A stretch of DNA of 64,000 nucleotides from an uncultured Gemmatimonadales bacterium (GTDB taxonomy: Bacteria; Gemmatimonadota; Gemmatimonadetes; Gemmatimonadales; GWC2-71-9), in NCBI GenBank assembly GCA_963844035.1, contig CAWJMT010000031.1:92637-156636 (forward strand), in the 5' to 3' direction. How positions within the stretch are numbered: the stretch's first letter is position 1; every line of letters starts with the position of its first letter. Shown in pieces: positions 1-64,000 of the stretch. The notes beneath the pieces were generated by a model. That model saw nothing but the letters and a program-made list of their open reading frames with translations, was not told the origin of the DNA and made no database searches. Made by a program: the position numbers and the translations under genes.

Positions 1-435
1 AGTCCGACGCGGGGACGTACTGGTCCATCGCCTTTGGCGGAATCTATGGAGTCTCTGCCGTCGTCGGTTTCGATCGGGTAACGAGATGCCGCGAGGCCAA
101 GCGAGACCTCAGGGCACGGCAGGCCGAGGCAGCCGCCGCTGTGGCCGCCCGCAGGCGCAGCGCGGACCTCATCGCCGTTCAGAAGGTGCTGATCACGGGC
201 GGCCGCGACACGATGACGGTGGGAGAGCGGACGCAGCTCGTCGCGACCGCGTACGACTCGACCGGCGCCGTGATCGTCGACAAGATGTTCGCGTGGTCGT
301 CCTCGAACGACACGATCGCCTCCGTCACCACCGACGGGCGTCGTGCGGGCGCTGGAAGTCGGCACCGCGGTGATCACGGCGAACGCGGGCAACGTGACCG
401 GGACGGCGAAAGTCGTTGTGGTGCCGGACCGATGA
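1..435 (+). CDS. Ig-like (Big_2-type) domain protein, 5' truncated, one frameshift near 340
   Basis: VLITGGRDTMTVGERTQLVATAYDSTG...WSSSNDTIASV then, in another frame, GTAVITANAGNVTGTAKVVV; TGA 433-435 overlaps the next ATG. Confidence 0.7.
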
Positions 436-1052
436 AGCGCACGATCGTCTTCCTCGCCTCGACCCCCTTCCTGCTCGGCGCGTGCGGCCTGGCGATGACG
501 CAGGGCCCGCCGGCAGGACACGAGAGCATGCCATCGTTCCAATGTACTGAGGACCGGAGGGGCCCCGCGCTCGACATCGTTCTCGTCGTGTGGAACACCC
601 TTCTTCTTACCAGCAGCGCCGCAAGGAACCAGCTCGGTTCTGGTGAACAGGCCGCGTTGGCTATCGGGACGGCCATTGCCGCAATCTCCGCCGGCGTAGG
701 CTTCGACCGGACACGTCGATGCATCAAGGCTAAGGGACAGCTCGCGGTACGGCAGGCCGAGGTGGCCGCCGCCCGCAGGCGCGCCCTCGACCTTATAGCC
801 GTTCAGAGAGTCCTGATCACGGGCGCCCGGGACACAATGACGGTGGGAGAGTGGACGCAGCTCGTCGCGACCGCGTACGACTCGAGCGGCGCCGCAATCG
901 TCGACAAGACATTCACCTGGTCGTCCTCGAACGACACGGTTGCTTTCGTCCGCCCCGACGGCATCCTGGAGGCGGAGGGACCTGGCACCGCGGTGATCAC
1001 GGCGCAGGCGGCCAACGGCCTTGGCACGGCGAGTCTCGTGGTACTGCCATGA
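432..1052 (+). CDS. Lipoprotein with hydrophobic segments and C-terminal Ig-like (Big_2-type) domain; paralog of the upstream gene
   Basis: MKRTIVFLASTPFLLGAC lipobox; WSSSNDTVAFV...GTAVITA Ig-like motif. Confidence 0.7.
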   Translation: MKRTIVFLASTPFLLGACGLAMTQGPPAGHESMPSFQCTEDRRGPALDIVLVVWNTLLLTSSAARNQLGSGEQAALAIGTAIAAISAGVGFDRTRRCIKAKGQLAVRQAEVAAARRRALDLIAVQRVLITGARDTMTVGEWTQLVATAYDSSGAAIVDKTFTWSSSNDTVAFVRPDGILEAEGPGTAVITAQAANGLGTASLVVLP

Positions 1053-1093
1053 AGCGAACGCCAACGGGTGAAACCACCAACAAGGAGCTCCAC

Positions 1094-1631
1094 GTGGCAT
1101 CGATCACACGTTTCCTCTACGCAGCGTTGGTCGTCCCGACCCTAGCCTTCGCCCAGGGGAAGCCAGTTGTGGAGATTGGCACCGACCTTGGTCTCACGAT
1201 CCTGAGCAGCGGCGGCGAGTCGTATACCCTCTTTAACATCCCGGGCCAAGGAATCCTCGGCCAGCCCACGATTCGTGCTACGTTTTTTGCCGGTCGGTCC
1301 CTCACCATAGAGCCGCAGCTCGCGCTCACATGGCTTTCGGGCGACGGCGGGACCCAGACACGAGTGGGCCTGGGCGGACAGATCGGCTATCTCTTCAACG
1401 GCTCTACCGCAAAGTCGTTTTATTTGGCTGGATCTCTGGCTTATTACTCAATCTCCGACGAGATCACCGACGGCGACTTTGGGGTTGGGTGGCAAGCTAG
1501 GGGTTCGCGTACCGTGGGGCTCCAGTGTTGGCGTGCGGTTCGAGGGCGGCTACCGCCGATGGTTCGATCACGAAATCAATGAGATCACACTCGGCGTTGG
1601 AGTGGGGGGCATCGTCCATCGCACTAACTGA
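1094..1631 (+). CDS. Small outer-membrane beta-barrel-like protein (frameshift near 1490)
   Basis: AAGGAG RBS at 1082, GTG start, signal peptide ending AFA-Q, alternating beta-strand pattern (VGLGGQIGYLF, VRFEGGYRRW). Confidence 0.6.
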
Positions 1632-1697
1632 AGCGCCGCGCCCTCGACAGGCGCGGGAATCCTCGACATGATCACTGGGCGAGAAGGGAGGGTACCG

Positions 1698-2177
1698 ATG
1701 CAGATCGAGGCACGCCTGGCCGCCGCGGGACTCACGCTCCCGAGGCCAGTAGTGCAGCCGGGCCCCACGAAGGTGCCGGTGGCCTGGGTCCGCCTGGCGG
1801 GCCATCGGGCCCACGCATCCGGCCATGGTCCGCTCGCCCCCGACGGATCCCTTGCGCTACCGCTCGGGCGGGTCGGCGCGGAGGTCACGCTCGAACAGGC
1901 GCAGCACGCCGCCGAGCTCGCGCTCCTCGCGCTGCTCGGCAGCCTGCAGCGGTGCATCGGCGACCTGGATCGGGTGACGGCCTGGTTGACTATCTCGGCC
2001 TTCGTCCGCGTCGCGCCGGGGTTTACTGAAACGCCGGCGGTGCTGAACGGTGCGTCGGCCCTGCTGCTGCAGCTCTTCGGGCCGAAGGCCGGCGGCCACA
2101 CCCGCACTGCCATCGGCGTGGCCGACCTGCCGCTCGGTGTGCCGGTGGTGGTCGCTGCCGAGGTAGAGATCGCCTAA
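1698..2177 (+). CDS. RidA/YjgF family protein
   Basis: IEARLAAAGLTLP, ASGHGP, NGASALL, GGHTRTAIGVADLP motifs. Confidence 0.85.
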   Translation: MQIEARLAAAGLTLPRPVVQPGPTKVPVAWVRLAGHRAHASGHGPLAPDGSLALPLGRVGAEVTLEQAQHAAELALLALLGSLQRCIGDLDRVTAWLTISAFVRVAPGFTETPAVLNGASALLLQLFGPKAGGHTRTAIGVADLPLGVPVVVAAEVEIA

Positions 2178-2583
2178 CGAGCAGGGGTCGGCGCCGTCCT
2201 TCAACACATCTCCCAGCACCCGCACCAACGCCGCCAGCGTAAACGGCTTGACCAGCACCGGAGTCGCCGGTGAGGCCGGCACCCGGGCCAGGACCACCGG
2301 ATCCGTGTACCCCGACATGTAAATCACCTCTGGATGGAGCCCGCGGACGGCCAGGCGCTTGATCAACCCTGGGCCGTCCAGCTCCGGCATGACCACGTCG
2401 GTGAGAACCAGGTCGATTCGCTGCGGGCAGGTGTCGACCACCGCGAGCGCCTCCAGACCGTTTTCCGCGGTCAGCACGGAAAAGCCGATACTGAGAAGCA
2501 AGCGCGCGATTGCGGGCCGTAACGTATCGTCGTCCTCCACGACGAGGATCAATCTCGCCGTGTCCCGGAAGGACCGGGGACAC
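2174..2583 (-). CDS. Stand-alone response regulator receiver domain protein (ends uncertain, indels)
   Basis: ILVVEDD...LVLTDVVMPELDG...YMSGY...KPF receiver motifs. Confidence 0.8.
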
Positions 2584-2736
2584 GGGGGCGCCCCCCTCTG
2601 GCGGTGTCGTCGGTCGGGGCCTATGGTCTGTCAACAGGGGACCTCCCAGCGATGATGCTGCGTTGTTGTAAGGGCTTCTAGCTGGGACACTAGCGAGCAC
2701 GCCGCAAGCGATGCCAATACCGATTAGCTGGGGTTC

Positions 2737-2755
2737 CCATGCGCGACGCGCATGG
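2737..2755. promoter_or_regulatory. Putative LysR-type binding site (ATGC-N7-GCAT, T-N11-A) overlapping the LysR start codon
   Basis: Palindrome CCATGCGCG-A-CGCGCATGG in the divergent region between the receiver gene and the LysR gene. Confidence 0.6.
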
Positions 2756-4679
2756 CAGAAAATGGAGCGTCCGTCTCGGTGGACTTGCGGGATCTGCAGT
2801 ATTTCGTCGCGGTTGCGATCACGGGGAACTTGAGTCGCGCGGCCCGCGAAGCGCGCGTCGCACAGCCGGCGCTCTCCCGTCACGTCCGACGGCTCGAGCG
2901 CGAGTTGGGCGTCACCCTGCTCACCCGCCATCCCAAAGGCGTCACGCTGACTCCCGCCGGCGCGTCGTTCGCGCAGGGAGCCCAGGAGTTGCTGCACGGC
3001 GCGGCGGCATCGCTCGACCGTGCCGCCGCGACGGCCGCAGGGCACCGCGGCAGGGTGGTCCTGAGCGCCACGCTGGCGGCGATCGCGCGCGGGTTCCCCA
3101 CGGCGGTGCAGGACTCGCTGCGCCAGGATCATCCCGAAATCACCGTCGCCATCCAGGACTTCGACCCGCCGGACTCGTGGGAAACGGTCGCGGATGGAAG
3201 AGCGGACATCGCGGTCTGCCTGGAGCATGGGCGCGCTACGCCGGGCTCATCGCCGAGCCGCTCTGGGTCGAGACGCTGGATCGCGCCATCGTGCCCCGTG
3301 ACCATCCCCTGGCGACTCGCGGCACCGTGTCGCTCCCCGAATTCGGAACCCTGCCCTTCATTTTCGCCCGCAGCACCATCAATCCCGGGACGTTCGATCG
3401 CGGGGCCGACGCGATGCGCAACGCCGGAATGCAGTCCCCCGTGGTGGCGCTCGAGGGCGATCTGCGCGCCGTCCATCTCGCGGTCGCCGCCGGCCGCGGC
3501 TGGACGTTGATGTCGCGCGCACGCGCCAGCGCGCCACCCGAAGGAACCGCCGTGTTGACGGTCGAAGGCTTCCACCTGGCTGCAACGCATGATGGTGGAG
3601 TGGCGCCGGGGTGAACGGCGTCCCGTGGTCCACACGGTGTTGCGCGGATGCTCGAGGTGGCCGGCAGCTATCCCGAAACGCAGGTGCGCGCGACCCCGGC
3701 CCTGCCCCCGCCGTCTCGCGCCCACCCGCCCGCGCCGCCCGCCGGGCACGGTGCCGCCTGGCGTGGACCTGCGGCACCTGCGCGCGCTCTTGACCGTCGG
3801 CGCCGCGCAAACCATCGGGCGCGCGGCGGCGCATCTCGGCCTTACTCAGCCCGCCCTCTCGCGTCAGCTGCGCGAGATGGAGCATGCGCTCGGCTTCACC
3901 CTGCTCGAACGCTCGGCGCGCGGCGTGGCGCTGACGCCCGCGGGAATCTCCCTCACCAGCGACATCCCGGTGTTGCTCGCCGCGGGGGAGCGCCTGCAGC
4001 GCGAAGCGACGCGCGCCAGGCGCGGCAACGAGGGACAGTGCGTCATCGGCGCGGTGGCGACCGCGGCGTCGAGCGAGCTGCTGGCGCGCGTCACCGCCCA
4101 GTGCGCTGCCACGCCACCCCGCCGTCACGCTGGTCATCCAGGAAATGACCACGCCCGCTCAGTGGGCCGCGCTCACCCGCGCCGAGATCGATCTGGGGCT
4201 CGCCAACGCGCTCCCCACCGCGCGACGCACGCCGGCCGGTGCCATCGTCGCCACGCGCGTCCACCACGATCGACTCGATACGGCGCTGTTGGCGCGGGAC
4301 CACCCGCTCGCGGGGCGCCGCCGGATCGACGCGCGCGAGCTGGCGGACGTGCCCTTCCTGTTCATGGACCGCGCGTTCCATCCGGCGTTCTACGATCGGC
4401 TCTATGCCGCGTTTGCCGCGTTGGGGCTGCGGCCGCGCGTCGATTCGACCTATGACGGGCTGCAAACCGTCTGGGCCCTCGCGGCGCAGGGCCAGGGATG
4501 GGCGGTCGGCTTCCACTCCCAGCTCGCTCGCCCCCCGGCCGGGACCGTGGCGGTCCGGATCGCGAAGTTCAGCCTGCCCTTTGGACTCGACCTGTTGTCA
4601 CGGCGGGGGGAGACCAGCCCGACGGTGCGCGCGGTGACCGCCGTATTTCGGAAGCTCGGGCGGAAGGCGACGACGCTAG
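2752..4679 (+). CDS. Tandem double LysR-family regulator (HTH-SBD-HTH-SBD), several frameshifts
   Basis: Two LysR HTHs: DLRDLQYFVAVA...AQPALSRHVRRLE and DLRHLRALLTV...TQPALSRQLREME, each followed by a substrate-binding domain (DHPLA, VAAGRGW / AAQGQGW). Confidence 0.75.
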
Positions 4680-4695
4680 CTACATTCCTCCACCT

Positions 4696-4990
4696 ATGCG
4701 CCCACTCACGGAATGGTCCGATGCCTCGCGTCGTCACCACGGCGTGGGGCTGGGTCGCCTGCATCCTCGTGATCGCGTTCCTCACGCCCACCGGACGGTT
4801 TCTGCTCCGCCTGAACGCGATGCTGCGGGAGTCGGGAAACGCACAGGTCGATCTGCCGATCGCCGCCCTGCGCGTGTGGTTCGTGCTCACGCCGCTGTGC
4901 GCGTTCGTGCCCCCATTTGTGCTGCTGTTTGTCTGGTGGCGGACGCAGAAGTCGAAGCCGCCAGGCGGAAGGCCTTCGGCAGCGCGCTGA
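4696..4990 (+). CDS. Small two-TM membrane protein
   Basis: Hydrophobic segments WVACILVIAFL and VWFVLTPLCAFVPPFVLLFVWW; ATG at 4696 (indel) or 4721. Confidence 0.5.
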
Positions 4991-5017
4991 GCGGTTTGAA
5001 GGGGGGGGCCGGGCCGG

Positions 5018-6019
5018 GTGCTGCTGCTCATCAAGAATCTGATCTTCACCATACTCGTCCCGGGTACGGTCGCGGGATTCCTCCCCTACCTCATCTCGGC
5101 GCGGGCGACTCCGTCCATGCTCGCGGTACCTGGTCGGTTGTGGCTGGGCGGGCTCCTGGCGCTGGCCGGCGGGGCGGTGTATGGCTGGTGCCTGTGGGAC
5201 TTCGCGACCCATGGCCGAGGCACTCCGGCGCCGATCGATCCACCGAAAGAGCTGGTAGTCCGGGGCCTGTACCGCACCATGCGGAATCCGATGTACGTGG
5301 GCGTGCTGCTCATCATCGCAGCCTGGCTCGCGCTGCGGCCGTCGTGGGCCTTACTCGGGTACGCCGCAACCGTGGGGCTGCTGTTCCATGGGTTCGTGAT
5401 CGCCGTGGAGGAGCCGATGCTGCGGCGGCGGTTTGGCGCGGCGTACGACACGTATTGCCGCAAGGTGCGGCGCTGGTGGCCGGGGCGGCCGCGGCACCTG
5501 TCGCGCCGCGAGCGCGCCGCCCGCGAATTCGGGCTCCCCGCGTGGGCCCAGGTCGGCCGGAGGCGGCGGGAGCACATCGAGCGCGTCGTGGCGCTGCTCG
5601 AAGAGTGGGCCGACGACATGGACGTATCGGACCGCGAGCGCGACCGCTGGGTCAAGGCGGCGTGGCTGCACGATGCGTTGCGCGACGCGCGTCTTCAGGG
5701 CGCCGCGCACGGCGAGGCTGCGGCCGACCGGGCTGCCAAGGACGGCGAAACCGACCGCGGTGTGCTCGATGCGGTCCGCTACCACAGCTCGGGCTACGCC
5801 GGCTGGGACGATGTGGGCAAGATGCTCTACCTGGCCGACTACCTCGAGCCCGGTCGTAATGACAACCGCAAGGAGCGCGCGAGCCTCGCCACGCGCGTGC
5901 CGCGGCAGCGCGACCGGGTGTTGCGGAAGATCGTGGCGTACGAAATCCGCTGGCGGGTGCGCGCCGGCCGCCCGGTTAATCCCCACCTGATCGCCTTCTG
6001 GAACGCGCTCGCCGGCTGA
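5018..6019 (+). CDS. ICMT/PEMT-family membrane methyltransferase fused to a YqeK-like HD-domain hydrolase
   Basis: GRGTPAP..PP..LVVRGLYR..RNPMYVG..EE..L..RFG..Y..YC; then WLHDALRDA, HGEAAA, AVRYHSSG, LYLADYLEPGR. Confidence 0.75.
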   Translation: MLLLIKNLIFTILVPGTVAGFLPYLISARATPSMLAVPGRLWLGGLLALAGGAVYGWCLWDFATHGRGTPAPIDPPKELVVRGLYRTMRNPMYVGVLLIIAAWLALRPSWALLGYAATVGLLFHGFVIAVEEPMLRRRFGAAYDTYCRKVRRWWPGRPRHLSRRERAAREFGLPAWAQVGRRRREHIERVVALLEEWADDMDVSDRERDRWVKAAWLHDALRDARLQGAAHGEAAADRAAKDGETDRGVLDAVRYHSSGYAGWDDVGKMLYLADYLEPGRNDNRKERASLATRVPRQRDRVLRKIVAYEIRWRVRAGRPVNPHLIAFWNALAG

Positions 6020-6064
6020 ACGGTCATCCCAGTCATCACTTCCTGCTCAAGTTCGAATAGGATG

Positions 6065-6109
6065 AAAACGCGACCGCGTCGCCGGGCCGAACACCCAGAC
6101 GACGCGGTC
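6065..6109 (-). terminator. Intrinsic terminator-like hairpin
   Basis: Minus strand GACCGCGTCGTCTGGG-TGTTCGG-CCCGGCGACGCGGTC followed by GCGTTTT. Confidence 0.6.
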
Positions 6110-6182
6110 ACTTGTCCAGCGCGAGCCCGGCACGATCGTCTGCCGGCTCTTACCTGTGGCGCAAATCGCGATTCGGTACCGG

Positions 6183-6245
6183 TCAGCTACCGATCAGGCG
6201 ATCGCTTGCCCATGCCAGGTCGCGCGGGGATCTGTGGCTAGACAA
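6183..6245 (-). CDS. Putative 20-aa small peptide MSSHRSPRDLAWASDRLIGS (or ncRNA)
   Basis: TTG start immediately after AAGGAGGTGATCCA (6259-6246); own promoter and terminator. Confidence 0.5.
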   Translation of the reverse strand: MSSHRSPRDLAWASDRLIGS

Positions 6246-6293
6246 TGGATCACCTCCTTGGTTGATGTGGTGGTTGGGGCGGAGAACTCGCCT

Positions 6294-6322
6294 ATAGTAG
6301 AACCGATCGCTCGCCGATGCAA
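6294..6322 (-). promoter_or_regulatory. Sigma70-type promoter TTGCAT-N17-TACTAT
   Basis: -35 at 6322-6317, -10 at 6299-6294, exact 17-nt spacer, in a GC-rich background. Confidence 0.6.
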
Positions 6323-6366
6323 CGGGCGTGCTGGCGCGGTTCTATCTGTGACGTAGGATTCCCCTC

Positions 6367-6765
6367 ATGGCGAACGATCCCACGGTGCGAATTGAACAAA
6401 CGCCCGACTGCCTGCTCGTGTCCGCCCGCGGAACCATGAGCGTGGCCTGGTTCATCGCTCTGGTCGGCCGGATCGCGCAGGTGGTACGCGACACTCCCAC
6501 AAAGAGCGCCCTGATAGACGTGCGCGAGGTGGTGGGATCGCTGTCCGACATGGACCGCTACGACATCGGCGTGGGCGCCGCGTCGTTCGGGATCAGAGTG
6601 CCGGTCGGGATCGTGGGAACGGAGCCCCTGATCGAACCCGATCACCTCGGCGAGGTGGTCGCCCGCAACCGCGGCATGAACGTGCGCGCCTTCACGGATT
6701 ACGACGCGGCGTCCAGGTGGCTCCATGAGGAGCGAGCGCACGCGTCCTCGCGCGAACCCGCCTAG
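6367..6765 (+). CDS. Hypothetical protein, STAS/SEC14 (SpoIIAA-like) fold
   Basis: ALIDVRE..GSLSDMDRY...EVVARNRGMNVRAFTDYDAASRWL pattern. Confidence 0.6.
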   Translation: MANDPTVRIEQTPDCLLVSARGTMSVAWFIALVGRIAQVVRDTPTKSALIDVREVVGSLSDMDRYDIGVGAASFGIRVPVGIVGTEPLIEPDHLGEVVARNRGMNVRAFTDYDAASRWLHEERAHASSREPA

Positions 6766-7430
6766 GGCGCGACGACGATCGTGGCGTGCTTGACGTAGTC
6801 GAGCTTGGGAAAGTCCTTCGTCAGATAGGCGTTCCCCTCACTCTGGATGCGGCCCTGATCGGGGCCGCGCCCGCGCGGCGCGCCCTCGCCGTAGTCGGCA
6901 TACAGCTTGTCCACGACCTCCATCCCCTCGATCACCTTGCCGAACGGCGCGAAGCCCATGCCGTCGAGCGAGCTGTTGTCGCCGTAGTTGATGAACACCT
7001 GGGTCGTGCGGGTATTGGGGCCCGCCGTGGCGAAGCTCACCATGCCGCGGGTGTTGCTCTGCCGTACGGGATCGTCGAGGATGTTTCGGGAGCGCCAGGT
7101 GGCCGCGACCTTGGGATCGCCGTGAATGCCGAACTGCGCCATGAAGCCCGCCAGCACCCGGAAGAACCGCTGGCCGTCATAGTAGCCGCTCGACACCAGC
7201 TCGTGGAACCGATCCGCACCCTGCGGAGCCCAGGCGCGTGTCACCTCGATCACGAAGGTGCCCGCGCTCGTTTCGAAGCGGGCGCGATACGTCGGCGGGC
7301 CCCCGTAGGTCGCGGCGGTGCTCGAGGGATCGGCGGTCGCGGCCGCGGCCGTGGCGGGCCGCTCCCGGCTGCAGGAGGCGAGCAGGGCGAGGGCGATCAG
7401 CGAAGCGGGGTTCCAGAGACGTGTGCGCAT
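6762..7430 (-). CDS. Cyclophilin-type peptidyl-prolyl isomerase, lipoprotein
   Basis: FFRVLAGFMAQFG, NTRGMVSFATAGPNTRTTQVFIN, FAPFGKV; LLASC lipobox. Confidence 0.92.
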   Translation of the reverse strand: MRTRLWNPASLIALALLASCSRERPATAAAATADPSSTAATYGGPPTYRARFETSAGTFVIEVTRAWAPQGADRFHELVSSGYYDGQRFFRVLAGFMAQFGIHGDPKVAATWRSRNILDDPVRQSNTRGMVSFATAGPNTRTTQVFINYGDNSSLDGMGFAPFGKVIEGMEVVDKLYADYGEGAPRGRGPDQGRIQSEGNAYLTKDFPKLDYVKHATIVVAP

Positions 7431-7523
7431 CGGTCCGTCCGTCATGAAGTGGAGCAGAAACATAACCGGGAATGGTGAGCCAGCGCACTGTGGACCGGCG
7501 GCGCACCCGGTTATTCTCCGCGG

Positions 7524-8009
7524 GTGGACAAGACCATGGAAAAACTTCGCGCCCTGCTCGCAGACTTTTCCAAGCGCACCGCGAGCGCCCCCACCCCCTC
7601 TAAAACCGGCCAGCGCGCGGGCGATCGTAAGCGCCTTGCCTGCGCCGAATGCTTCCAGAACGTCGTGCGGCCCGTGCTGGAGAAGTTCATGGCCGAGCTC
7701 AAGGAAGCGGGCCACGACGCCTCGACCCGGGACAACACCGCCCGGGACGACGCCTATCCGAGCGTCGCCTTGTCGTTCACGCCCCGCGCCGGCGACGCCG
7801 AGCCGGCGCTCGCCTCCGCACTCCTGTTCAAGTACGATCCGCGGCGCGGGGTGCTGGTGCAGCGCGACGTCAAACCGTCACCCACCAAGGGACGAGCCGT
7901 GACCGCCACGAGCGACCGTCTCGGGACGATCGGCGTGGACGCCCTCTCGACCCAATGGGTCGAGACCAAGACTCTGACGTTCGTCGAGGATGTCCTCAAG
8001 GTGAACTGA
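7524..8009 (+). CDS. Hypothetical protein
   Basis: Clean 161-aa ORF with GC3-biased codons, preceded by TATTCT. Confidence 0.6.
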   Translation: MDKTMEKLRALLADFSKRTASAPTPSKTGQRAGDRKRLACAECFQNVVRPVLEKFMAELKEAGHDASTRDNTARDDAYPSVALSFTPRAGDAEPALASALLFKYDPRRGVLVQRDVKPSPTKGRAVTATSDRLGTIGVDALSTQWVETKTLTFVEDVLKVN

Positions 8010-8381
8010 TGAAGACACCGGTCGGTGTCGGTGGCCGCCGCGACCGTGAACTACTCGGGCAAGGACGTCCCCGCCGGTGCCGGTCACCGCTACGTCCTCG
8101 TGGACTGCCGGATCGAAGCGCCGGTCGACAGCGTGGATTTCGAAGACTTCCAGCTCGTGCGCGACCGCGCTGTCCTGGGATACGAGACCAACGTGGGCGA
8201 CCACGAGGACGACGACTATTTCTATTGGTCCTACCTCGATGGGTCGGGTCGTCCCACCAGCACGGTTCCCATCGGCACCGGCCCAGTGGCGGCCCGGCTG
8301 GCGTTCAAGGTTCCGGTCGACGCGGCGCGCGGCTACCTGTTCTATTGGGGCCTCTACTGGGGCCCGTTCGACTTCCGCTAG
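8009..8381 (+). CDS. Hypothetical protein (DUF4352-like beta-sandwich)
   Basis: GHRYVLVDC...DFQLV...RLAFKVP..A..GYL.Y; probable indel after ATG 8009. Confidence 0.5.
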
Positions 8382-8445
8382 TCTGGACAGCCCGCCACCG
8401 CCCTGCAGATTTGTCCGATCAACCTTCCACTGCCAGAGGTGTGCG

Positions 8446-9106
8446 ATGGCTCTCTCACTTGGCGATATCGCCCCCGATTTCGAGGCCCAGACCACCGAGG
8501 GCCCGATGCGCTTCCACCAATGGATCGGCGACTCCTGGGCGGTGCTGTTCTCCCACCCCAAGGACTTCACGCCCGTCTGCACCACCGAGCTCGGCTACAT
8601 GGCGAAGCTCAAGCCGGAGTTCGACCGGCGGAACACGAAGATCATCGGCTTGAGCGTGGACGCCGTGGACAACCACAAGCGCTGGGCGCAGGACATCAAG
8701 GAGACGCAGGGGCACGCGCCGAACTATCCGATGATCGGCGACACGGACCTGAAGATCTCGAAACTGTACGGCATGCTGCCGGCGACCCTCGAAGGAAGCT
8801 GCGAAGGGCGAACCCCGGCGGACAATCAGACGGTGCGCAACGTGTTCGTGATCGGCCCTGACAAGAAGATCAAGCTCATCTTTATTTACCCGATGACCAC
8901 CGGCACGGAACTTCGACGAGGTGCTGCGGGTGATCGACTCGCTGCAGCTCACCGCCAAGCACAAGGTCTCGACGCCCGTCAACTGGAATCAGGGGGACGA
9001 GGTGATCATCGCGGGCTCGGTGTCCGACGACGACGCCAAGAAGATCTACCCGCAGGGGTGGAAGGCACCGCGGCCGTACATCCGCATCGTGCCCCAGCCC
9101 AAGTGA
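8446..9106 (+). CDS. 1-Cys peroxiredoxin (Prx6), frameshift near 8908
   Basis: FSHPKDFTPVCTTELG, YPMTTG, LRVIDSLQLTAKHKVSTPVNW. Confidence 0.95.
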
Positions 9107-9131
9107 TTCAACTGGTTCACGGGAGGACCCG

Positions 9132-9540
9132 ATGCCCCCTCGCATGCGTAGGCTGCTCTCGACCTTGAGCGTGACGTGTCTGCTGCTGGCCGTGCTCCCG
9201 ATCTACCGGGAATTGTCGCGGCCGGAGCGACATCTGGTGGACGCCATTCGCCATGCTGGTTCCGTTCACCGATGCCACGGATCGAGTGGAGGTCTACGTG
9301 CGCGGCGAGCCGCTGACGGCGCTGCTTCACGTCGGACGCCTGCGGCTCCTGGAGGACGGTAGGGCCAGCGTGGTGGCGGCGAGTGACGTCGGCGTGCGGT
9401 TCGACAATTCGGACCGGGTGAGGGCCGGACGCCTCCCCCTTCTGCTCGCATGCGCCGCAGTGGCCGGCGCAACCGCGCTCGCGTTGCTACTGGTACTGAC
9501 GGGACGACTCGCCTACCGGGACGAGGCGACGCGCTCGTAG
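9132..9540 (+). CDS. Hypothetical membrane protein (frameshift near 9230)
   Basis: GGAGG RBS; N- and C-terminal hydrophobic segments in consecutive frames. Confidence 0.55.
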
Positions 9541-12475
9541 GCGACCCGCGCACTGTCGAGCAGCGGCCGGAACTCCGGATCGCAGTCTTTCCACAGCTTG
9601 AGAAAGCGCTCGTAGTGCGTCGCCGCGGCGGGCGTATCGCCGAGCCGCTCGAATAGCTGGGCGCGCCGCAAGTGGGAGGGCGCGGCGTAGATCAGCGCGT
9701 ACCCTGAGAACCCCTCGAATCCGCTGAACAGCGCGAGCGCCTGCCGCGCCTCCCCGTGGGCCGCTTCCAAACCGGCCCGGCGATAGCGTTCGCGCGACCC
9801 CGCCAGGAACGGAGACGAAAAGTGGTACTCGTACCACGTCTCGCCGACCGTCTGCCGCAGCGGGGCCAGCGCCAGTGCGGGCGCGCCCTGCACGATCGCC
9901 GCTTCGGCCCGGATCTCGAGCGCCAGGTCGCGGGGCAGCGTGGCCGCCGCGGATGGGCCGGTCTCGCGCGCCAGCGCGGCCGCATACCGCTCCGCCGCGA
10001 CAAGATCTCCCAGGCGCGCGTTGACCAGCCCCAGCAGGTAGGGACGCAGCAGGTGATGGAACCCGTCGTGCGCGCTGAAATACACCGCGGAGTGGGCGCT
10101 GGGAGGGACGTCGGCGACGGTGAGCCGCTCGAGCGCCCGGCGCGCCTTCTCGAGCACCGGACGCGACGGCTCGAGGAACGGCGTCACCTCGAGCAGCGTG
10201 CCGTACTCGAGCGCACGTACCGAATCCTTCAGAGCCGCGCGCGCGAGCTCGCCCCGGGCCGTGGCCAGCTTCCCCTGCGCCAGGGCGAGGTACGCAAGCG
10301 TCACGTGCCCGGCCGCCTGTGCATCAACTGAGCGAGTCGGGTCGGTCAGGAGGCGGGCAACCGTCTGGGCTCCCTCCAGGTCACCGGCAAATACCGCCAC
10401 GTCCCAGACCGGCAACGTGAGCGTCGCCTCGGACGCGTGCGGGAGCTCGGCCAGGACCTTCCGCTGTGCCTGCACATCGCCGCGCGCGAAGGCGCGCAGC
10501 ACCCGCATCTCGAGCTCGCGATCGCTCGACGGGCTCAGCTTCTCGATCAGACCTACGATCGAGTCCAGGTCGGCGCCGCGGCCTTCCAGCGCCGCGATCC
10601 GCGCGAGGTGCACCAGGGAGCTGACGTACCCAGGATCGAAGTACAGCACCCGTTCGAACGGGCCGCGCGACTCCGCGATCGAGCGTCCCTGCTCCGGGCC
10701 GTAGTGAAACAGCACCTCACCGAGCTGACTCCACGCCTCGATGTCGTCCGGGTAAGTGCCGAGGATCTGGCGGTACAGTCCTTCCGCCTCGGCGACCGCG
10801 CCGCGGCGCGTCGCCAGCAGCGCCCGCAACAGCAGGCGGTCGTGATCGGTAAGCCGGGCGCTATGGCGCACCGCCTGCTCCGCGGTGCGCGCGATAAACG
10901 ACCCCGAGAGCGTGGCCCACTCGGACGCGACGCTGAGGCGGTAATAGGCGAGCGCGAATACGGTATCGAGGCTCACCGCCCGCTCGAACGCCGTGACCGC
11001 GGAGTCGGCCCGGCCGGCGCGGAACGCCGCTTCGCCGTCCAGATAGGCCTTGTACGCCGCGAGCGACGACGTCGTCACCGACGCGACCAGCGTGACCCGG
11101 CCCGTGGGACCGCGCGTGGTTCCGGCGAGCAGCTGCGTCGCCAGCGCATCCACCAGCGAGAACACCTGTCCGCCGCTCCCGTCCACTGTGCCGCGCGCGA
11201 GCGGTACGGCGCGATGATCGCGATCGAACAGCGACGCGGTGATCTGCACGCGTCCAGCCGCCTCGACCACGTCGCCGAGCACGTACAGCCCGGCCCCGAG
11301 CCGCTCCGGCGACCTCGGCCGCGCTGGCCGGGTCGAGCAGCCCGGACCCGCGGCGTTGCACCACGCTGAACACGGCATGCGGATCCACGGCGCGCAGCGC
11401 CCCCGCTCCGTCGAGACTGGTGCTCAACAGGCTCACCAGCCCTTCGCCCATGTACGTCACGTCGCCGCTGCCGCGCACCGCGAACGGCAGCACGGCCACG
11501 AGCGTCGGCGATCCGGCGCCGGGCGCGCGCCCGCGCCACTGCGTCCACCCGGCGACGAGCCCGCCCGCCACGAGCAGCGCCGCCACCGCCGTGCGCCAGC
11601 GGGGCGCGCCCCAAGCCCGCGGCGCCGCCGCCCCGCCGGTCGACGCGCCTTCGATCACGCGTTTCAGGTCGTCCGCCGACTGCCAGCGGTCCGCCGGGTC
11701 CTTTTCCAGACAGCGCATCACGCTCGACGCCAGCAGCGCCGGCACCTCGGGGCGGAGGCGCGCGACCGACTCGGGACGATTCATCACCTGTGCCGCGAGC
11801 ACCCGCTGCACGCCCCCGCTGAACGGGGGCCGGCCGCCGAGCATCTCGTAGGCCAGGACGCCCGCGGCGTAGACATCGGAGCGATGATCGACGGTGGGGT
11901 CACCGGACGCCTGCTCCGGCGCCATGTACGCGGGTGTCCCGAGCGCGATCCCAGCGGAGGTGAGGTTCCCTTCCCCTGTCGCCTGCGTCAGTGCTTTGGC
12001 CACCCCGAAGTCCAGCACCAGCGCGTGATCATCGACGAGCAACACGTTCTCCGGCTTGATGTCGCGATGCACGACGCCCCGCCGGTGCGCGTACGACAGC
12101 GCATCCAGCACGTCGCGCAGCACGCGCATCGCATCGGGGACTTTCAGCTGGCCGTCGCGGGAGAGCCGCGCGCGCAGCGTTTCGCCGTCGATGAACGGCA
12201 TCGTGTAGTACAGCAGGCCGTCCGCTTCGCCGGCCGTCAGCAGCGGCACGATGTGGGGGTGCTGTAGCGACGCCGCGAGCTGCACTTCGCGGCGGAACCG
12301 CTCAACGCTCAGTGCGGCGGCGAGATCGGGCGGCAGCACCTTGACCGCCACGCGCCGCTCGAGCCCGCGCTCGAGCGCGACAAACACGCGGCTCATCCCG
12401 CCCCCGCCCAGCTCCCGCTCGACCGTGTAACGGTCGCCCAGATGCTGTCTGCAAGCGCTGGAGGAGATCGGTCAT
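9513..12475 (-). CDS. Ser/Thr protein kinase with TM, TolB_N-like (AVLPF) region and TPR repeats, frameshifted
   Basis: GGMSRVF, VAVKVL, HRDIKPEN, DFG, GTPAYMAPEQ; C-terminal TPRs ending YERFLKLWKDCDPE. Confidence 0.92.
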
Positions 12476-12528
12476 GGAGGGAGATAAGATACTGCGGACG
12501 CGAGACGTCAGACATCAGACATCTCCTA

Positions 12529-15017
12529 TCACCATCCCGCCTGCACCGCCAGCATGATCGTCCTGCCCGGCAACACCGTGACGTTGTCCGGCTCACCGGT
12601 CTGCACGTTCAGAAGGTTGTCGCCCCGTGCCGTGAGCGTGAGGCGGGGACCCAACGTCCAGGACGCCGTCGCCCGCAGGTGCGTGACGCCAGGATAGGTC
12701 ACCCAGTAGGACCGCAGTGCGGGTCCGACCAGATCACCACCGTTCCCGGCCTGGAAAGCCTGCGCGAGTGCCAGGCGGTCGTAGTAAATCCAGTCCTCGG
12801 CGCGGTACGCGGTCACCGAGCTCGCCCAGCGTGCTCCCGACCACGCCGCCGTAAGACTCATCATGCGCGCCGGGACCTGGAGCATACGGTCCCCCGGCGC
12901 GAGGTCCCCGGTGTAGCCGGTGGCGAGCTGGTGCACCCGGCTGTCCACCAACGAAAAAGTCCCAATGACGGAGAGACGGCCGCGCCCGAGCGCGCCTTGA
13001 AGCTCCCAGCCGCTGTTCCCGATCTCACCGACGTTCTGAAATTCATAGCCGATGCGGCGGCCTGGCGCCCGCCTCCGCCTCCTGGCCCTGGTCCACCGCC
13101 GCTCGAGTCCCCGGGGACGCTGACCCACTGAATCAGGCCCGACGCCGTCTGGTCGAAGCGCGTGACTTGAAGCGTCAGCGCGCGGCCGACGAGCAGATCG
13201 AAACCCCCTTCAACACCGGACTGCCGCTCCGGAGTGAGCCCGCCAGTGAGAGTCCCAGGACGAACCTCGGCGACAAATGCCTGGCGTGGCGTCGTCTGGG
13301 GCCAACGTATGCCGTCGCCGTAGGCGGCCCGCAGCTTGAGAGTGGCAGCGCCGCGCGAGATGGCCCACGCTCCCCCCACCATCGGGATCGTCGTGGTCCC
13401 GGCTGCGGTCGCGCCCTCGAACCGCAGGCCGCCGCTCACAAACAAGCGTTTGAGCAGCGTGGCGGTCGCCAGCGCGCTTACGCCGCTGGTACTGCGCCAC
13501 TGCGCCTCGTTGGGGCGCTGGCCCTCGGCCAACGGCGCCGAGTGGGCAACCGTGATTTGGCGCAACACCGACTGCTCGGCGAGGACCGTCAGGTCCGCGG
13601 AGGCACGTGCGCCCAGCCCGACGCGCGCGCTGCTGCTCAGGCGCAGTGTCCCGCGGGTGGCGTCGCCACGCGCGGCGCGCAACGCGGAGTCCGCCGCCGC
13701 GGGGATCGGTGTCCGATCGTCCGGCACGCCGTCGAGCGAATAGCCGTCGATCCCGGCAACGATGGTGTGGGTCCAGCGATCGTCGGGCACGCTCTTGTAC
13801 GTGCCGCCGACCGTGTATTCGACCACCGACTGCGTCCCCGGCGCGCGTTGGAGCGCTGCCGGGCCTCCTGAATCGGCCAGGGAAAGTGAATCGATGAGGA
13901 TCGGACTCAGGGGCGATGCGGCGCGCGCGGCGTACAATCGCCCGGTACCGGTGACGATGCTGTGCGCGGCTACGCTGCGAGCGCTGCCGGCGACATCGAG
14001 TCGGCGGGCATAGGCACCCGGGATGAATGCTCCGTCACTTTCGCCAACCACGGTGAGACCTGCCGACTGGGTGTTCGTACCCGACCGCAGCGCGAGCCGG
14101 TAGCTCTGGGCCAGCACCGGATCGGTGGAGAAGTCGCTCGACGAGAGACCCAGCCCGGTCTCGAACCGGACTCGCGACCCGGTGCCATCCGGCGCCCCGA
14201 TGCGGGTGATGATGTTCGTGACGCCACTGATCGCGTCTGCGCCGTACAGGGCCGCGCCCTGCGGACCGCGGATGACTTCGACGCGCTCGATGGCGTCAGG
14301 GTCAATGTGGGTGAGGAGCAGCGGGTTGGCGACTTCGATGCCATCGATGTAGACCTTGGGATAGCTCAATCCGAACGAGCTCGCGCCGCGGATGCTGCCG
14401 TATCCGGCGACCAGGTTCGATGGCGACTGCTCCCAGAGCCAGATCCCCGGCACGGCGGCGTTGATTCCCTGACTCATCGTGCCCACCGAGCGGGCCGCGA
14501 GATCCCGCCCATCCATGACATCGATCGCGACGGGCAGGGGCCGTTGGGCGGCGCCCGACGCGCTGCCGGTGACAACGATGCGGTCGAGGACGATCGGTGA
14601 GTCGCTATCGGGCGGCATGTCGGACCGGGGCGGCGCCAGTACCACATGATCTGCCCCCGCAATCACCGGGGTGACCGTCGCGCCCTCGAGCACCCGGGCC
14701 AGCGCTTCGCCGAGCGGGACGGAGTCGAGGGTGACGCACACGGCGCGGTCCAGGGGAAGGGACTCGGGACTGTACGACAGACGCACCTTCCCCACTGCGG
14801 CCAGCCGGTCGAGCGCTTCGCGCAGCGAGATGTCCCGGACGTGAAAGGTGACGATGCGATCGAGCGGCGGCTCCCAACCGGTGGAGACCGCGAGGGCGCG
14901 GGCGGCCGTGACGCACGTCGGTGCGCCGCTCGCCGCCGCCGGGGCTCCGAGCCAGAGGACGCCGAGCGCAAACAGGAGCGAGCAGAGCGCCGACCGTGAG
15001 CCGGCGGCGGCGCTCAC
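12529..15017 (-). CDS. TonB-dependent receptor with N-terminal STN-like signalling domain (frameshift near 13055)
   Basis: ISLREALDRLA STN-like segment; IVVTGS; IERVEVIRGPQGAALYGADAISGV plug; NLLN...GRT...GW C-terminus. Confidence 0.9.
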
Positions 15018-16092
15018 CGGCGCGGGACGTGCCTCGGCGTTGCGTGGATCACGGCGGTATCTCCCCCGGCGCGTAGCTCGATGGTCACCCCGAGCGCGAG
15101 CGCGATGACGTCCAGGACCTGCTTTGCGGACTCGCCCGCGAACGATGCCGTCAGGTGCCGGCTCGCGACGGTCGAATCGTCGATCTGCAGCTCGATGCCG
15201 TACCAGCGGCGCAGCTCGGCACGCACCCGTTCGAGCGTCGCATCGGTAAACACCAGGCGGCCCTGCGTCCACGCGAGGTCCTCCTCGGTCGCGACGCCGC
15301 GGTCGGCCAGCACCCGACCGTCGGTATGTAGCGTACCCCGGTCGCCGCGCTCGAGCAGCACCCCGCGATCGGCCGGCGCGTTCGCGCTGCGCAGCAGAAC
15401 GGCACCCGACATCACGACGACGTGCACGGCATCGGCTGGATCGCTGCGCACGGTAAACGTGGTGCCAACGTCGGAGATCGTGGCGGAGCCGGCTCGCACA
15501 TGGAACGGCTGCCGCTCGTCGTGGCGCACCTCAAACAGCGCCTGGCCCAGGAGCTCCACGTCGCGGCGCCCATCACCGTAATGCGCCGCGACGCGTCAGC
15601 TCGCTCCCCGGCCCGAGCAGCACCCGGGTCCCGTCTCGCAGCACGAGGGAGTCGCTCCGTCCCACCGGCGACCGATAGGTCTGCGCGGCAAGGTTGGTCG
15701 AGCCGCCGCTCATCGCGCGCCACAACAGCGGCGCCGCCGATCAGCAGCGCGACCGTGGCCGCCGCCGGAAGCGCGAGTCTCCGCCACGGAGTCCAGACCG
15801 TGTCCCGGAAGCGGGAGGACGCATCCGGCGCCGGGAGCGCATCGCGCCGCGCGGACACCTGCCGCAAGGCGGCCTCGACGTCCAAGTCGCGTGGCGGGGT
15901 GAACGCGAGTCGCCCCGTGGTGCGCGCCAGGACGGCCATCAGCTCCGCTCGGTTGGGATCGCGCGCCAGCCATTGACGCACCGCATTCAGCTCGGCGGGT
16001 GGACATTCGTCCGCGATGTAGCGCGCGAGCACCTCCCAGGAGGGAGGAGACGATTCGAACGGGGCGGGACCGTTTGCGGGTTCGTGGGGCAT
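15014..16092 (-). CDS. FecR-family anti-sigma factor (frameshifts)
   Basis: LARYIADEC...WL N-terminus, TM, VELLGQALFEV, DVGTTFTV, AWTQGRLVF, LRRWYG. Confidence 0.88.
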
Positions 16093-16102
16093 ATCAATAC
16101 TC

Positions 16103-16128
16103 AGACACGCGAGACGGGCGATCCCCTA
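16103..16128 (-). promoter_or_regulatory. Putative ECF promoter TAGGGG-N12-GCGTGTCT
   Basis: Same motif recurs at 16772-16798 on the + strand. Confidence 0.6.
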
Positions 16129-16205
16129 TCCTCGTTGCCGGGCACCGCACCCACGGGTACTTTGACCGATCCCCATACCGTCATGCCGCGCAGAGCGTTA
16201 GATCC

Positions 16206-16754
16206 TTGGACGATAGCGAGATCCTACAGCGGTTTCGCGCCCGGGACGAGGGTGCCTTCGACACCGTATTCCGGGCCTACTACGCCCAGCTCGTCGGGAT
16301 CGGCGTGGGGCTGCTGGGGGAACGCGCCGCCGCCGAAGACGTCGCGCAGGACGTACTGCTCGAGCTGTGGCGCCGGCGGGAAAATATAGTGCTCGAAACG
16401 TCCCTCCGCGCTTACCTCATCCGGGCCACCCGCAACCGCGCGCTGAACCAGCTTCGTCACGAGCGCGTGGCCCGCGCGGCCGATCCCGAAGCGCTGGAGC
16501 GGGTCGAAGCACCCGTGGCCGATCGGGACCTGATCGAGCAGGAAATGGACGCCGCGATGCGGCGCACCGTGAGCGAGCTTCCCGCACGGTGCCGCGAGGT
16601 GTTCGAGCTGAGCCGCGTCCACGGGCTCCCGTACGCGGAGATCGCACAGGTGCTCCAGATCTCCATCAAGACCGTGGAAGCGCACATGGGTAAGGCGCTG
16701 CGCGCGCTGCGGGAGGGGCTCGCTCCCTGGATTCGGGACGGCGGCGGGATTTAG
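16206..16754 (+). CDS. ECF RNA polymerase sigma-70 factor
   Basis: AEDVAQDVLLELW, YLIRATRNRALN, LPARCREVFELSR, YAEIA..L.ISIKTVEAHM. Confidence 0.92.
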   Translation: MDDSEILQRFRARDEGAFDTVFRAYYAQLVGIGVGLLGERAAAEDVAQDVLLELWRRRENIVLETSLRAYLIRATRNRALNQLRHERVARAADPEALERVEAPVADRDLIEQEMDAAMRRTVSELPARCREVFELSRVHGLPYAEIAQVLQISIKTVEAHMGKALRALREGLAPWIRDGGGI

Positions 16755-16771
16755 GGTCGCACTCAGCAACG

Positions 16772-16798
16772 TAGGGGTGCCGGACGCTTGGCGTGTCT
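16772..16798 (+). promoter_or_regulatory. Putative ECF promoter TAGGGG-N13-GCGTGTCT
   Basis: Matches the motif upstream of the FecR gene. Confidence 0.6.
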
Positions 16799-16865
16799 CT
16801 AGGATTGACGTCGGCGGGCTGGTCGAACGGTTCGCCCCCCCCGGCCACACACGGAGGACCTGTTC

Positions 16866-17836
16866 ATGAAACGCACGATCTCCCTCGCAGCAGTCCTCGC
16901 CTTGGGCCTAGTCGCATGTATGGATTTCGGGGCGCCGTCCGGGTCGTCGCTCTCGAGTGCCTTTTCGTCGCTGCCCCTCGGCTTCCAGTTCGTGCCAAGT
17001 ACGTTTGCCGGCGGCTCGGCCGCCGATTCGAACGGCTGGGCACCTGGGGACGGCCAGGGCTTTGGACGATTCGGTGAGGGCGAAGGCCACGGTGGGCCCG
17101 GCATGCCGGGGCGCGGTGGGCCTGGCGACGGGTCGATGATGTGCGGCGGCATGGGCGGCGCATTTCACGGCGACGGGAAGGGCTTCGGATTCGGGCCCGG
17201 GTTCGACCGCGGGCTGTTCGGAGGCATCTTCGCGGGCACTTCGCTCCCCGGCACCTGCGCGTACGACGCGGGCTCGGGGCGCGTGGTATGCGATCCGGCC
17301 ACGCACAACGGCCTCACCATCGTGCGCTCGGCTGCCTACACGGACGCGGGCGGCAACGCCCAGACGGCGTTCGACAGCCTGACCACGAACGCGATCAACA
17401 TCCGCGTGCGCGGTGAGCGGCACGCGGGTACGCCGGGATAACGACACGAGCGTCGTCGAGCACCACAGCGACCGCACGGTCACGGGGCTCGCGCCCGGGA
17501 GCACGCAGCGCACCGTGAACGGCACGTCGGCGGGAACGGAGAACATCACCGGCTCGAACACGACCGGCGCCTTCACCGCCCTGCGCACCATCGGCGACAC
17601 GATCACGGGCGTCATCATCCCGGTCGTCGTCGACCGGCAAGCCGTTCCCGACGGCAGGAACGGTGATTCGGTCAGCGCAAGTCACGGTCACCTACGCGGG
17701 ACAGACACCCACCACCTCCTCGCGCCGTGAAGTCATCACGTACAGCGGGTCGGGCAACGCGACCGTCACGATCACCCGGGACGGCGTGACGCAGACCTGC
17801 ACCCTCGCGCCGCAAGCGATGCCGGTGTGCCAGTAG
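16866..17836 (+). CDS. Gly/Thr-rich lipoprotein of unknown function (frameshifts)
   Basis: GGAGG RBS, MKRTISLAAVLALGLVAC lipobox, beta-rich Thr-rich C-terminal half. Confidence 0.7.
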
Positions 17837-18546
17837 TCGCTTCCCTCACACGGCGCGAGCTGCTGGCCCGCACCGCGAGCGTGGTGGTGTCCCAGGCGCT
17901 GTTCGGGTGCGGCGACGACACGATCGCAGCGGCCAGCGCAAGCGGAGCCTGTGTGCTGACCGCCGCGCTGACCGAGGGTCCCTTCTTCGTAGACGAAATG
18001 CTCAACCGGTCGGACATCCGGAGCGATCCGACAAGCGGCGTGGTATCCGCGGCGTGCCCCTGCTCCTCACCTTCAATGTGTTCCGGGTGGCGAGCGGCGG
18101 GTGCACACCGCTCACCGGGGCCTACATCGATGTCTGGCATTGCGACTCGGGAGGCGCGTACTCGGATGTCTCGGGTGCGGGCAGCGGACAGCGCTTCCTG
18201 CGGGGCTATCAGATGACCGACGCCGAATGGTATCGCCCGGTTCACGACGGTGTATCCCGGCTGGTACCAGGGGCGCGCCGTGCACATCCACTTCAAGCTG
18301 CGGCTGTTCGCCGGCGCGACCAAGACCTACGAGTTCACGTCGCAGTTCTTTTTCGAGGATTCACTCACGGACACGGTGTACGGGCAGAGCCCGTACAGCT
18401 CCCGCGGGACGCGGAGCACGCGCAATTCGTCAGACGGGATCTACGACTCGCTCTCGAACGCGGCGAAGGGCGCGCTGACGCTGCAGACCACGGTTGACGG
18501 CAGCGGCTACGCCGGCGTGATCAATCTGGATGTGAATGTGGGATGA
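17827..18546 (+). CDS. Intradiol ring-cleavage dioxygenase-like protein with Tat/lipoprotein signal (frameshifts)
   Basis: TRRELL...FGC; TEGPFF, DVWHCD..G.YS, FLRGYQ, YPGWYQGRAVHIHFK. Confidence 0.88.
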
Positions 18547-18548
18547 GA

Positions 18549-18620
18549 CAGGTGTCAGGTGTCAGGTGCCAGGTGTCAGGTGAACGATCCTAGCACCTGA
18601 CACCCGACACCTGACACCTG
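18549..18620. repeat. Hairpin built of CAGGTGT heptamer repeats; likely bidirectional terminator
   Basis: About 5 copies of CAGGTGT, an 11-nt loop, then about 4 inverted copies, between convergent genes. Confidence 0.85.
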
Positions 18621-18627
18621 CTTCACG

Positions 18628-19940
<1,313 letters not shown>

Positions 19941-19941
<1 letters not shown>

Positions 19942-20336
19942 CAGTCGAACAGCTCGTTTTGGGCGACGGTCTCGGTCGCCTGCGGGGACCGCAGGATTTC
20001 CCCCAGGCGCTGCTCCCAGCGGTCGATGTCGAAATGGTGCTCATGGAGCAGGGCCCGCCGCAGCACCGGGGACAGCTCGTGGAACGCGCCGAGCAGCTCG
20101 GTGATCGCTTCGCGTAACGCCTGCGCCTGGAACCCGGACTCCGTGGCGCCCATGTCCTCGAGGATGCTCTGCTCGGTGCGCGACGCGACGATCGCCTCCG
20201 CGCGCCCGTGGACGAACACGTTGGTGCGGCGTTTGGGCCCGCGATCGTCCTCGATCGGCATCAGGCCGACGATGCCGTCCGACCGCCAGTACTTGCCGTA
20301 GCCGAGAAAGACCATGCGGTCGTGCTTGATTTCCAT
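19941..20336 (-). CDS. Hypothetical protein, possibly RemA/DUF370-like N-terminal domain
   Basis: GGAGG RBS; MVFLGYGKY...IVGL...RRTNVFV...IVAS. Confidence 0.65.
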
Positions 20337-20422
20337 CGTGCCTCCAGAGCGCCGCGCGCCGTCCGCTGCCCGTGCCTCTCCGTACGCGTCGCGGAACCAG
20401 CCCATCACACGTTCGACGACGC

Positions 20423-21416
20423 TCACGGGTTCCGCCGCGCAAAGATGTCGTCGAGCACCACCTTGTCGATCTTCCCATCCATGCGCACGCGCACGTCGTA
20501 GTTCTCCCAGTACATGAAGTTCGCGAGCGCGTTCAAGAATTTCGGGTTCGCCACGCCCTGAGGCGCGTCGAGCCACTTCTCAGGCTGATTGAGCGGCTCG
20601 CGCAGCAGGATCGGCTCGAGCCGCTTCACGATGGCCGGCGTGATGGGAAGCAGGTCCTCGGGCCGGCTCGTGAAGAAATAGAGCCGGTGCAGCTGGTAGA
20701 GGCGGGACAGCTCGCGCAGCGGATTGGTGTCGTCGTACACCCGGATGTCGATGTAGCGGTCGTTCAGGCCGAGGTAGCCCGCCGTTCGGGCGCACCACCA
20801 GTAGCGCGGCGGACTCCATTCCGCGCTTATCCCCGCCGCCCGCCTGTCCCGCCACAAGCGCCGCCATCAGGCGGTCCGCGAGCGCGCCGGGCGTGCGCTG
20901 GAACGCCTCCGCCATGTTCTTCACGGTCTGGTCCGACACCATGATGTTCGCCTGCGCGGCGAAATATTTGCCGGCGATCAGGGCGCCCTTCCCGCCTGCC
21001 CGCCCTCCCGCCTGCCCGCCTACTCTCCCTCCCGCCCAATCAAAGCACGAGTCTCCCGTCCAGCTCGCCGCGTTGCCCCGGGCGTCCACCATCCCCACCT
21101 GGCGTTGCGCCGGCCGCGGATCGCCGCGCATCACGATCGCCATCACCTCCGGGGCGGTGGCGCCGCGCGCCATGAGATCGAGACCCTTTTCGCCGTAGTC
21201 GGTGTTGCCGAGTGACTGGGTGGCGACCGCCCCGACGCCCGATCGGGCCCAGGGGACAATGCCGCCGACGTTGGGGAATTTCGACTGCACCGCGACGCCC
21301 AGGTCGCCGGTGGCGGAATCGTAGGCGACGATGCTGTAGGTGTGCGCGCGCTTGAGCAGATCCGGCGGGCGGGCGGACGGGTGCTGCACCATGAGTGCGG
21401 CGAGCAGGATGAGCAC
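20423..21416 (-). CDS. DUF1028 (Ntn-hydrolase-like) secreted protein (frameshift near 20780)
   Basis: HTYSIVAYD..TGDLGVAVQSKF, GAVATQS, GGDKRGMESAALLVV, DIRVYD. Confidence 0.9.
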
Positions 21417-21418
21417 CG

Positions 21419-21988
21419 CTACTCCTTCTTCACACGCTCTTTGAGATCCTTCAGCTGTCGCTCCGCAGCCGCGTCCCGCGCCTTGGCGTCCAGGTCGGCC
21501 CGCAGCAAGTCCCCCTGGAGGTCGGTCCCGGGACGCTCGCCCCCGCCCGCCTGTCGCAGATCGCTCCACGCCCGCGCCGCACTGCGCTCGGCTTCGGTCG
21601 CGGGCTGATCGCGCTCGGCACGACCCAGGTCGGCCCGCATCTCCGCGCGATCGCGCTCCGCCAGCGCCAGCTCGTCGCGCTGCGCCGCGAGCTTCCGCTC
21701 GAGCACGCCCACGCGCTCGCGATGCTTGGCCGCGAACCGCTGGGCGACGTCCACCGTCTCGGCATCCTGGATCTCTGCGGCGAGGCGGCCGCGCCGCTCC
21801 GCGTCGGCCAGCCGCTGCCGCTCCGCCGCGAGCTCGCGCTCCGTGCGCAGCGCCCCCTCGCGCATCTCCTGCACCGCCGCTCCGGCTTCGATCACCGCCT
21901 CGCGCATGCGGCGCGCCAGCTCGCGCAAGTCCCCCGGTGACGCCGCGTCCAGGGCGGCGCGCATTGCTTCGCGCAGACGATCGAACAC
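21419..21988 (-). CDS. PspA/IM30-like coiled-coil protein
   Basis: FDRLREAM start, long heptad helix, AERRGRLA.EI.D.ET, terminal L..LK.R.KK. Confidence 0.6.
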   Translation of the reverse strand: MFDRLREAMRAALDAASPGDLRELARRMREAVIEAGAAVQEMREGALRTERELAAERQRLADAERRGRLAAEIQDAETVDVAQRFAAKHRERVGVLERKLAAQRDELALAERDRAEMRADLGRAERDQPATEAERSAARAWSDLRQAGGGERPGTDLQGDLLRADLDAKARDAAAERQLKDLKERVKKE

Positions 21989-22107
21989 GTGCTGGCTCCC
22001 TCCGACGCGCCGGTCCCGGTCGCAAGTCTTCGTAACGCCGTCAACGCTATCCCCGGCGTTTGGGGGGGTCAAGTTGACGCCGCGAGCTTGAGTCACAGAT
22101 TGGCGTC

Positions 22108-22626
22108 ATGCGCGCACGTCGGTGGAACGCGATCGCCGCAGGTTTGGGCGCCGCGCTGGCCTGCAACGGAGGTCTGCAACCGACTCCGGCGCCGACGAGC
22201 TGCCCCACCGGGTTCGTCGGGATCTGCGGCACCGTGACGTTCCGCGGAGCGATCCCCGACAGCACCGCGGGCGTCTACATCGTCGCCTACGCGCACTTCC
22301 CTCAACAGGTGAGCGATCTGCTCACCTTCATCCCGTTCCCGCCATCACCACTCCCGCTGCCGGGCGACTCGACAACGTTCTACATGGTGCCACTCCCCAA
22401 CGGGCGCTACGAGTGGGTCGTTGCCGCCTGGCGGAAGCAGGGCACGTTCAATCCCAGCGGCAGCAACGCGGATTCGCTGTTCCGCGAAGCCGGGTTCTAT
22501 CACGACGGCGCCGACACCACCACGCACGGCTCCGGCATCGTGGTGGTGAACGGTACCGGCACCGACTCGATCGATATCGTGGTCGACTTCGACAACATGC
22601 ATCGGATCTCGGACTACTTCCCGTGA
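22108..22626 (+). CDS. Hypothetical lipoprotein
   Basis: GAALAC lipobox; overlaps start of the receptor gene. Confidence 0.7.
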   Translation: MRARRWNAIAAGLGAALACNGGLQPTPAPTSCPTGFVGICGTVTFRGAIPDSTAGVYIVAYAHFPQQVSDLLTFIPFPPSPLPLPGDSTTFYMVPLPNGRYEWVVAAWRKQGTFNPSGSNADSLFREAGFYHDGADTTTHGSGIVVVNGTGTDSIDIVVDFDNMHRISDYFP

Positions 22627-24791
22627 TCAATCGCGCCATGGCCGGTCTCGGCACCGCGCTCGCGCTCATGCTGGCGCCGGGCCTCGCGGCCCAAGGCACC
22701 GCCGTCGTGCACGGCACCGTGCGCGACTCGGCGACCGGGGGCCCGCTGCAGGGGGCGCAGGTCACCTTGGGTCCCACGCTCGCAGCCACCGACGCCGCCG
22801 GGCACTACATCTTCAAACGCGTACCTGCCGGGAAGGTCGTGATCGCGGTTCGGCGCCTGGGCTACGACTCGGCCTCCGCGCTGCTGACGCTCGCTGCGGG
22901 GGACTCGATCCGCCGGGACTTCACGCTGGCGCCCCACTCGGTCTCGCTCGAGCCGGTGGTCGTGACCGCGGGAAAGCGCTCCCAATTGCTCGATCAGGTG
23001 GTCACGAGCATCGCGATCGTCTCGGACACCGCGATCGCCCGCCGCGCCGTGAACACCGTGGACGAGGCCGTGGACAAGGCGCCCGGCGTGCAGATGCTGA
23101 ATGGCCAGATCAATATCCGAGGTTCGAGCGGATACGTCCTGGGGTTCGGCTCGCGCGTGCTGCTGCTCGTGGACGGTGTGCCCGCGAACCAGGGCGACCG
23201 GGGCGGCATCGATTGGGACTTGATCCCGCTCGAAGAGATCGAGCGTGTCGAGATCGTCAAAGGCGCGGGCTCCTCGCTGTACGGCTCGGCCGCCCTGGGC
23301 GGCGTCGCCAACCTCATTACGCGCGAGATCCCGAGGGGCATGCACGCGCGGGTGCGCGCCACGGGCGGAGCGTTCGCCAACCCGGCGGATGCCATCTGGG
23401 CGTTCCGCGACAAGACCGGAGCGCAGGGAGGCGTACAGGTCAACGGGTCTTACGGCGGCCGGGCGTTACGGGGCAGCCTTTCGGGCGGCGCCCGCCACTC
23501 GGACGGCTATCGCGAACAAGACCGCAACGACAGCTGGAATGTCGTTGGGAAGGCCGAGTGGCTCCAGTCCGCAGCCACCCGGCTGGCGCTGACGGGCTCG
23601 CATGTCGACCGCGAATACCAGACGCCGCTGCTGTGGTGCGAACAGGGTGGCTGCGACGATCGCGGTCTCGCGTACCAGCCGTACAGGATCGACACTGCGC
23701 AGGCGGGCGCATACACGCGCTCGGACAAGACGTTTGTCGCCGCCACCCTGCAGCATGCCGCGTCGCCGCGGATGACGTGGCTGGGCCGGGGCTCCTGGCT
23801 GCGGACCGATTTTACCAATCACCGGCCCGCGAGTGGAGAGTTCAGCGTGACGGATCGCTACGGGCTCGAGCTGCGCGGGGAGGCACGCCGCGCGGACGCG
23901 CGCGTCGTCGTGGTCGGGGCCGAGGGCGCGCGCACCGCCCTCACGAGCGACATTTTCGGCATCCACACCGAAACCGCGTTCGCCGGGTTCGCCGAGGCCG
24001 AGCAGCCGCTCGAGCTCCGCCCGGCTCACGGCCGGCGCGCGGCTCGACTACGTGGAGACGGATGGCGGCGGGCTGAGCGCGGTCGTGAGCCCGCGCATCG
24101 GCGTGGTGCTGCCGCGTAGCTCGGTGGTGTGGCGCGCGTCCGTGGGCCGCGGGTTCCGCGCTCCGTCGCTCGCCGAACGGTTCGTGCAAACGTCGATCTC
24201 GGGCGTAACTGCCGTCCCGAACCCCGACCTCGAGCCCGAAACAGGGTGGACGGCCGAGCTGGGCACCGGGATCTCGACGCCCTCCGCCATCCACGTCGAC
24301 GCCGCGCTGTTCTGGACCGAGGCCAGCAACTACATCGAGCCGGCCGTGGATCCCGCGACGCTGCTGATCCAGTTTCGCAACGTGCAGCGGGCCCGTCTGA
24401 TGGGACTGGACCTCTCGGTCAGGTCGGCCCCCATCGGATCGCCGCTCAGCCTCTCGCTCGCCTATACCTTCCTCTCGACGCGCCGCCTCGACACCATGCC
24501 GAGCCAGCCCCTCCCGTTCCGCCCCACCCACCTCCTCACGTTGGGGGCGGACTACGGCCGGGGACCGGTTTCGGTCGGGGCCGACTTCCGGTTCATGAGC
24601 CGGTACGAGGCGCCGCCCCACCGGCCCCCTCGTGTCTCCCAAGGTCCTCGACCTGCGCGCCAGCCTCCACCGCGGGACCGGTCGCCGCACAGCTGCTTTT
24701 CACCAACGCGCTGAACTACGTCTACAACCTCGCACCACGGACCCTCGCACCGGTGCGGACTTTCACGCTTGCGGTGTCGTGGAAGTATTAG
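22623..24791 (+). CDS. TonB-dependent receptor with N-terminal carboxypeptidase-regulatory-like domain (frameshifts)
   Basis: GTVRDSATG.PL.GA.V, VVVTAG, IERVEIVKGAGSSLYGSAALGGV, GFRAPSL.E, NPDLEPE, C-terminal WKY. Confidence 0.92.
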
Positions 24792-24800
24792 ATTGGCGCC

Positions 24801-25331
24801 ATGCTTCGTCACGTTCCCCTGCCCCTGACCCTCCTGTTCGGAGCGGCAACCGGCTGGGCGGGGTGCGCGGGAGACCGCAACCGGTCCCCGATGTGCGGCA
24901 TCGCGCAGCTCGCGGGGCCGGCCCTGATCCAGCAGCAGCTCGTCAACCTGCCGTCCGTGCTCACCGAGGCACCCCGGGGACTGCCGACCTCCTTGCCTGC
25001 GCGGGTGGTGTTCGTAGGGGAAGGCCCGAAGCCAGCGCCGGGCGAGGTGCTGACCGCCTACAACGGACCCCAGCTGGTGATGGGGTACCAGGGCGACGGG
25101 TTTCCGGCCGCGCCCGGCGGGTACGGCCTGCTGGTGGTGGACGACTCGACCCGGCGGGCGCAGGGCGTCCTGGTCTACGAGTCCACGGTCCCGAAGAACT
25201 ATCCCGAGCTCGGGACCATCAGTGGCGCCGACCGCAGCATTCCCTTGTTCGGCGTGCGGGTGAACTGGGCCGGCGTGAACAACCCACGCTGCCCGTTACT
25301 CGGACCCGCCACACCGGATGCGGCCCCATGA
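24801..25331 (+). CDS. Hypothetical lipoprotein
   Basis: WAGC lipobox-like motif, clean 176-aa ORF. Confidence 0.65.
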   Translation: MLRHVPLPLTLLFGAATGWAGCAGDRNRSPMCGIAQLAGPALIQQQLVNLPSVLTEAPRGLPTSLPARVVFVGEGPKPAPGEVLTAYNGPQLVMGYQGDGFPAAPGGYGLLVVDDSTRRAQGVLVYESTVPKNYPELGTISGADRSIPLFGVRVNWAGVNNPRCPLLGPATPDAAP

Positions 25332-26012
25332 GCGCGATCGTCGCCGTGTCGTCCCCCCGGCGGACCGACGAGGGCCGCGAGCGGGTGGCGTTGAACAGCG
25401 CGTACGTCGTGGCCCTGGTGCGCGCGGGACTGGTGCCCGTTATCGTCCCGCCGCTGCTCGAGCCGGACCGGGCGCCCGAAGTTCTGGACCACGTCGCCGG
25501 CCTGGTGCTGACCGGGGGCAATGACGTCGATCCCGCGCGCTACCACGCCGCCCCCCATCCCAGGTTGGGCGAGACCGACTCCGGCGCGCGACGCCGTCGA
25601 GCTGGCGCTGCTCGCCGGAGCAGAGGCGCGCGGCCTGCCGACCCTCGCCATCTGTCGCGGGATTCAGCTCCTGAACGTGGCGCTGGGTGGCACGCTGTAC
25701 CAGGATCTTCCGAGCGAGCACCCCAGCGCGATCGACCACGTCGGCCCGGGCGCGCGTCACCCGCTGCGGGTGCAGCCCGGCTCTCAGATCTCGCGCGCGG
25801 TCGGGGCCGGGTCACAGCCCGTGATCAGCCGGCACCATCAGGCGATCCGTGATCTCGCGCCGGGCCTGCGGGCGACCGCGTGGGCCTCGGACGAGGTGAT
25901 CGAAGGTGTCGAACGCGCCAACGGCGGACCGTGGACGCTGGCCGTGCAGTGGCACCCGGAGGATGACGTCGAGACCGGGTTGTTCGCGATGTTCGCGGAG
26001 GTGGTGCGATGA
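25328..26012 (+). CDS. Peptidase C26 / gamma-glutamyl-GABA hydrolase family (frameshift near 25585)
   Basis: LTGGNDVDP, AICRGIQLLNVALGGTLYQD, HHQA, VQWHPE. Confidence 0.92.
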
Positions 26013-26431
26013 ACCTGGCATTTCCGTCGTCCGAGTGGATCGCGGCGTACCGCGACCAGATCAACGCGAGTACGACCTACCGCCAGGCGTCCACCGAATG
26101 GACCCACGGCGCCGTCGCCCTGGTGGTGAACCCGCAGCCGGCGATCGGGCTGGCCGAGGCAGTCGGGATATGGCTCGACCTGGAGCGCGGCGTCTGCCGC
26201 GCGGCGAACGTGGTGACGGCCAGTGAGGCACTGACGGCGCCGTTCGTCCTCACCAGCGACTACGGCCGCTGGAAGGAGGTCATCCGCAAGGAGCTCGCGC
26301 CGGTCGCCGGCATCATGCAGCGGAAGATCGTTCTCCAGGGCTCGCTCGCCATCGTGGTGCGGTTCATCAAGTCCGCCGAAGCGCTGGTGGAAGCAGCGAC
26401 GCAGGTGCCGACGCGATTTCTGGACGAGTGA
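26009..26431 (+). CDS. SCP2 sterol-binding domain protein
   Basis: FPSSEWI, LDLERGVCR, Y..WK.VI..EL.P..GIM..K..L.G. Confidence 0.8.
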   Translation: MNLAFPSSEWIAAYRDQINASTTYRQASTEWTHGAVALVVNPQPAIGLAEAVGIWLDLERGVCRAANVVTASEALTAPFVLTSDYGRWKEVIRKELAPVAGIMQRKIVLQGSLAIVVRFIKSAEALVEAATQVPTRFLDE

Positions 26432-26444
26432 GAGCTACAACGGC

Positions 26445-26472
26445 GGTGTCAGGTGTCAGGTGTCAGGTGTCA
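26445..26472. repeat. (GGTGTCA)x4 heptamer tandem repeat
   Basis: Same unit as 18549-18620; lies between convergent genes. Confidence 0.85.
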
Positions 26473-26480
26473 GAGACGAC

Positions 26481-27188
26481 TTACATGCTCCGCAGGATCT
26501 TGTCCGGCGTCGTGACGTTCGGGAAGAACACGCGGTCGCTCAGCCGGTTGAACGCGACCCGCAGCGCCGGGAAGCGATCCGCCGCGGCGCGGAAGATGGC
26601 GGCGACGCCGAAGTGGTCCGCGAGCCGGTGACGCGACGCCAGGTCGTAGCCGTGGCGCCCCAGCTCGTCATAGTAGGGAAGATCGGGACCGCCGGCGCGG
26701 CTGCGCCGTGCCGCGATGTAGTCCGGGAAAAGTCCCGCGAGCCACAAGGCGTAGTTCCCGAGGTGCATCTGGAGCAGGAATCCCCGCTCGCCGCCTTCAC
26801 CGGACTCAGCCAGGCCCGCCACGATGTCCACCAGATAGTGGTAGGACGCGTCGTCGGCCTGTCGAATCCGGGCATGCCGGTCGTGGCTGCCGAACTCGAG
26901 CAGCAGCGCCGCGAGGTAGTCCGCGAGGTCGCGATCGTCCACGCCCCCGGCGAGCAGCGTGTGCCGCACCGCCACGTACGCGAACAACGGCGGCGACGGC
27001 TGAACGAGGGAGCGCACCGCCAGCAGCGCGGCGAGCAGCGCCGGGTCGTCGAGCAGGCGATCCGGGCCCTCCTCCAGGAGCAGGCGCTCGCAGCGCGCGC
27101 GCCGCGCGGCGTCGCCGCGCCCGAGCGCAAGTACGACCAGCCGCAGGTCCACGGCCCGCAAACGGCTGCGCAGGTTCGCTAGAATCAT
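26481..27188 (-). CDS. Conserved-looking hypothetical protein
   Basis: AAGGAG RBS; ADYLAALL..FG, HLGNYALWLAGLFPDYI, YYDELGR.GY. Confidence 0.75.
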   Translation of the reverse strand: MILANLRSRLRAVDLRLVVLALGRGDAARRARCERLLLEEGPDRLLDDPALLAALLAVRSLVQPSPPLFAYVAVRHTLLAGGVDDRDLADYLAALLLEFGSHDRHARIRQADDASYHYLVDIVAGLAESGEGGERGFLLQMHLGNYALWLAGLFPDYIAARRSRAGGPDLPYYDELGRHGYDLASRHRLADHFGVAAIFRAAADRFPALRVAFNRLSDRVFFPNVTTPDKILRSM

Positions 27189-29140
27189 GACCACTCCTTC
27201 CACCGGTTCAGCACCGCGCGACAGCTCAGCCCTGCTGACGCTCCTCACCACGCTGTCCCAGGAGCTCACGGGCGCCTACCGCCCGGCGACCGCCGTGGAG
27301 CTGGCGGCGCGCACCCTGGTCGAGGTCCTCGCTCCCAGCCGCATCACGATCGTGTTGCTCGATGCGGAGACCAACAAGCTAGCGGTCGCCTACGATTCGG
27401 CGCCCGAGCCCGCCGCCGTCGACGATCCCCTGCTCCAAATGGCCCTCCGGCGCGGGCCGCTGCTGCTCGCCCGCAACGTCGCCGCCGAGGCCCGCAAGGT
27501 CGGGGTGGCGCTCGGCCCCGACGCGCCGGACTCGTGGATCGGCGCACCGCGTCGTCGCCGCGGGACAACTCATCGGCGCCGTGTCGGTGTCCGCGGGGCG
27601 AGTCCCACGCATTCACCCAGCGCGACTTGCTCATCGTCGGCGCGGTCGCCGCCCAGGTCGCTATCGGGCTCGAGAACGCCCGGCTCGTCGAGCTGCTCTC
27701 GAGCGCCAAGCGCGAGTGGGAGCAGACGGTCGACGCCATCACCCAGGGCATCTGCATCATCGACGCGGAGGGACTCGTGCGCCGCGCCAACCGCGTGTTC
27801 GCCGAGCTCGTGCAGACGCCCGTCACCGCGATTCCCGGCCGCCCCTGGCTCGCCCTGCTGCCACCAGGGTGGGCCGATCCGGTGGGCCGCGCGGTGATGG
27901 AGCGCACCCCGAGCACCGTTGAGCTGCGGGCGGGCGACCGTCCGCTCATGCTTTCGACCATTCCGCTCGCCGACCGCAGCGCCGTCCTCGTCTTCGAGGA
28001 CCAGACCGACAAGCGCCGGCTGCAGGATCAGCTCATACAGTCTGAGAAGATGTCCGCGATCGGTCAACTCATCGCCGGCGTGGCCCACGACCTCAACAAC
28101 CCGCTCGCGTCGGTGGTGGGGTTCTCGGACTTCCTCATGGACGCGCGGCGAGGTTCCCCCCGCGCTCGTCGAGCCGCTGCAGGTGATCCGCCAGGAGGCC
28201 GAGCGCGCCGCCACGATCGTCAAGAACCTGCTGTCGTTCGCGCGCAGCCAGGAGGGCGAGCGGAAGGTCCAGCCGATCGGACCGATCCTCGAGTCCACGC
28301 TGGCCCTGCTGCGCAACCAGCTCATGGCCCACAAGGTCGAGGCGACGCTCGAGATCGAGCCCGACCTGCCCGAGCTGGAAGTGAGCGCGAATCAGATCAA
28401 GCAGGTGTTCGTGAACATCATCAACAACGCCGCGCAGGCGATCGCCAGCGACCAAGCGCAGCGGCCGGATCTGGATCACCGCCAAACGCTGGCTCGACGG
28501 CGTGGCCATCGCCATCGCCGACAACGGCCCCGGCATCCCGGAGGCGATCTCGCAGCACGTGTTCGAGCCGTTCTTCACCACCAAGCAAGAAGGCGAAGGC
28601 ACGGGCCTCGGCCTCTCGATCTGTCAGGGCATCGTGAAGGAGCACGGAGGCAGGATGACGCTCGACACGCGGCCGGGCGCGGGAGTGACGTTCACGGTCG
28701 AGCTGCCGGGCGGGTTCGACCACGCCGCGCCCCTCCCAGGCGATCGAGACCCTCGTCGACACGCCGCCCGCTGCGCGTGCTGGTCGTGGACGACGAGCCG
28801 CACATCCTCTACTACATGCGCTCGACGCTGGAGAGCTGGGGCCACACGGTGGAGGTGGCCACCGATGGGGCGTACGCGCTCGAGCGGATCCTGGCCGATC
28901 CGTTCGACGCGATCATCTGCGACCTGCGCATGCCCCACCTCGGCGGCCGCGAGATGTATCACCGGCTGGCCCAGCAGAACCCGCAAGCGGCCACAACGGA
29001 TCATCTTCGCCACCGGCGACACGGTCCGCGGCGATACCCTGCATTTCCTCGAGGCCCTGGGACGGCCCTACCTCCATAAGCCGTTCACCCTCGCCGAGCT
29101 CCGCCACATGCTCGGGCGGGTGGTGGCCCAGCCGCACTGA
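27187..29140 (+). CDS. Hybrid sensor histidine kinase (GAF-PAS-HisKA-HATPase-REC), frameshifts
   Basis: [60 protein letters not shown]. Confidence 0.92.
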
Positions 29141-29147
29141 GCGACCT

Positions 29148-30199
29148 CTGCGGGTTCTCCAGATCGACTCCGGCCGCCAATGGCGCGGCGGACAGAACCA
29201 GGTGCGATTGCTCGCGCGCGCCCTCCGGCAGGAGCATGGGATCGAGCAGCGGCTGGTCACGCGGCGGGGCAGCGAGCTCGCCCGCCGCGCCGCGCAGGAC
29301 GGCGTCGCCGTCCGGGAAATCGCGTGGGCGATGGGGCTCGACCCGCGCGCCTGGTGGCACCTCGTAACGGAAGGCCGCGACTTCCGGCCCGACGTGATCC
29401 ACGCGCACAACAACCACGCTCTCTCGCTCGCGCTCTGGGCCAGGACCGCCCTCCGCCGCCGGCCGGCCGCCGCACCTCGTCGTCACGCGCCGCGTCCTGT
29501 TCCCCGTGCGGCCCGGAAGCGCCCTGTTCCGCGCCGATCGCATCATCGCGATCTCGGAAGCGGTACGGGTCGCGCTCGTCGCCGCCGGGATACCGCCGGC
29601 GCGTATCGCGCTCGTCCCCTCCGGCATCGACCCGGACGATGTGCGGCGCGCCGCCGCCTACCCACTCGGGATCCGCGAGCGGCTCGGCCTCCCCGCGGCG
29701 ACGCCGCTGGCCGCGAACATCGCGGCGCTCGAACACGCCAAGGACCAGGCCACGCTCATCCGCGCCGCGGCGCTCGCCCATGAGCACCGCGCCGATCTTC
29801 ATTGGGTGATCGCGGGTACAGGACCGCTGCGGCCGGCGCTGCTGGCCGAGGCGGAGCGGCTGGGCCTGACGGACCGGATGCACTTCATCGGCTGGACCGA
29901 TCACCCGGAGGCATTGATGCGAGAGGCCGATGTCTTTGTGATGTCGTCCCGCACGGAGGGTCTGGGGACGATCGTGCTCGACGCGCTGGCACTCGGCAAG
30001 CCGGTGGTCGCGACGAGCGGAGGCGGCCTGTCGGAAATCGTCCCGGCGGAGTGGCTCGTCGGCGTGGGCGACGCCGCGGCCCTGGCGCAGAAGGTCGTTC
30101 GTGCGCTGGAGCGACCCTTCCCCCTTCCCCCTTCCCTCGCAGTACACCGCCACGGCGATGGCGCAGGGCGTGTTGGCCACGTATCGCGCCCTCGCCTAG
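29148..30199 (+). CDS. GT4 family glycosyltransferase (start uncertain, frameshifts)
   Basis: QIDSGRQWRGGQNQV, DVIHAH, SRTEGLGTIVLDALALGKPVVAT. Confidence 0.9.
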
Positions 30200-30215
30200 C
30201 TAGATTGCAAGCCTC

Positions 30216-31678
30216 ATGATCTACGTCTGCGTTCCGGTCCACAACGAAGCCCGTACCGCGGGACTCGTCCTGTGGAAGGTGCGACAGGTCTTCACGACCT
30301 ACCCGCGTGAATACCACCTCCTGGTGTGCGACGACGGATCGACCGACGCCACCGCCCAGGTGCTCGCCGCGTATGCCAAGGTGCTGCCGATGAGCATCGT
30401 GACGCATCGAGAGCGCCGCGGCTACGCCAAGAGCCTCGAAGAGCTGCTGCGCCTCGCGCTCCAGCGCACCGACCGGCCCAAACGGGATTGCGCCATCACG
30501 CTCCACGCCGATTTCAGCCATCCGCCGGACGTGATGGTAGAGATGGTACGACGCCTCGAGTCGGGGTGCGACGTGATCGTCGCGGAGCTGACCGACGAGG
30601 GGAAGCACGTCCAATCGCATGTTTCGCTGGGTGCGGCGCTGGGCGCCCCGGCTCCTGTCGGTGCCGGGGGTGCGTGACACCCTGTCGGGCTACATCGCCC
30701 TGCGGCTGATCGTGTGGCGCCACGCGCAGCGCGCCGGACGGGACCCCGCTGCTCACCACCGACGGCTGGAGCGCGAATGCCGAGCTGTTGGCGCGGCTGC
30801 TGCCGCACGCCCGCCGCACGGAGACGGTGGCAGCGGCGGCGCGCTTCGATCTGGCGCAGCGCCCGCCGCGCACCACCCCGTGGCAACAGCTGGTCGGCGC
30901 CTGGCGGTCCCGCGCCGCGATCCGCGCGGCGCGGCGCACCGTCGCGCTGTTGCTCCTCTGCGCCCTGCCGCGGTTCGGCGGTGCGCAGGACGGCACGCCC
31001 CCGCTCCATCCCGTGCCATTTCCCGTGGGGGAGCGCCTGGTGTACGCCGCCCGGTTGGGGGTGTTCAGCGTGGGCGAGGCCACCATGGAGGTGGCGGGGC
31101 TCGATACCGTGCGCGGCGCCGAGAACGGTGCACCTCCGCTTCCACATCGCGGGGGCGCCCTGTGGTACCATCTCGACCAGACGCTCGAGTCGTGGGTGGG
31201 AAAGGCCGATTTCCGGTCCCGCCGCTTCGTGAACCACACCGAGGAGAAGGACAAGAAGTGGGACCGCACGTTCGACATCTTCCCCGACTCAGGGTTCTAT
31301 CGGGAAGCCGGGAAGGACTCGACGAAGCCGACCGTCCCTGATCCGCTCGACGATGCGGCGTTCCTCTACTGGATCCGCACCGTGCCGCTCAAGGTCGGTC
31401 AGAAGTACGAGTACCGGCGCTACTTCCGGATGGAGCGCAATCCGGTGATCGTCGAAGTGCTGGGACGCGACAAGGTGAACGTGGCGGGGCGAAAGTGGGA
31501 TGCGATCATCCTGCGACCGAGGATTCCCAACGGCGGCGGCATCTTCGCCGAGAAATCGGAGGCCCGAATGTGGCTCTCCGATGATGCCGACCGCTTGGTG
31601 CTGGGGTTGCAGTCGAAGTTCTCGTTCGGCATGATGACGCTGAAGCTCAAGGAGTACTCCGTCCCGGGGCGTCCATGA
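30216..31678 (+). CDS. GT2 glycosyltransferase running in frame into a DUF3108-like domain (possibly two genes)
   Basis: PVHNEA, DDGSTD, HADFSH; then FPVGERLVY, MWLSDDADRL. Confidence 0.7.
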
Positions 31679-32631
31679 CCGACTACCGCGAAGCGGACCT
31701 GTCGCGCCTCAAGACCGTTCCGATTTCGCGGCGGCCCAGCAAGGTCGAGCCCTCCCTCCTCGCCCACCCTCCCGGCTCGGACGCGACCTTCAAAGCGTTC
31801 CTGCAATCACTCCCCGACATCCTGGCGGCGCGGGACCTGCACTTCGTCGTCGATCAGCTGGTGCGCGCCGGCGGCCGGCGCGCGGTCGTGGCGATGCTCG
31901 GCGGGCACGTGATCAAGGTCGGCCTCGGACCGCTGCTGATCGAGCTGATGCGGCGCCGCGTGATCACCCACGTCGCGATGAACGGCAGCGCCGCGATCCA
32001 CGACTTCGAGCTGGCCGCCTACGGCGGGACGAGCGAGGACGTCGTGGCCGGTCTGGCGGACGGGTCGTTCGGCATGGTCGAGGAAACCGGCCGCGACATG
32101 AATGCGGCGATCGTCGAGGGCGCGCGCGACGGGCGCGGCATGGGCGAAGCGCTGGCGGAGCAGCTGCGGCGGCGCCGCACGCTCGTCGCCCCGCAGGTGT
32201 CGGTCCTGCTGTCGTGCGCGACGCTCGGCGTCCCCGTCACGGTGCACACCGCGATCGGCGCCGAGATCATCCACATGCATCCCACCGCCGACGGTGCCGC
32301 CATCGGCGCCACGAGCCAGCGCGACTTCCTGCGCCTCGCCGAGGCGCTCCCCGCGCTCGACGACGGCGGCGTGGTGCTGAACCTGGGAAGCGCGGTGATC
32401 ATGCCCGAGGTGTTCGTGAAGGCGCTGAGCATCGCCCGCAACCTGCACGGCGGCAAGCCGACGAACTTCACCGCGTGCGACTGCGACATGCAGCGGCACT
32501 ATCGTCCGCGGGTGAATGTCGTGGAACGGCCGACCCTCGCGGGCGGCCGCGGGGTGCAGCTCACCGGCCATCACGAGCTGCTGATCCCGCTGCTCTGCTG
32601 GGCGGTGCTCAATCGGCTGGACGAGCGGTAG
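31675..32631 (+). CDS. Deoxyhypusine-synthase-like (DHS-like fold) protein
   Basis: GGHVIKVGL, AMNGSAAIHDFE, FGMVEETG, GSAVIMPEVFVKAL, GHHELLIP. Confidence 0.7.
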   Translation: MTDYREADLSRLKTVPISRRPSKVEPSLLAHPPGSDATFKAFLQSLPDILAARDLHFVVDQLVRAGGRRAVVAMLGGHVIKVGLGPLLIELMRRRVITHVAMNGSAAIHDFELAAYGGTSEDVVAGLADGSFGMVEETGRDMNAAIVEGARDGRGMGEALAEQLRRRRTLVAPQVSVLLSCATLGVPVTVHTAIGAEIIHMHPTADGAAIGATSQRDFLRLAEALPALDDGGVVLNLGSAVIMPEVFVKALSIARNLHGGKPTNFTACDCDMQRHYRPRVNVVERPTLAGGRGVQLTGHHELLIPLLCWAVLNRLDER

Positions 32632-32863
32632 GCGTGCGCGCTACGTACGGTCCGCCTGGACGACCGAGGATCAACTCGCGCACCTTGGCGGCGGTCCCGG
32701 GACTGATCAGGCGCAGACCGAGATAAATGATAAAGCCGAAGGCGGCCCACACCAGCACCGTCATCGCCACGCCGATCACGATACCGAACAGTGCGAAGAA
32801 CAGCTTGATCGCCACGAGGGCCACGACGGCGAAAATCGCGAACCCGAATATGCTCCGGAACAT
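32609..32863 (-). CDS. Small membrane protein
   Basis: AAGGAG RBS, MFRSIFGFAIFAVVALVAIKLFF, two TM segments. Confidence 0.75.
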   Translation of the reverse strand: MFRSIFGFAIFAVVALVAIKLFFALFGIVIGVAMTVLVWAAFGFIIYLGLRLISPGTAAKVRELILGRPGGPYVARTPTARPAD

Positions 32864-32927
32864 GGTCTTCTCCTTGAAACCCCGGTGTTGGGGCGTACGT
32901 GGCAATCTAGTAGCGGGTTTCAACCCG

Positions 32928-34053
32928 GTGCCAGCACGTGCGCACGGTGTGACGTCGCGGTGATCGGCGGCGGCGTGGTGGGCGCGGCGTGCGCCCGCGC
33001 CGCCGCGTTGCACGGGCTCGCCGTCGCCGTGTTCGAGCCCGGTCCCACCCCGGGCGCCGCGTCGCCCGCGTCGGCGGGCATGCTGGCCGCGCAGATCGAG
33101 CCGACCGACGCCGACACCTTCAGCCTCGCCGTCCGCGCGCGCGACCTGTACGAGCCGCTCGCGCCCCAGCTGCGTGACAGCCACGGGCATCGACATCGGA
33201 TTCTGGCGGCCCGGCATCGCGTCGCTCGCGTTCGACGACGCGCGCGCGGGAGCGGCTCAGGAACGAAGTCGGCGCGCAACGCCAGGCCGGGCCTGCGGTG
33301 CGACTGGCTCGAGCCGGACGACGTGCGCGAGCGCTGGCCCGGAACAGCCGCGGAATGCCGGGGCGCGTTGTTCGCCTCGGAGGACGGCGCGCTCGATCCC
33401 CAGGCGCTCGCGCGCGCCTGCCTGGCCGATGCGCGCCGCCTGGGCGCGACGCTCGTCCCCGAAACAGGTCGAGTCGGTCACGGTCGCGGGCGGGAAGGCG
33501 ACCGGCGTGACGACGGCGCAGGGCCCGACGAGCGCCGGGCACGTCGTGATCGCCGCCGGGGCGTGGTCTCCCACGATCGGCGCGCTGCCGCGCGCGCTCC
33601 CGGTCGAGCCGGTCCGCGGGCAGATGGCGGCCACGCCGTGGCCCGCCGGTACGCCCGCCGCCATTCTGTACGACGGCGAGGGCTACGTGTTGGCGCGCGG
33701 GGACGAAGCGCTGCTGGGCAGCACGATGGAGCACTCGGGGTTCGACTGCCACGTCACCAACGAAGGCCTCGCCCAGATCTTCCGCGGCGCGGCCCGGCTG
33801 CTGCCGGCGCTGATGCCGGCGGTGGTGCTGCGCACCTGGGCGGGACTGCGCCCCCTCACACCGGACGGCCGGCCCGTGGTGGGCCGCGATCCCGAAGCTC
33901 GATCACCTGTGGTACGCGACCGGACACGGACGCAACGGCGTGTTGCTCGCCGCGCTGACGGGAGAGGTGATCGGCGACCTGCTGAGCACGGGCAAGACCA
34001 GCGTCGACGTGGCCGGCTGGCAGCCGGGCCGCCTGCGCGCGGGCGAGGCGTAG
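32928..34053 (+). CDS. thiO: Glycine oxidase ThiO-like FAD-dependent oxidoreductase (frameshifts)
   Basis: VIGGGVVG, ASPASAGMLA, AAGAWS, PVRGQM, WAGLRP.TPDG.P, GHGRNGVLLA. Confidence 0.8.
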
Positions 34054-34057
34054 CGCC

Positions 34058-35070
34058 ATGTACCGCACCTGCGCGTTCTGCAATGCGGCGCTGCGCGGCG
34101 ACGGCGGTCCGTCAGGCCTCGGCGTCGGGCGGCGCATCGCGTTCGACGAGTGGCGCAGCCGGCTCTGGGTGGTGTGCCCCGCCTGCGCCCGCTGGAACCT
34201 CGCGCCGCTCGACGATCGGCTGGACCGGATCGAAGCGGTCGCCCGGGCCGCGCGGGACGGCCAGGTGCTCGCGGCCTCGCCCGCAGGTCGCGCTGATCCG
34301 CTGGCAGCACTACGACCTGGTGCGGGTGGGCCAGCCGCCGCGCGTGGAGCTTGCCGGGTGGCGCTACGGCGAGCGACTCAAAGCGCGGGAGCAGGAGCGC
34401 GCGCGGGTCGTGGTGCCGCTCACGGTCGCCGCGGTGGGTCTCGGGCATCGCCGCCAACGTCGCAGTGGGCGGCTCGTTCGGCGTCGTGATCTGGAATTTC
34501 GGGCGGGTGGCCGACGCCGCGTACGTCGCACTGCTGGGGAATCGACGCGTGGCGTTGTCGGAGCCGCTGCTGTGCGAGGCGTGCGGCACGCGTCATGCCG
34601 CTGCGCGCGCGCCACGTCCAGCACGGGCGGCTCACGCAGGAGACGGGGGCCGACGTCGCGTTGCTGCTGCGCTGCCCGAGCTGCGCGCGGAGGGCGCGCT
34701 GCTCACGGGAGCGGACGCGGCGCTCGCCCTGCGCCGTGGGCTGACGTTCCTCAACGCGAGGCGCGCCGCGCGGCGACGGGCGGAAGCCGGCGGCGGGCGA
34801 GGTGGACCGCGCGGGCGGTCCCGAAGGCCTGATCCGGGACACGTCGCGCGGCGCGGCGTCACGCTGCAGCTCGCTCCGCCCGGACCGGCGTCTGGCGCTC
34901 GAGATCGCCGTTGACGAGGTCGCGGAGAGTCGCCGAGCTCGAGCGGCAGTGGAGTCGACGCCGAGCAGATCGCAGAGATCGCCGACGGGATGCTGTCGAC
35001 GACCCCTGAGCTGGACGACCATTTGCGGCGGCTCAAAGCCCAAGCGCGGGGCGATCAACCGGACGGTTGA
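34058..35070 (+). CDS. Hypothetical protein with four CxxC motifs and a hydrophobic segment (frameshifts)
   Basis: CAFC, CPAC, CEAC, CPSC across frames. Confidence 0.65.
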
Positions 35071-35135
35071 GTTGTCGCGCCGCGCTGCTACCCCGCCTCC
35101 TCCTTCGCGGCTATCTTCCTGTTGCGCCGACCTCT

Positions 35136-36065
35136 ATGCCCTCATCCCTCGTCCAGCTCGCACCGCGCATCGGGCGCGACGCCCTCCCCGGCACCCCGGC
35201 GCCGGCCGCAAACCGGCGTGGCTCAGGGTCCAGGCGCCGGGCGGCCCGAACTACGTGGCCCTGAAGCAGATGATGCGGGAGCTCGGGCTGCACACGGTGT
35301 GCGAGGAAGCGCACTGCCCGAACGTCGGGGAGTGCTGGGAGCACAAGGCCGCGACGTTCATGATCCTGGGCGACGTCTGCACGCGCAATTGCTCCTACTG
35401 CGCGGTGGCGCACGGGACCCCGCAGCCGCTCGACCCCGGGGAGCCGGCACGCCTCGCGGTCGCCGTCGAGCGCATGGGCTTGAAGCACGTCGTGATCACG
35501 AGCGTCGATCGGGACGACCTGGCGCACGGCGGCGCTGAGAGCTTCGCCGCCTGCATCGCCGAGATCCGCGGCAGGCTTCCCGAGACCTCGATCGAGGTCC
35601 TGATCCCCGACTTCAAGGGCGACGCCGAGGCGCTCCGGATCGTCGTCGACGGCGCGGCCCGACATCCTGAATCACAACCTCGAGACCATCGAGCGGCTCT
35701 ACCGCCTCGCACGGCCCGGCGGGCGCTATCCGCGCGCGCTCGAGCTGCTGCGCCGCGCCAAGCAGCTCGACCCGACCCTGCTCACCAAATCGGGAATCAT
35801 GTGCGGGCTGGGCGAGGAATGGGACGAGCTGATCGCCGCCATGCGCGATCTGGCCGCCCAGGGCGTGGACATCCTCACCCTCGGCCAGTACCTCCGCCCC
35901 TCGGCCGACCATCTGCCGATCGCGCGCTACTACACGCCCGACGAGTTCGCCGAGCTGCGGGATCTGGGCCTGGCGATGGGGTTCCGGCACGTCGAGGCGG
36001 GTCCGCTGGTGCGCTCGAGCTACCACGCCTGGGAGCAGGTCGAGCGCGCGACCGCGCCGGCCTAA
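35136..36065 (+). CDS. lipA: Lipoyl synthase
   Basis: [41 protein letters not shown]. Confidence 0.97.
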
Positions 36066-36078
36066 CCGCGAGGCTTCG

Positions 36079-37078
36079 ATCGCCACCGCCACCGCTCAGC
36101 CCGTCGCCGATCGAGCGATAGGGGACGCCGACCGCACCCTGCTGCGGGCCATGCTGCTGGTCCGCCGCTTCGAGGAGAAAACCGCCGAGGCCTACGCGCT
36201 GGGCAAGATCGGCGGTTTCTGCCATCTGTACATCGGTCAGGAAGCGGTGGCGGTCGGCTCCTCCGCCGCGCTGCGCCCCGACGACTACGTCATCTGCTCC
36301 TACCGCGAGCACGCCCAGGCGCTCGTTCGCGGCGTCCCCCCCACCGCCGTGATGGCGGAGCTGTACGGCAAAGCGACCGGGTGCTCCAAGGGCAAAGGCG
36401 GCTCGATGCATCTGTTCGACGTGTCGCGCCGCTTCATGGGCGGCCACGCGATCGTCGGCGGCCACCTCCCGCTCGCCACCGGCATCGGCCTCGGCATCAA
36501 GTACCGCGGCGGCGACCAGGTGTGCGTCTGCTACTTCGGTGAGGCGGCCGTGAACATCGGCGCGTTCCACGAGGCACTGAACATGGCGTCGGTGTGGAAG
36601 CTCCCGGTGATCTTCCTGTGCGAGAACAACCGCTACGGCATGGGGACGGCGTTCGAGCGGGTCGCCGCCGTGACCGACGTGGTCGAGCATGCGTGCAGCT
36701 ACGACATGGCGGCCGAGATGGTGAATGGGATGGACGTGCACGAGGTACAGCGCGCGGTGGAGCGGGCGGTGCAGCGCGCCCGTTCGGGCGGGCACCCCAC
36801 CCTGCTCGAAGTCCGCACGTACCGCTTCATGGGGCACTCGATGTCCGACCCGCTCCATGGCGTGTATCGCACCAAGGAAGAGGTGGAGGACCAGAAGAAG
36901 CGCGATCCGATTTCGCAGCTCGCGGCGCAAGCTCCAGGAGGCGGGCATCCTCGACAAGGCGGGACTCGACGCCCTCGACGCTGAGGTCCGTGCCGAAGTC
37001 GAGGCGGCGGTCCGGTACGCCGAGGAGAGTCCCGACCCCGACCCCACCGAGCTGTACTCGCACGTGCTGGCGGACTGA
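36079..37078 (+). CDS. pdhA: Pyruvate dehydrogenase E1 alpha
   Basis: [34 protein letters not shown]; start is ATC 36079 or ATG 36151. Confidence 0.95.
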
Positions 37079-37079
37079 G

Positions 37080-38064
37080 ATGCCGACGCTCACCTATCGC
37101 GATGCGCTGAACCAGGCGCTGCGGGAGGAGATGCAGCGCGACCCGAACGTGTTCCTCATCGGGGAAGAAGTCGGCGTGTACCAGGGCGCCTACAAGGTCA
37201 GCCGCGGCCTGCTGGAGGAATTCGGCGCCCGGCGCGTGGTGGACACGCCGATCGCCGAGCTCGGGTTCGCCGGCGTCGGCGTCGGCGCGGCGATGACGGG
37301 GTTGCGGCCGGTGGTGGAGTTCATGACGTGGAACTTCGCGCTGCTGGCGCTCGACCAGATCGTCAACTCCGCCGCGAAGATGTGCTACATGTCGGGCGGC
37401 CAGCTCCCCATTCCCATCGTGTTCCGCGGCCCGAACGGCGCGGCGCTCCAGCTCGCGGCGCAGCATTCGCAGGCGTGGGACGCCTGGCTCGCCCACGTCC
37501 CCGGGCTCAAGGTCGTCACCCCGGCCACGCCCGCCGACGCCAAGGGTCTCCTCAAGTCCGCGATCCGCGACAACAACCCCGTGATCGTGCTCGAGGGCGA
37601 GATGCTCTACAACACGAAGGGCGACGTCCCGGACGGCGAGCACCTCGTTCCCATCGGCTCGGCCGAGGTCAAGCGGCCCGGGGACCGACGTCACGATCGT
37701 GTGCCACTCGAAGACGGTGGCGCCGTCGCTCAAGGCCGCCGAGCTGCTCGCGGGAGATCACGGCGTGAGCGCCGAGGTCGTGGATCTCCGCTCGCTGCGG
37801 CCGCTCGACGAGGCCACGATCCTCGCGTCCGTCACGAAGACGGGCCGCTGCGTCGTGGCCGAAGAGGGATGGCCGCACGGCGGCATCGGGACCCAGGTCG
37901 TGGACGTGATCCAGCGCGAGGCGTTCGACTCCCTCGACGCCCCGGTGCTGCGCGTCACGCAGGCCGACGTCCCGATGCCCTACAACAAGGTCCTCGAGCG
38001 CGCCGCCAAGCCGTCGGCCGAAAAGATCGCGGCCGCCGCGCGCCGGGTCCTCTACCTCGACTGA
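37080..38064 (+). CDS. pdhB: Pyruvate dehydrogenase E1 beta
   Basis: [37 protein letters not shown]. Confidence 0.95.
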
Positions 38065-38066
38065 CC

Positions 38067-39380
38067 ATGGCCACCACGGTGTTCATGGAGGCGCTCTCAC
38101 CCACGATGGAAGAGGGGCGCCTGGTCAAATGGGAGAAGCACGAGGGAGACACCGTCAAGGCCGGCGACACGCTCGCCGAAGTCGAGACCGACAAGGCGAT
38201 CATGGACCTGGTCGCGCGCGCGGACGGGGTTCTCGGGCAGATCTCGGTGAAGGATGGCGAGACGGTGGCGGTAGGGAGAGGCCATCGCAGTCATTGCGAG
38301 CACCTGGAGAAACCGTGGGGAAGGGGGAAGGGGGAAGAGGGAAGGGTAAGTCCATCTGCTCACTGTCCGCGCCTGAGCCTGCATCCTGCCCCGGTGCTCC
38401 CTCCTCCTGCCACGGTTGCGCCTCACCCTTCCCCCTTCCCTCTTCCCTCTTCCCCTCCGGCCGCCGTCTCCCGCAGATGCAACCCGCGTGAAGGCCTCCC
38501 CGCTCGCTCGCCGCATGGCACAAGAAGCCGGCGTTGATATCAGAGCGGTCGTGGGATCCGGACCGGGCGGCCGAGTAGTGAAGAAGGACCTGGAAGGGAG
38601 CGTGGCAACGCCGCAGACTCGGTACCGTCACCCGCGGCAGCTGCCGTACCCTTCCCTCTTCCCTCTTCCCCCGTCCCCGCTCCGCGCAGCGGAGCCGCCT
38701 ACGACGACGTCCCGCTTACCCAGATCCGCAAGACCATCGCGAAGCGTCTCGCGACGTCGCTCGGTCCGGTGCCGCACTTCTTTCTCACCACCGAGGTGGA
38801 CATGGAGCGGGCGGCCGAGGCGCGCGACGCGCTCAACCGGACGCTCGACGCGGAGGGCAAGGTCGGATTCAACACCCTGATCCTCAAGGCCACGGCGGCC
38901 GCGCTCACCAGACACCGCGCCTGCAACGCCTGGTTCGCCGAGGACCACATCCGTTACTGGAACGAGGTGCACCTCGGGATGGCGGTCGCGGTCGAGGACG
39001 GCTTGATCACGCCGGTGATCCGGGACGCCGCCGTGAAGTCGCTCAGCGAGATCGGGCGTGAGGCGCGCGAGCTCGCCGAGCTGGCGCGGGCGCGCCGGTT
39101 GCAGCCGGCGCAGTACACCGGCGCGACGTGCTCGGTATCGAACCTCGGCATGTTCGACATCGATCAGTTCACCGCCGTGATCAATCCCCCGGAGGCCGCG
39201 ATTGTGGCGGTGGGAGCGATCGTGGCCAAGCCCGTCGTGATGGATGGCGCGGTGACCGTACGCCGCCGCATGCGGCTCACCATGAGCTGCGATCATCGCG
39301 TGATCGACGGCGCGACGGGGGCGGCGTTCCTGAAAACGTTGAAGGAGATGCTGGAGAACCCGTTGGCAATGCTGTTATAA
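38067..39380 (+). CDS. pdhC: Dihydrolipoamide acetyltransferase E2
   Basis: EVETDKA lipoyl domain, [24 protein letters not shown]. Confidence 0.95.
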
Positions 39381-39455
39381 CGGGCGGTAGACGGTCAGGC
39401 GGTCGAACGATCGCTACTCGGCCGCCTGACCGGCTGACCACACCGCGGGGGAAAG

Positions 39456-40848
39456 GTGCCGAATCAATTTGATGTCATCGTTCTCGGCGGCGGCCCCGCC
39501 GGCTATGTCGCCGCCATTCGCGCCGCGCAGCTCGGTATGGCCGTGGCCGTGGTCGAACGCGACAAACTGGGGGGGGTGTGCGTAAACATCGGGTGCATCC
39601 CCACCAAGGCCTTGCTGCACTCGGCGTACCTGGCGCACGCTCTGCGCGACGTGACCCAGTTCGGCATCGAGGTCGGCGAGGTGAAGACGAACTACGGCAC
39701 GGCCATGACCCGGTCCCGTCGCGTGGCCGACCAGAATTCGAAGGGCGTCGACTTCTTGATGAAGAAGAACAAGGTCACGGTGGTCAAAGGCGCCGGCGTC
39801 CTGCAGCCCGGCCGCAAGGTGAAGGTCGGCAACGACGTGTACGAGGCGCAGAAGGCGGTGCATCGTCGCGACCGGGTCGCGGGTGAAGGGGATCCCGCAG
39901 ATCGGGCTCGAGATCAACAAGACGACCGTCATCTCGTCCGACGAGGCATTGGTCCTCGAGAAGGCGCCGGCCTCGATGGCCATCATCGGGGCGGGTGCGG
40001 TCGGGATGGAATTCGCCGACATCTTCAACGCCTTCGGGACGCAGATCACGCTGATCGAGGCGCTCCCGCGGATCCTGCCCCTCGAAGACGCCGAGGCATC
40101 GGACACGCTCACCAAGAGCTTCAAGAAGCGAAAGATCGAAGTCCTCGCGGGCGCGACGGTGAAGAAGGCCACCGTGGGGAAGGACAAGGTCACGCTCGAC
40201 GTCGAGTCGGGCGGCGCCGCGCGCAAGGTCGAGGCGGATGTCGTGCTGATGGCGGCGGGCCGGGCGGTCAACACGGAGAACATCGGCCTCAAGGAGGCCG
40301 GGATCGAGCTCACCGACCGCGGCTTCATCAAGGTGGACCAGCATCTCCAGACCACGGCGCCGGGCTACTACGCGATCGGAGACGTGGCCGGCCCGCCGAT
40401 GCTGGCGCACAAGGGGAGCCGCGAGGGCGTACATGCCGTCGAGCACATCGCGGGGCTGAACCCGCATGCCATCAAGTACGACAACGTGCCCAGCGTGACG
40501 TACTGCCATCCGGAAGTCGCCAGCATCGGGCTCACCGAGGAGCAGTGCAAGGAACGCAAGATCGAGCACGTGGTAGGGAAGTTCCCCTTCTCGGCCAGCG
40601 GGCGGGCGCGCGGCACGGGGGAAACCGAGGGGTTCGTGAAGATCATTCGCGGCAAGAAGTACAGTGAGATCCTCGGCGCGCACATCGTGGGGAGCCACGC
40701 CTCGGAGCTGATCCACGAGCTGACGGTGGCACGGGAAAATGAATACACCGTCGAGGAGATCGAGCTGGCGATCCACGCCCACCCCACGATGTCCGAGGCG
40801 ATCGCCCAGGCAGCGCTCGATTCCCTGGGGCGGGTGATCGACCTGTGA
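39456..40848 (+). CDS. lpdA: Dihydrolipoyl dehydrogenase E3
   Basis: GGGPAGY, GGVCVNIGCIPTK, HAHPTMSE. Confidence 0.97.
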
Positions 40849-41303
40849 AGGACCCACTCGCCGTCGGGCTGGGCTCGCTCGCCTGCGGTGCGGGATTCGG
40901 CGGCGGCACCATCGTCAGCGCGCTGGTCATCGTGCGCACCATGGCCCGCCACGTAAGCCCCGACACTTACCAGGAAAGCGCCGCCGACCCGGTGCTGATC
41001 GGCGCGTTCGCCGGGCTCGCCGTCGCGGCAAGCTTCGGCTGGCTGCGGAGCGGTGCGCTCGACAACATCTGGCAGCGCGGCGTCGTCGCCATCCTGGCCG
41101 CCGTAGGTGCCTTGATCATCGGCTTCATCGCCTGGCCCGTGGACCAGCTGCTCGGCCGGACCGGGCTCATCGTGTGGGGCGTCATGAGCGTCGTCATGGG
41201 TGTCGCCGGGAGCCGCTGGGCCAGACGGGGCAGCCGCGAGGATGCGATCATCGTGACGAGCGGGGGAACGGCGGTGGTGAAGGGACGGGAGACAGAGGAG
41301 TGA
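40845..41303 (+). CDS. Hypothetical 4-TM membrane protein
   Basis: Hydrophobic ORF coupled by GTGA overlaps to lpdA and lipB. Confidence 0.7.
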   Translation: MKDPLAVGLGSLACGAGFGGGTIVSALVIVRTMARHVSPDTYQESAADPVLIGAFAGLAVAASFGWLRSGALDNIWQRGVVAILAAVGALIIGFIAWPVDQLLGRTGLIVWGVMSVVMGVAGSRWARRGSREDAIIVTSGGTAVVKGRETEE

Positions 41304-42025
41304 GGGGACGAGGGACTGGGGAGCGCCTTCTCGAAGTCATCGAAGCGGGGCTCGTCCCTTACGACGCCGCCCTGGCCTGGCAGCGGGAGCTCGCCCGGGC
41401 GCGGCGCGACGGCGAGCTCGGGCACGATGTGCTGCTGTTGCTCGAGCATCCCCCGGTCGTGACGGTGGGGCGGAGCGCGCGCGGCCCCTCCCTGCCCCAC
41501 CCCGGTACCATCCCGGTCGTCGAGGTTGAGCGCGGCGGGGACGTCACCTACCACGGACCGGGGCAATTGGTGGGGTATCCCATCCTCGACCTCACGCAGC
41601 ATCAAGACCGACCTGCACTGGTACCTGCGGACGCTCGAACAGGCCCTGATCCTCGCTCTCGCCCACCTCGCCATTCCCGCCGGGTGCCGGCCCGGTTACA
41701 CTGGCGTCTGGACGCGTGGCGGCAGCCGCAAGATCGCGAGCATCGGGGTGCACGTGAAACGGTGGGTGACCTGGCACGGGTTCGCGCTCAACGTCACGAC
41801 CGACCTCGCGCCGTTCAGCCGCATCGTCCCGTGTGGAATTCCCGGAGTCGAAATGACGTCGGTTGAACGGGACGGCGGCCGCGGAACGGAGGCGGGTCGC
41901 TCTGGGACAACGCTATTCGTTCCGTAGTCAATGGTTTTGAGCAGGCGTTTGGAGTGACTGCGCGGCACCGCGAACTCAGCGAGGAGACCGTCGCTCGATC
42001 CGCGCCTACAGCACCATACCCATAA
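41300..42025 (+). CDS. lipB: Lipoyl(octanoyl) transferase
   Basis: LEHPPVVTVG, RGGDVTYHGPGQLVGYP, KIASIG, HGFALN, IVPCG. Confidence 0.95.
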
Positions 42026-42036
42026 GGGAGTCAATC

Positions 42037-42378
42037 ATGTTGCTCCGTTCGATCGCCTGTATGCTTCTCCTGTCACTCACGGCCTGCATGGGCTGGTACA
42101 ACAAAGAGGGCCGCTACACGAAAGAAGTGGTCACCGCCGAGCACCCGACGAAGATCCGGGTGACGCTCCGCGACAGCTCGGTCAAGGTGCTCGAACACCC
42201 GAGCATTGTTGCCCTGGGTGACAGCGTATCGGGTGAGGTCGAGGGAGCGATGTCTCGTGTGGCGCTCAAGGATGTCACGCAGGTGGGGATCCGCAGGGTC
42301 AGTGAGAGCCGGACGACCATGGTCTTCTTCGCGGTCGCCATCGGCGCGATCGTCGGGTTCGTAACGCTCCAGGACTAG
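42037..42378 (+). CDS. Hypothetical lipoprotein with C-terminal TM
   Basis: LSLTAC lipobox, GGAG RBS. Confidence 0.7.
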   Translation: MLLRSIACMLLLSLTACMGWYNKEGRYTKEVVTAEHPTKIRVTLRDSSVKVLEHPSIVALGDSVSGEVEGAMSRVALKDVTQVGIRRVSESRTTMVFFAVAIGAIVGFVTLQD

Positions 42379-44171
42379 GTCAGGAGGTCCGCCACCTCCC
42401 GGGCCGCCGCCTCCTGGCGGCGGCCTTCGTCGTCCAACTCCCGGGTGAGGGCCGCGAGTGCATCGCCCTCCTCCCCCTCGACGCCCCGCACCTGCCAGCC
42501 GCTCAAGGCCGCGCTCGCCTCGAGCAACCGCTGCGTCAAGCGATCGCGCCCTTGCTCGCAGCGGCTCAGCGCATCGAGCCACGGCGCCGGGGCATCGGTC
42601 AGGCGATCGCGCCGCGCGTCGAACGCGGCGAGATGCTGCTCCAGCGCCGCGAGATCGCGCGCGGCTCCGCACGCGGCCACGATCAATTCGCCCAGCTGCG
42701 CACGCCGCCGCTCCACCGTGACCGCCTTCGCCCGTCGAAGGAGATCGACCAGCAGGCCGCGGGCTGCACCGGCCGGCAACGCCGCCAGCGTCCGGACCGC
42801 AGCTTGTTCGGCGTCCTCCGGCAACGACGAGCGGCCAGACTCGGGCGGATTCCAAACCGGCGTGCGCCGTAGCAGCGCCGCTGCGGCCACGAGTCCACCC
42901 GCCACGAGCGGGCTGGTGATCAAGAGCACCGGCGTCGCAGCCGCGAATCCCAGCGTGGCTCCCGTGACCGCCACCACCCCGGCGAGCACGGCGATCGGCC
43001 CCGGTACGCTGGCTCGGCGCAGGGCACCCGTCGGCTCGGTGCGGGCCGGGAGACCGTGCGCTTCGAGCAGCTCGAGCACGCGCGGCGCGGCGTCGAACGG
43101 GATGCGCATCAGCGGGCGCTCCCCCGCAGCCGCGTCCCCGCGCGCCGCCGCCGATGCATCGCCCCCGATCCGCTCGTCCAGCACCTCGTGGACCGCGCGC
43201 CGCGCCGATCCCGCGGTGGTGCGCTCGAGGAACACCAGCACGTCGTCGCCGGCGCCGGCGCGGCGCGCACACCGCGGACAGATGCCGATACCGAACGGCT
43301 CGAAGGCATGGCACAACGCGCAGCGCTCCTTGCCGGGGACGACGGGTACGAGATCCGCATCGTCGTCACGCAGCGCCAGTGCGCCGGCCAGCAACCCAAC
43401 CGATGGAAACCGCTCGGCGGGATCGGGGGCGGTGGCGCGACCGACCACCGCGTCGAGCCACGCGGGCACCTCGGGCCGCCGGTCCCGGGGCCGCAAGCCG
43501 GCGCTCCCTGCGCCTTTCCCACGGCGGGGGAGCTCGGCGGTCAACGCGTAGTACAGAGTGACGCCCAGGGCGTAGACGTCGGCGCGCGCGTCGCCGCGCC
43601 CGCCGGCCAGGACTTCCGGCGCGGCGTAGTCGATGGTGCCGACGACGCCGCCGGTCTGGGTCACCGTTTCGAGGCCGGCCAGCCGGGCGGATCCGAAGTC
43701 GGTGAGGCGCGCGCGGCCGTCGGGGGCGAGCAGGATGTTCTGCGGTTTGACGTCGCGGTGCAGGATGCCGTGCCGGTGCGCCGCCTCGAGCGCGGCGGCG
43801 ATCTCGCCGCCCAGCCGCGCCGCGGCCTCCGCGTCGAGCGGCCCCCGCTGGCGCACCCGCACGGCGAGGTCGGGGCCCGGCACGTATTCCATCGCCACGA
43901 AACTCCACGCGCCGGCGTCGGCGACGTCGTACACGGTCACGATGTTAGGATGGCTGATCTGGCGCACCGCCTGCACCTCGCGGCGCAGCCGCTCGCGCGC
44001 CAACCGCGCCGCGGCGGGTGGGGGGACGAGCAGCTTGATCGCTACGTCCGTGCCGACCCGTGTGTCGCGAGCGCGGTACACGACGGAATACCCGCCGCGC
44101 CCGATTTCCTCTCCGATCTGGTAGCGATCCTGCAGGACGACGCCCGGGGCGAGATACGTGGGCTCGACCAC
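42375..44171 (-). CDS. Ser/Thr protein kinase with zinc ribbon, TM hairpin and coiled-coil tail
   Basis: IGRGGYSVVY, HRDVKPQN, DFG, APE; CALC...CPRC. Confidence 0.92.
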   Translation of the reverse strand: MVEPTYLAPGVVLQDRYQIGEEIGRGGYSVVYRARDTRVGTDVAIKLLVPPPAAARLARERLRREVQAVRQISHPNIVTVYDVADAGAWSFVAMEYVPGPDLAVRVRQRGPLDAEAAARLGGEIAAALEAAHRHGILHRDVKPQNILLAPDGRARLTDFGSARLAGLETVTQTGGVVGTIDYAAPEVLAGGRGDARADVYALGVTLYYALTAELPRRGKGAGSAGLRPRDRRPEVPAWLDAVVGRATAPDPAERFPSVGLLAGALALRDDDADLVPVVPGKERCALCHAFEPFGIGICPRCARRAGAGDDVLVFLERTTAGSARRAVHEVLDERIGGDASAAARGDAAAGERPLMRIPFDAAPRVLELLEAHGLPARTEPTGALRRASVPGPIAVLAGVVAVTGATLGFAAATPVLLITSPLVAGGLVAAAALLRRTPVWNPPESGRSSLPEDAEQAAVRTLAALPAGAARGLLVDLLRRAKAVTVERRRAQLGELIVAACGAARDLAALEQHLAAFDARRDRLTDAPAPWLDALSRCEQGRDRLTQRLLEASAALSGWQVRGVEGEEGDALAALTRELDDEGRRQEAAAREVADLLT

Positions 44172-44187
44172 GGGGGCTCGGGGACGG

Positions 44188-44757
44188 CTAGCGGAGGCGC
44201 GCGAGCACGTCGCGCGCGTTCTGCGTCCAGCCGTCGTTCTCGCGGTAGTAGGTGAGGAACGATTCGAGGTGCTCGCGCGCGAGGTCGGGCTGGCCCAGCG
44301 CGTATTCCGACATCCCGGCGTGGTACAGCGCCATGTAGTGATTGGGGATGTAGCCGACCACCAGCTCCATGATCGGGCCGGCCGAGCGGTCGTCGCCCGC
44401 GTCGGCGACTGGATGCGCGACGTTGAACACGATGTTCGCGGCGAGGGCCCGGTCCCCCGAGGGAAGCCGGTCGATGGTCGCGCGAGCTTGCTCGATCTTG
44501 CCGCCGAGCGCGTAGCAGGCGGCGCTGTACCCCTGCCCTTCAGCGGTCGCCGGCGCCGGGCGATTGCGCTGCGCCAGCTCCGCTTCGACCGCGTTGCAAT
44601 ACTGCTTGTTGGCGGCGAACCACTCCTGCCCGGAACTGTACTGAACCTGCGCGGCAGGGTGGTTGGGCTTCACGGCTGTGGGGGTCCGGTGCTTGAGAAC
44701 CCAGACCCCTGAGATCGCGAGGTACCCAAAGCCGACGAGGAACAGGGAGCGCTGCAT
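44188..44757 (-). CDS. Membrane-anchored TPR-like protein
   Basis: N-terminal TM; MALYHAG..EYALG...AREHL..FL TPR-like motif. Confidence 0.7.
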   Translation of the reverse strand: MQRSLFLVGFGYLAISGVWVLKHRTPTAVKPNHPAAQVQYSSGQEWFAANKQYCNAVEAELAQRNRPAPATAEGQGYSAACYALGGKIEQARATIDRLPSGDRALAANIVFNVAHPVADAGDDRSAGPIMELVVGYIPNHYMALYHAGMSEYALGQPDLAREHLESFLTYYRENDGWTQNARDVLARLR

Positions 44758-44821
44758 GGCGTCAATATAGGAGACGTTCGGGACCCGATGCCGTGCACAG
44801 GATCACACCCTGGAAGGCACT

Positions 44822-44909
44822 GCCTTAGAACAACTTCGAGATGCCGCGCCTTCGAGCCGCCGCTCGCCTTGCTGGGCCAGCGCCGCCGTCAGACGAGCGG
44901 CTCTAAGGC
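44822..44909. repeat. Imperfect palindromic intergenic element (REP/MITE-like)
   Basis: GCCTTAGA...TCTAAGGC termini and inner CCGCTCG/CGAGCGG arms. Confidence 0.4.
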
Positions 44910-44932
44910 TGAGCGACATCTGCAGCACCTCG

Positions 44933-45547
44933 CTAGGCTGAACGGCTCCGCAACGCCTTGAGGGCCCGATCGTGCACCGCGCCGAGGGCCAGCTGGGCGG
45001 TGATAGCGCCGATCAGCGCCATGAACATGTCGGACTGGGTGTCCCACACGTCTCCCTGAGTACCCAGAAATGCGTCGGCCGATTCGCCGCCCGCGAGCGC
45101 CGTCCACCATTCGATGAGCTCGTAGCAGGCACTGAATGCCAGGCACAACGCCGTCACGAGCACAAACAGCCAGCGCCCCGGGACCAGAGGAGAGGTGCGC
45201 AGCAGGATCTCGCGCGCCAGGATGGCGGGCACGAACCCCTGCGCAAAATGGCCCAGGCGGTCGTAATGGTTGCGGGCGAGACCGAACGCCTCCTGTGCCC
45301 AGAAGCCGAGCGGCACGCGGGCGTAGGTGTAGTGGCCGCCCACCATGAGAATCAGCGCGTGGATGACGAGCAGCGTGTACGTGAGATTGGTGAGCGGGAA
45401 GCGCCGGTAGGTGGCGACGAGCAACGGTGCGCCGATGAGGATCGGGGCCACTTCCAGCCACCAGGTGAAGCGATCGTACGGTCCAACCCCTGAGATCACG
45501 AGCGCGAGCAGCGTCGCGACTATAGCCACGAGCGGGTAGTTCTTCAT
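44933..45547 (-). CDS. DUF2238 (YjdF-like) membrane protein
   Basis: GGHYTYARVPLG, RNHYDRLGHFAQGFVPA, FLGTQGDVWDTQSDM. Confidence 0.92.
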   Translation of the reverse strand: MKNYPLVAIVATLLALVISGVGPYDRFTWWLEVAPILIGAPLLVATYRRFPLTNLTYTLLVIHALILMVGGHYTYARVPLGFWAQEAFGLARNHYDRLGHFAQGFVPAILAREILLRTSPLVPGRWLFVLVTALCLAFSACYELIEWWTALAGGESADAFLGTQGDVWDTQSDMFMALIGAITAQLALGAVHDRALKALRSRSA

Positions 45548-45548
45548 T

Positions 45549-45752
45549 TCACCGTCCACGCCACGCGACTGCGAGCGCCACCAGACCGACCGATGCCCCC
45601 GCCGGGCCGAACACCCAGACGCCGGCCGCGCTACCGAGCAGCGCGGCGCCGAGGGTCAGCGGCGTGCGGGCGCGCCGCACGACGCCGAACCCCACGAGCG
45701 CGAGGCCGGCGAGGGTGACACCTGCGAACCCAACAACAACCGCGTCACCCAC
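45549..45752 (-). CDS. Small membrane protein
   Basis: Hydrophobic 67-aa ORF filling an operon gap. Confidence 0.5.
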   Translation of the reverse strand: MGDAVVVGFAGVTLAGLALVGFGVVRRARTPLTLGAALLGSAAGVWVFGPAGASVGLVALAVAWRGR

Positions 45753-45761
45753 GTCGATCCG

Positions 45762-46328
45762 TCAGGCCGCCGGTCCATACGACAGCAGGATATTTCCGTT
45801 CTTGAAGGTCCGCGTCTTGTTGAGCTTCAGCGCCAACTTGTGTTTCACGCCCTCGAACAACGTTCTCCCCGTGCCGAGGGCGAGGGGATTGAGCACGATC
45901 TGGTATTCGTCGATCAATCCCTCGGGGGCCAATTGCGCCACAATCGTCCCGCTCCCCAGGATGACCAGGTCCGGTCCGGATTGGGCCTTGAGCTTCCGTA
46001 TTTCCGCGGCCAGACCGCTCTTGAAAAGGGTTGTGTTGCTCCACGACACTTTGTCGAGCGTGCGTGAGAATACCACCTTCGGCAGCCCGTTCATGCGCTC
46101 CGCCACCGCCGGATCGTTCTGCTTCGCCATCGGTGTCGGCCAATAGCTCGCCATCATCTGATAGGTAATCCGCCCGAACACGAGCACCCCGCCGCCGCCG
46201 GCATTCTCGGCGACAAACGCGCTCCACTCCGCATCCCCGCTGTCCTTGTGAGCCCAGCTCATGTCGCCGTTCGCGCCCACGAAGTAGCCATCGAGCGTCA
46301 CATGATTGAAAACCGAGAGTTTGCGCAT
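45762..46328 (-). CDS. Dihydrofolate reductase / RibD C-terminal family protein
   Basis: VTLDGY, FGRITY, KVVFSRTL, GSGTIV, LIDEY, LGTGRTLF. Confidence 0.9.
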   Translation of the reverse strand: MRKLSVFNHVTLDGYFVGANGDMSWAHKDSGDAEWSAFVAENAGGGGVLVFGRITYQMMASYWPTPMAKQNDPAVAERMNGLPKVVFSRTLDKVSWSNTTLFKSGLAAEIRKLKAQSGPDLVILGSGTIVAQLAPEGLIDEYQIVLNPLALGTGRTLFEGVKHKLALKLNKTRTFKNGNILLSYGPAA

Positions 46329-46336
46329 GTGTCCTC

Positions 46337-46970
46337 CTACCTCGCAGTCGCCAGTCGACGGCGTATCTCCGTGGTCCACGCCGCCTGCTCCCTGGTGCGG
46401 AGCCCGTGGGTCGTCTCGGCATCGTAGCGGCGCTGCTCCTCGCGCTCTTCGCGGGCGAACCGGTCCGCCAGGGCGTCAAGCTCTTCCTCGCTGCGGCGGC
46501 ACGGGTTCGTCAGCTCCCGGTAACGCCTGCCGCATGCGGCGCGCGTGCACCTCTCCCAGGTCGAAGTGCGACTGTTCGTGCTCGAGCACCGTGCGGCGCT
46601 GCACGCTGTCGTTCAGCACCTGTGTCTTTACCCACGACTCCCGCGTCCGGAACGCCACCGTCACGCGGTATTCGAAGGCCTGACCCTTGCATTTCCAGAG
46701 GGAATACAAGACGTACGCCGTTTTCGCACCCTCCGGACCCGACGAGGGCGGCCGGCCCTGAAAGTCCCTCCAGGTAAGGGGCCGCGTCGCCGACCAGGGG
46801 AACGCGTGGTCTTGAGCCAGGTCCTTCCGCACCAGCTCGTCGAGCGTCCCGGATCCGCCCGCGGGCGAGGCACCGCCGCGCGGCTCGGGTGCCGGGGAAC
46901 GCGGGGGTGGGGACGCACAGCCGAGGGCCGTGACGAGGAGGAGCACGGACGCTGCAGGGACGTTTGGCAT
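46337..46970 (-). CDS. DUF922-like putative Zn-dependent protease lipoprotein (frameshift near 46510)
   Basis: ALGC lipobox, LTWRDFQG, LEHEQSHFDLGE, YDAETTHG. Confidence 0.8.
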
Positions 46971-46975
46971 TGGGC

Positions 46976-47533
46976 CTAGTCGGCAGGGTGCCACGAGAAC
47001 GAGTCCCGCGCGCTGTACTGCGTCTCTCCGCCCCCGGAGCGAACCGTGATCAACGTGGACAGCACGGGGGTGTCGAGGCGCTGGGTTGCCAATCGGCTCA
47101 GGAAGCGACCTTCAACGGTCACCGTCCCGACCTGCGGAAAGTCGCACTTGAGATGCACGGCGGTAGCGCTGATGCGGGGGTCCTCGCAGAACGCCTGGTA
47201 CTCGTTGCCCCCCTCCCGATCGACAAAGGTCAGCACCGCGTCCGGTCTGAGCTCCAAGCGGACGAAGCGGAACCGGTTCACCGTGAACTGATAACCCGGG
47301 ACGTAGTAGCCCAGGGCATCCGCCTGTAGCGGCGGCTTCGGCCGCTCGGCGCGCGGCGGCGGGGGCGGGGGCGGGGGCGGCGGCGGGGGCACCGGCGTGA
47401 GCACCAGAAGCACGACGAAGGCAGCCACGAGACCGAGCACGACGTATAGCGCGATGAGACCTCTGCGACGCCTTCGGGGCCTGGGCGCAGGGGGCCTGGG
47501 CGGTTGGGACCTGGGCGGACGTGGCGTGGGCAT
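46976..47533 (-). CDS. Proline-rich membrane-anchored hypothetical protein
   Basis: Basic/Pro N-terminus, TM, poly-Pro linker, small beta domain. Confidence 0.65.
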   Translation of the reverse strand: MPTPRPPRSQPPRPPAPRPRRRRRGLIALYVVLGLVAAFVVLLVLTPVPPPPPPPPPPPPRAERPKPPLQADALGYYVPGYQFTVNRFRFVRLELRPDAVLTFVDREGGNEYQAFCEDPRISATAVHLKCDFPQVGTVTVEGRFLSRLATQRLDTPVLSTLITVRSGGGETQYSARDSFSWHPAD

Positions 47534-47652
47534 GGCGCGATTGGTCCACAAGATGTTGATCGGGGGTGGCGCTCGCCACTAGGCGCCTGGGTTTCGCTGC
47601 GAAACTGCTCCGTGTCGCGTGCGGTGCGCTTCCTTAGTTAGAATAGGCCGTC

Positions 47653-50523
47653 ATGGCGACGGCCCCGGCGCCGCGGTCGTCGGGCGCATTTCAGGTCCCG
47701 ACCGCGGGCATCCCAATTCAACTCACGACGTTCATCGGCCGCGAAATGGAAATCGCGGCGGTGGCCGACCTGCTGCGATCCGCGCGGCTCCTGACGCTGA
47801 CCGGCGTCGGTGGCGGCGGCAAGACCAGACTCGCAGCCGAAGTGGCGGCCCGCACCGCACCGCTGTTTGAAGCCTCAGGCTGGGTGGACCTCGCCACCCT
47901 CTCCGATCCCGCACTCGTAGGCCAGGCCATCGCCACCACGCTCGGCTTTCGCGAAGAGGGCGGAAGACCCGCGGTGGAAACGATGGTGCACCACCTGTGC
48001 GAGCGGACGACGTTTCTCATCCTGGACAGCTGCGAGCACCTGGTCGACGCCTGCGCCCCGCTCGTCGAAACGCTGCTCAAGGGTTGCCCGCGTCTTCGCA
48101 TCCTCGCCACGAGCCGCGAGGGTCTTGGCGTGCCGGGCGAACAAACGTGGCTCGTGCCTCCCCTGTCCATGCCGGCAAGCTCGACCGCGGACACCGTGCT
48201 CCAGTCCGAGGCCGGGCGGCTGTTTCTCGAGCGCGCCCGCGCGGTCGCGCCGGCGTTCGCACTCGATGACTCGAACGCCCAGGCCGTGGGCCAGATCTGC
48301 CGGCGGCTGGACGGCATTCCCCTCGCCATCGAGCTGGCGGCCGCGCGCGTGCGCGTCCTGGCCCCCGACCAGATCGCGGCGCGGCTGAACGAGACGTTCA
48401 AAGTGCTTGCCCCTTCGACCCGGTCCGCCGTGCCACGCCACCGCACGCTGCGCGAAACGATCGACTGGAGCCACGCCCTCCTCGACGCGGCCGAGGCCGC
48501 CCTGTTCCGCAAGCTTTCCGTATTCGCGGGGACCTTTTCCCTCGATGCGGTCGAGGCGCTCAGCCCCGACGACGTCCTCGATCTGCTCTCCGCGCTGGTC
48601 GACAAGTCCCTGGTGATCATGGAGTCGACCGGCAGCGAAGCACGCTATCGCCTGCTCGAGACCCTGCGGCAATATGGACGCGAGAAACTGGTCGCCGCTG
48701 GCGAAGATGCGGCGCTCCGCCAACGGCACGCGCAGTTCTTCACCAACCTCGTCGCGGCACGGGAGCGGGAAACGTTCGGCGGAGCGGGTGACCCGGAGTG
48801 GACCGGGAGGCTTGCGGCCGAAGAGGGCAACCTGCGGGCCGCGGCGGATTGGGCGGACGAAACCGGAGACTACGCCACCGCGCTGCGGCTCTGTACGGCG
48901 CTGCACTGGCATTGGTTCGCCCGCGGACATTTTCGCGACGGGTGGGAGCGGCTCCAGGCCGCGCTGAGACATGCCGACCACGCACGCCCGAGCGACGCGG
49001 GGAAAGGCTACGCGGCGATGGCAACCATGGCGTTCTGGCTGGGGAAGTTCGACCATATCGTCCCCAATGCCCAGAAGGGTGTGGATCTCCTGCGCGAGGC
49101 GGGCGATTCCTGGCACCTCGTCTACGCGCTTGTCTCGCTCGCCGTCGGTCGTTCGCTGACGGACCCGGCCGCCTCCGAACCGTTACACGTCGAGGCGACC
49201 GCGCTGGCGCGGGCGCATGCCCCGCGCAGCGTCTTGCTCTCCTATGCCCTCTATTTCCACGGACGCTCGGCGCTGGAACGCCGCGACCTGGATCAGGCCG
49301 AGCGGCTGCTGGCCGAAGCGCATGCCCTGGGCGTCGCTCTCGGGCACCCACCCGCGATCGCTCATCCATTGTTGATGCTCGGCCTGGTGATGATCGAGCG
49401 CGGTGCGCTCAACACCGCGGCAACCCATCTGCGCACCGCGCTACGGGTACACGAGAGCAACAGCGATCTGCTGGGATGCCTGTGGTGTCTCGAGGGGCTG
49501 GTGCGGATCGCGCATCGCACCGGGGGGTTGGAGCGCGCCGCGCAGCTGCTCGCGTTCCTGCGCCCCGAGCGGGAGCGGATCGGGGCGACCTGGTCCCCGC
49601 CCGAGCGCCTGATGTATGAGGCCCTCAGCACCGACATCGAGACCCGCCTGGGCACGGGGACGTATCGGACCGCGGCCCGCCGCGGCGAGACGATGACCCT
49701 GACCGACGCCATCGCGTGGGCGCTCGAGGCCGACACCGGCACCTGGGTCGCTCCGCCCCCCTCCCCTGCTCCGCGTGCGCCGCCGCTCATTCCGACGCTC
49801 ACCGTGCATACCCTGGGGCCGTTGCGCGTGTGGCGCGATGAGGCGCCGCTCGACCGCCAAGCGTGGACTTCGGCGAAGGCACGCGAGCTGCTGGTCCTGC
49901 TGCTGTGCCATCCGGCAGGGCGCACGCGCGAGCAAGTGGGCCTCGCGTTTTGGCCCGATGCATCGACCGAAGAAGTGCGCAACAACTTCCACGTCACGCT
50001 GCACCGCTTGCGCAAGACGTTGGGCGGCACCCAATGGGTCAGGCACTCCGGCGAGCAGTACCTACTGGACACCGGAATGACCGTGTGGTTCGACGCCACA
50101 ACCTTCGAGCGCGACGTGACCGCGGGGGCGGCACGGCTCAGGCGCGATGGGGATACGACGCTGCTCGAATCCGCGATCACCCTCTACGGCGGAGATTTTC
50201 TCGAGCACGAGGCGGCGGGCGACTGGCATCTGGAGCTACGCGATCGGCTGCGCCTCAAGTACGAGAACGCGCTCTCCGCTCTTGCCGACCGGCACATGAA
50301 ACAGGAGCGCTGGATCGAGGCGGGCGACCTGTGGCGCAAGCTCATCGGTCGCGATGAGCTGGACGAGGGAGCCTACCGCGGCCTTATGACCTGCCACGCC
50401 AAATTGGGCGAGCGATCCCAGGTCCAGCAGGCCTACAAACGCCTGGAGCAGGCGCTGCAGCGCGAGCTCGAGGCCAAACCGGAGGCCGAAACGGCACAGC
50501 TGTACCGCACCCTGGTCACGTAA
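47653..50523 (+). CDS. STAND (NB-ARC-like) ATPase-TPR regulator with C-terminal wHTH and BTAD domains
   Basis: TTFIGRE, GVGGGGKTRLA, LDSCEHL, LDGIPLAIELAA; TLGPLRV..KARELL..L..FWPD..LHRLRK; LYGGDFL, DEGAYRGLM, L...PEAET..LY. Confidence 0.9.
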   Translation: MATAPAPRSSGAFQVPTAGIPIQLTTFIGREMEIAAVADLLRSARLLTLTGVGGGGKTRLAAEVAARTAPLFEASGWVDLATLSDPALVGQAIATTLGFREEGGRPAVETMVHHLCERTTFLILDSCEHLVDACAPLVETLLKGCPRLRILATSREGLGVPGEQTWLVPPLSMPASSTADTVLQSEAGRLFLERARAVAPAFALDDSNAQAVGQICRRLDGIPLAIELAAARVRVLAPDQIAARLNETFKVLAPSTRSAVPRHRTLRETIDWSHALLDAAEAALFRKLSVFAGTFSLDAVEALSPDDVLDLLSALVDKSLVIMESTGSEARYRLLETLRQYGREKLVAAGEDAALRQRHAQFFTNLVAARERETFGGAGDPEWTGRLAAEEGNLRAAADWADETGDYATALRLCTALHWHWFARGHFRDGWERLQAALRHADHARPSDAGKGYAAMATMAFWLGKFDHIVPNAQKGVDLLREAGDSWHLVYALVSLAVGRSLTDPAASEPLHVEATALARAHAPRSVLLSYALYFHGRSALERRDLDQAERLLAEAHALGVALGHPPAIAHPLLMLGLVMIERGALNTAATHLRTALRVHESNSDLLGCLWCLEGLVRIAHRTGGLERAAQLLAFLRPERERIGATWSPPERLMYEALSTDIETRLGTGTYRTAARRGETMTLTDAIAWALEADTGTWVAPPPSPAPRAPPLIPTLTVHTLGPLRVWRDEAPLDRQAWTSAKARELLVLLLCHPAGRTREQVGLAFWPDASTEEVRNNFHVTLHRLRKTLGGTQWVRHSGEQYLLDTGMTVWFDATTFERDVTAGAARLRRDGDTTLLESAITLYGGDFLEHEAAGDWHLELRDRLRLKYENALSALADRHMKQERWIEAGDLWRKLIGRDELDEGAYRGLMTCHAKLGERSQVQQAYKRLEQALQRELEAKPEAETAQLYRTLVT

Positions 50524-50545
50524 CACTCCGCGACACTCCCGGTCC

Positions 50546-50576
50546 TGTAAGCGGTGTTGTAAGCCGCCCGTAAGCC
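50546..50576 (+). promoter_or_regulatory. Three phased GTAAGC direct repeats; putative SARP/OmpR-type operator
   Basis: GTAAGC at 50547, 50559 and 50570 (12- and 11-bp periodicity) upstream of the 50625 gene. Confidence 0.6.
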
Positions 50577-50624
50577 CTCCCTCGCAGGTTTGCTCCCAGT
50601 TCACTGGGCACCCTGGGAGGCAAC

Positions 50625-51902
50625 ATGTTGGAGCGCACGAGTGGATTTCTTGTCGCAGCCTTGGCCCTTGTGGGCCTGGCCGCGTGTCAGAGCACATACG
50701 GGACCGGCACGGGTGATGGAGGCGGGACACCGCCGCCGCCGACCGCCGTGGCGGTCGCCTACTGCAGCGGCCTCGAGCCGAACTGGGTGGCGTTCCAGGA
50801 CGGCGACGGCGCGTGGACGCGGATACAAGGGTCGCCTGCCGGCGGCAGGGTTCGGTTTAGCTCTCTCTTCTCCGCCACACGCGGCGCGGTCGCGACGCTG
50901 AAGCACTCGGCAGACCTCACCATTCTCTCGGTGCTGTACGGCACTCCGACGGAGCTCGCGACGGTCGGAGATACCAATCCACGTGATTGCGGTCCGTTCG
51001 TCGCGAAAACCCTGCTCGGCACCGCCGCCGGGCTCGGCACCGATGACGTCGCGTTCGTGAGCGGGCCGTTTTTCTCGCGCGTCCGGGTCCGCGTCGACAG
51101 CACGTTCGAGATCAAGGCACTGCCCAGCGGGCCACGTGATCTCCTGGGAATTCTGACCAACGGCAGCAGTGCCGTTACCGGCTTCATCCTGCGGCGCGAC
51201 GTCGACCTGCCGGACAGCACGACGCTGCCCGTGCTCGACTTCGCCGCCCCCGAAGCGTTCGCCCCCGCGGTTGCGAACGTGTCCCTCGCGGGGCTGGGTG
51301 GGGAGACCGCGACCACCGGCACCCAGTTACTGACAGACAACGCCGAGATCGCCATCGCGTTGCAGACCAATGCGTCCACCGATGTAACCAGGGGCTACGT
51401 GGCGCTGCCCGAGACGCAGCTCCGCCCGGGCGATCTCCAGCTTCTCTCGGCCAGCGTGTTCTCCGCCACCGGCAGTCCCCGCTCGGCGAGCGTCTACTTC
51501 CGCGCACCCATCGACCGCACGCTCACGCTGGGCGCGCCGCTCATTGCGCCCACGTTCACCACCGTCGCGACTGCGCCGACGTTGCAACTGCGGGCGCATT
51601 TCGTCCCGCAGAGTGACTACGACCGATCCGCGGTGGTCATCTATCAGGAAGGCCAGGAGACGATCGTCACCATCTCGATGACCGCGGCCTATGCCGCGCT
51701 GGGGGCAGGATACGACCTCCTCGTCCCCGATCTGTCGAGCGCCGCCGGCTTCGACCCGGCGTGGACGCTCCACGCGGGGGCGACGCTGTTGTGGACTGCG
51801 GTGCGGGTCGGCGGGACGCTGGGGTACGGGCGGGACGCTGCCGTAAGCGACGGAACCACCCGACGGTCGGCGACCAGTACCGGCACGATCGCGGCGCAGT
51901 AA
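50625..51902 (+). CDS. Beta-rich lipoprotein of unknown function
   Basis: GGAGG RBS, GLAAC lipobox, PNWVAFQDGDGAWT. Confidence 0.8.
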   Translation: MLERTSGFLVAALALVGLAACQSTYGTGTGDGGGTPPPPTAVAVAYCSGLEPNWVAFQDGDGAWTRIQGSPAGGRVRFSSLFSATRGAVATLKHSADLTILSVLYGTPTELATVGDTNPRDCGPFVAKTLLGTAAGLGTDDVAFVSGPFFSRVRVRVDSTFEIKALPSGPRDLLGILTNGSSAVTGFILRRDVDLPDSTTLPVLDFAAPEAFAPAVANVSLAGLGGETATTGTQLLTDNAEIAIALQTNASTDVTRGYVALPETQLRPGDLQLLSASVFSATGSPRSASVYFRAPIDRTLTLGAPLIAPTFTTVATAPTLQLRAHFVPQSDYDRSAVVIYQEGQETIVTISMTAAYAALGAGYDLLVPDLSSAAGFDPAWTLHAGATLLWTAVRVGGTLGYGRDAAVSDGTTRRSATSTGTIAAQ

Positions 51903-51932
51903 CACCCTCAACACTTTGACGGAGAGATTGCC

Positions 51933-52460
51933 ATGACTTCGAAGAGCATGCCGGCCGCCACCTGGTCCCCGATCGGACAGGAACACCGCGCGAACGCCCT
52001 CGCCACTCGCTTGGAGCAAGGGGCCCGTGCGCTCGCCGCCTTTGCAACCGCGCTCACCGATGCGGAGTGGCAAACCCGCATCCCGAAGGATGGGCGCAAG
52101 ATGGGCGTGATCGTGCACCACGTCGCGACGATGTACCCGATCGAGATGCAGCTGGCGCAGACGCTGGCCGAGGGCAACCCGGTGGTGGGCCTGACGTGGG
52201 ACACGGTGCACGAGCTGAATGCCGCGCACGCCAAGGAGTTCGACGGCGTGACGAAGCAGGCGGCGCTCGATCTGCTGCGCCAGAACAGCACCGCCGCCGC
52301 GGCCGCCATCCGGGCGATGAGCGACGAAGAGCTCGACCGGGCCGCGCCGGTGTCGCTCAACGGCGATGCGCCGCTCACCTGTCAGTTCATTCTGGAGGAT
52401 CACGCCGTGCGGCACAGCTACCATCATCTCGCCAAGTTGCGGGCGGCACTGAAGCGCTAG
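51933..52460 (+). CDS. DinB/mycothiol maleylpyruvate isomerase-like protein
   Basis: LTDAEW, VIVHHVA, HSYHHL metal-binding His pattern. Confidence 0.85.
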   Translation: MTSKSMPAATWSPIGQEHRANALATRLEQGARALAAFATALTDAEWQTRIPKDGRKMGVIVHHVATMYPIEMQLAQTLAEGNPVVGLTWDTVHELNAAHAKEFDGVTKQAALDLLRQNSTAAAAAIRAMSDEELDRAAPVSLNGDAPLTCQFILEDHAVRHSYHHLAKLRAALKR

Positions 52461-53156
52461 ACCCCGAGCCTGGCCCGCACGGCGCGGGGCAGCCTGGCAG
52501 CCGCATCCCGCAGCGTCTTCGCACGCATGCGGGATGCGTGCTGTTTGAGAAAGCGCGTACGTGGCCTTCCCGTCGGCCTTCGACGCCTCACGCAGCGCCC
52601 ACCCGATCGCCGTCTGAATGATCGGGTCCGGATCGGCGAGCAGGGCGGCAGATCTTCAGCGCCGCCGCCACGTCCCCACGGCCCGCATGCGTCAGATCCG
52701 CGGCCGTCGCCAGGGCGAAGCGGCGCACCCACGGGTTACGGGCCGCCGCGAGCCGGGTGAGGGAAGCAACGTATTTGGGATTCGCGTGCACGACCCGCGC
52801 CGCAACGTTTGCCGCGAGCTGATCGCACACTTCCCAGTTGTCGAGCGACCGGGCCGACCCGCGACGCGCGTCCAGCGCACGCCTTCCACCGCCTTGCCGA
52901 AGCGCGCCAGCACGAAGATCCCGACGAGCATTTCTTCACGGATCGGCCGGTTTGCAAAGCGGTCCGGCAGGCGCAGGCAGCGTCGAGCGCGAGCTCCGGG
53001 CGCTCGCTGCGAATTCGCGCCGCCACCGCCCGCACCTCCGGGGACCCGCACGCCCAGTACCTCCGCGCCGGGGACGATCCGCTCGAACTTGCGGCGCGTG
53101 GCGTCGTCGGCGCTCGCCTCGAGCGCCTGGCGAATCTCCCCGGCGAGCCCCGCCAC
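52457..53156 (-). CDS. DNA alkylation repair (AlkD-like HEAT repeat) protein, several frameshifts
   Basis: VLGVRVP, REEMLVG, W..CDQLA, NPWVRR, AIGWALRE across frames. Confidence 0.75.
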
Positions 53157-53610
53157 TAGGGCGCCAGGTCCTTTCGGAAGCAGCGGATTTGCTCAACCTC
53201 GGTGATCCGAGCGCGCGATGCGCCGCCGCGCTGTCCAGGTTGTCCGCCTGCGTGTCCGACCCGAACTCGGTGCACCCCTGTTCGCGCCCCCACGCTTCGG
53301 CCGCGGCGATGAGGGCGCGTCCCACGCCGCGCCGCCGGGCTTCGGGCACGACGAACCATCCCTCGAGATAGGCGACGCGGCCGCTCGAGCACCCCTCGAC
53401 GATTGAACGAATCGACAGCTCCGCCATCCCTACCGCCCGACCAGCTCCATCCTCGGCAAGGAGCACGGCGATCGGCTCGAGCGCCCGGCCGGCAAAGAAA
53501 TCGTCGATCTCCGCCCGGAGCTCCGATTCGGGACTCTCGGGCCAAAGCGCGGCGCAGCCGCAGCCGGCGGCAGCGTCGCGATGGGTGACTGGTCGAATCG
53601 AATGCGTCAC
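53156..53610 (-). CDS. GNAT acetyltransferase, aminoglycoside AAC(6')-I-like (indels)
   Basis: AELSIRS..EGC, YLEGWFV.PEARRRGVG, EFGSDT..DN..S..AH.ALG, CFRKDL. Confidence 0.8.
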
Positions 53611-53620
53611 TGGGACAGGG

Positions 53621-56104
53621 CTAGACGGCCCGGGCGAAATGGCCGCGGGTGAATGCGCCCCCGCCCCCCGCCGCGATCGATTCGGGAGCTGGTGTCCGGC
53701 CCTCCCTAAGGCTGTCGATCAGCGTACGAAACGCCGCGGTCACCTCCGCCACCGGATCGCCTGGCACGTTGAAGACCATGCGATAGTCGCGCAGCCCCGC
53801 CCGCCACAGCGCCGGCAGGTAACTCGCGCCATTCACCGGCCGCGAATGGAGCAGCCGGTTGCGGCAGGCCGAGTCGGTCGCGACGGGAAACGCGTAGCCG
53901 TAGGGATCGGTGAGCACCACGTTGGTGTGCTTCTGCACGCAGAGATCGCGGCACGTGTAGGGCGCGCGATCGAAGGCGGCTGACAACACGCAGTGCTCGA
54001 TGGTCATGCCCTCCGGACGGCCGTAGGCGAAGACCTCGAAGCCCCGGCCCCCCCACGGCGCGCTGACCGCCGCCATCTCGTCGCCCGTCAGCTCGATCGA
54101 CAGGACAATACGGCGTGCCCCCAGCCGGAACAGCTCTGCCGCCGTGAACTGATTGAAACAGTTGACGCCGTAGTCGGCGACCACGTCCCTCCCCTGGGCG
54201 GCAAGCTCCGCCACGAGCCCCGCGTGGCCGCTCACCAGCGGCGTGCCCAACGCGAGCCACTTGTCCAGCACCTTGCGCTCTTCCGGACGCACGATGGTGG
54301 GCGTGCGGAGCCGGACGGTGATGCCACGCTGAGCCATTTCATCGATCAGCGCCCGGACACGACTCACCGGCGGTGTGGGGTGACGCAGGAACAGGTCCAG
54401 CGAGATCTCGGTCGCTCCCGCTTGAGCGGCGGCACGGGCATCGTCCAGGCGCCACACTTCGGCGGTGAGAATCGGCTCCGCCGCTGCGGGCGGCGCAGCC
54501 CGCGGGAGACCGGCGAGCACCTCATCAATCGCGACATGCCGCGCCGTCAGGTGCTCTCCCTTCGTGCGGTCCCCTGCCGCCAGCAGTGCCGCCACGGCCT
54601 CCTGGCGCAGGTCGTTGAGCACGCTCATCGGGAGGAACAGATCCCCGTCCAGTGCGCTCAGATCCAGCGCACCCAACGTGAACGGCGTGCCTCCCAGCCG
54701 GCCGAGCTGCTTGCGCAGGATGGCGGCATCGAGCGGATGTTGCGTCGCCGGGCTGAGCGCGATGGCGCTCGTTACGGTCACCGTCGCGCCGCTCCCGTTC
54801 CATGCAAGCGTGAGCGGGGTTCCGGCGCTCCCGGAGGCGACGACGTGCAGTTGGATGGCGCCTTGCCGCGGGGGGAGTACGTCCGCGAACGACGCCCGCG
54901 CGCCCTCGAGCAGGCTCGCATGGGATGATCGTACGACCACCCATCCGTCGGGCACGTCGGCGGCGGCGGCAACGGCCTGGGTCACGAGCCCTGCTTTCTC
55001 GTGCAGCGTGCGCACACGGCTGACCGTGAAGCCCGTATTACCGCGCGCCGCACCGTCCGGATGCTCGAGACCGATCCCATCGCCCGCACTCAGCGGCCGC
55101 GTGAGCGACACCAGCAGTTCCCCGCCCGCCCGGCCGACCACGTGTCCCAGCACCGCGCCCCGGTTGTCCGGGTGGGTGCGGGTCACATACCCGCGCCCCG
55201 CTCGCCCACCGTACATCCCGCCGGTGAACCCCCGCGAGAAGATCTGCACGAGCGGCTCGGTCTGGTCCGAAGGAGGAGACGGCTGCCACGTCCCCTTGGC
55301 CAGGTCATCCAGGAAGGTGCGATAGCCGCGCGTCGCGGTTGCGACATACTCGGGCTTCTTCTTCCGGCCCTCGATCTTGAGGCACCCGACCCCGGCATCC
55401 GCGATGGCCGCCAGATGCTCCCACGCGCCCAGGTCTTTCGCGGAGATGAGAAACCCGCGATCGAGCTCGGCGTTGGTACTCGCGTCGGTCAGCACATAGT
55501 CCTTGCGGCATGACTGCGCACAGGCGCCACGATTGGCGCTGCGCTCGGAGATCATGCCCGACATAAAGCACTGGCCCGAGTAGGCGATGCACAACGCGCC
55601 GTGAACAAAGGTCTCGAGTCCCAGCGCGGGGACCGCCTACCGGATGACCGCTATATCCTCGAGCGAGTTCTCGCGCGCGAGCACCACCCGTGAGACCCCC
55701 ATCTGCTGCAATAGCCGGGCGCCGGCCGCGTCATGCACGGTGAGCTGCGTCGAGCCGTGGATCTCGAGATGGGGATAGACCTGCTGGATGAGGCGAATCG
55801 CGCCGAGGTCTTGCACCAGCACGGCATCGATCCCGGCGTCGACGCAGGCGCCGAGGTGCAGCAGCGCGTCCCGCAGCTCGGCCGGCTTGAGGAGCACGTT
55901 GAGCGTCAGATAGACGCGGACGCCGCGCGCGTGCGCGAGGCGGCAGGCCTGCTCGAGATCTGTGAAGCTCAGCTGCGCGTCGTCGTCGCGCGCGTTGAAT
56001 TTCTCGACGCCGAGATAGACCGCATCGGCGCCGTTCGCGACGGCGGCCCGCACGGCGTCGAGGCTCCCGGCGGGGGCGAGCAGCTCAGGAACGGGACGGC
56101 GCAT
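53621..56104 (-). CDS. Peptidase U32 family protein (RlhA-like long form with DUF3656 region), frameshift near 55637
   Basis: PELLAPAGS, HGSTQ, LARE, HGALCIAYSGQC, NRGACAQSCR, LKIEGR. Confidence 0.9.
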
Positions 56105-56106
56105 TC

Positions 56107-57072
56107 CTACTTCTTCGTTTCGACCATCGGCGGCCCGACATCCCGATGCACGGCGGGGACCGTCTTGAGATAGCGGTACATCGCCCGCAGGTCGTCGTCA
56201 CCCAAGCGCTGGAACGCCTGCCACGGCATGGGGGACTCGGGGATCACCCGCCCCATGCGAAACCGGGCAACGAACGCATCCTCGGTCAGCGCCCCAAGCC
56301 GGCCGGTCTCCGGATCGCTCGTGATATTGGGCGGCGACCACGAGTGCTCCGGGGTCGCGTCGAAGCCGGTCGCGCCGCCGAAGCGCGGACCCACCAGCGC
56401 ACCGGTGGCCATGTTCCGCTGCGTGTGGCAGGCCCAGCAGTTGGCGACGTGCTCCACCAGGTAGCGCCCGTTCTCGACCGTGGGCCCGCGCGGGGTCGCC
56501 TTGAGCGGCGTTTCGCTGGGGCCAACCGGCTTCGCCAGCACGGTCGCCTTGACGATCTTACCGAGCAGGGTGAAGCGATGCGCCGGGACGGGATTGTTCA
56601 CCGGGGCCTGGGTGCGCAGGTACGACACGACCGCCACGAGGTCCTCATCCGAGAGCCCCTGCACCTCCATGAACGGCAGCAGCGCGCGCCCATCGGGCCC
56701 CACCCCATAGCGGACCGCGCGCGCGATCGCTCCGTCGGAGACGCGTCCAAGCCCGGTGCCCGAGTCGGGCGTGATATTGCGGGCATAGATCGCCCCGGGG
56801 GGGATGTTCCAGACGAAGCCCCCGGAGAGCGGGACCTCCTGCCCCTCGCTCGCCTCGGCCACGCGCGCCGGGTCGCCGTGACAGCTCCCGCAGTTCGCCA
56901 GCTCCCGCACGACGTAGCGGCCGCGGGCGATGACTGCCGTATCGGTGGACGCCGCAATCGCGGGAGCGGGCGTGTCGTATCGGAGATTCTGGCGGGCCGC
57001 GACGAAGATCGCGAAGCCCACGAGAACAATGGCGATGCCTGCGACCATCCAGAGAACGATTTTCCTCAACAC
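56107..57072 (-). CDS. Membrane-anchored diheme cytochrome c
   Basis: CGSCH and CWACH, RG.Y, NITPD..TG.G, MPW. Confidence 0.92.
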   Translation of the reverse strand: MLRKIVLWMVAGIAIVLVGFAIFVAARQNLRYDTPAPAIAASTDTAVIARGRYVVRELANCGSCHGDPARVAEASEGQEVPLSGGFVWNIPPGAIYARNITPDSGTGLGRVSDGAIARAVRYGVGPDGRALLPFMEVQGLSDEDLVAVVSYLRTQAPVNNPVPAHRFTLLGKIVKATVLAKPVGPSETPLKATPRGPTVENGRYLVEHVANCWACHTQRNMATGALVGPRFGGATGFDATPEHSWSPPNITSDPETGRLGALTEDAFVARFRMGRVIPESPMPWQAFQRLGDDDLRAMYRYLKTVPAVHRDVGPPMVETKK

Positions 57073-57094
57073 GGTCTGGTCCTCGGCGAGAGAG

Positions 57095-57660
57095 CTACGT
57101 GGTCATGCGCGGCCGGGCAGCACGCAGAGCACCGTTGCGTTTCCGCAGCCGCTCAACGATCACCCGCGCCTCTGCCTCGTCCACTCCTCCACCAAAGCGA
57201 ATGGTGGCGGAGCTGTAGTCGAACGCAATCCACCCATTGCCCTTTCTGAACATTCCCAGCGGCGCGATAACGCCGACCACGTCAGGTAAGGGCTGCGCAA
57301 CCCGCAGTTTCCCGATGTCCGAGAACGCATACGTCCGGTCGCGTCCGATCCCGCGGATCTCGTGTCGCAGCGTGAGTCCATCGGGGCTCACCGCGACGAC
57401 GTCTCGTCCCCACACGGAGTCCAGGAGGGTGATGAGCGCTCCTGTTCCCCAGAAGAGCAAGACCGCCGTCACGCAAAGCGCGAACGCCAATCCGCGGGAG
57501 AGTGCACGTGGGCGAAGAGGTCGCGCGCAAACATGACGGCCAGGACGAGCCAGACGACCAGAATGGAGGCGAAGACCGGCTTGCGAGCCGAGGGAATGCT
57601 GACCCGAAGCTCGCCTGGAGTATCGTCGAACGTCGCGCGTGGCAAGGGGGGATTTGTCAC
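57095..57660 (-). CDS. Hypothetical membrane protein (frameshift near 57500)
   Basis: Two TMs then IAFDY...IRFG.GVDEAEA. Confidence 0.65.
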
Positions 57661-57721
57661 CCGGCAATTCTAGCTCGCGCAGGGAACTGACGGAACCGGT
57701 CGCGAGAGAATCTTCTCGGGG

Positions 57722-58678
57722 TCACGCACCGATTTCATAGCAGTCCAGCGCGCCGTGGTGCCCCACGAACAGGTGAGGCCCGTTGACCACCAGGCAGCTG
57801 ATGCCGGCCTCGAGCTGCTGCTCCCACAGCCGGTTGCCGTCGGGCAGAGTGGCCATATACAGCCAGTCGTTGTACGCGCAGACGAACCTGTCGGTCAGGA
57901 TCACACTCTTCCCGAACCCATAGTCCTGCGTCCACAGGAGGGCGCCGGTCTCCAGACTGTACGCATGCGCCTTCGGCTCACGCGCGAGGGCGATGCCGTG
58001 CTGCGGCAGGCAACGCACAAAGTGGTGTGCCCGGTCACTCTCAGCATCGATCAGCCAACGCACCTCGGCCGTCCGCACGTCGACACAGTACCGGTTGGAT
58101 GGGAAGAAGGCGCACCACCGATCCCCCAGGTGACAGTGGTCATAGGCGCCGATCGCGGACGGAGGGGCGGAAACATCGATCTCCGTCACGAGACCGTCCA
58201 ACCGCACGCGCCGCAGCCGTCCAATCGGGTCGGACAGGCAGATCGCCCCGGTTTCGACCTGCCACGCTCCCACCGGGTCGGGCCACGACCAGGCGTCCTC
58301 GAGGGTGGCGGGATGCAGTCCGACGAGCCGACCTGCTTGCTCCAACCAGACGGCAGGCGTGGCATCGTCCGCCACGATCAGCGACGGCGGCTCGCCAAAC
58401 GACCGCTCGGCCACGGTCCGCCCGTCCTCGCGCGCGAGCAGGCGGGCCGACTCCCCCAGGACAAAAATCCGCGGCGCGCGAAAATCGGCAGACACGCCCT
58501 CCCGGAATGCGAAGGAGCGGGACCAGAGCGCCTTGCCGGCGAAATCGATCGCCGCAACAACGTCCGCCGCGTTCGTTTTGTACGTGAAGAAGACGCGCCC
58601 GTCGGCAGCGTGCGTATCGACGTGCAGACCGAGCCCGTCGTTGGGAAGGTAGTACCGCCATTTCTTCCTGAGTTTCAT
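57722..58678 (-). CDS. PQQ-like beta-propeller repeat protein
   Basis: Repeats GKALW, TAEVRW, AYSLETGALLW, DGNRLW. Confidence 0.65.
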   Translation of the reverse strand: MKLRKKWRYYLPNDGLGLHVDTHAADGRVFFTYKTNAADVVAAIDFAGKALWSRSFAFREGVSADFRAPRIFVLGESARLLAREDGRTVAERSFGEPPSLIVADDATPAVWLEQAGRLVGLHPATLEDAWSWPDPVGAWQVETGAICLSDPIGRLRRVRLDGLVTEIDVSAPPSAIGAYDHCHLGDRWCAFFPSNRYCVDVRTAEVRWLIDAESDRAHHFVRCLPQHGIALAREPKAHAYSLETGALLWTQDYGFGKSVILTDRFVCAYNDWLYMATLPDGNRLWEQQLEAGISCLVVNGPHLFVGHHGALDCYEIGA

Positions 58679-58689
58679 CCCGCGATTGC

Positions 58690-59180
58690 TCAGCGTGAGG
58701 ACCTATGCGTCAAGGCTTTCGCACCCACGTTTCGGTACTGCGGTTCGCCGGCTGGGTACCGGGCGCCCGCGCTGAAGTCATTCTCGACGGTCAGTGTCTT
58801 GCCGTCCGCAGAGAGGGTGGCTTTCGACGTACGGGACGGCTGCCCGTTCCACGCCATCACCGTGACCGCGTGATGATCGTCGATACGCGTGATCGCCATG
58901 GTCACGCCGCTGAGTGTGCCGCCCAGGAGCATCGGAGCTTCACGGCCGTCGAGCTGCGATTCGACGGTCATCGCGCCTCCGAGCCGCCGCCGTACGTGAT
59001 GCGACGGCCGCTGCCACCGCAGCACGCCTCGACCGTCATCTCGATCACCCCCGGCGTCCCCCCACGGCCTGTCTCACCCACGTCCCGATTTCGATCTGCG
59101 CGTTGAGGGAGTGGCGCGCCGGCCAGTGCGCCGAGCAGCGCGACGACGCGGAGGACACGTGTTGCGGTAACCGTTGTCAT
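58690..59180 (-). CDS. Hypothetical secreted protein (frameshifts)
   Basis: Signal-like N-terminus; DGREAP, ITRIDDH, LSADGKTLTVE. Confidence 0.5.
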
Positions 59181-59734
59181 GCTGGCCTCGGGTGTTGGGG
59201 GAGCGCGACGACATACTCACTTTGCACCAGGCCGCTCTTGTACTGGCGCGTCGCGACGTGCGTCAAGGTAATATCGCGCGACAAGGCGCCGAACAGCGGG
59301 ATCCCCGAACCGATCAGCACCGGTACGCGCGTGACGATCAATCGGTCAATCAGCCCGGCTCGCAGAAACCGTTGAATCGTGATCCCGCCGTCCACGTAGA
59401 CATGCCCGATGCCGCGAGTCGCCAGCTGCGCGACGATGTCGGCGGGCTCTCCCGAAAGGCGCTCCACTCTGGCCCCTGGCGGAGTGGGGTTGAGCGGATG
59501 AGTGCTGAGCACGAAGACCGGCTTCTTCCCCGTAGGGCCAGGCCTTGAACGCCAGGACAGTCTCGAACGTCTTCCGGCCGATGACCAGGGCGTCCACCGT
59601 CGCCATGAATTCATCGTACCCATGGGGTTCGTCGCCGCCTGGGGAAAGGAAGTCGAGCGCACCATCGACTCGTGCGATGAAGCCATCGAGGCTTGTGCCG
59701 ACAAAGACCGATGCTCGCACCGGCTGGTGCACCC

Positions 59735-59738
<4 letters not shown>
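59177..59738 (-). CDS. Dihydrofolate reductase / RibD C-terminal family protein (frameshift)
   Basis: TSLDGFIAR, GRKTFE, VYVDGG, VPVLIGSGIPLF. Confidence 0.9.
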
Positions 59739-62368
<2,630 letters not shown>

Positions 62369-62457
62369 ATCGTCCTCAGGCAGTGGGGTGAACGCGAAGC
62401 TACCGCGTGGGGGGGCATCCGGCCAGGCACCCGGCTCTCGTCAGCCTCGCGCGTTTG

Positions 62458-62757
62458 TTAGACGATGCGGACGGCCGCGGTGATGGTCTTGCCGGTGGTG
62501 ATGCGCTCCTTCTGGCGCACCGCCGCCTTGATCGCAAAGAGATAGGACCGGGATTTACTGTCCGGAAAGATGGACGTCTTCCATTCCGTATCGCCGATGC
62601 GCACACTCACCGGCAAGGAGCCAAACCCTCGTGCGTCCTCGCCGAACAGCGCTTTGATCTCCCGCGACTGCTTGACCGAGAGGTTCACAAAGTGCCAGCC
62701 GCCCTTGCCGGGATAGAGCCACACCTTGGCGCGGACTCTGTACTCGGCCCTCGGCAC
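62458..62757 (-). CDS. DUF1905 family protein
   Basis: W.Y.G..GWHFV, GFGSLPV..IG..WKTSIFP, K..VR..E. Confidence 0.85.
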   Translation of the reverse strand: MPRAEYRVRAKVWLYPGKGGWHFVNLSVKQSREIKALFGEDARGFGSLPVSVRIGDTEWKTSIFPDSKSRSYLFAIKAAVRQKERITTGKTITAAVRIV

Positions 62758-62762
62758 CGGAG

Positions 62763-63414
62763 CTATCTCACCGGCGTCGGCGTGTACGTCCAGGTCCAGC
62801 CGTTGTCCGTGTCGACCAGGATTATCGATTTGCCGTCCGGTGAGATGGACATTGTCGAGCCGCCCGCGGAGGGCATCCCGAAGTAGATGGTCGGTGGCAC
62901 GAGCAACATGATGTCGGCCGTTTCGACCTTTGCCGCCGAGTCGTTCCACGCGTCCCCGCAGGTGGACTCCCCCACGTACGGGATGGAACCGGCGGGGTAG
63001 CTTCGCTTCGTCCCTACCTGCAAGACGGTGCTCTTCTGTTTCACCGAAAGGATCTCAATATGGTCGTAGGATCCATTGATCCGGGTCGGAGGACAGCCCT
63101 GCGACCGGGATCAGGGTGACCCTGGACGGAAAATTCGTGAAGGTCGGCCTGCCGACCAGCGCCGTCTCGTTCTGGTTCCAGTCGAAGCCGAGCTCCACGC
63201 GGTCGGTCACACGCGCCTTGCCGCTCGTCCCCTGGGCGCCATAGATGATCATCGTATCGCCCGCATACTCCCCGACGACGGCATAGTGGACCACGGCCAC
63301 TGCCGACCACTTGGCCATCAGGTCCATGTCAGGAAGCTGCTGAGCGCCGATCGCCGCGGGCAGACAGCCGAGACACATCGTCACCATGAGACGGAGCCAA
63401 CGCAGTTTGTGCAC
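62763..63414 (-). CDS. Hypothetical secreted protein (frameshifts)
   Basis: GGAGG RBS, signal peptide ending IGA-QQ; C-terminus WTWTYTPTPVR. Confidence 0.55.
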
Positions 63415-63442
63415 TAGACCCTCCGATCGAGTGATCTCCCAG

Positions 63443-64000
63443 TTATGCGGCGCGGGTTGAGGCACGGCGTTGTATCGCCACTCCGCGAACACCACGTTCG
63501 GCACCCAACACAGCCACGCAATGATCGGGTAGGCGATGGCGAACTCGATGCCGGCCACGACGGATATGGGGATATACAGGCGCAGCATCACGGCAGCAAA
63601 CGTCAAGGAGAAGTTGCGCACCATCCATCTTCCGGTGCTCTTGCGTCGCCTTGCGACGAATGGCCAGATACGCGCGCAGTCCGGTGTAGAGCCAGCAGGT
63701 GGCCAGCGTGGCAAAGCCCAGCCTTGCTACGACGCCGCCATAGGCGAACTGCGATATGTAGAGGCCGGACAGACCTCCGATCAGCACGCCCACGCCCAGG
63801 TACGCGCGCCCGATCCAGCGATGCACGCGCAATCGCGTGCGTCGCAAGCGATCGGAAAACTGAAATGGGCCGAGCAGCAAGGCGACTGCCGCGGCGAAGA
63901 CGTGGACGTAGACGCCGAAGCGGATGCGCCACGAAGTCCGGCTTCATGTCGGGATGCACGAGGGATCCCAACGGCATGGTCGCATACCCGATGGTCGCGT
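63443..64000 (-). CDS. DUF2306 membrane protein, 5' truncated, frameshifts
   Basis: LGPFQF, HRWIGRAY, WMVRNFSLTFAAVMLR, AWLCWVPN. Confidence 0.88.

Follow-up and report, generated by a model that had tools for sequence, protein, structure and literature searches.

The minus strand of an otherwise empty intergenic gap in an uncultured Gemmatimonadales bacterium carries a perfect 14-nt complement of the 16S rRNA 3' end directly ahead of a TTG-started short frame, which raises the question of whether this is a gene and, if so, whether it makes a peptide, traps ribosomes or does something else. We analyzed it within a window of 64,000 nucleotides, the whole stretch of DNA under study. The reading that we favor, at a probability of about 0.6, is a fold-gated, translation-released 30S docking RNA of approximately 225 nt. 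It would belong with the rre type, small mRNAs with an extended Shine-Dalgarno (SD) sequence that are named rreB in Bradyrhizobiaceae and rreR in Rhodobacterales (Hahn et al., RNA Biol 14:1353, PMC5711450, of which part was available to us). The unit is flanked by the end of a methyltransferase/HD-domain frame (5018-6019, plus strand) and by an unnamed 132-aa frame (6367-6765, plus strand). The promoter, A/C-rich leader, extended SD, TTG frame, hairpin and terminator-like stem reported in a preliminary description of this DNA were all found at their positions on the minus strand. The parts of the unit are as follows.

6317 to 6322, minus strand: putative -35 hexamer TTGCAT; TTG-N-TANNNT stands at a fixed distance in 30 of 58 homologues, and the consensus scan is silent here.
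6294 to 6299, minus strand: putative -10 hexamer TACTAT, which would place the start site near 6287.
6276 to 6280, minus strand: GCCC element of the leader, predicted to form the fold-B pseudoknot with the GGGC bulge at 6211-6208.
6246 to 6259, minus strand: extended Shine-Dalgarno sequence AAGGAGGTGATCCA, the 14-nt complement of the 16S 3' tail.
6183 to 6245, minus strand: TTG-started 20-codon frame, kept as a frame, with no detectable selection on the peptide sequence.
6213 to 6225, minus strand: 5' strand of the long-range helix P1, which begins at +21 of the frame and shows covariation.
6197 to 6212, minus strand: near-invariant block UGGGCAAGCGAUCGCC; internal anti-RBS in fold A, bulge and helix P2 in fold B.
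6119 to 6138, minus strand: anti-anti-RBS, consisting of the 3' strands of P2 and P1; the local hairpin 6149-6123 overlaps it.
6065 to 6109, minus strand: GC-rich stem resembling a terminator, its U run short; seven RNAalifold consensus pairs, all with double-sided changes.

The complement is real, since the host genome's own 16S gene ends in GGAUCACCUCCUUUCU, which confirms the perfect 14-nt match claimed earlier. The sequence AAGGAGGTGATCCA occurs twice in the 3.47-Mb genome, in the 16S gene itself and at 6259-6246, and Markov models give a chance expectation per genome of 0.02-0.03 for the 14-mer and of 4-5e-7 for the 20-nt head. The predicted SD:16S duplex has an energy of -24.6 kcal/mol, compared to -8.6 kcal/mol for AGGAGG. 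Among 153 ATG starts, a conservative choice from a crude gene-finder script, the longest SD was 7 nt and none had more than seven complementary bases; the match is indeed far longer than a normal SD. An SD core preceded 24.8% of these starts (8.7-9.8% in controls), and a TANNNT motif lay 5-8 nt upstream of the ATG in 9.8% (0.7% in the control), with a further peak at 9 nt, in agreement with the earlier remark that many nearby genes look leaderless: the genome mixes SD-led and leaderless-like starts.

To follow the unit across the phylum, we used a 20-nt head consisting of the extended SD, TTG and TCTA. With up to two mismatches, this head was present in 164 of 401 Gemmatimonadota genomes, as a single copy in each, and its reversed control in 0. 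A looser head pattern was found in 213 of 401 genomes, compared to four control genomes; this tally counts one match in an unpublished genome (G207), which is also in the 401-genome denominator of the stricter count; no other result depends on that match. In a DNA search, 25 of 100 relatives matched the element at E<1e-5, and beyond the closest relatives the alignments mostly began at the SD or just before it. The distribution is patchy, with the head in 21 of 24 genomes of one genus (g24) and 14 of 15 of another (g13), and in 0 of 9 and 0 of 5 of two further genera (g48 and g17). It was not found in 237 of the 401 genomes, whole genera included, and a relaxed search of 19 head-negative genomes returned chance-like matches only, "not found" being here less than proven absence. 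The gene looks dispensable in many lineages, and it has possibly been lost in streamlined lineages of one family, f2. In that family the 29 carriers have a median genome size of 4.6 Mb, and the non-carriers are smaller by eye.

All comparisons below rest on a working set of 62 distinct sequences including the window's own, namely 58 loci and four TTG loci from a scan for the exact head. The 58 were drawn from the 20 best DNA-search loci, 30 looser-pattern loci and 20 hand-picked regions, with duplicates and seven non-TTG matches removed; the set keeps one ATG member, is not a random sample, and contains relatives that are not independent. In these homologues the complement of the 16S tail is 11-16 nt long, mostly 13, so that 14 nt is not universal; it reaches 16 nt in 2 of 62, the two bases just before the TTG are variable, and the TTG start does not pair with 16S. 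The match ends at the TTG, where the 16S antisense goes on as GCC. That the locus matches by chance or is a piece of an rRNA gene is hardly conceivable: the 14-mer alone has a 2-3% probability per genome, and this is outweighed by the 164 of 401 genomes against 0 controls, by covarying helices and by the match that stops at the TTG. We consider this reading refuted by conservation. The preliminary description is supported in its view of a stand-alone unit, which is conserved and should engage the 30S subunit. The unit has a promoter and terminator of its own as far as sequence can tell, and it is likely to be a conserved single-copy gene of Gemmatimonadota with a predicted RNA of the above length.

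The promoter proposed at 6322-6294 stood in part. Its hexamers match 7 of 12 consensus positions, and the promoter scan made no call there; its position and its conservation speak for it, TTG-N-TANNNT being present in 30 of 58 homologues and ending 32-37 nt upstream of GGAGG. This positional conservation supports the putative promoter. The terminator-like stem at 6109-6065 has 18 pairs and only four U, and the region 6287-6062 has a fold energy z of -2.65 relative to shuffled sequences. The hairpin at 6149-6123 is present where it had been described; it is seen in close relatives only, and its 3' arm is the partner strand of the conserved long-range helix. Neighboring genes differ within the window's own subclass, and waaA, Rce1-like or DsbA neighbors are common to loci with 19-22-aa and with 11-aa frames, in a survey that scanned 42 of 66 candidate neighbors with Pfam. 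In the window, the frame at 5018-6019 (plus strand) encodes both a PEMT/ICMT methyltransferase domain and an HD domain, either as a fusion or through a lost stop. Each of two genes at 2752-3614 and 3589-4990 (plus strand), which we take from their translations to encode LysR-like regulators, seems to be broken into two frames, which points to frameshifts or assembly errors.

The short frame is kept. TTG serves as start codon in 61 of the 62 homologues, and a stop follows at codon 11-22 in all 62 in this frame; the two remaining frames have one there in 15 and 16 of the 62. No TTG locus was discarded for its frame length. The three length changes upstream of the conserved block are multiples of 3 nt. 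The encoded peptide behaves differently. A Pfam search of the 20-codon frame gave no match, and in 27 sequences with 20 codons in register pN/pS over codons 2-20 is 0.99, with alike entropies at codon positions 1, 2 and 3 (0.93, 0.93 and 0.83). At codons 12-16 the third positions are invariant, with W/R/G, S/N/R, D/G and R/H exchanges at first and second positions, and pS in the most conserved block is 0.011. Loci with common neighbors (waaA, Rce1-like, DsbA) encode unrelated peptides of 11 versus 19-22 codons. Because the frame is kept in 62 of 62 loci, yet pN/pS is 0.99 and the wobble positions are invariant, the RNA and the act of translation look to be under selection rather than the peptide, judging from the alignment.

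These data bear on the possibility that the 20-residue peptide is the product and that the RNA folds merely ration its synthesis. Such a reading could draw on the preserved frame and stop, on the length changes in multiples of 3 nt, on the clade-wise conservation reported for the RreB and RreR peptides (PMC5711450, in the part available) and on 11 viral contigs in which the same head leads a 65-codon frame. It is rather improbable given the pN/pS of 0.99, the fixed third positions with their low pS, and the 11-22-aa peptides of unrelated sequence at loci with common neighbors; overlapping RNA structure can mask protein selection, so that these results make a peptide role less probable. The more specific proposal of a highly translated microprotein is not supported, given the same pN/pS, the TTG start in 61 of 62 and a head near-identical to that of rreB, which owes its weak translation to this head according to the available part of PMC5711450.

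What the conserved block within the frame does is suggested by folding. RNAalifold, run unprompted on the 41 sequences of the GGGCA class, paired GGUGAUC with GAUCGCC and UUGUCU with GGGCAA. This fold A would hide the start codon and the 3' half of the SD by pairing them with codons 12-16, and 96.7% of its cells are paired. Covariation in fold A is not above that of shuffled alignments, 79-477 of 500 shuffles reaching it, as would be expected where one side is fixed by the 16S tail; its support consists of conservation and one-sided changes, from which we infer that the RNA folds in this way. The anti-SD 7-mer pairs at six or more of seven positions in 41 of 41 GGGCA-class RNAs and fully in 20 of the 21 other members, which carry an anti-SD of the same kind within shorter frames. 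The same anti-SD is fully paired in 12 of 12 rreB-type loci and was found in 27 of 66 CC2171-like, 1 of 18 rreR-like and 2 of 14 ATG loci, these class labels being our own. In a general test for duplexes between the RBS and downstream sequence, z fell below -1.5 in 33 of 41 GGGCA-class and 15 of 21 other Gemmatimonadota loci, and in 3 of 12 rreB-type, 5 of 17 rreR-type, 32 of 62 CC2171-like and 6 of 17 ATG loci; the signal is modest outside the main class.

A second structure, fold B, competes with the first. Here codons 8-11 pair with a segment upstream of the terminator (P1), and the helix is continued by P2, which includes the anti-SD; P1 is incompatible with fold A, and P2 sequesters the anti-SD. 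Fold B has 84.2% of its cells paired (77.5% in shuffles, 29-44% in slid controls) and 88 cells with double-sided changes (36.9 in shuffles), and neither value was reached by any of 500 shuffles. The covariation score of the whole structure was likewise reached by 0 of 500 shuffles, and the number of covarying pairs by 19 of 500, in a test in which the subclasses were out of register with each other over the outer half of P1. Most of the signal is due to P1, with double-sided changes at 9 of 12 pairs; as the per-sequence choice of P1 partner is unreliable for several short RNAs, the alignment-wide covariation is the fairer test. In fold B a bulge also remains, with a GGGC that is able to pair with GCCC in the leader. 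Both elements are present in 40, neither in 17 and one without the other in 5 of the 62 loci, which are not phylogenetically independent; the pseudoknot cells are 93.6% paired and nearly invariant, with little covariation, and a fifth pair is broken in 9 of 40.

Partition of the RNA between the two folds was modeled at equilibrium, with shortened RNAs standing for truncated transcripts; these calculations do not describe kinetics, and ViennaRNA ignores pseudoknots. Fold A had a probability above 0.5 in 30 of 41 shortened RNAs, compared to 9 of 41 at full length, where P1 exceeded 0.5 in 26 of 41. P2 exceeded 0.5 in just 16 of 41, and mean accessibility of the SD region rises only from 0.29 to 0.39. 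For the RNA of the window, fold A has a predicted probability of 0.96-1.0 up to 160 nt and of 0.09 at 170 nt. At full length its energies are -97.3 kcal/mol for fold A, -98.0 kcal/mol with P1 constrained and -95.9 kcal/mol with P1 and P2, and the probabilities are 0.36-0.47 for fold A, 0.23-0.26 for P1 and 0.00 for P2; in this model the full-length RNA is a near-even mixture of folds. Fold B of the window leaves the start codon paired, as in just 4 of 41 RNAs.

The closest described relative is rreB, which according to the available part of PMC5711450 is a 165-nt RNA with a 17-nt complement, a GTG start and 14 codons, co-sediments with 30S and decays in a start-codon-dependent manner. The window's unit resembles it in being a stand-alone small gene with a near-identical head (AAGGAGGTGATCCA-NTG-TCT in the rreB cloning primer), a non-ATG start and a short frame, in an RBS predicted to lie in a hairpin, in the GAUCGCC anti-SD inside the frame (all 12 rreB-type loci) and in a genomic context that is not widely conserved. 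It differs in its complement of 14 nt (11-16 in homologues) instead of 16-17, in a TTG start instead of GTG, so that the start codon does not pair with 16S, and in a peptide that is not conserved, unlike that of the rreB clade. The window's predicted RNA is also longer and has two features absent from the available rreB text, a competing helix that covaries and a possible pseudoknot. That article, as far as available, names only alphaproteobacterial orders, and the word "Gemmatimonas" is absent from one of its supplementary files; its search reported complements of 16-17 nt in Alphaproteobacteria only, and the Gemmatimonadota form, mostly 13-14 nt across the phylum, would fall below that length.

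Set against the hallmarks of the rre class, the unit has an extended SD directly before a weak start and a short ORF (TTG in 61 of 62, 11-22 codons), a promoter and terminator of its own by sequence, and an RBS in a conserved hairpin with downstream sequence, the last without covariation support. It lacks a complement of at least 16 nt that takes in the start codon's first base (14 nt; 11-16 in the 62 homologues) and a clade-conserved peptide (pN/pS 0.99; 11-22 aa). A match to a described family, which the preliminary description had named as refuting, exists at the level of the class (rre) and not at that of Rfam: in the Rfam check, no family reached the gathering threshold anywhere in the window. 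The nearest model, RF01867 (CC2171, a Caulobacter sRNA), scored 19.1 bits against a cut-off of 75, with 35.6 for the best Gemmatimonadota locus and 42.1 for an rreB-type locus; its cut-off was passed by 5 of 20 tested loci, all of them sharing the head. At its 5' end the CC2171 consensus has almost letter-for-letter the head of the window's unit, and its 3' body is unlike. CC2171 is expressed in Methylorubrum (bioRxiv 10.1101/2022.01.24.477521, seen in part). Given the shared head and internal anti-SD and the two missing hallmarks, the unit is likely a variant of the published but unexplained rre class and neither rreB nor CC2171. A literature search, with most subscription journals outside its coverage, returned no paper about this RNA from Gemmatimonadota and none that followed up rreB.

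A scan for the exact head in other records gave at least 120 stretches. Of these, 80 carried titles, mostly Alphaproteobacteria or unranked proteobacteria and four Gemmatimonadota; among the records listed, one each was titled Planctomycetaceae, Pseudohongiella and Gammaproteobacteria, indicating that the rre class is wider than published. Frames of 10-26 codons followed in 113 of the 120 matches listed, and 107 of the 115 non-TTG loci among the matches listed had a complement of 16-18 nt, of which the search pattern itself required 14. An ATG-started class with the same head has mostly 22-26 codons (L110, L121, L144, L189, L193, L197 and others, including the Pseudohongiella and Gammaproteobacteria records), and a 10-codon GTG frame stands behind it in the Planctomycetaceae record (L115). 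In 11 viral contigs (L230-L240) the extended-SD/TTG/TCT head directly follows an upstream stop and leads a 65-codon frame, so the head can front a phage frame of ordinary length. All 11 belong to one gene family, which we rejected as a form of this RNA, and a PHROG search of one of these frames gave no match. In one genome, three AGGAGGTGATCCTCTG copies lie within 27 kb on one strand (G069:C2:1253024, 1260953 and 1279764), probably in a repeated coding domain.

Conservation covers the extended SD, the TTG, the short open frame and the terminator stem as a set and does not extend to the peptide sequence. In the docking reading, fold A would form first in the nascent RNA and hide the RBS, and fold B would replace it once the 3' strand appears, exposing the RBS; this order is suggested by the truncation folding. 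By analogy with rreB, the 14-bp duplex would then hold the 30S subunit tightly, and the UUG would make initiation rare. P1 starts at +21, just past the limit of the initiation footprint, so docking need not melt it and elongation would. Melting of P1 by elongation would free the anti-RBS, and the site would be closed again or the RNA exposed to decay. In this way the RNA may both park free 30S subunits, with translation setting the time, and act as a gauge for them. A bolder version seems unlikely to us: that rre RNAs form a multi-phylum ribosome-docking class whose mini-frame is only a release switch, and that the Gemmatimonadota RNA clamps the 30S, the leader GCCC (about -35) and bulge GGGC (+35) closing a loop behind the subunit and the helix at +21 blocking ahead, and that the 16S tail stays covered until the clamp is unzipped by one of the rare initiations at UUG. 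If true, this would be an RNA-based device for storing or sensing small subunits, with no protein equivalent described. For the docking reading itself, a form from a distant phylum with the same head, an unselected peptide and a covarying fold shifts the question from the role of the peptide to why bacteria keep a ribosome-docking RNA, and the covarying fold supplies specific base pairs for mutation.

The other half of the preliminary description's proposal was a bulk trap for 30S subunits that would lower SD-led initiation and favor leaderless mRNAs under stress. The duplex energy of -24.6 kcal/mol, the mixture of SD-led and leaderless-like starts in the genome and the stand-alone context suit this idea. 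We nevertheless doubt it, as ribosomes are in large excess over rreB, 20-fold overproduction of which, the one experiment that bears on the idea, had no effect on growth (PMC5711450, in the part available), and as an open frame and stop kept in 62 of 62 loci imply release and not a dead end.

Very unlikely, in our estimate, is an ordinary sRNA that acts in trans by pairing its C-rich leader or its anti-SD to other mRNAs, or a type I toxin mRNA. A stand-alone promoter and terminator would be compatible with either, and co-transcriptional, metastable SD-hiding hairpins, one of them inside the ORF, have a precedent in aapA3, a type I toxin mRNA of Helicobacter pylori (PMC6733600, seen in part). 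The likeness to aapA3 is confined to one point, a hairpin formed with ORF sequence that hides the SD and is proposed to work while the RNA is being transcribed; the window's unit lacks a hydrophobic peptide and selected residues, no antisense partner was seen, and its SD is far longer than needed. Intramolecular and 16S pairing already account for the conserved segments, the gene is single copy throughout, and the peptides are hydrophilic (mean GRAVY -0.48, maximum 0.57 in 62 peptides), against the membrane peptide of a toxin. The opposite strand has no consensus promoter, in a scan that also misses the sense promoter.

Metatranscriptome data give a weak hint of expression. Parts of 6065-6328 are covered by contigs from five runs of five studies (X1, X2, X5, X6 and X9), several of which differ from the window little or not at all; in all, 24 runs matched the stretch, none with half of its words, and six were examined. 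The contigs were selected for holding the stretch, so their uncovered flanks are no evidence, and they carry no information on strand, ends or level, and DNA may be among them. Two of them pass the predicted promoter and inferred start to 6327-6328, which indicates DNA carry-over or an upstream start.

Finally, an invariant core, GGAGGUGAUC, spans the anti-SD and the adjacent GAUCA, presumably the Era-binding site, and is better conserved than its flanks. This core would fit an RNA that checks or protects the 16S 3' tail, either by binding only trimmed 30S with a free tail or by shielding the tail from nucleases in starvation. Such a role appears quite improbable: there is no rRNA or ribosome-biogenesis gene among the Pfam-named neighbors, no link to the presence of bS21 or HPF-family genes, and the leader differs from the boxA-like motif of the rRNA operon. 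The leader was rejected as a boxA antiterminator, as the rRNA operon carries its own, different motif, which we take to be boxA, in leader and spacer. We also rejected an association of ribosomal factors with loss of the RNA, bS21 being present in 34 of 34 and the HPF family in 32 of 34 genomes, carriers and non-carriers alike. The host has two bS21 and two HPF-family genes (G000:C23:38051-38209, C4:346963-347121, C36:219352-219642 and C3:141344-141604), and genomes of its family often have two bS21 matches. A guiding role of the leader for the pre-16S processing stem was discarded, a long resemblance to the conserved GTCGCCCGCACT of the spacer being visible by eye in about 3 of 62 leaders (L011, L072 and L106); the leader GCCC needs no such role, being explained by internal pairing. 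The spacer downstream of the 16S gene (L001, L075-L096) has a conserved GTCGC-CCGCACT in the window's family, the 3' part of which can pair with the rRNA leader, and the sRNA leader of L072 has 16 consecutive bases in common with this spacer in the window's genome.
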